A stretch of 28,608 bases of DNA, taken from sequence record DRR723986_5073; one strand, given 5' to 3'. The translations under genes and the position numbers were made by a program. Below, one piece after another: positions 1-28,608 of this stretch (its first letter is position 1; every line of letters begins with the position of its first letter). The notes beneath the pieces were generated by a model that ran no database searches, had not been told where the DNA came from, and was given only the letters and a program-made list of their open reading frames with translations.

Positions 1-395
1 TTTGGGCTGAGACAGGCGAACATGCCGTAAACCGTGCCGTCTTCCAGATGGATCGGAATGGCGATGTGCGAGCCGATCGGCAGTGTGCGGGTGATCGGCA
101 GGGACGACGCCAGCTGGTTCTCGGACGTGTCCGGGATCATCTGCGGGAGCCGGCCGGCGATGATGAGGCCGCAATAGCCTTCATCCATGCTGCGGCTGGC
201 GCCGGCACGGATCAGGTGTTCATAGCCCGGCGCGTCGACATGGCGGTAGACAACGCGACCGTTCACGAATTGCGAAAGATACGCCACCGGCATGTCGAGG
301 TGCTCGCGGATCGCCCTCAGGGACGATTCAATGATTTGCGGCGAACTCTCCGACGGCCCCTTCAACATGGATGGGTCGAGTTGGAATGCGTTCAT
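1..395 (-). CDS. GAF-domain signalling protein, N-terminal part (runs off the window; homologous N-termini usually continue into an EAL c-di-GMP phosphodiesterase domain)
   Basis: Not in the ORF track. Hand translation from ATG 395 (GGGAGG RBS upstream) is open to the window edge: MNAFQLDPSMLKGPSESSPQIIESSLRAIREHLDMPVAYLSQFVNGRVVYRHVDAPG...GYCGLIIAGRLPQMIPDT...PIGSHIAIPIHLEDGTVYGMFACLSP. The P-I-x-L-x-D-G-x-V-Y-G end is typical of GAF domains. The EAL domain is inferred only. Confidence 0.8.
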   Translation of the reverse strand, partial: MNAFQLDPSMLKGPSESSPQIIESSLRAIREHLDMPVAYLSQFVNGRVVYRHVDAPGYEHLIRAGASRSMDEGYCGLIIAGRLPQMIPDTSENQLASSLPITRTLPIGSHIAIPIHLEDGTVYGMFACLSP

Positions 396-421
396 CAGTG
401 CCCTCCCGGCGAGCGCCTGGT

Positions 422-461
422 AAAAAGTAAATCCCCCTGCCGTCCTGGCAGCTACCGGGGA
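422..461 (-). terminator. Putative intrinsic terminator or attenuator hairpin
   Basis: Minus strand reads TCCCC-ggtag-CTGCC-aggac-GGCAG-GGGGA followed by TTTACTTTTT. Confidence 0.45.
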
Positions 462-565
462 AACATAATTAGCTTTTTTTAAGCAAGCGGTGCCGGAAAC
501 GGGGGAATTCGGAAAGTAGAGTTGCCGACTTGGAAACCATGTTGAGCTAAGACAGGCTCGGGCTA

Positions 566-1531
566 TCAGGTGACGCCGGCGTCTTTCCAGGCTTCCTTGG
601 GCCAGCGGCGATGTTGCCAGAACCATTGTCCGGGATGGGCTCGGACCTGCGCTTCCAGGAAATTGTTGATCCGCGTGACCGAGCGCAGAATGTCGGCGTC
701 TGAATCGCCGGTATCCTCTGGCACATAGGGCTCGTGGAACTTGATCCGGAAACGGGCAGGGCCGGTGCGGATGGTTGAAACAGGTACAATTGGCACCTGG
801 TATTTCAAGGCGAGGCGCGTCGGGCCCGGTGCGGTCATTGCCTCGCGGCCGAAGAAGGGGACGGCCACGCCTTCGTTGAACTTCTGGTCGTTCATGAGCG
901 CAATGGGAGAGCCCCTGGCGAGCGCGCGCATCAGTTCCCGTGTGCCGATGCCCTTGGGCGCGTTGATGGCTGTGCCGTAGTCGTTGCGCAGTTTTGAAAT
1001 GCGCCGGTCGATGTGTGGATTGTTGAGCGCCCGGTAGGTCATCACCGCATGCGGGATCCGCTTGGTGATTGCGGCCGGCATGATTTCCCAGTTTGCGAAG
1101 TGGCCGGAGATGAACACCGCACCTTTCCCGCTGTCGCGGATGCGGTCCAGGATATCGAGGCCGACGATTTCCACCCGCCCGGATGTGTACGGATCGATCT
1201 TTGGCAGGTGCGGCAGCTCGCCCGCTGTGCGTCCGGCAGATTCCCAGGCGGCGAGGGCGGTTTCCTCCACCTGCTTCTCCGTCCATTCGGGAAATGCCAT
1301 TTTCAGGTTCCGCCGCATCGTCTTGTGCTGAGACAGTCGCGGGCCGATCTGGCGCAGCAGCCAGCCGCCAAAGTTGGACGCGCGTTCTGGCCCCATCGCC
1401 TTGACCGGGGCCCAGTAGATCCAGTCCCAGGCAATCGTTTCCAGCCGCCACTGGACCCGCTGCCAGAAACTGGCGCGGTTATCGATGTCCTTCGGGCGGA
1501 CATATCCGGATTTCTGCTGCGGATCGCTCAT
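566..1531 (-). CDS. lpxL: Lipid A lauroyl/myristoyl acyltransferase (LpxL/HtrB family)
   Basis: HFANWE (HX4E) catalytic motif, MNDQK, C-terminal QWFWQHRRW; last gene of the waaA-lpxK operon. Confidence 0.9.
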   Translation of the reverse strand: MSDPQQKSGYVRPKDIDNRASFWQRVQWRLETIAWDWIYWAPVKAMGPERASNFGGWLLRQIGPRLSQHKTMRRNLKMAFPEWTEKQVEETALAAWESAGRTAGELPHLPKIDPYTSGRVEIVGLDILDRIRDSGKGAVFISGHFANWEIMPAAITKRIPHAVMTYRALNNPHIDRRISKLRNDYGTAINAPKGIGTRELMRALARGSPIALMNDQKFNEGVAVPFFGREAMTAPGPTRLALKYQVPIVPVSTIRTGPARFRIKFHEPYVPEDTGDSDADILRSVTRINNFLEAQVRAHPGQWFWQHRRWPKEAWKDAGVT

Positions 1532-2535
1532 GCTTTATCCGGCGTGAGAACTGGCTTGAGAATTGGGGCGAGGAGCGCGGCGAGCGCTGCCTCATCCTCA
1601 AAGCGGGCTTCGACGGGAAAGACAAGAATGCGCGCGCGTTCTTCCGCAGGCAAGCGCACATGGTCTTTCGACGTTGTAATCAGGCGTGCCCCACGCTGGG
1701 CGGCGAGGTCATGCAGGAATTTGAGATCGCTTGCGGTATAGGCGTGATGGTCGCCATAGGGCACGCTGTCCTGCAGGTCAGCGCCCGCGGCGGTGAGGCT
1801 GTCGAAGAATTTCACCGGGCGGCCAATGCCGGCAAACGCGACCAGCGGGCCTTCCGGCACATTACCTGCGGGGGCCAGTCCGGCCCGTACCACAGGCAAT
1901 CGGGACTTTTGCACCGCCGTCAGTTCCTTGCCCTCTCCCATCAGGATCACGCCATCGGCGCGGGCCAGGCCGTCGGCGACCGGTTCGCGCAGCGGCCCCT
2001 TGGGCAGGACGTGGCCATTGCCGAAGGGCGCGGCGGCGTCGATCACGATCAGGGACAGGTCTTTGGCGATGGACGGGTTCTGGTGCCCATCATCCATGAC
2101 GATCAGCTGGACGCCGTCATCTGCCATGGCGCGGGCCGCTTCAGCGCGGTTTTTCCCGATCCAGGCTTCGCCTGTGGCGGCGAGCATTAGCGGTTCATCG
2201 CCAACGTCGGGGGACGTGTGTTTGTGCTGATCCACTTTCATCGGGCCTTCGAGCTTGCCGCCATAGCCCCGCGAAAGGCTTGCCGCGCGCAGGCCGGCTT
2301 CGCTGGCCCTGCGGCGGATGGCTTCCACAACCGGGGTTTTGCCCACACCGCCAACCGTCAGGTTGCCGACGCAGACAATCCGTACCGGGATGGCTTCCGG
2401 TTTTGCGCGGGACAGCTTCCGGCGGATGCCGAAGGTGTAAAGCGCTGCGAGAGGCGTCAGCAGAAGCCGGGTCAGCGGCGCAGCTTCTCGGGATCTCGGA
2501 TCAAGGCCGGCCGACCAGAAGTACGGCGCCTTCAT
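1528..2535 (-). CDS. lpxK: Tetraacyldisaccharide 4'-kinase
   Basis: VGNLTVGGVGKTP P-loop, SRGYGG, GDEP, DDGHQN, LPKGPLREP, FAGIGRP, DHH. Confidence 0.97.
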   Translation of the reverse strand: MKAPYFWSAGLDPRSREAAPLTRLLLTPLAALYTFGIRRKLSRAKPEAIPVRIVCVGNLTVGGVGKTPVVEAIRRRASEAGLRAASLSRGYGGKLEGPMKVDQHKHTSPDVGDEPLMLAATGEAWIGKNRAEAARAMADDGVQLIVMDDGHQNPSIAKDLSLIVIDAAAPFGNGHVLPKGPLREPVADGLARADGVILMGEGKELTAVQKSRLPVVRAGLAPAGNVPEGPLVAFAGIGRPVKFFDSLTAAGADLQDSVPYGDHHAYTASDLKFLHDLAAQRGARLITTSKDHVRLPAEERARILVFPVEARFEDEAALAALLAPILKPVLTPDKA

Positions 2536-3794
2536 TCCAACAGTCCTTTTTCCGGGAGCAGCGGACGAATGGCCTCCAGCGTTGCCTGCATGGGCGCGTC
2601 GGCCTCATATTCCAAAAGGTCGAGCGAGGAACTGGATGGCGGTGCCATGGTCACCAATGCGCGGCCGATGGCCTTGGGAGTCTTGAGCAGGCGGATCAGA
2701 CCGCGCTCCGACAGGTCTTCCATCATGTTGGCGAAGTTGAACACTTCCGGACTTGAGACCACCGGCTTGCCGAGCCTGATTGGTTCCAGCGGATTATGTC
2801 CGCCGACATCCGGCGTGTGCCCACCGCCGAGATAGACGGCATCGGCAAGCCGGAACCAGATACCCATCTCGCCCATCGTGTCGGCCAGCAGGACTCTTGT
2901 ATTTATATTCGGTGCCTCCCCGCGCGAACGGCGGGCGAAGGGAATATTCCGGGCACGCAGGAGGTCTTCGATCAGCGGGCCGCGCTCCGGATGGCGCGGG
3001 GCAATAATAAGGGCTGCGTCCGGCGCAGCCTTTATCGCGTCCAGGAACAGGGCTTCTTCGCCGTCATGCGTGGAGGCGGCGAGATAGCATTTGCGCAGGC
3101 CCTTGAAGGACTCCTGCATCCGGCGCAGCTCGACATCATTGGCGGATGGCGGCGGCAGGGCAGATTTCAGGTTGCCGGCACAGACGACAGGCTTCCCCAT
3201 CAGGTTGGCAAGCCGCCGGGCCGTATCCTCGTCCGCCGCCAGCACGGCGTCGAACCGGCCGACAAGAGCGCGGAAGGTCTGGTGGAAGCGTTGCCAGCCC
3301 TGCGCGGATTTCTCGGTCATCCGCGCGTTGACCAGAGCGCGTTTTGCTCCGGCCTTTTCGGCTTCGAGGATCAGGTTCGGCCAGATCTCGCCTTCGCCGA
3401 AGATGCAGAGGCTGGGCTTCCAATGCCGGATGAAACGCCGGGCAGCGGCCGGCGTATCGATTGGGGCCATGGTGTAGACGGCATTGTCCGGCAGCATCGG
3501 TCCCATCAGCTTCGCCGATGTCTGCGTCTGGCTGGTGAACAGCAGCATCAGGTCAGGCCGCTCGTCCAGCAGGCGGTTTCCGAGTTCCAGCAGGAGGCGG
3601 CTCTCGCCGACGCTTGCCCCGTGCAGCCACACCAGCACGCCATTGTTGCGCAGCACGGGCAGGTGCCGGGCCATCCGCTCATTCCGGCGTGAGAAGTCTT
3701 CCTTTCCTTGTTTGACCCGCGCACTCAGCACGAAGCCCAGGAAAGGCGACAGCGCGCTGGTCAGAACGCGATACACGTGCAGCGCGAATGTCAT
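2532..3794 (-). CDS. waaA: 3-deoxy-D-manno-octulosonic acid (Kdo) transferase
   Basis: WLHGASVGE, EIWPNL, GNLK, ASTHDGEE, APRHPER, DTMGEM, GGHNPLEP. Confidence 0.97.
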   Translation of the reverse strand: MTFALHVYRVLTSALSPFLGFVLSARVKQGKEDFSRRNERMARHLPVLRNNGVLVWLHGASVGESRLLLELGNRLLDERPDLMLLFTSQTQTSAKLMGPMLPDNAVYTMAPIDTPAAARRFIRHWKPSLCIFGEGEIWPNLILEAEKAGAKRALVNARMTEKSAQGWQRFHQTFRALVGRFDAVLAADEDTARRLANLMGKPVVCAGNLKSALPPPSANDVELRRMQESFKGLRKCYLAASTHDGEEALFLDAIKAAPDAALIIAPRHPERGPLIEDLLRARNIPFARRSRGEAPNINTRVLLADTMGEMGIWFRLADAVYLGGGHTPDVGGHNPLEPIRLGKPVVSSPEVFNFANMMEDLSERGLIRLLKTPKAIGRALVTMAPPSSSSLDLLEYEADAPMQATLEAIRPLLPEKGLLE

Positions 3795-4525
3795 CTGGAA
3801 GCGGGATCCGTTTCTGTTTCCGATATGCGGCCGCAGAGCATATCAGCCCGGCGGGTCACTTCATCAAGTCGAACCTGCAATTCGGCGCGCAGTGTTTCAG
3901 GGTCTGCAGAGCGGGGCGCTTCGACCGGCGCGCCCAGAATGATGGCGCCGCGGGTGAAAGGGAAGGGAATGATGAACCTGTCCCAGGTGTCCAGGCGCCA
4001 GCACGGCTTCACGGACAGTGCGTAAGGCACGATTGGCGCCCCGGCCCGCTGCGCGATCATGATCGCACCGGGGCTGACGCGTTCGGCGGGGCCACGGGGC
4101 CCGTCCGGCGTAATACATACGGCGCTGCCGCTTTTCAGCAGGCGGGCGGCCTCTGCGATGGCCCGGGCACCGCCTTTGTCTTTGCGCTTTTTCTTGTTCG
4201 CCGCTGATCCGCGGATCGCGTGAAGGTCGAGATGATCGATCGCCCGGGCCACAGCTTCACCATCCGGCGATAACGAGATCAGCATCGCTGCGCGGTTCAC
4301 CCGGTCTTTCCAGTTGCGAATGAAGCGGATCCAGGCTGACGGCAGGATCATGATCCGGGAGTGCCAGGACGCAACCACGACGCCATCATTGTCCCGCCAT
4401 GCCTGGCGGGCAGCGGGGTCCACTTCGACGGTCCAGCGGACTGTATGGGCCACCAGCGCCATCCACGCCCAGATCAGGCGGCCCAGGATGGCGGCGATGA
4501 TGGAAGAGCGAAGCAGCGATTTCAT
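3791..4525 (-). CDS. DUF374 lysophospholipid-acyltransferase-like protein (start re-called to MKSLLRSS, 244 aa)
   Basis: WHSR, ISLSPDGE, IRGS, ITPDGPRGP, TWDRFIIPFPF are DUF374 hallmarks. The longer ORF start (4669) lies inside the tRNA. Confidence 0.88.
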   Translation of the reverse strand: MKSLLRSSIIAAILGRLIWAWMALVAHTVRWTVEVDPAARQAWRDNDGVVVASWHSRIMILPSAWIRFIRNWKDRVNRAAMLISLSPDGEAVARAIDHLDLHAIRGSAANKKKRKDKGGARAIAEAARLLKSGSAVCITPDGPRGPAERVSPGAIMIAQRAGAPIVPYALSVKPCWRLDTWDRFIIPFPFTRGAIILGAPVEAPRSADPETLRAELQVRLDEVTRRADMLCGRISETETDPASR

Positions 4526-4608
4526 CGCGCGGCTTATAGCGCGCTTTGCGGAAGGGACCACGCATTGAGTCAGGTGGCCTTGCTCGACGGAGACGGGAGG
4601 AACGGAAA

Positions 4609-4683
4609 TGGTGGGCGATACAAGGTTCGAACTTGTGACCCCTGCCGTGTGAAGGCAGTGCTCTACCACTGAGCTAATCGCCC
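4609..4683 (-). tRNA. tRNA-Val (anticodon CAC), 75 nt, CCA encoded
   Basis: GGGCGATTAGCTCAGTGGTAGAGCACTGCCTTCACACGGCAGGGGTCACAAGTTCGAACCTTGTATCGCCCACCA: acceptor stem GGGCGAT/ATCGCCC, anticodon stem CTGCC/GGCAG, T-loop TTCGAAC. Confidence 0.98.
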
Positions 4684-4699
4684 GTTCCGGACGAGAGCG

Positions 4700-4728
4700 G
4701 GGTTAATCTGACTGAGTCGCGAGGTCAA
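4700..4728 (-). promoter_or_regulatory. Putative sigma70 promoter of tRNA-Val
   Basis: TTGACC (4728-4723) followed about 15-17 nt later by GATTAACC, shortly upstream of the tRNA 5' end. Confidence 0.4.
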
Positions 4729-4814
4729 GCGGGGAAAGCTGAAGCGTGTGCATCGGCCTTCTGTCCCCCGATCAGGCTACATTCTCCCGCCAGTTGTGTG
4801 ACATCCGAGTCATA

Positions 4815-4844
4815 GCTGCTATGCATTGATATGCTGCAATGCAT
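4815..4844. promoter_or_regulatory. Tandem GCTGCWATGCAT repeats (TGC-N3-GCA cores), also forming an ATGCATTG-N8-CAATGCAT inverted repeat
   Basis: gctgctatgcat at 4815-4826 and gctgcaatgcat at 4833-4844 (18-nt period). Confidence 0.5.
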
Positions 4845-4979
4845 GGTTTGGGAGCAGGATTTTCAGTGGGGGATTGCGGCGAAACTAAGGCTGTCACCTA
4901 TCTGCGGGACAGGCGTGGTATAAGGGATTTACGCTTTTCTACAGGAACACCGTAAACATTGCCGTCACAATTCCGAAAT

Positions 4980-5029
4980 ATGAACATATGTTCATTCTGA
5001 ACATTTGTTCATCTTAGAACATTACGTTG
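4980..5029. promoter_or_regulatory. Tandem palindromic operator array TGAACA-N2-TGTTCA (two full copies plus one degenerate copy)
   Basis: Perfect 16-bp palindrome ATGAACATATGTTCAT at 4980-4995; TGAACATTTGTTCA at 4998-5011; AGAACATTACGTTG at 5016-5029; AT-rich context. Confidence 0.65.
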
Positions 5030-5185
5030 GTTTCATTTGAAATAGGTCTTGAGATTGAACGCCAACATTGTCATTTTGCAGTCATACGAGACGGGCCGCG
5101 AACGGCTCGCAGAAATGTAGACCCTAAGAAGGACAGGCAGGGGCCCTTCGGCCCTGGAAAACAAAAACGCCTGGAGAGAGAGAAA

Positions 5186-5428
5186 ATGAAAGACTGGTGT
5201 GACGAAGAAGGCGCAAAGCGCCTGCGTGAGAAAATTGCTGCCTATTGGGCCGAGCGTGGCTACGAAGTGGATGTCGACCTTATCGACGCCGGCTTTGTGC
5301 CTGCCATGCGCAGCGCCCGTACAGATGTGCGCAGCAACATGGTGAACGGCATGCCCCGCCGCCGGATCAATCCGGATGCGTCGGCCGCACGTCCGAGCTA
5401 TCGCCCGCGCGCAGAAGCCACTGCCTAA
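5186..5428 (+). CDS. Small hypothetical protein, 80 aa (MKDWCDEEGAKRLREKIAAYWAERGYEV...RSNMVNGMPRRR...)
   Basis: GGAGAGAG RBS before ATG 5186; GC3-rich codon usage begins at this ATG; protein-like composition. The upstream extension of the ORF is AT-rich and does not look coding. Confidence 0.8.
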   Translation: MKDWCDEEGAKRLREKIAAYWAERGYEVDVDLIDAGFVPAMRSARTDVRSNMVNGMPRRRINPDASAARPSYRPRAEATA

Positions 5429-6105
5429 CTGATCAGGCGCGAGAGCGCCGCCGGCAGTTGGGAATAGTGAGAGACGACAGCGTCCGCGCCAATCGCCTCC
5501 ACTGTTTCGGCTTCATAGCCAAATGGCACAAATACGAAGGGCAGTCCGGCATTCCGGGCTGCCCTTTCGTCTGTGCGGCTGTCACCCACCATGATTGCAC
5601 GGTCAGGATTCCCGCCCGCTGCCTGAACGGTCCGCACGATGTGGTCACCGTCCGGCTTTTTCGATGGAACGCTGTCGGCGCCGATGATGGCGGCGAAGCG
5701 GGAGGTCAGGCCCAGCGCGTCGAGCAATTTGTCGGAAAGATCCTGCTTCTTGTTGGTGCAGACCGAAAGGATCGCGCCATCGGCGGCGAGACCGTCCAGA
5801 ATTTCCGGCGCCTGGTCAAACGGGCGGGAGCCGATCGCGATGTGGTCTGCATAGTACACAAGGAAGCGCGCGAAGAGGCCTTCGAGTTCGGCGTCGGAGG
5901 GCGTCAGGCCCTGATGTGCCATGCCCTTCTGGATCATCGCCTTGGCGCCATGGCCGATCATGCCAGCCACGGTTTGAAGGTCCACGGTTTCCAGTCCGGC
6001 GTGGTCCAGAACGTGATTGAGCGCGTTCAGCAGATCCGGCGCCGTATCCACGAGCGTGCCGTCGAGATCGAACACTAAGGTCCAGCCATCCAGCCATCCT
6101 GTCAT
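5425..6105 (-). CDS. gph: Phosphoglycolate phosphatase (HAD family), start MTGWLDGW, 226 aa
   Basis: FDLDGTLVDT motif I, CTNK, KKPD, MVGDSRTD, FGY; GGAG RBS upstream of 6105. Confidence 0.88.
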   Translation of the reverse strand: MTGWLDGWTLVFDLDGTLVDTAPDLLNALNHVLDHAGLETVDLQTVAGMIGHGAKAMIQKGMAHQGLTPSDAELEGLFARFLVYYADHIAIGSRPFDQAPEILDGLAADGAILSVCTNKKQDLSDKLLDALGLTSRFAAIIGADSVPSKKPDGDHIVRTVQAAGGNPDRAIMVGDSRTDERAARNAGLPFVFVPFGYEAETVEAIGADAVVSHYSQLPAALSRLIS

Positions 6106-6190
6106 GCTTGCTCCAATTCCCGCTCGCCCCTCGCCTTGAATCGGCCTTTGATCTAGGCGAATGGGCAGAAGAAAGCGAGAGGGCCCTGTC

Positions 6191-7561
6191 ATGAGCCAGA
6201 CTGCCAGACCCCGCGCCGCGGTGATCCTTGCTGCCGGCAAGGGCACGCGGATGAAGTCGAGCCTGCCCAAGGTGATGCACCCGGTGGGCGGCCGCCCCAT
6301 GGTGGACTGGTCTGTGGACCTGGCCCGCAAGGCCGGCTGTTCGGAAATCGTGGTCGTTGCCCATCCTTCGCAGGGCCTGCTGATCGAGCATGTCGCCAGT
6401 CTTCCCGGAAATATCCCGGTCGCCTTTCAGGACCCGCCGATGGGCACGGGCCATGCTGTGCGATGCGCAGCCGATGCGCTTGGCGGATTTAAAGGTGACC
6501 TTGTCGTGCTTTACGGCGACTCCCCGCTGGTTCCGGCGGACGCCATCGAAGAGCTGTTCCGGTCGCTGGAAGAAGGCGCCACGGTTGGGGTGCTCGGCTT
6601 CGACACGCGTGAGCCCGGTCTCTATGGCCGCCTGATCACGTCCGGCCACGGTGAGCTGGAAGCGATCATCGAGGCGCGTGAAGCGACGCCGGAACAGCTT
6701 CTGGTCACACTCTGCAATTCCGGGGTCATGGCGGCGGGCGCCGAGGACATGTTCCGACTTCTGGAAAAAGTGACGAACGACAATGCCAAGGGCGAATACT
6801 ATCTGACCGATCTCGTCGGTCTGGCCCGGGCAGAAGGCAAGCGATGCCAGGCGGTCCGCTGTAATGAAGAGGATCTCATCGGCTGTGACTCCAAGGCGGA
6901 CCTCGCCGAAGCCGAAGCCATCTTCCAGGCACGCCGCCGCAAGCAGGCGCTCGAAGGAGGTGTAACTCTGATTGCGCCGGCAACCGTGTTCTTTTCCTAT
7001 GACACGAAGGTAGAGCCGGACGTGGTGATCGAGCCGAACGTTGTGTTTGGCCCGGGGGTCACGGTCCGGTCCGGTGCGCAGATCCGGGCGTTTAGCCATC
7101 TTGAAGGCGCGGATGTCGGCCAGTTCGCATCGGTCGGTCCGTTTGCGCGGCTTCGCCCGGGTGCGGTGCTGGAACAGGCAGCTTTTGTGGGCAATTTCGT
7201 CGAGGTGAAGAATGTGCGCATGGCCGAAGGCGCCAAGGCGAGTCATCTGTCTTATCTGGGCGATGGCGAAGTCGGCGCCGGCGCAAACATCGGCGCGGGT
7301 ACGATCTTCTGTAACTACGATGGCTTCTTCAAATACCGCACGACCATCGGCGATGGCGCTTTCATCGGTTCGAACTCTGCGCTCGTGGCGCCTGTCAGCA
7401 TTGGCGACGGCGCCTACGTTGGCAGCGGCAGCGTGGTGACCAAGGATGTCGAAGCCGGAGCGCTGGCCGTCGCGCGTGGCAAGCAGGTGGAACGCAAGGG
7501 CTGGGCAACGGCGTTCCGGGAAAAGATGATGGCGAGGAAAGCCGAAAAGAAAAAGGGCTGA
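6191..7561 (+). CDS. glmU: Bifunctional UDP-GlcNAc pyrophosphorylase / glucosamine-1-phosphate acetyltransferase
   Basis: LAAGKGTRMKS, GTGHAV, YGDSP, EYYLTD, GPFARLRPG, GNFVEVK, HLSYLGD, CNYDG; GAGAGG RBS before ATG 6191. Confidence 0.98.
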   Translation: MSQTARPRAAVILAAGKGTRMKSSLPKVMHPVGGRPMVDWSVDLARKAGCSEIVVVAHPSQGLLIEHVASLPGNIPVAFQDPPMGTGHAVRCAADALGGFKGDLVVLYGDSPLVPADAIEELFRSLEEGATVGVLGFDTREPGLYGRLITSGHGELEAIIEAREATPEQLLVTLCNSGVMAAGAEDMFRLLEKVTNDNAKGEYYLTDLVGLARAEGKRCQAVRCNEEDLIGCDSKADLAEAEAIFQARRRKQALEGGVTLIAPATVFFSYDTKVEPDVVIEPNVVFGPGVTVRSGAQIRAFSHLEGADVGQFASVGPFARLRPGAVLEQAAFVGNFVEVKNVRMAEGAKASHLSYLGDGEVGAGANIGAGTIFCNYDGFFKYRTTIGDGAFIGSNSALVAPVSIGDGAYVGSGSVVTKDVEAGALAVARGKQVERKGWATAFREKMMARKAEKKKG

Positions 7562-7563
7562 GG

Positions 7564-8262
7564 ATGGCAAACGAGCTGGAAAAGCAGAACGCGGCCGCCG
7601 CGGCGATGGAGTTCGTCGAAGACGGCATGACCATCGGTCTCGGCACTGGCTCGACTGCGAAATACTTCGTCGAAATGCTGGCGGAAGAGATTGCCGACGG
7701 CCTCGTCGTCCGGTGCATCGAGACCAGCGAGCAGACGCGCCGCCAGGCGGAGAGCCTGGGCATCCCCCTCATCCCGTCCGAGCAGATCGAGCGTATCCAC
7801 CTGACCGTCGACGGGGCCGACGAAGTGGACGAGCATGGGTTCCTGATCAAGGGCGGCGGTGCGGCTCTCTTGCGCGAGAAGATTATCGCCAATGCAAGCG
7901 ATCACATGGTTGTGATTGCCGACCCGTCGAAACAGGTCGAACGCCTTGGAAAATTCCCTCTGCCTGTGGAGGTGACGCCGTTCGGCTACACGATCACCGC
8001 CAAGAAGGTTTATGATGCGCTCTGCTCCAGCGGGATCGACCGTCCGCGCGTGGAATTACGGGCCCAACCGGGCGGCCGGCTGGTCGTGACGGATGGCGGA
8101 AACTACATCCTGGATTGCCATTGCCAGCGGATTCCGGATGCAGAATCCCTGGCCGCGCGCCTCTCCGGCGTGCCAGGTGTCGTCGAACACGGATTGTTTA
8201 TCGGTATCGCCCGGACGGTGATTATCGGCAATGAAGCCGGGGCGACGGTGTTTGAATTCTGA
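7564..8262 (+). CDS. rpiA: Ribose-5-phosphate isomerase A
   Basis: GLGTGST, DGADEVD, LIKGGGAALLREK, PVEV, TDGGNYILD, GVVEHGLF. Confidence 0.98.
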   Translation: MANELEKQNAAAAAMEFVEDGMTIGLGTGSTAKYFVEMLAEEIADGLVVRCIETSEQTRRQAESLGIPLIPSEQIERIHLTVDGADEVDEHGFLIKGGGAALLREKIIANASDHMVVIADPSKQVERLGKFPLPVEVTPFGYTITAKKVYDALCSSGIDRPRVELRAQPGGRLVVTDGGNYILDCHCQRIPDAESLAARLSGVPGVVEHGLFIGIARTVIIGNEAGATVFEF

Positions 8263-8318
8263 TACGGCGCGCCCATATGCGCCCCCAGACACGCACAAGA
8301 TTTCCAAGGACATGACCC

Positions 8319-9725
8319 ATGGCTGAGCACGCTTACGATTTCGACCTGTTTGTGATCGGAGGCGGCTCCGGTGGGGTGCGCGCGGCGCGTATCGCAGCCA
8401 TCGCCGGCGCGCATGTGGGACTTGCGGAAGAATACCGGATGGGCGGCACCTGCGTGATCCGCGGCTGTGTGCCCAAGAAGTTCATGGTCTATGCCAGCCA
8501 GTATGGGAAAGACATCGAGAAGTCTGCCGGCTATGGCTGGAGCGTCGGTGACGTCTCGTACGATCACGGAACATTTGCTGCCGCGATGCATGCCGAGGTC
8601 GATCGGCTGTCGGGCATCTATTTCCGCAACCTCAAAAATGCGGGCGTCGATATTTTCGAAGAGCGTGCCGAGTTCGTGGATGCGCATACCATCCGCCTGA
8701 AAAACAGCGGCAAGACGATCACCGCGGAGAAGATCCTGATCGCCGTCGGCGGCGCGCCCTGGCGCCCATCCCCGGAAGAGCTGCCGGGCGTCGAACACAC
8801 CATCACTTCGAATGAGGTGTTTCATCTGGAAGACCTGCCGCAGCATGTCGTGATCGCAGGCGGCGGTTACATCTCGGTTGAGTTCGCACACATCTTCGCC
8901 GGGCTCGGCGTGCCGACCTGCCTCGTCTATCGCGGCGAGGAAGTGCTGCGCGGCTTCGATGCCGATGTGCGTACGGCGGTGCATGAAGGACTGAAAGAAG
9001 CCGGTGTGCGGGTTGTGACCGGCGCGGTGTTCGACAAGATCGAGAAGCGGGACGGTGGAGATCTTCCGCTTCACATTACACTTTCGAGCGGCAGCCATAT
9101 CGATGCCGATGTCGTGCTGATGGCCGTTGGCCGCCGCCCCAATACAGAAGGACTGGGCTGCGAAGCGGCCGGGATTGAGCTGGATGACAATGGCGCCGTC
9201 AAAGTGGACGAATGGTCCAAGACCAATGTCGACAGCGTCTGGGCTGTTGGCGACGTCACTGACCGTGTGGCACTTACACCGGTTGCGATCCGTGAAGGCC
9301 ACGCCTTTGCCGATACCGAGTTCGGCGGCAATCCGTGGCACTTCGATCATTCGGATATTGCGACGGCCGTCTTCTCCCAGCCGGAAGTCGGCACGGTCGG
9401 CCTCAGCGAGGCCGATGCCCGCAAGGCCTATGGCGCGGACATCGATATCTACAAGACCAACTTCAAGCCGATGAAGAACGCCCTCAATGGCGACACCAGC
9501 CGTGTGCTGATGAAGCTGGTCGTGCGCGCATCCGATGAAAAAGTGCTGGGGGTTCACATGGTGGGCGACGATGCGGCTGAAATCATCCAGGCTGTTGGCA
9601 TCGCCATCAAGATGGGCGTCACCAAGCCGGACTTCGACCGCACCTGTGCCGTGCACCCCTCCGTCTCGGAAGAGCTCGTGACCATGCGGACGAAATGGGT
9701 ACCGGAAGTGACGAGCAACGCCTGA
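8319..9725 (+). CDS. gor: Glutathione-disulfide reductase
   Basis: GGGSGGVRAAR, GGTCVIRGCVPKK redox-active disulfide, GGGYISVEFA, LTPVAI, HPSVSEE. Confidence 0.97.
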   Translation: MAEHAYDFDLFVIGGGSGGVRAARIAAIAGAHVGLAEEYRMGGTCVIRGCVPKKFMVYASQYGKDIEKSAGYGWSVGDVSYDHGTFAAAMHAEVDRLSGIYFRNLKNAGVDIFEERAEFVDAHTIRLKNSGKTITAEKILIAVGGAPWRPSPEELPGVEHTITSNEVFHLEDLPQHVVIAGGGYISVEFAHIFAGLGVPTCLVYRGEEVLRGFDADVRTAVHEGLKEAGVRVVTGAVFDKIEKRDGGDLPLHITLSSGSHIDADVVLMAVGRRPNTEGLGCEAAGIELDDNGAVKVDEWSKTNVDSVWAVGDVTDRVALTPVAIREGHAFADTEFGGNPWHFDHSDIATAVFSQPEVGTVGLSEADARKAYGADIDIYKTNFKPMKNALNGDTSRVLMKLVVRASDEKVLGVHMVGDDAAEIIQAVGIAIKMGVTKPDFDRTCAVHPSVSEELVTMRTKWVPEVTSNA

Positions 9726-9788
9726 CGCCGTCGTGCGTCATGGCATTGTTTCGCACAAGTCTCCATTCGCAATCGAGGCCGAACGCTT

Positions 9789-11096
9789 TTAGTGCGTTTC
9801 GTCGCAGAGCGTCTTCAGTTCCAGTGCAATCGTCTTCAGGCTTTCGCGGATCTGCTTCAGCCCGCCGCCGCGTCCAGAATGGATGACCAGCTGTTTCCAG
9901 GCGGGCTGGCCTTCCTGCGGCGGCTTGATGGCAAGGTGCTTTGATCGCGGCAGGGCCGATTTCAGCAAGGCGTCCGACAGCTTGAACCCGGCAACGTCAT
10001 CGAACGCGCCATTCCGGGCATCGGCCTCGAACGTGGATTGCTCGGAGCGGCTGACCGCATTGAACAGCACGGAAAGAGCCGGGCGCTTCGCCGCCGGGAT
10101 CTGCGTCCGCACGACTTGGTTCAGCAGCTTCACCCCGCGCAGGGAATAGATATCGGTATGCATCGGCGCCAGAACGCGGTCTGCCGCTTCCAGCGCGCAG
10201 CGCGTGAGGAAGGTTGCGTTGGGGTTTGTATCGAACACGATCAGGTCGTATTCGCTGCGATAGAAGTCCACCTGGCGCAGGAAGTGGAGCTTGATCTTCT
10301 CCAGGGCTTCATTGTCGGTGGCGAAGGCGTATTTCGAGATCTCGAACTGGCCGGAAATGATATCGAACCGGCCGGGCGGGCTGTTGCCGTCTGCCATGAG
10401 GTCGTGGACGAGATAGTCCCGCGCAACCGGGGCAAAGGGCTCGGTCGACAGGTTCAGCCAATGCTCCGCCGGGCTTTCCGCGTCGCGGGTATGCAGGCGG
10501 GACCGTTCGAACAGGGAAATGACGGACCGGTCGGCTGCCGCGCTCTCGTCGGCGACGTCCATCTCATAGAAAGTCTGGGTCAGATTGTATTGCGGATCGA
10601 GATCGATCAGCAGGATGCGTCCGCCTGCCATGGCGTGCCACGCGCCGAACACCTGCGCGGAGACGGTCGTCTTGCCGACCCCGCCCTTGAGGTTCATCAC
10701 CGCGATGACCGGGCATTTCCTCTTGTAGGCATCCTGGGTCTGCTGGACGAGCTGCTCCAGGCCGCCGGGCGTGGTGCTGGACAGGCGCAGATGCGGCTGG
10801 ACTTCCTGCTTGAAGAAGCCGTTCAGGCGCGCCTTGTCGATTTGGTAGGGGATCAGCGGCAGGCCGCGGGCCTTGGCGCGCTCGATATCCTGCCGCACCG
10901 ACTTCGAACGCACCGAGGAGGCCGAGACCAGCACGATCATCGCGAACGCATCGTCGATATGTTCATTGTTACGCTGACGGTCATTGTCGTCGTCAGGTGC
11001 GAATTTGACCGGAACAGAGGCGGCCCGCATCGCTTCGTGAAGCTTCAGCAGGTCGTCGAGGTCCAGCGTCGAGTGGGCGATGTAGACGTGAGACAT
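9789..11096 (-). CDS. TIR-like domain / ParA-family ATPase fusion protein (435 aa)
   Basis: aa 1-105 fit the TIR_2 pattern (VYIAHS; MIVLVSASSVRSKSVRQDIERAK..GLPLIPY). aa 128-435 are ParA: IAVMNLKGGVGKTT, LIDLDPQYNLT, LIVFDTNP, ALEAADRVLAP. ParA call is strong, TIR call moderate. Confidence 0.85.
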   Translation of the reverse strand: MSHVYIAHSTLDLDDLLKLHEAMRAASVPVKFAPDDDNDRQRNNEHIDDAFAMIVLVSASSVRSKSVRQDIERAKARGLPLIPYQIDKARLNGFFKQEVQPHLRLSSTTPGGLEQLVQQTQDAYKRKCPVIAVMNLKGGVGKTTVSAQVFGAWHAMAGGRILLIDLDPQYNLTQTFYEMDVADESAAADRSVISLFERSRLHTRDAESPAEHWLNLSTEPFAPVARDYLVHDLMADGNSPPGRFDIISGQFEISKYAFATDNEALEKIKLHFLRQVDFYRSEYDLIVFDTNPNATFLTRCALEAADRVLAPMHTDIYSLRGVKLLNQVVRTQIPAAKRPALSVLFNAVSRSEQSTFEADARNGAFDDVAGFKLSDALLKSALPRSKHLAIKPPQEGQPAWKQLVIHSGRGGGLKQIRESLKTIALELKTLCDETH

Positions 11097-11245
11097 GATC
11101 TCGCGGCGGTCCCTTCAGGCTTGCCTCAGGTCCTGTCTAAGTAAGGGGAGGCGGGGTGATTCCGCCAGCTTTCTGCTGTGAAATTGTGGTGAAACTTGAG
11201 CGATCGCCTGCCATGTGATTAATGCGGCCATCAATGGAGCGTAAG

Positions 11246-12625
11246 ATGAGCAACTGGACCCCTTCCGACTGGCGCGAACTGCCGGCGAAGCACATCCCGG
11301 AAGATTACCCGGATACTGCAGCACTTGCTGCAGTAGAGGCCCGTCTGCGCTCGTTTCCACCGCTTGTTTTTGCCGGGGAAGCCCGACGGCTGAAAACACG
11401 CCTGGCCGAAGTGGCCGCGGGCGATGCTTTCCTGCTTCAGGGCGGCGACTGTGCCGAAAGCTTCAAGGAATTCCATCCGGACAACATCCGCGACACGTTC
11501 CGCGTGATTTTGCAGATGGCCGTCGTGCTGACCTTCGCCGCTGCCAAGCCGGTGGTGAAGGTGGGCCGTATTGCCGGCCAGTTCGGCAAGCCGCGGTCTG
11601 CTCCGATCGAGACGATCGATGGCGTGACGCTGCCGTCCTACCGGGGCGACAACATCAACGGCATGGATTTCACGCCGGAAGCGCGCATGCCCGATCCGGA
11701 GCGCCTGATTCAGGCCTACTCCCAGTCGGCAGCGACGCTGAACCTGCTGCGCGCCTTCAGCCAGGGTGGCTATGCCAGCCTCGCCAACGTGCACCGCTGG
11801 ATGCTCGGCTTTGTGGATCGCAGCTCTCAGGGTGAACGCTATGAGAAGCTGGCGGACCAGATCTCGGCCTCGTTGCGCTTCATGGAAGCGGTCGGACTGA
11901 ACGCCGAAACCGTGCCCCAGATGGCGCAGGTGGAGTTCTACACCAGCCACGAAGCCCTGCTGCTCGGCTACGAGGAAGCGCTGACCCGCATCGATTCCAC
12001 GTCTGGCGACTGGTACGACACGTCGGCCCACATGCTGTGGATCGGCCACCGGACCCGTCAGGTGGATCATGCCCATGTCAATTTCTGCAACGGGATCAAG
12101 AACCCGATCGGCATCAAGTGCGGCCCCGGTATGGAGCCGGACGAGCTTGTTCGCCTGATCGAGACGATCAATCCGACAGACGAGGCAGGCCGGATCACGC
12201 TGATCACGCGCTTTGGCTCCGATGGCGTGGCGAAGGGACTGCCGCCGCTGGCACGTGCCGTAAAGGCAAGCGGCCGCACGGTGGTGTGGTCCTGCGATCC
12301 GATGCACGGCAACACGCTGAAGACCGACTCCGGCTTCAAGACGCGTCCGGTGGACCGTATCCTCTCCGAGGTGCGCCAGTTCATCGACGTCATGAACGCC
12401 GAAGGCTGTTACCCGGGCGGGGTTCACTTCGAGATGACCGGCCAGAATGTCACCGAATGTATCGGCGGCGCGCAGGCCATCTCCGAGGACGACCTCTCCA
12501 GCCGCTACCACACGCACTGCGACCCGCGACTGAACGGTGAGCAGGCGCTGGAGCTGGCCTTCCTGGTGGCAGAGAAGCTTCAGGCGCTCGGCAATGGCAA
12601 GGACGCGGCCCGCAAGGCCGGCTGA
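11246..12625 (+). CDS. Class II 3-deoxy-7-phosphoheptulonate (DAHP) synthase, start MSNWTP, 459 aa
   Basis: [58 protein letters not shown] before ATG 11246. Confidence 0.96.
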
Positions 12626-12699
12626 CGTACGCTTTTAAAGCGGCCTGTCAGGCCGGGTGCGACAGCCAGATCCGTCTCCGTCAGGACACGGAAACTTTA

Positions 12700-12724
12700 C
12701 AAGGCCGGATCTGATCCGGCCTTG
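12700..12724. repeat. Perfect 12-bp inverted repeat with 1-nt spacer (hairpin, terminator or operator)
   Basis: CAAGGCCGGATC-T-GATCCGGCCTTG; a smaller CGGCCTG-T-CAGGCCG lies at 12641-12655. Confidence 0.6.
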
Positions 12725-12789
12725 CTTCGCACAACATTATTCAACAAGACACACAGCCCGGCGTATGACGCCGGGCAGAGGGTATTCCA

Positions 12790-14202
12790 ATGCGGAGCAT
12801 GAACTGGCCGGCCTGGGTCCGGCTTGGGGACATTATTGATTTGTTGCGCCTGTCGGTGCCGATTGCCATCTCGCGCATGGCGATGATGCTGATGAGCATG
12901 ACGGACGCTGTAGTGCTGGGCCAGTTTGCGCCCGGTGAGCTGCCGTTCGTTCTGAACTCATGGCTTCCCATGGGCGTGACGCTGGGCTTCAGCATGGGCA
13001 TCCTGATCGGGGTGCAGGTGCTGACGTCGGAGATGCTGGGCATCGGTCACCACGCGCAGTCGGGACGTATCTTCCGGCGCGGGATGGTCGCGGCCATCGG
13101 GCTGGGCCTGGTCCTGCTGGGTATTGTGGTCCTGATCGCGGAGCCGCTGTTTTACTGGCTGTTCGTCGAAATCGCGCCACGCTCCAATGATGTCGGCCTG
13201 GCCGACCCGGAACATGTTGCGGCCTCGACGGCATCGGTTACGCGCATCCTGGCGCTGGCCTTGCCGGGCTTCACCATTTCGACCGTGTGCAGCCTTTATC
13301 TCGAGGCGCTGCGCCGGCCGACGCTGGTGGCCGTCATCAGCTATGGCGGTGTGCTTCTGAACATCGTGCTGGACCTTGCCTATGTCGGCGGATTCTGGGG
13401 GCTGCCCCAGATGGGCGCAGAGGGGGTTGCCATTGCGACGACCGGCTCACGGTATGCGATCGCGGTCGTCATGTTCGTGGCGGTCCTCTTCCTGACGCCG
13501 GCTTTCCGCGCGTCGACCAAGGCGGAACCGGGCGAGGCGCGGCGCCAGTTTGAAGTCGGCATCGGCTCGGCCATTTCCAATGTCGCGGAGTGGGGCGGGT
13601 TCAATCTCACCTTCACGATCGCGACCTGGATCAGCCTGGCCGCAAACACCGTGTATGGATACACGATCCAGCTCGTCGGCTTCTGCTTCATGTTCTATAT
13701 GGGCATTGCCTCGGCAACGAGTGTCCGGGTGGCGGAAGCGTTCGGCCGTGGCAACAAGGAAGAGGTGGTCAATGCCGGCCGCCTCGGTGTTGCGGCGACG
13801 ATCCTGACAGGCGTGACGCTGGGGCTCGGCCTCGTCATCTTCAGCGGGCCGCTATCGGTGCTGCTGGTCGATGGCGAGGCGGTGATCGACGGGGTCCGGA
13901 TTGCGCCTGCCATCGCATCGCTATTGTTCCTGGCGTCGGTCATGACGGTGTTCGACGGGATTCAGGCCACGGCGTCCTTCGCGCTGCGGGCACAGGAGAT
14001 CGTCTGGTCGCCGAGCCTGATCCATATCGGCTCGTTCTTCCTGGTGATGCTGCCGGCCTGCTACTGGCTGGGCATCGTGCAGGGGCACGGGGCGAAAGGC
14101 ATGATGGAAGGCGCCCTGATCGGCGTGTTTGTGGCGGGGACGCTGCAGACGTTGATGCTGGAACTGAAAGCGGCGCGTCCTTTGAAAGGACACGCCGCCT
14201 GA
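12790..14202 (+). CDS. MATE family efflux transporter
   Basis: About 12 hydrophobic segments; LLRLSVPI, TDAVVLGQ, PQMGAEGVAIAT, ATSVRVAEAFG, FDGIQATASFALR. Start could alternatively be 12799. Confidence 0.9.
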   Translation: MRSMNWPAWVRLGDIIDLLRLSVPIAISRMAMMLMSMTDAVVLGQFAPGELPFVLNSWLPMGVTLGFSMGILIGVQVLTSEMLGIGHHAQSGRIFRRGMVAAIGLGLVLLGIVVLIAEPLFYWLFVEIAPRSNDVGLADPEHVAASTASVTRILALALPGFTISTVCSLYLEALRRPTLVAVISYGGVLLNIVLDLAYVGGFWGLPQMGAEGVAIATTGSRYAIAVVMFVAVLFLTPAFRASTKAEPGEARRQFEVGIGSAISNVAEWGGFNLTFTIATWISLAANTVYGYTIQLVGFCFMFYMGIASATSVRVAEAFGRGNKEEVVNAGRLGVAATILTGVTLGLGLVIFSGPLSVLLVDGEAVIDGVRIAPAIASLLFLASVMTVFDGIQATASFALRAQEIVWSPSLIHIGSFFLVMLPACYWLGIVQGHGAKGMMEGALIGVFVAGTLQTLMLELKAARPLKGHAA

Positions 14203-14235
14203 AACTCTAATTGTTCCGGTAACGGATGACCGGTC

Positions 14236-14502
14236 CTAGAGATCCTTCATTGCGGAGGCTGGCTTGAAGGAAGCCGATGTCTTCTCCGGGATCTTGATCG
14301 GTTCACCGGTTGCCGGGTTACGGCCGGTGCGGGCATTGCGGGTTTTCGGCGCGAAAGTGCCGAAGCCTGCGATGGCGACCTGCTTACGCGATTTCACCGC
14401 GTCAGCGATCGTATCGAATACAGCATCAACGGCCTTGCCGGCGTCGCTTTGCGACAGACCCGAAGCAGCGGCCACTGCCTTCGTAAGTTCACCCTTGTTC
14501 AT
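14236..14502 (-). CDS. hup: HU family nucleoid-associated protein (88 aa)
   Basis: MNKGEL...GFGTF...ARTGRNPATGEPIKIP...FKP; GAGGAG RBS before ATG 14502. Confidence 0.95.
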   Translation of the reverse strand: MNKGELTKAVAAASGLSQSDAGKAVDAVFDTIADAVKSRKQVAIAGFGTFAPKTRNARTGRNPATGEPIKIPEKTSASFKPASAMKDL

Positions 14503-14601
14503 ACGGGTTCTCCTCTGAGTTAAACGGCGATGCCCCGCCGTTGGTTCGACTAGTCCACGATTCGGAAACCCTGAACACGCCGGATTCCCAATAAACACGG
14601 G

Positions 14602-15516
14602 CTATATGCCTGGAATCCAGCCCTCTTCGGTCTGAATTTTCGTGTTTTCTGCCGTATCCACGCTTTTGGCTGTGGAAAAAGCAGCTGGAAGGGCCCCTTT
14701 TTCGTCGAGGGAGGCGAAATAATGGGCGATTCCGCGGACCTGGGCGGCATCCGGAGTTTCGCCGGATTCGGGGGTTACCTTGGTCAATGAGGGGTAAATC
14801 TCGGTCATCACGACCTTCACGTCAGTGAGCGCTTCCTCAGTCAGGGGTTCTGCGGGATCGAATTCGAACGGCCAGATCCGGGCGTCAGGCCAGGCCTCGC
14901 GCAGGGCGTGGACATGCGGAATCCCGGTCAGGGACTGGCTGCCGACACTGCCGGTATAGGCCAGCTGCCAGATGGACTTCGGCTGGCCGATTTTATTGTC
15001 CCGGAGATAGGCCTCTGCGATGCGGTATTCCCGCAGGGGCGCGCCGGTGAAATCAGGTTTTGTGCTACCCAGTGTCGAGACGACATCGCGCGCCGGCGCG
15101 CCCCAGAAGGGAAACGGGCCCTTGGAGATCGCATAGTTCATGCCAGCGGCGATGGCGTAACGCGCATTGGAATTGTCGGGCTTGTCCTTCAGCTTCGCGG
15201 CGAGGTGCTCATGCATTGCCTGCCACGGTGCCTTGCCGTCCAGCTTGAGGCCGAGGGCCTCTGCCGTGCCGGCCGGATAACCAAGCGAGAAGTCAAATCC
15301 CAAGAGAACACGGTCGCCGCGCTTCGTCAGCTTACCGACCATGTCCTCCAGGAAATTGCGGGCCTTAAGACGCGTCTCGATATTCACGGAGCGGTACTGC
15401 AGCTTCAGGCGTGCGTCCTTGGCCAGGATCCCAATCCAGATCGAATTGGGCCCGGTCACAGGCTTGGACGCCGCGCTCCAGTCCACCATGATGTACGCGT
15501 CGAAAAGGGTCGCCAT
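14602..15516 (-). CDS. Conserved hypothetical protein, DUF429-like predicted RNase H-fold nuclease
   Basis: N-terminal VDWSA, LLGFDFSLGYP, GSVGSQ, WPFE, EIYPS, C-terminal EEGWI; starts 2 nt after the upstream gene's stop. Confidence 0.6.
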   Translation of the reverse strand: MATLFDAYIMVDWSAASKPVTGPNSIWIGILAKDARLKLQYRSVNIETRLKARNFLEDMVGKLTKRGDRVLLGFDFSLGYPAGTAEALGLKLDGKAPWQAMHEHLAAKLKDKPDNSNARYAIAAGMNYAISKGPFPFWGAPARDVVSTLGSTKPDFTGAPLREYRIAEAYLRDNKIGQPKSIWQLAYTGSVGSQSLTGIPHVHALREAWPDARIWPFEFDPAEPLTEEALTDVKVVMTEIYPSLTKVTPESGETPDAAQVRGIAHYFASLDEKGALPAAFSTAKSVDTAENTKIQTEEGWIPGI

Positions 15517-15518
15517 GA

Positions 15519-16544
15519 CTATCCCAGTTTAACAAGCATCTTGCCAGTGTTTGCTCCGCTGAAGAGACCGATAAAGGCGTCCGGGGCCTTGTCGATTCCC
15601 TCCATCACGGTTTCCTGGAATTTCATCTGCCCTGCGGCGATCCATTTGGCCATATCCGCAAGGAAGGCCGGCTGCATATCGGCATGGGTAGAGACGATGA
15701 AACCCTGGATCTTCAGCTGCTTGCCGACGACCTGGATGATGTTATGCGGGCCAACCGGCGTGCCGGTTTCGTTGTACTGGGCGATCATCCCGCATTCGGC
15801 AAAACGTGCCATCGGGCGAGCGACTTCGATGGCCGCGGCCAAATGGTCGCCGCCGACATTGTCGAAATAGACGTCGATGCCTTTCGGAGCCGCCTTGCGC
15901 AGCGCGTCCATCAGCCCGTCAAAGCCTTTGGCTTCCTTGTAGTCGATGACATGGTCAGCGCCGAGCGACTTCACGAAGGCGCATTTGTCCGGCCCGCCAG
16001 CGGACCCGATGACGGTGCAGTTCTTGATCTTGGCGATCTGGACCACGGTGGAGCCCACCGCGCCTGCTGCGCCGGACACGAAAACCACATCGCCTTCCTT
16101 CAGTTCCGCGATGCGCAGGATGCCGGCATACGCCGTCAGGCCCGGCATGCCCGCGACCCCCAGGAACGCGCTGTCCGGCAGGCCGGTGTCGCCCGGCAGC
16201 TTCACCGCCATGGCGGTCGCCGGATCGCCAACCCATGCCGTGCGCCAGCCATTCATGGACTGGACAAGGTCGCCGACCTGGAAATCCGGATTGTTCGACG
16301 CGGTCACTCGGCCCACCGCGCCGCCCGTCATCGTCTCACCGATGCCGAAGGGCGGGACATAGCTTTCGCGGTCGTACATCCGCCCGCGCATGTAGGGGTC
16401 GACCGACATCCACGAATTCTGGACCTGGATCTCGCCCGGGCCTGGTTCGGCGATTTCGACCGTTTTCTTTTGGAAGTCGGACTGCTGCGGCAGGCCGACG
16501 GGGCGGCGGGCCAGTGCCCATTCAGTCGATGTAAGTGTAGTCAT
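15519..16544 (-). CDS. NADP-dependent oxidoreductase (CurA/YncB, prostaglandin-reductase-like MDR family)
   Basis: SVDPYMRGRM, GMPGLTAY, VSGAAGAVGS, GIDVYFDNVGG, CGMIAQYN, GANTGKMLV; AGGAGG RBS. Confidence 0.93.
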   Translation of the reverse strand: MTTLTSTEWALARRPVGLPQQSDFQKKTVEIAEPGPGEIQVQNSWMSVDPYMRGRMYDRESYVPPFGIGETMTGGAVGRVTASNNPDFQVGDLVQSMNGWRTAWVGDPATAMAVKLPGDTGLPDSAFLGVAGMPGLTAYAGILRIAELKEGDVVFVSGAAGAVGSTVVQIAKIKNCTVIGSAGGPDKCAFVKSLGADHVIDYKEAKGFDGLMDALRKAAPKGIDVYFDNVGGDHLAAAIEVARPMARFAECGMIAQYNETGTPVGPHNIIQVVGKQLKIQGFIVSTHADMQPAFLADMAKWIAAGQMKFQETVMEGIDKAPDAFIGLFSGANTGKMLVKLG

Positions 16545-16713
16545 TCGTGATTCCTCCTGCTTGGTTTCTTGTGTTTGTCTTGCGCCCTAATTGGGCGCGA
16601 AGGTGAGCGCTGTGAAGGGGCAATCGGGAAGAAACCCGCTGCGGCCGGGCTGTGCCACGGCCTTGATACCATGGCAGTTGGGTGCCATTCCGGTCAGGAC
16701 AGAGGGCTAGGAC

Positions 16714-17637
16714 ATGACGAAGCTGAAAGTGGGCGTCGCGGGCGCAGGGGTGTTCGGGAACTACCATGCACAAAAAGCGGCGGCTTCGGTCAGGACTGAC
16801 CTGATTGGCGTCTACGACATCGACCTGGCCCGGGCGACACGCATCGCCGAACAGTTCGGCGCAAAAGGCTTCGACGATTATCAGGCCTTTCTCGACGCGT
16901 GCGACGCCGTCGTCATCGCCGTGCCCGCCACCTGGCATGAGCCGCTGGCCCGGCAGGCGATCGAAGCCCATCGCCATGTGCTGTGTGAGAAGCCGCTGGC
17001 CCTGACCGGAAAGGCCGCACGCTTCCTGGCGGACGAAGCCGCCGCGCATGGCCGCATTCTTCAGGTGGGTCATCAGGAACGTTTCGTGGCGAAGGCGATG
17101 GGCGTTCTGGCCATCGAGGAGAAGCCGCTTCTGCTGGAATCGGTCCGCGCTGGCCCACCTGCGCCGGACAATCGCGCGGGCGATGTATCAGTCATCTGGG
17201 ATCTGATGATCCATGACCTGGACCTTGCCGCGATGATGCTGGGTAATGAGTTCACCGGCGTGACCGCTACCGGGCGCCGGGTACATTCTGCCCATATCGA
17301 CGAAGCGACGGCGGAATTCTCCTATGCCTGCGGCGGCAAGGCCCGGCTGACCGCCAGCCGCGCGGCCACCGAGCGTCAGCGCTCCATGCATGTGGTTTAC
17401 CCGTCAGGGGAGATCGCCATCGATTTCCTGACCCGCAAGGTCGAGAACTCCACGCCCTATGAGATCAAGGTCGACATTTCCGCCGAGCTGCCTGATCCGC
17501 TGGGCGCGGCGGACGAGGGGTTCTACGCTGCCTGCCTTGGCCTTGCGCGCAGCCCGGTTCCGGCACACGGCACGGTCGGCGCGGTGGCAATGGCGGAAGC
17601 GGCCGAAGCCGCGGTACTGGCAAAGATCGACGCCTGA
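16714..17637 (+). CDS. Gfo/Idh/MocA NAD(P)-dependent oxidoreductase (GnnA-like)
   Basis: GVAGAGVFG Rossmann motif, CEKP, QVGHQERF, DVSVIWDLMIHDLD. Confidence 0.88.
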   Translation: MTKLKVGVAGAGVFGNYHAQKAAASVRTDLIGVYDIDLARATRIAEQFGAKGFDDYQAFLDACDAVVIAVPATWHEPLARQAIEAHRHVLCEKPLALTGKAARFLADEAAAHGRILQVGHQERFVAKAMGVLAIEEKPLLLESVRAGPPAPDNRAGDVSVIWDLMIHDLDLAAMMLGNEFTGVTATGRRVHSAHIDEATAEFSYACGGKARLTASRAATERQRSMHVVYPSGEIAIDFLTRKVENSTPYEIKVDISAELPDPLGAADEGFYAACLGLARSPVPAHGTVGAVAMAEAAEAAVLAKIDA

Positions 17638-18249
17638 TCAGGCCTCGCCGCGCCGGGCGGCCTGTTTCGGATCGTGCTTCGGCGCCGGGGCGAGACGCAT
17701 GACTTCGGTCTGGAAGCGCTCGTCATCCCCATCCAGCAGGAAGGGCAGGGCGCTGCCGATCGCGTCGACCATCGGCTCGAACCATTGAAGGTCTGCCTTG
17801 GTGAAGTCCGACAGGACATGCGGCATGACCATGGCCTTGTCGCCCGGATGCCCGATGCCAATGCGCACGCGGCGGAAATTCTCGCCGAGATGCGCCATCA
17901 TCGAGCGCACGCCATTATTGCCTGAATGCCCGCCGCCGCGTTTCACCCGCAGGCGCCCCGGCGCAAGATCAATCTCGTCATAGAAGACGGTCACATCCTC
18001 TGACGGGCGCTTGTAGAACTGCAGCACTTTTGAAAGCGCGCGTCCGGTCTCGTTGTAATAAGTCTGCGGTTTCACCAGCAGCACTTTCTGGCCGCCGACA
18101 TTGCCCTCCGCGATCAGGCTTTCAAATTTCGAGCGCCACGGACCGAAATTGTACCGGGCATGCAGCTCATCCAGCAGGATGAAGCCGACATTGTGCCGGT
18201 TCTTCGCGTAGCGGTCGGTGGGGTTTCCCTGTCCGGAAAGGATCAACAT
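17638..18249 (-). CDS. pth: Peptidyl-tRNA hydrolase
   Basis: GQGNP, NRHNVGF, KPQTYYN, YDEID, RVRIGIGHPG, HVLSDF; downstream of rplY. Confidence 0.96.
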   Translation of the reverse strand: MLILSGQGNPTDRYAKNRHNVGFILLDELHARYNFGPWRSKFESLIAEGNVGGQKVLLVKPQTYYNETGRALSKVLQFYKRPSEDVTVFYDEIDLAPGRLRVKRGGGHSGNNGVRSMMAHLGENFRRVRIGIGHPGDKAMVMPHVLSDFTKADLQWFEPMVDAIGSALPFLLDGDDERFQTEVMRLAPAPKHDPKQAARRGEA

Positions 18250-18281
18250 GAGGAATGCGCCTCCTGCCGGGGCTTGTGGGT

Positions 18282-18324
18282 AAAAACTGAACGGCCCGCC
18301 TGCAACATAGGACAGGCGGGCCGC
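18282..18324 (-). terminator. Intrinsic terminator after rplY
   Basis: Minus strand CGGCCCGCCTG-10 nt loop-CAGGCGGGCCG followed by TTCAGTTTTT. Confidence 0.75.
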
Positions 18325-18350
18325 ACGTTAAAGGATCGAAGGGAAGAGAC

Positions 18351-18998
18351 TTACTCTTCGGACTCTTCGCCGCCTTCTTCTTCAGCAGCTTCTTCTTCGC
18401 CAGCCTCGGCAGAGGTGTCATCGGCCTTGGCCGAGCGGCCGGCGATGGTGGCGATGGTGAAGTCACGGTCAGTGATGGTCGGCTCGGCATCGCCCGGCAG
18501 GGTAATGTCGGAGATCTTCACATTGTCGCCGACTTCCAGCTTGGAAACGTCTGCTTCCAGCGATTCCGGAATATGGCCGGCCGGAACGAGCAGTTCGACC
18601 GTGTGACGAACCACGTTGAGCGTGCCGCCCTTCTTGAGGCCAGGCGAGACTTCTTCGCCGACGAAGTGCACAACCACTTCAACCTTGATTTTCTGCTTGG
18701 CGTCGACGCGGAACAGGTCGACGTGCATCGGCTGATCGGTGACCGGGTGCATCTGGATCGCCTGCGGGATCACCAGCTGCTTCTCGCCATTGTGAACGAG
18801 CGTTGCGGTGGAAGACAGGAAGTGGCCGGTTTCGATCGCCTTCTGAACTTCGTTGCGCTTCAGGCTGATCGCCACCGGATCCTGGCCGCCGCCATAGAGG
18901 ACACCGGGCACGAGGCCTTGCTTGCGGGCCGCACGGGCGCCGCCGGTGCCGGTACGCTCACGCAGTTCGACATTGAAGCTAATCTGTTGTTTTGACAT
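18351..18998 (-). CDS. rplY: 50S ribosomal protein bL25 / general stress protein Ctc (215 aa, start MSKQQ)
   Basis: RERTGTGGARAARKQGLVPGVLYG, QMHPVTD..HVDL, SPGLKKGG, acidic tail; AAAGGA RBS. Confidence 0.96.
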   Translation of the reverse strand: MSKQQISFNVELRERTGTGGARAARKQGLVPGVLYGGGQDPVAISLKRNEVQKAIETGHFLSSTATLVHNGEKQLVIPQAIQMHPVTDQPMHVDLFRVDAKQKIKVEVVVHFVGEEVSPGLKKGGTLNVVRHTVELLVPAGHIPESLEADVSKLEVGDNVKISDITLPGDAEPTITDRDFTIATIAGRSAKADDTSAEAGEEEAAEEEGGEESEE

Positions 18999-19090
18999 TT
19001 TTTTTCCTTTCGCCCTCGACTCCGCCTCGCCATTCCGGTGAGGTGAGAAGCTGACACGCACGGCCTCGCGCCGCCGTTTCTGAAGGCGCG

Positions 19091-19119
19091 CAGGTAGCCC
19101 ATAAGCCCTGTAATGGCAA
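19091..19119 (-). promoter_or_regulatory. Putative sigma70 promoter of rplY
   Basis: TTGCCA (19119-19114), 17-nt spacer, (GC)TACCTG (19096-19091). Confidence 0.5.
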
Positions 19120-19191
19120 GGCTTTCCGGCAGGTTCCGCCGGTGCGCCTGCAACGCTTTCCTTTCGCTGACATTCATTCGGATTTCCCCTC

Positions 19192-19203
19192 AGACCAAGG
19201 TCG
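19192..19203. promoter_or_regulatory. Candidate CrbR/ErdR box (GAC-N4-GTC) upstream of the 64-aa membrane protein gene
   Basis: aGACcaagGTCg; a TAAACT -10-like element at 19229-19234 would place the box centre near -43. Confidence 0.5.
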
Positions 19204-19259
19204 GGGATGGTGGTGGGCACAAATTGCGTAAACTGGTGAAAAGAATACGGGAGGAAAAG

Positions 19260-19454
19260 ATGCTGAAATCGCATGTGATGATGGCCTTCGGCCTGTTGAT
19301 GGCCGCGATCTATGCGGTGCGTCTCGCGTCGGGCTTCAGCTTGTCGAACGGGGTGGATCTCGGTGAGGTCTACCTGATCGGCGGGCTGGGACTGGCCGGG
19401 GCGCTGCTGTGGAGCGGCTGGAAAGAACGCCGCTACGCAAAGCGCATCCGGTAG
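19260..19454 (+). CDS. Small two-TM membrane protein, 64 aa
   Basis: GGGAGG RBS before ATG 19260; MLKSHVMMAFGLLMAAIYAVRLASG...VYLIGGLGLAGALLWSGWKERRYAKRIR has two hydrophobic helices and a basic tail; followed by a terminator-like hairpin. Confidence 0.72.
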   Translation: MLKSHVMMAFGLLMAAIYAVRLASGFSLSNGVDLGEVYLIGGLGLAGALLWSGWKERRYAKRIR

Positions 19455-19472
19455 GAAAGCTAAGACCAAAGT

Positions 19473-19496
19473 GGGGCTGTCTGAGACAGCCCTTTT
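19473..19496 (+). terminator. Terminator-like hairpin after the small membrane gene
   Basis: GGGCTGTCT-G-AGACAGCCC followed by TTTT. Confidence 0.6.
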
Positions 19497-19623
19497 GCGT
19501 CAGCGTACAACCTGCGGCTGCCGCAACCAGACAACAAGAACGGCCATGGAAGCCGGCGACGGCATTGGCCGACAAGGCCCGGCAAGGGGCCCCGGTAAAG
19601 GTCAAAGGGAGGAAACGGAAACT

Positions 19624-19890
19624 ATGACTCACAACATCAAAGAGATTGATGCGAAGGGGTACTGGCGCGACGTCGTCAAGCTGACCCTGAGCCTTCTCGC
19701 CATCTGGTTCATCGTGTCGTACGGGGCAGGTATCCTGTTCCGCAGCGTCCTCGACCAGGTGTCGATCGGCGGCGCGCCGCTTGGATTCTGGTTCGCGCAG
19801 AACGGATCCATCTACGTCTTCGTGGGGCTCATTTTCTACTACTGCCGGGCGATGAACCGCTTGGAGAAGAAATACGGCGTGGAGGCCTGA
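19624..19890 (+). CDS. DUF4212 solute:sodium symporter small subunit (88 aa, start MTHNIK)
   Basis: YWR...LLAIWFIVSYG, GAPLGFWFAQNGSIYVFV; GGGAGG RBS; 4 nt before the SSS gene. Confidence 0.92.
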   Translation: MTHNIKEIDAKGYWRDVVKLTLSLLAIWFIVSYGAGILFRSVLDQVSIGGAPLGFWFAQNGSIYVFVGLIFYYCRAMNRLEKKYGVEA

Positions 19891-19894
19891 GACG

Positions 19895-21664
19895 ATGGGC
19901 GGAGAGGAATTCTGGACCTATTTCTGGGTCGTCCTGACTTTCGGGACGTATATCGGCATCGCGCTCTGGGCGCGGGCTGGCTCGACCGACGACTTCTATG
20001 TCGCCGGACATGATGTTCACCCCACCGTCAACGGCATGGCCACGGCGGCCGACTGGATGTCGGCGGCTTCTTTCCTGTCGATGGCGGGCCTGATTGCCTT
20101 CATGGGCTATGGCGGTTCTGTCTACCTGATGGGCTGGACCGGCGGTTACGTCCTGCTGGCCCTGCTGCTGGCGCCATTCCTGCGTGAATTCGGCAAGTTC
20201 ACTGTGCCGGACTTTGTGGGCGACCGCTATTACTCGACCACGGCCCGCCTGATCGCGGTTGTCTGTGCTCTGTTCGTTTCGTTCACCTATATCGCCGGAC
20301 AGATGAAGGGCGTGGGCGTGGCCTTCTCGGGCTTCCTCGGTGTCGAGTTCAACACCGGCATCATGGTCGGCATGGCCATCGTGTTCGTCTATGCCGTGCT
20401 CGGCGGCATGAAGGGCGTCACCTATACGCAGGTGGCACAATATGTCGTGCTGATCTTCGCTTACACGGTACCTGCGATCTTCATTTCACTGATCGTTACC
20501 GGAAATCCGATCCCGCAGCTTGGCTTCATTTCCAATGTGAAGGGTGAGGATATCTCAATGCTCGGGAAGCTGAACACCGTCGTGACGGATCTCGGCTTCA
20601 TGGAATACACGCAGACCGACAAGTCCATGCTCGACGTGATTGCCATCACCGGCGCGCTGATGTTCGGCACGGCTGGCCTGCCGCACGTGATCATCCGCTT
20701 CTTCACCGTGTCGAGCGCAGGTGCTGCCCGCGTGTCGGCCGGCTGGGCGCTGGTGTTCATCGCGCTTCTCTACACGACGGCCCCGGCTGTGGCCTCGCTG
20801 GCCCGTCTCAACTTCATCGATACAGTGAACGAGACGACCTATATCGCATCCGATGCCGACTATGACACCGAAGCGGCGGCCATCGTGGCCGAAGGCGGCA
20901 AGCCGATCCCGAAATGGTTCAAGGACTGGGAAAAGATTGGCCTGCTGGAAGTGACCGACAAGAATGGTGACGGCGTCGTCCAGTACCGGGCCGGTGCGGA
21001 CAATGAAGTCACCAAGCTGGACCGCGACATCATCGTGACGGCGAACCCCTCCATCGCAGGCCTTCCGGCCTGGGTGATCGGCCTCGTCGTGGCAGGCGGC
21101 CTTGCGGCGGCGCTGTCGACGGCAGCGGGCCTGTTGATGGTGATCTCGTCCTCGGTCAGCCACGACCTCTGCCGACGGACTTTCTTCAAGGGCATGACCG
21201 ACCAGCAGGAGCTGCTCACCGCCCGCGGAGCGGCGGCAGGAGCTGTGGTCCTCGCCGGGATCATGGGGATGAACACATCCGCCCTTGGTTTTGTGGCGCA
21301 GGTGGTTGCCTTCGCCTTCGGCCTCGCCGCGGCATCCCTGTTCCCGGTCATCGTGCTTGGCATCTTCTGGAAACGGATGAACCGCGAAGGCGCCATCGCT
21401 TCGATGCTCACCGGCCTCATCACCACCTTCTGGTACATCTACCACTTCAAGTTCGTGGACACGGATTCCTCGCACTGGTGGCTCGGTGTGTCGCCTGAAG
21501 GGATCGGCTTTGTCTTCATGTTCCTGTCGCTGACAGTGGGCGTCGTGGTTGCCCTGGTAACCGCACCTCCGCCGCAGGACATCCAGGACCTGGTGGAAGA
21601 CATCCGCGTGCCGGGGACCCGTACCGCGCACGGCATCGCCGATGCGGAAATGCTGCCCGATTGA
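19895..21664 (+). CDS. actP: Sodium:solute symporter, ActP-like acetate permease (VC_2705-type subfamily)
   Basis: NGMATAADWMSAASFLS, LMGWTGGYVLLA, FGKFTVPDF, GTAGLPHVIIRFF, AAALSTAAGLL; context with acs and crbS/R. Confidence 0.88.
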   Translation: MGGEEFWTYFWVVLTFGTYIGIALWARAGSTDDFYVAGHDVHPTVNGMATAADWMSAASFLSMAGLIAFMGYGGSVYLMGWTGGYVLLALLLAPFLREFGKFTVPDFVGDRYYSTTARLIAVVCALFVSFTYIAGQMKGVGVAFSGFLGVEFNTGIMVGMAIVFVYAVLGGMKGVTYTQVAQYVVLIFAYTVPAIFISLIVTGNPIPQLGFISNVKGEDISMLGKLNTVVTDLGFMEYTQTDKSMLDVIAITGALMFGTAGLPHVIIRFFTVSSAGAARVSAGWALVFIALLYTTAPAVASLARLNFIDTVNETTYIASDADYDTEAAAIVAEGGKPIPKWFKDWEKIGLLEVTDKNGDGVVQYRAGADNEVTKLDRDIIVTANPSIAGLPAWVIGLVVAGGLAAALSTAAGLLMVISSSVSHDLCRRTFFKGMTDQQELLTARGAAAGAVVLAGIMGMNTSALGFVAQVVAFAFGLAAASLFPVIVLGIFWKRMNREGAIASMLTGLITTFWYIYHFKFVDTDSSHWWLGVSPEGIGFVFMFLSLTVGVVVALVTAPPPQDIQDLVEDIRVPGTRTAHGIADAEMLPD

Positions 21665-21693
21665 GAAGGCAGCAGCCTGTAACCTTCCTGAAC

Positions 21694-21730
21694 TGGGCGG
21701 TCCGTCAGAGCGGACCGCCCATTTTGGTTT
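21694..21730 (+). terminator. Intrinsic terminator after the SSS permease
   Basis: TGGGCGGTCCG-tcagag-CGGACCGCCCA followed by TTTTGGTTTT. Confidence 0.85.
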
Positions 21731-21806
21731 TCTGCGCCAGACTTTGGGCGAACTTGCCAGACGGGCGCCTGCCGGGTGAAGATCGGTCCTCAAGGAGTAT
21801 TCGTCC

Positions 21807-24800
21807 ATGCCGGTCTGGCTGATTGTTGGGGCAACGGGGCTGTATGTGCTCGGCCTGTTCGCCATCGCCTGGCGCGGCGACCGGCGCGCGCTGGACCCGT
21901 CGGCCAGGCATAGCCCCTACATCTATGCCCTCGCGCTGGCGGTATATTGCACCTCGTGGACCTTCTTTGGCGCGGTGGGCACGTCGGCGACCAGCGGCTG
22001 GGACTATCTGGCCATCTATCTCGGGCCTGCGCTCGTCTTCCTGTTCCTGCCAGACCTGATCCGGCGGATCGGGGACGTGGCGCAGCGGGAAAGTATCTCG
22101 TCCCTCTCGGACTTTCTGTCCGCCCGTTACGGCAAGAGCCGCGGCGTTGGCGCGCTGGCAGCCCTGGCGGCCGTCGCGGGCAGCCTGCCTTACATCGCGC
22201 TGCAGCTGAAATCCGTGGGTATGAGCTTTCAGGCACTCGCCTATGGCGCGGAGAATGCGGGCGGACGGCCCGCCAGCCAGACCGTGCTGTTCACAGCGCT
22301 CGCCATGGGCGTGTTCGCCATCCTGTTCGGCGCCCGCCAGTCGGACGCAACGCGTCGCAATGCCGGCCTGATGCAGGTGCTGGCGCTGGAAGCAATGATC
22401 AAGCTCGTGGCGCTGGTCGCGGTCGCGGCTCTTTCCCTGTCGCTGGTGACCTCACCGGATATTGAAGTCCCGCCGCAGGCGACGGAGCCCTTTTCCGGCG
22501 GACTGCTCTCTCAGCGCATGATCACGACCACGCTCCTCTCCATGTGCGCCATTATCTGTCTGCCGCGCCAGTTCCATGTCGCCATCATCGAGCGGCGCAA
22601 TCCGCAAGAGGTGCAGACCGCGCGCATCGTGTTTGTGGCGTACCTCGCCCTGACCAGCGCGGTCGTGATCCCGATCACGATTGCCGGCCTGTCGACACTT
22701 GGCGCAGACGTGCCGCCTGACCTGTTCGTGCTGGACCTGCCGCTTGCCCGCGATAACGGGCTGCTGGCCCTGTTCGTGTTCCTGGGCGGCTTCTCGGCGG
22801 CGACTGGCATGGTCATCGTTTCCAGCGTGGCGCTGTCGACCATGGTGACGAACGATTTGATCGTGCCGGCAGTCATGCAGACCGGCCGTTTCGCCAGCCT
22901 TGGCGGCAATTCCGGCGCGCGCCTCACCATGATCCGCCGCGGTGTGATCATCGTCATCGTGTTATGCGCCTATGGCTATTACCGGCTGGCCGGGACGGGG
23001 GAGGCGCTGGCGCAGATCGGCCTCCTGTCATTTGCGGCGGCGGCCCAGTTCGCCCCGGCCCTGATTGGCGCCGTCTATTGGCGCAGCGGGCGTCGGGCGG
23101 GGGTTGTGTGGGGGCTGGCCCTCGGCATGGGGCTGTGGGCGTACACGCTGTTCCTGCCGGCCATCCTGCAGCCGGACCGGATGGCGGCCGCCGTGCCGGG
23201 CTGGCTGGATCCCCACGCCCTCTTCGGCGTCCGGTTCGACGATAGCCTGATCCATGGTGTGGTGTGGAGCCTTAGCGCCAATATCGCCGCCTATGTGATC
23301 CTGTCGCTGCGCTCGCGTGAGCGTCTGCGGGACAAGGTCCAGTCATCGGTCTTTGTGGGTGACGCTGAAAGGTTGGGGCATACCGAGACCGGCGCGTCGG
23401 ACACAGTGGCTTCCGTGACCCCGAACGGGCTGAAAACGCTTGCCTCGCGCTTCCTCAATCCGGAAGCCGTCGAGCATGCCTTTGCTGACTTCGAGCGCGT
23501 GTCGGGTGTCCCGGCATCCGGTGACGGCCCGGCCGACTGGCAACTCGTTCAGCGGACGGAGCGCCTTCTGGCCTCGGCGCTTGGAGCATCTTCTGCGCGG
23601 GTTGTGCTGGCCTCGGCCATCGGCGGCAATCAGGTAGCCCTGCGGGACGTCCTGTCCATGCTGGACCACAAGACGCAGGCTGAACGCTTCGACCGGCACA
23701 TGCTGCAGTCCATGCTGGAGAATATCTCGCAGGGGATCTCCGTGGTGGATGCCGACCAGCGCCTTGTCGCATGGAACACGGCCTATCTGGACCTGTTCCA
23801 CTTTCCCAATGAACTAGTCACGGTGGGCACACCGGTGGCGAAGCTGATCGAATACAATCTGAAATCTGGCTGGATCGAGGGTGACCCGGTCGAGGAAACC
23901 CAACGCCGGGTCGCGCACATGCGGGCGGGGCACCAGCACACCTATGAACGGCGCAATCCGGACGGCCGCTATCTGCGCATCGTCGGCAATCCGACCCCGG
24001 GCGGCGGCTATGTGACGACCTTCACCGATATCACAGAGGACAAGCTGCGCGAGCGGGCGCTGATCGAGGCAAACGAAACGCTGGAGACGCGAGTCCGCGA
24101 ACGCACGCACGATCTGGAAGAGATGGCGCAGGACCTGGACCTTGCCCGCCGCGACGCGGAAGGCGCGAATGCCTCGAAGACGCGCTTCCTCGCGGCAGCC
24201 AGCCATGACCTGCTGCAGCCGCTGAATGCGGCGCGTCTGTTCCTCGGGTCCATCCGTGCGGACGAGCAGGGGCAGGGACTGGTCTCGCGCGCCGACAAGG
24301 CCATTCAGTCAGCGGACGAACTGATCCGCGGCCTGCTGGACATTTCCCGGCTGGACCATGGCAGTATCGCGCCGAAACCGGTGCAGCTGCCGGTCGGACC
24401 CTTGCTGGAAGATCTGGTCGAGGAAGCCATGCCCATGGCTGAACAGGCCGGAATTGAAATGCGGATCGCCCCGTCCAGCCTGGTGGTGGAAGTCGATTCG
24501 GATTTCCTTAAAAGCATTCTTCGCAATTTCATCTCCAACGCCCGCCGATACACGCGCGAAGGCGCCGTGCTGGTTGGCACCCGGCGTCGCGGCGACATGG
24601 CTCAGATCGAGGTCTGGGATACCGGGCCGGGCATTCCGGCCGACAGCCTGCCGATGATCTTCGAGGAGTTCCGGCGGTTCGAAGACACCGACAATACAGG
24701 CATCCGGGGCGCCGGCCTCGGCTTGCCGGTTTCGAAACGCCTGGCAGACCTGATGGACGCAAAAATCAATATCCGCTCAGTGCCGGGCCGGGGCAGCGTC

Positions 24801-25262
24801 TTCTCCGTCACAGTGCCGCTTGCGGCCACGCACGGGAAACGCAAGCGCTCTGTCTCCAAAACGGCCCCGCGAAAGCCCGTGAGCCTCGCCAATCTGAATG
24901 TGCTGGTGGTCGATGATGAGGCTGCCATTGTTGACGGGATGACCGCGCTGCTGACCGGCTGGGGCTGCAAGGTGCGCGGCGCCCGCTCCGCGGCCGAGGC
25001 GCAGGGCTGGCTGGAGGCGGAGAGCTTCGACGCCATGATCGCAGACCTGAACCTGCAGGATGCCGTCGACGGCTTCGACCTGATCGCCATGAGCCGTCCA
25101 AAACTCGCATCCGCCGGCAATGTCCTGCTGCTGACCGCGGCGGCGAATCAGGCGGTGCGTACACAGGCTGAGATCGACGGCATCGCCATGCTGCGCAAAC
25201 CGGCCGCGCCGGACGATATCCGTCGTTTCCTTGAGGACCTCGCGCAAAACGTCACCGCCTGA
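21807..25262 (+). CDS. crbS: SLC5-STAC-PAS-HisKA-HATPase-REC hybrid sensor kinase (CrbS/MxtR-like)
   Basis: N-terminal SSS domain (YALALAVYCTSWTFFGAVG, PYIALQLK, LPRQFHV); STAC-like ERLLASALGASSARVVL; PAS (SQGISVVDADQRLVAWN); H-box ASHDLLQPL; NFISNA, DTGPGI, GAGLGL; C-terminal REC (VVDDE, IAD, LTA, KP). Confidence 0.9.
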   Translation: MPVWLIVGATGLYVLGLFAIAWRGDRRALDPSARHSPYIYALALAVYCTSWTFFGAVGTSATSGWDYLAIYLGPALVFLFLPDLIRRIGDVAQRESISSLSDFLSARYGKSRGVGALAALAAVAGSLPYIALQLKSVGMSFQALAYGAENAGGRPASQTVLFTALAMGVFAILFGARQSDATRRNAGLMQVLALEAMIKLVALVAVAALSLSLVTSPDIEVPPQATEPFSGGLLSQRMITTTLLSMCAIICLPRQFHVAIIERRNPQEVQTARIVFVAYLALTSAVVIPITIAGLSTLGADVPPDLFVLDLPLARDNGLLALFVFLGGFSAATGMVIVSSVALSTMVTNDLIVPAVMQTGRFASLGGNSGARLTMIRRGVIIVIVLCAYGYYRLAGTGEALAQIGLLSFAAAAQFAPALIGAVYWRSGRRAGVVWGLALGMGLWAYTLFLPAILQPDRMAAAVPGWLDPHALFGVRFDDSLIHGVVWSLSANIAAYVILSLRSRERLRDKVQSSVFVGDAERLGHTETGASDTVASVTPNGLKTLASRFLNPEAVEHAFADFERVSGVPASGDGPADWQLVQRTERLLASALGASSARVVLASAIGGNQVALRDVLSMLDHKTQAERFDRHMLQSMLENISQGISVVDADQRLVAWNTAYLDLFHFPNELVTVGTPVAKLIEYNLKSGWIEGDPVEETQRRVAHMRAGHQHTYERRNPDGRYLRIVGNPTPGGGYVTTFTDITEDKLRERALIEANETLETRVRERTHDLEEMAQDLDLARRDAEGANASKTRFLAAASHDLLQPLNAARLFLGSIRADEQGQGLVSRADKAIQSADELIRGLLDISRLDHGSIAPKPVQLPVGPLLEDLVEEAMPMAEQAGIEMRIAPSSLVVEVDSDFLKSILRNFISNARRYTREGAVLVGTRRRGDMAQIEVWDTGPGIPADSLPMIFEEFRRFEDTDNTGIRGAGLGLPVSKRLADLMDAKINIRSVPGRGSVFSVTVPLAATHGKRKRSVSKTAPRKPVSLANLNVLVVDDEAAIVDGMTALLTGWGCKVRGARSAAEAQGWLEAESFDAMIADLNLQDAVDGFDLIAMSRPKLASAGNVLLLTAAANQAVRTQAEIDGIAMLRKPAAPDDIRRFLEDLAQNVTA

Positions 25263-25270
25263 CGGCGGGC

Positions 25271-25903
25271 TCAGAGCGAGGTGGCTTCCTTGTAGATGAG
25301 CAGCGCCTGCGTGCGGTTATTGGCGCCCAGCTTGCGGAAAATCGCCGTCATGTGCGCTTTTACCGTGGCGACCGAAATATCCATTTCATAGGCAATCTGC
25401 TTGTTCAGCAGGCCGTCATTGAGACCGGACAGAACCTTGCGCTGGGCGGGTGTCAGGTCCGCCACGCGGGCGAGGAGTTCTTCCCGGTTGGCATCGGCTG
25501 CATCGTTTGCCGGCGGGAACCATTGCCCGCCGTCCAGCGCCGTGGCGAGCGCGGCGGAGAGGTCCTCCATCGACATGCTCTTGGGCAGGTATCCGGCCGC
25601 GCCAAGCGCCCGGGCCGTGCCGAATGCCTGAGACGCGTCGGTCGCGGAAACCACGACAATCGGGCACCCGGGCCCCGCCGCCATCAGCCGGGTCAGCCCG
25701 TCGAATTCCTGCGTATCGCCGAGAGTGAGGTCCAGCAGGATCAGATCGAAGCGTTGCTCTTTTAGCTTGGAAAGCGCCTCCGCCAGGCTGCTGGCGTGCT
25801 GCGCGGTGGCGCCATCCGGAAAAGCCGTGCCAAGCGCAGCTTCGAGCGCGTCACGGAACAATGGGTGATCGTCCACGATCAGGACGGTCGGAACCAGTCC
25901 CAT
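25271..25903 (-). CDS. crbR: NarL/LuxR-family response regulator (CrbR/ErdR-like), start MGLVPTV, 210 aa
   Basis: VDDHPLFRDAL, LLDL, VVSA, YLPKS, LTPAQ..VL..GLLNKQIAYEMDISVATVKAHMTAIFRKLG..NRTQA; GGAGG RBS. Confidence 0.87.
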   Translation of the reverse strand: MGLVPTVLIVDDHPLFRDALEAALGTAFPDGATAQHASSLAEALSKLKEQRFDLILLDLTLGDTQEFDGLTRLMAAGPGCPIVVVSATDASQAFGTARALGAAGYLPKSMSMEDLSAALATALDGGQWFPPANDAADANREELLARVADLTPAQRKVLSGLNDGLLNKQIAYEMDISVATVKAHMTAIFRKLGANNRTQALLIYKEATSL

Positions 25904-26000
25904 TCTTTCTGCCTCCCCGAGCGCCGCGGGTTCCCTGACCTGCAGTCTGCATCTTGTGAGAGGAACCATACCCCGGCGGAAAGGGATGTCGAGCACCATT

Positions 26001-26012
26001 AGACTTTTGTCT
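26001..26012. promoter_or_regulatory. Candidate CrbR/ErdR box in the crbR / porin divergent promoter
   Basis: AGAC-TTTT-GTCT palindrome flanked on both sides by the direct repeat AGCACCA. Confidence 0.62.
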
Positions 26013-26089
26013 TAGCACCAATGGCCAATAGCGGCGTTTCCCAGCCGGAAGGATACTCCCTGAAAATAATAAGGCACGGGAGGAAACTG

Positions 26090-27385
26090 ATGCCACGGAC
26101 AATTAGAGGTTTACTGCTGACGGTGTCTGTTGCGGCCATGGCGCTGGCAGCAAACGCGGAACAGTCGGTCGAGGAGCGGATTGCTGCGCTTGAGGCAATG
26201 GTTGCGGAGCTGAAGGCCGAACTTGCGGCCGAAAAAGCGGACACGGACGCTGACATCGTCAGGATCGAGACCGTGGCCCAGCAGGCCTCGCCTGCAGCCG
26301 CTGCGCCGAAGACGGACGGTTTCCTTGTTGGGGACACGATGCTGAAATTCGGCGGCATTGTCGACCTCGACGTCCACGCAACGTCTCTCAGCGATGGGGG
26401 GATCGCGTCCACGTCAATTGCACGGGACTTCTACATTCCGGGCGCGACGCCGATTGGCGGGGAGGGGACCGATTTCACGGACTTCACAGCCGAGTCTTCG
26501 CGCTTCTTCCTTTCCGCCTCAAAGCCGGTCGGGGAAGACACGGTGCAGGGCTATATCGAGATGGATTTCCTCGGCTCCGGCCAGGGCAATGAACTTGTCT
26601 CCAATTCCTATTCGCCGCGCCTGCGCCGGGCCTTTGTGAAGTACGGCAATTGGCTGGCAGGCCAGGAATGGTCGACCTTCCAGAACACGTCGGCCATTCC
26701 GGAGAGCGCGAGCTTCCTGATCCTGTCTGACGGCATGGTGTTCATCCGCCAGCCCCAGATCCGGTACACCAAAGGCAACTGGATGTTCGCCTTGGAGAAC
26801 CCGAACACGACCACGCTGAACTCCGGCTCAAGGGATGAGAACCTCATTCCGGACGTTGTCGCCCGGTACAATTTCACTGGAGACTACGGCAACGTCTCGA
26901 TCGCGGGTATTGCCCGCCAGCTGCGCGCGGATTTTGGCGCGTCGGAAGATGAAACTTTCGGCTACGGCCTCAGCGTGTCCGGCAAGGTGAAGGCCAGCGA
27001 GCAGGATGACATCCGCTTCAATCTCGTCGGCGGGGAAGGGATCGGGCGCTATGTCGGTCTAGCGGCCAGCCGGTCCGCCGCGCTTGACCCGAATGGCAAG
27101 CTGGAAGCCATTCCCAGTTATGGCGGCCTGATCACTTGGCGCCATACGTTCGGCGAAACCGCCCGTTTCAATGTCGGTTATTCCGGCCTGTTCATCGACA
27201 ATCCAAACTACCTCCCGGCGAACGCGACGACCAAGTCGGCGCAGTCCGCTTATGGTGCAATTCTGTGGGATGTCGCCCCGAAAGTGACCGTCGGTGTGGA
27301 GCTGCTTCACGGCATTCGTGAACTGGAATCCGGCGCGGATGGGTCGATCAGTCGCTTCACCTTCTCCACCAAATATGCATTCTGA
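26090..27385 (+). CDS. DcaP-family outer-membrane porin (431 aa, start MPRTIRG)
   Basis: Signal peptide ending ANA; N-terminal coiled coil [58 protein letters not shown]-terminal KYAF; GGGAGG RBS. Confidence 0.88.
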
Positions 27386-27423
27386 TATCAGGACGAAAAT
27401 TCATGCCCTACGAGGAAACGACC

Positions 27424-28608
27424 ATGAGCGATCAGGCAAAAATCTACCCCGTTCCCGAGGAATTCGCGGCGAAGGCAAACCTGACGCCCGAAAAGTACCG
27501 GGAAATGTACGAGGCCTCGATCGCCGACCCGGACGCATTCTGGGGTGAGCAGGGCAAGCGGCTGGACTGGATCAAGCCCTACACCAAGGTGAAGGATGTC
27601 TCCTGGGAGACCGGCGACCTGCACATCAAATGGTATGCCGATGGCGAGCTGAACGTCACCGCGAACTGCATCGATCGCCATCTCGCCACGCGCGGCGACA
27701 AGACGGCCTTCATCTGGATCGGTGATGATCCGAACGAGAGCCACAAGGTCAGCTACAAGGAACTGCACGCCGCCGTCTGCCGCTTCGCCAATGTCCTGAA
27801 GAAGCTCGGCGTCAAGAAAGGTGACCGCGTCACCATCTACATGCCGATGATCCTCGAAGCGGCCTATGCGATGTTCGCCTGTGCACGCATCGGCGCGGTC
27901 CACTCGGTCGTGTTCGGCGGCTTCAGCCCGGAAGCGCTCTCCGGCCGGATAACCGATTGCGAGTCCACCGTCCTGATCACCGCCGACGAGGGCGTGCGCG
28001 GCGGCCGCAAGGTGCCGCTGAAGGTGAATGCCGACAAGGCGGCAGACCTTTCCAATGGCATGCTGAAGACGATGCTGGTGATCAAGCGCACCGGCGCCGA
28101 GATCAACATGGTCGAAGGCCGGGACCACTGGCTGCATGAAGCGGCGGAAGACGTTTCGTCCGATTGTCCGCCGGAGCCGATGAACGCCGAAGACCCGCTC
28201 TTCATCCTCTACACGTCCGGTTCCACCGGCAAGCCGAAGGGCGTACTGCACACGACCGGCGGCTATCTCGTCTGGGCCTCGATCACGCATGAGCATGTTT
28301 TCGACCTGAAGGAAGACGATGTCTACTGGTGCTCGGCGGATGTGGGCTGGGTGACCGGCCACTCCTATATCGTGTACGGACCTTTGGCGAACGGCACGAC
28401 GACAGTCATGTTCGAGGGCATCCCGACCTATCCGGATGCGAGCCGCTTCTGGCAGGAATGCGACAAGCATGGCGTCACCATCTTCTACACCGCACCGACA
28501 GCGATCCGCTCGCTGATGCGGGAGGGCGAAGACCCGGTGAATGCGACATCGCGCAAATCCATCCGCCTGCTCGGCACGGTGGGTGAGCCGATCAACCCGG
28601 AAGCCTGG
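27424..28608 (+). CDS. acs: Acetyl-CoA synthetase (5' part; runs off the window)
   Basis: Not in the ORF track. Hand translation [20 protein letters not shown]...NCIDRHL...[17 protein letters not shown]...[26 protein letters not shown]...[17 protein letters not shown]...[12 protein letters not shown]...[19 protein letters not shown]. Confidence 0.97.

Follow-up and report, generated by a model that had tools for sequence, protein, structure and literature searches.

Introduction

In bacteria a TIR domain is nearly always taken to be an immune effector that consumes NAD+, and a ParA protein to be a positioning switch. Proteins in which the two are joined have been treated in a purely computational study by Li, Burroughs and Aravind (bioRxiv 10.64898/2026.10.19.760177), in the available portion of which the TIR domain fused directly to ParA is presented as a predicted immune lineage, placed among the 'sporadic ParA lineages' of the ConB1 / ParA-HeH branch, and is termed 'NAD+-targeting'. 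The same portion covers the ConB2 TIR-ParA 'apoptosis' systems / FxsC-FxsT, which include a fusion of a catalytically inactive TIR to ParA, TIR-FT, with a proposed role in multimerisation; the string 'Hyphomon' is absent from the main text as available. A survey of E. coli TIRs (PMC11350192) leaves ParA unmentioned.

The gene described in this work encodes such a fusion, with the TIR at the N-terminus, and its first-pass annotation did not recognise the architecture as a characterised system. This holds with respect to experiment, a literature search having found no experimental characterisation of a TIR-ParA fusion, but not with respect to occurrence, since the same architecture is present in at least 64 of the best 150 clusters at 50% identity and corresponds to the predicted immune lineage cited above.

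A TIR domain fused to a complete ParA ATPase

The gene is an intact ORF of 435 codons plus stop with an ATG start, located at 9789..11096 on the minus strand of record DRR723986_5073, a stretch of 28,608 nt analysed as a whole and referred to here as the window; all coordinates of protein features given below are on the same strand. Its GC3 of 0.82 is in line with that of the neighbouring genes (0.71-0.83) and its codon usage is native. The AF2 models, built from input alignments just 20-27 sequences deep, reach a pLDDT of 86.1 and a pTM of 0.84 for the full-length protein and a pLDDT of 91.8 for aa 1-128. Motifs quoted in the annotation were all located, both in the N-terminal part (VYIAHS, aa 4-9; MIVLVSASSVRS, aa 53-64; GLPLIPY, aa 78-84) and in the ParA part (KGGVGKTT, aa 137-144, with the signature Lys K137; DLDPQ, aa 165-169; FDTNP, aa 288-292), and taken together the folds and motifs establish that the combination of an N-terminal TIR with an intact deviant-Walker-A ParA in one protein is genuine.

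Structural modelling, the check proposed at first pass, confirms a predicted TIR fold for the N-terminal domain (aa 1 to about 108; 10773..11096), with strands at 4-7, 30-32, 52-57 and 81-85 and helices at 10-25, 40-49, 59-76 and 93-98. The Pfam family TIR_2 (PF13676) matches the whole protein with an E-value of 3.5e-5 and 24.7 bits, under the gathering score of 28 bits, and aa 1-128 alone with 27.4 bits against the same score; the corresponding values for ThsB_TIR are 20.6 bits for the whole protein and 23.5 bits for the N-domain, with a cut-off of 21.2. The sub-threshold TIR call has the support of the orthologous N-domains, which match TIR_2 in 20 of 20 cases at E <= 0.01 (best 3.8e-11) and ThsB_TIR in 19 of 20, and of two structural scans. 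The matches listed by Foldseek in the PDB for the model of aa 1-128 are TIR domains only, with RPS4 best (9.6e-6) and AbTir, SPARTA, SpbK, PdTIR and MAL among the others (TMq 0.6-0.78). Similarly, VIA-align, a scan independent of Foldseek, places the RPS4/RRS1 TIR on top (Z 15.4, rmsd 2.1, 127 residues aligned), with TRR-2 (Z 15.0), MAL (14.7) and ThsB (14.6) as further best matches. A linker at aa 109-127 (10716..10772), consisting mainly of one long helix (112-127) in the secondary structure of both models, connects this domain to the ATPase.

The remainder of the protein, from about aa 128 to 435 (9792..10715), is a complete ParA of the Soj/pNOB8 type. It matches Pfam AAA_31 (E 1.9e-26, aa 130-331) and the PDB profiles of Soj (6iub, 1.8e-18) and pNOB8 ParA (4.2e-18), and the Foldseek matches comprise pNOB8 ParA (3.4e-12, TMt 0.69), Soj (1wcv, 5.1e-11) and ParA (8ray, TMt 0.74), with ParA2, delta and McdA also among them. 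The deviant Walker A motif NLKGGVGKTT (aa 135-144, 10665..10694; N135, signature K137, K142) is invariant in all 27 aligned orthologs. In the Walker A' / sensor-1 motif DLDPQ (10590..10604) the residues D165, D167, P168 and Q169 are invariant, and in the Walker B strand LIVFDTNP (aa 285-292, 10221..10244) this applies to L285 and D289-P292, with I286 in at least 90%; in all, K137, G138, G139, G141, K142, T143, D165, D167 and D289 are invariant in the 27 orthologs. An insert after strand beta-2 (aa 196-242, 10371..10511; pLDDT 87-89), modelled mainly as coil with a short helix at 226-229, is common to TIR-less and Glu-type relatives and has the invariant residues S208, P209, W213, F221 and G242 in the same alignment. 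Two conserved motifs are specific to the branch to which the window protein belongs, namely H20-E21 in the TIR domain and GRGGG (aa 408-412, 9861..9875) ahead of the C-terminal helix 411-433; in the latter G410 is invariant and R409, G411 and G412 are kept in at least 90% of orthologs, and the motif was not found in the aligned Glu-type and TIR-less relatives.

Comparison with described systems

Like the direct-fusion lineage as presented in the available part of the preprint, the window protein carries an N-terminal TIR on ParA and a variable insert after strand beta-2, and it has the marks by which the PriB1/ConB1 ParAs are defined there (bioRxiv 10.64898/2026.10.19.760177), an Asn before Walker A (N135) and a Gln two residues after the DxD (Q169), both invariant. 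It differs from that lineage in that its branch has Asp or Gln where the catalytic Glu would be, shows fixation and synteny within a single bacterial family, and has no small partner next to it. In FxsC-FxsT, as far as the same source describes them, a ParA is likewise paired with a TIR, and the use of an inactive TIR for multimerisation is the logic that we propose here; however, in those systems the inactive TIR is C-terminal, the active TIR comes from its own gene upstream, Arg replaces the Walker A Lys and fused sensor or STAND domains occur, whereas the window protein keeps K142, has its TIR at the N-terminus and has no TIR gene upstream or nearby.

The DNA-bound positioning ATPases, including chromosomal and plasmid ParA/Soj, pNOB8 ParA, ParA2 and McdA, are the best matches of aa 128-435 and share with it the complete set of motifs for an ATP-sandwich dimer. 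In contrast to them, the window protein adds the N-terminal TIR, the 47-residue insert and the C-terminal GRGGG motif, and its gene is adjoined by no ParB or adaptor gene. TadZ/CpaE also place a flavodoxin-like N-domain before a ParA/MinD ATPase, and 3fkq ranks 45th among the matches of the full model. Yet their N-domain is receiver-like, whereas that of the window protein best matches TIRs and no receiver stands among the matches listed for it, which are filled by TIRs, deoxyribosyltransferases and some GTPase chains; this assignment was rejected, the neighbours scanned including no tad/cpa pilus cluster. Thoeris ThsB was likewise rejected, with no ThsA-like gene (SIR2 or Macro with SLOG) in the neighbourhood, and the sole PADLOC match, PDC-M28B (E 1.5e-4), is limited to the P-loop region, aa 124-167, and was not counted as membership.

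The locus and its upstream region

The gene lies between glmU-rpiA-gor and aroG-MATE. A scan of ten neighbours identified KdtA, DUF374, GlmU, RpiA, a gor-like pyridine-nucleotide disulfide reductase, a class II DAHP synthase, MatE, two oxidoreductases and one ORF without a family, a set read as housekeeping genes, which bears out the earlier observation that no parB, cargo or defence gene is adjacent. The space left between the stop codon of the TIR-ParA gene and the converging gor gene is just 63 bp. On the other side, the divergent gap common to the TIR-ParA and DAHP synthase genes contains a block conserved genus-wide in an alignment of 31 upstream regions (11157..11225), with the sequence TTTCAC-N5-TTTCAC and a GANTC at 11158-11162. 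A full CtrA box (TTAA-N7-TTAA) is absent from all 31 regions, and upstream of the gene there is no match to the sigma-70 consensus.

Metatranscriptome contigs from four RNA-library sets, belonging to three studies, contain pieces from relatives that are 90-99% similar over most of the gene. One such contig spans the 3' ends of both converging genes, with DNA carry-over possible.

The catalytic position of the TIR domain

The mark of TIR NADases and signal synthases is a catalytic glutamate in helix alpha-C, within a W..E motif, and the window protein has an aspartate in its place. When the protein is aligned by HMMER, independently, to the solved TIRs BtTir 7uxr, 9m0n and Cat1 9mud, the W..E glutamate coincides in all three with D70 (codon 70, 10887..10889). 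Among 134 orthologs the residue is Asp in 98, Gln in 33, Glu in two and Tyr in one, and is thus restricted to D/Q/E in 133; since it does not drift freely, the position still matters. The Trp of the motif is gone in the orthologs, its place being taken mainly by Ala, Ser or Thr, and the 33 Gln-bearing proteins have no other conserved acid in the catalytic helix, the rest of the protein being equally conserved. The residues D12, D14, S58 and S64, which form the scaffold of the pocket, are invariant in the orthologs. In the wider family the glutamate is kept in 58 of 64 representatives, and it is invariant in a 20-row alignment of Glu-type members (A3).

An NADase or signal-synthase function was one of two readings originally put forward for this TIR, and it is weakened for this gene by the Asp, and in 33 of 134 orthologs the Gln, that takes the place of the catalytic Glu; from these substitutions we infer that catalysis has been lost in the D/Q branch, a view against which it counts that Asp is chemically close to Glu and that the position is held to D/Q/E. 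The data agree better with the other reading, in which a positioning ATPase uses the TIR fold for self-assembly or as an adaptor.

These findings bear directly on the possibility that the protein is a single-gene abortive-infection or immune effector, in which ParA would sense or coat invading DNA and cluster the TIRs, Asp70 would support NAD+ depletion or signal synthesis, and the gene would have become fixed within one bacterial family. We regard this as somewhat unlikely. The catalytic Glu persists across the wider family, and two Glu-bearing syntenic orthologs from one genus (L027 and L028) demonstrate that a solo gene at the gor/aroG site can keep it; against this stand the Gln-bearing orthologs without a substitute conserved acid, the loss of the Trp and the weakness of the PADLOC match, confined as it is to the P-loop region. 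The prediction of an immune role for the direct-fusion lineage in the available part of the preprint (bioRxiv 10.64898/2026.10.19.760177) counts in favour of such an effector.

The same residues allow for a TIR that serves as a ligand sensor, binding NAD+ or an ADPR-like nucleotide uncleaved and gating ParA dimerisation, such that the metabolic or signalling state would be coupled to the positioning switch. The change of Glu to Gln is the classic one by which catalysis stops and binding stays, and both the restriction of the catalytic place to D/Q/E and the invariant pocket scaffold are in keeping with retained binding. However, the same pattern would suit a purely structural role, and the Trp, which in many TIRs stacks on the substrate, is absent, so that ligand sensing in this form seems to us improbable.

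Distribution, synteny and selection

With a threshold of E <= 1e-89 for an ortholog-grade match, the gene is found in 28 of 28 species genomes of the genus Hyphomonas, where it is single-copy and syntenic, and in 89 of 151 genomes of the family Hyphomonadaceae; no such match was obtained in 16 genomes of the same order that belong to other families, and in a class-wide sample of 301 genomes the full-length protein occurred only in the Hyphomonas genome. Every ortholog-grade match is a full-length, stop-free ORF. A search of genome contigs with generic Walker A and DxDPQ patterns recovered at least three orthologs (H. beringensis and two MAGs), the other 77 loci among the matches listed being generic ParAs, and weaker matches show that other ParA-type genes are also present in one of the Hyphomonas genomes (G001). 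All 20 loci compared have a DAHP synthase gene next to the TIR-ParA gene, and in 14 of them gor is adjacent too. The syntenic loci include those of L027 and L028, Glu-bearing orthologs at 38-39% identity; small ORFs 3' of these two genes are antisense shadows of gor and were rejected.

Purifying selection acts on both domains. Over 141 pairs NG86 dN/dS has a median of 0.195 in the TIR domain and 0.172 in ParA, and the TIR-domain values of the 12 pairs whose dS does not exceed 0.70 range from 0 to 0.23. Selection on the TIR domain is what would be expected both of an immune effector and of a ligand sensor. It tells against a third possibility, that the gene is the relic of a former defence gene, now functionless and in decay, which we consider very improbable and which the dN/dS values bring close to refutation. 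Such a relic could account for the loss of both the catalytic Glu and the partner gene and for the clean absence of the gene from two complete genomes, but not for full-length, stop-free ORFs in all ortholog-grade matches, for dN/dS values of at most 0.2 in both domains, for new invariant motifs or for native codon usage.

In its phyletic counts and its fixed site the TIR-ParA branch lacks the sporadic occurrence that marks conflict systems, and the gene has the behaviour of a core gene passed on vertically within one bacterial family, unlike a mobile defence gene. Defence genes are usually patchy and have a fast turnover, and a gene that all 28 species genomes of the genus carry at a single locus, with a dN/dS of about 0.2, argues against a present-day immune effector. 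Nevertheless, two other genera have another module, made up of a different ParA plus a small ORF, in the gor/aroG gap, and in two 100% complete genomes, from a genus that otherwise carries the gene, the site is cleanly empty. The former makes the site look like a landing place for ParA-type modules and the latter implies that the gene is dispensable; both are points for the immune effector, and the landing-place look speaks for an origin in immunity and perhaps for a continuing immune role.

The Glu-type relatives

The fusion is found in many sequence clusters, and the survey of homologs and their neighbourhoods suggested in the annotation revealed a partner gene beside the Glu-type paralogs and none at the window locus. 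A profile of 20 Glu-type members matches the window protein at 2.7e-114, and in the tree it groups with Glu-type TIR-ParA members, an 11-row D/Q clade (SH-aLRT 99) being nested in a 16-row clade (98) together with Glu-bearing relatives. Further outgroups all have Glu, save P0139 with Gln, and the 72 rows imply at least four changes between E and non-E. For metagenomic relatives of the Glu type, Atlas leads at scores of 0.85-0.88 point to Actinomycetota, Bacteroidota and Pseudomonadota as candidate taxa.

Within the family, Glu-type operons in other Hyphomonadaceae (L030, L032, L119-L123) encode proteins with the same domain order, the same ParA subfamily and matches to the same profiles, the two compared (L119 and L030) being 25-27% identical to the window protein. 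In contrast to the latter they keep the S.W...E motif, and TIR_2 exceeds its threshold in L030, L031 and L032, the three that were scanned. They lie at other chromosomal sites and are sporadic (10 of 151 family genomes). These paralogs, of 426-514 aa, have a co-directional ORF of 137-142 aa at the stop codon in seven of seven cases, a feature observed in the present analysis and stated by no paper. The partner ORFs of about 140 aa evolve fast (12-40% identity), and nine of nine small ORFs have no significant Pfam family; the ParA-HeH systems of the preprint suggest that they may be HeH proteins. A partner-ORF profile found no match in four complete Hyphomonas genomes (G001, G014, G126 and G063) against a positive control at 2.2e-50, an absence weakened by the fast evolution of these ORFs. 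The Glu-type members with visible context, sporadic operons with a fast-evolving partner, have the look of conflict systems. Their sporadic occurrence is a further point for an immune effector, and the missing partner gene is one against it at the window locus.

Proposed mechanism and biological significance

The folds, the invariance of motifs, the substitution of the catalytic Glu, purifying selection, synteny, the phyletic pattern and the lack of a partner gene all point to the same best explanation, that the protein represents a vertically inherited, partner-less and Glu-less branch of the wider TIR-ParA family, which probably descends from a conflict system. At even odds, a probability of about 0.5, we take it to be an ATP-driven ParA dimer switch whose TIR now serves for assembly or for partner or ligand binding and not for NAD+ cleavage. 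ATP binding would lead to the usual ParA sandwich dimer via the signature Lys K137, the dimer would probably sit on non-specific DNA, and two or more TIR domains would thereby be brought together. In the ancestral Glu-type proteins this assembly would have switched on NAD+ cleavage, whereas in the D/Q branch the TIR would most likely be an ATP-gated module for assembly, partner binding or ligand binding, and a TIR of this kind would give the protein a non-suicidal cellular role. The dimerisation, the DNA binding and the cellular role are what we infer from sequence, and a ParA dimerisation that controls or presents the TIR would be a natural mechanism.

Going beyond this switch, it is conceivable, albeit quite improbable, that an immune module has been domesticated, losing its partner and the Glu, gaining new conserved surfaces and taking on the part of a core ATPase in the cell biology of the stalked, budding Hyphomonas group. 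The available part of a study of Hyphomonas neptunium (PMC6650430) treats a second step in the transfer of the chromosome through the stalk, the mechanism of which it terms 'unknown', and it makes no mention of TIR, ParA-like, orphan or paralog; a genetic system exists for this organism (PMC6650430). If domestication were true, the protein would be a candidate landmark or driver of this second transfer step or, alternatively, a nucleotide-sensing switch timing such a step.

As a by-product, the Glu-type operon with its partner ORF of about 140 aa provides a concrete two-gene candidate anti-phage system. The D/Q branch itself offers a natural experiment in which a TIR-ParA fusion has ceased to be a sporadic conflict gene, occupying one chromosomal site, with both domains under selection family-wide, the catalytic residue replaced and the partner shed. 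If its TIR is now a scaffold or a sensor, bacteria would have a counterpart to the scaffold-type TIRs known from animal innate immunity, and the domestication of a defence gene would be documented.

Domain architecture and genomic setting

Read on the minus strand, the gene at 9789-11096 runs uninterrupted for 435 codons from an ATG, and its product is, as the first-pass annotation had observed, an N-terminal TIR domain fused to a ParA domain. In the protein itself TIR_2 scores 24.7 bits against a Pfam cut-off of 28, but the call is solid because this sub-threshold match is backed by both relatives and structure. Thus, TIR_2 is matched in 20 of 20 orthologous N-domains (best 3.8e-11) and ThsB_TIR in 19 of the 20, while the matches listed by Foldseek for an AF2 model of aa 1-128 (pLDDT 91.8), a check proposed in that annotation, are all TIR (RPS4, AbTir, SPARTA TIR-APAZ, SpbK, PdTIR and MAL), so that the TIR fold holds. 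When 48,161 chains were scanned independently of Foldseek, TIR domains likewise came first (Z 15.4, 15.0 and 14.7; ThsB 14.6), followed by the related nucleoside deoxyribosyltransferases.

The remainder of the protein matches AAA_31 (Pfam, E 1.9e-26), and the full-length model (pLDDT 86.1, pTM 0.84) matches pNOB8 ParA, Soj, ParA2, delta and McdA, with which the sequence profile agrees. Across 27 orthologs of 38-85% identity the Walker A residues N135, signature K137, G138, G139, G141, K142, T143 and T144 are invariant, as are D165, D167, P168 and Q169, and D289, T290, N291 and P292; judged by these motifs, the ATP switch is intact. By the marks in section 12 of a preprint by Li, Burroughs and Aravind (bioRxiv 10.64898/2026.10.19.760177), namely an Asn before Walker A and a Gln after DxD, this ParA can be assigned to the PriB1 kind. 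The ConB2 kind, which has Arg at the Walker A Lys, is ruled out, the Lys being kept here.

The neighbours are housekeeping genes: on the plus strand, GlmU, RpiA and a gor-like pyridine-nucleotide disulfide reductase precede the gene, and a DAHP synthase of class II and a MatE transporter follow it. No parB, defence or mobile-element family occurs among the ten neighbours scanned, which bears out the earlier remark that neither parB nor a defence gene is adjacent. At 0.82, the gene's GC3 is in line with that of the genes around it (0.71-0.83), indicating native DNA, and the names carried by near-identical proteins in databases assign the window to Hyphomonas. It is the sole minus-strand gene at the site, 63 bp from the gor stop codon, and is divergent from the DAHP synthase gene across a 149-bp gap. 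This gap holds a strongly conserved block (11157-11225) with TTTCAC-N5-TTTCAC direct repeats and a GANTC, nearly invariant across the genus, and contains neither a CtrA box nor a sigma-70 consensus match. The DAHP synthase ORF is listed from 11222, but ortholog conservation starts at ATG 11246 (MSNWTP..., within 11222-11260), which is therefore probably the true start and gives the 149-bp gap its length. A 304-aa ORF without a Pfam family (14602-15516, minus strand) recurs beside MatE in most of the related loci, with identities of 46-97%. Most of the TIR-ParA gene is covered by 90-99% similar stretches on contigs from the RNA libraries of three studies, a record of presence only and not of transcription. 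One such contig from a close relative (window 9721-9789) joins the 3' ends of gor and the TIR-ParA gene without 67 spacer bases, so the length of this spacer differs among strains.

Inheritance, selection and the catalytic position

Ortholog-grade matches (E <= 1e-89) are present in 89 of 151 family genomes, and by genus code in 28/28 of g1, 23/28 of g14, 14/19 of g21, 12/15 of g12, 3/10 of g13 and 0/27 of g15. Sixteen genomes from the five other families of the order yielded nothing beyond a generic ParA match, and among 301 genomes sampled across the class, with five candidates scored per genome, full-length TIR-ParA was found only in the Hyphomonas genome and TIR-less relatives in five others. 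In tblastn comparisons of 20 loci, DAHP synthase directly adjoins the gene in 20/20 and gor in 14/20, and the loci of the Glu-bearing g13 orthologs (38-39% identical) are among them. The window's branch is passed on vertically at a single site. Over 141 pairs with dS of 0.05-1.2, the median Nei-Gojobori dN/dS is 0.195 in aa 1-110 and 0.172 in aa 128-435, with ranges of 0-0.23 (TIR) and 0-0.10 (ParA) in the 12 least saturated pairs; on these estimates both domains are under purifying selection. Conserved in this branch only are H20-E21 and R24 on helix alpha-A and a GRGGG motif before the C-terminal helix.

In three HMMER alignments the W..E Glu of BtTir (7uxr), 9m0n and Cat1 (9mud) aligns with position 70, here Asp. 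Among 134 distinct orthologs this position is D in 98, Q in 33, E in 2 and Y in 1, and the place of the Trp is mostly Ala, Ser or Thr. The 64 family representatives, by comparison, have E in 58, D in 3, Q in 2 and A in 1, and Glu is invariant across an alignment of 20 members of the Glu type, that is, relatives keeping the catalytic residue. A quick unrooted IQ-TREE of 79 rows places the D/Q proteins of the family in an 11-row clade (SH-aLRT 99), within a 16-row clade (98) alongside Glu-bearing relatives; every TIR-bearing row of the further outgroups has Glu save P0139 (Gln), and at least 4 changes between E and non-E are required over 72 rows. Since Glu stands nearly everywhere outside the D/Q clade of this unrooted tree, loss of the catalytic residue in the window's branch is the simplest reading. 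NAD+ chemistry has probably been lost or strongly weakened as well, given the Asp here and the Gln in a quarter of orthologs, whose helix offers no alternative conserved acid.

The site itself bears on origin. In genus g14, two genomes that are 100% complete (L127, L128) have no TIR-ParA gene, and gor leads straight on to the DAHP synthase gene. One genome of g18 and one of g27, two genera without the TIR-ParA gene, have at this place a different ParA, lacking a TIR, with a 122-aa ORF (L129:5453-6669 and L130:1903-3125). The two ParAs (283-285 aa) share 61% identity, against 26-27% with the window protein; between the two 122-aa ORFs, whose C-terminal part looks Rho-N/HeH-like by eye, identity is 38%. 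The gap has thus received ParA-type modules more than once and may be a recurrent landing site for them. Such repeated arrivals support an origin in conflict systems and keep alive the main rival, that the protein is a still-active immune effector, which we consider less likely than the role proposed below.

Glu-type relatives and the wider family

When 1.84 billion cluster representatives were searched with an ortholog profile, 141 proteins scored E <= 1e-30. The best 150, filtered for 380-640 aa and a TIR-profile match and with one tandem-TIR protein left out, include 64 of TIR-then-ParA architecture, the query among them; several ~290-aa matches are of the same ParA subfamily without TIR. 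Within the literature searched, 'TIR-ParA' is named only by the Li, Burroughs and Aravind preprint, and no experimental work on the fusion was found. The annotation's view of an uncharacterised architecture thus stands as regards experiment but not as regards novelty, the family of 64 being of a kind listed in the preprint; the architecture is no longer unknown and is so far catalogued only computationally. Section 25 of the preprint describes 'apoptosis' systems that pair ParA with TIRs from separate genes: the TIR fused to ParA is inactive and is suggested to help multimerisation, while the active one has a gene of its own.

Four metagenomic proteins, P0246 (2208 aa), P0251 (615 aa), P0264 (720 aa) and P0269 (876 aa), have from 4 to 7 or more tandem TIR copies and no ParA, and these copies closely match the TIR profile of the fusions. 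P0309 (413 aa), from a eukaryote protein set ('eukprot'), is 32% identical to Glu-type P0131 and could be a transfer, of the kind reported in the preprint, or contamination.

Sporadic Glu-type paralogs, 27-35% identical, occur in 10 of the 151 family genomes and one further genome; in three of them a Pfam scan puts TIR_2 above threshold, together with AAA_31. Eleven were examined. In all seven of 426-514 aa, a co-directional 137-142-aa ORF abuts or overlaps the stop codon, forming two-gene operons in other Hyphomonadaceae (L030:6761-8610, L032:6265-8143, L119:2573-4263, L120:2294-4040, L121:2392-4346, L122:2552-4293 and L123:2442-4218). The small ORFs are fast-evolving (12-40% identical mutually), without a Pfam family, and built of helical N- and C-terminal parts joined by a basic Pro/Lys linker; they may be the PHeH partner of the ParA-HeH systems in the preprint, which proposes a regulator or sensor partner for such pairs. 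The four paralogs of 619-671 aa (L031:6068-8083, L124:979-2889, L125:2781-4670 and L126:2445-4304) have no small downstream ORF; their ~200-aa C-terminal extension may stand in for the partner. The small-ORF profile, which reaches 2.2e-50 in the control genome, has no match in any of four complete genomes from the same genus as the window, and by this search the window's branch is without a partner gene. Its protein is a Glu-less, partner-less, lineage-fixed variant of the catalogued kind.

A possible cellular role

ParA/Soj/MinD proteins form ATP-sandwich dimers via the signature Lys; for TIR NADases, oligomerisation is the activating step. We infer that ATP would drive aa 128-435 to dimerise, probably on DNA, since the ParAs closest in structure bind DNA, and that this would place the TIR domains side by side. 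Among Glu-type relatives, bringing the TIRs together would activate NAD+ chemistry, the small partner serving to regulate or to sense. The window's branch conserves the TIR fold and its new surfaces despite the probable loss or strong weakening of this chemistry, and we give about even odds (roughly 0.5) to the TIR serving as an ATP-gated assembly, adaptor or sensor domain in a non-suicidal cellular function. The interpretation first offered, with ParA dimerisation or DNA binding controlling TIR assembly or the TIR acting as an adaptor, is to this extent partly supported, the observation behind it being confirmed. Such an apparent domestication is unusual, and lends itself to direct tests in a tractable Hyphomonas.
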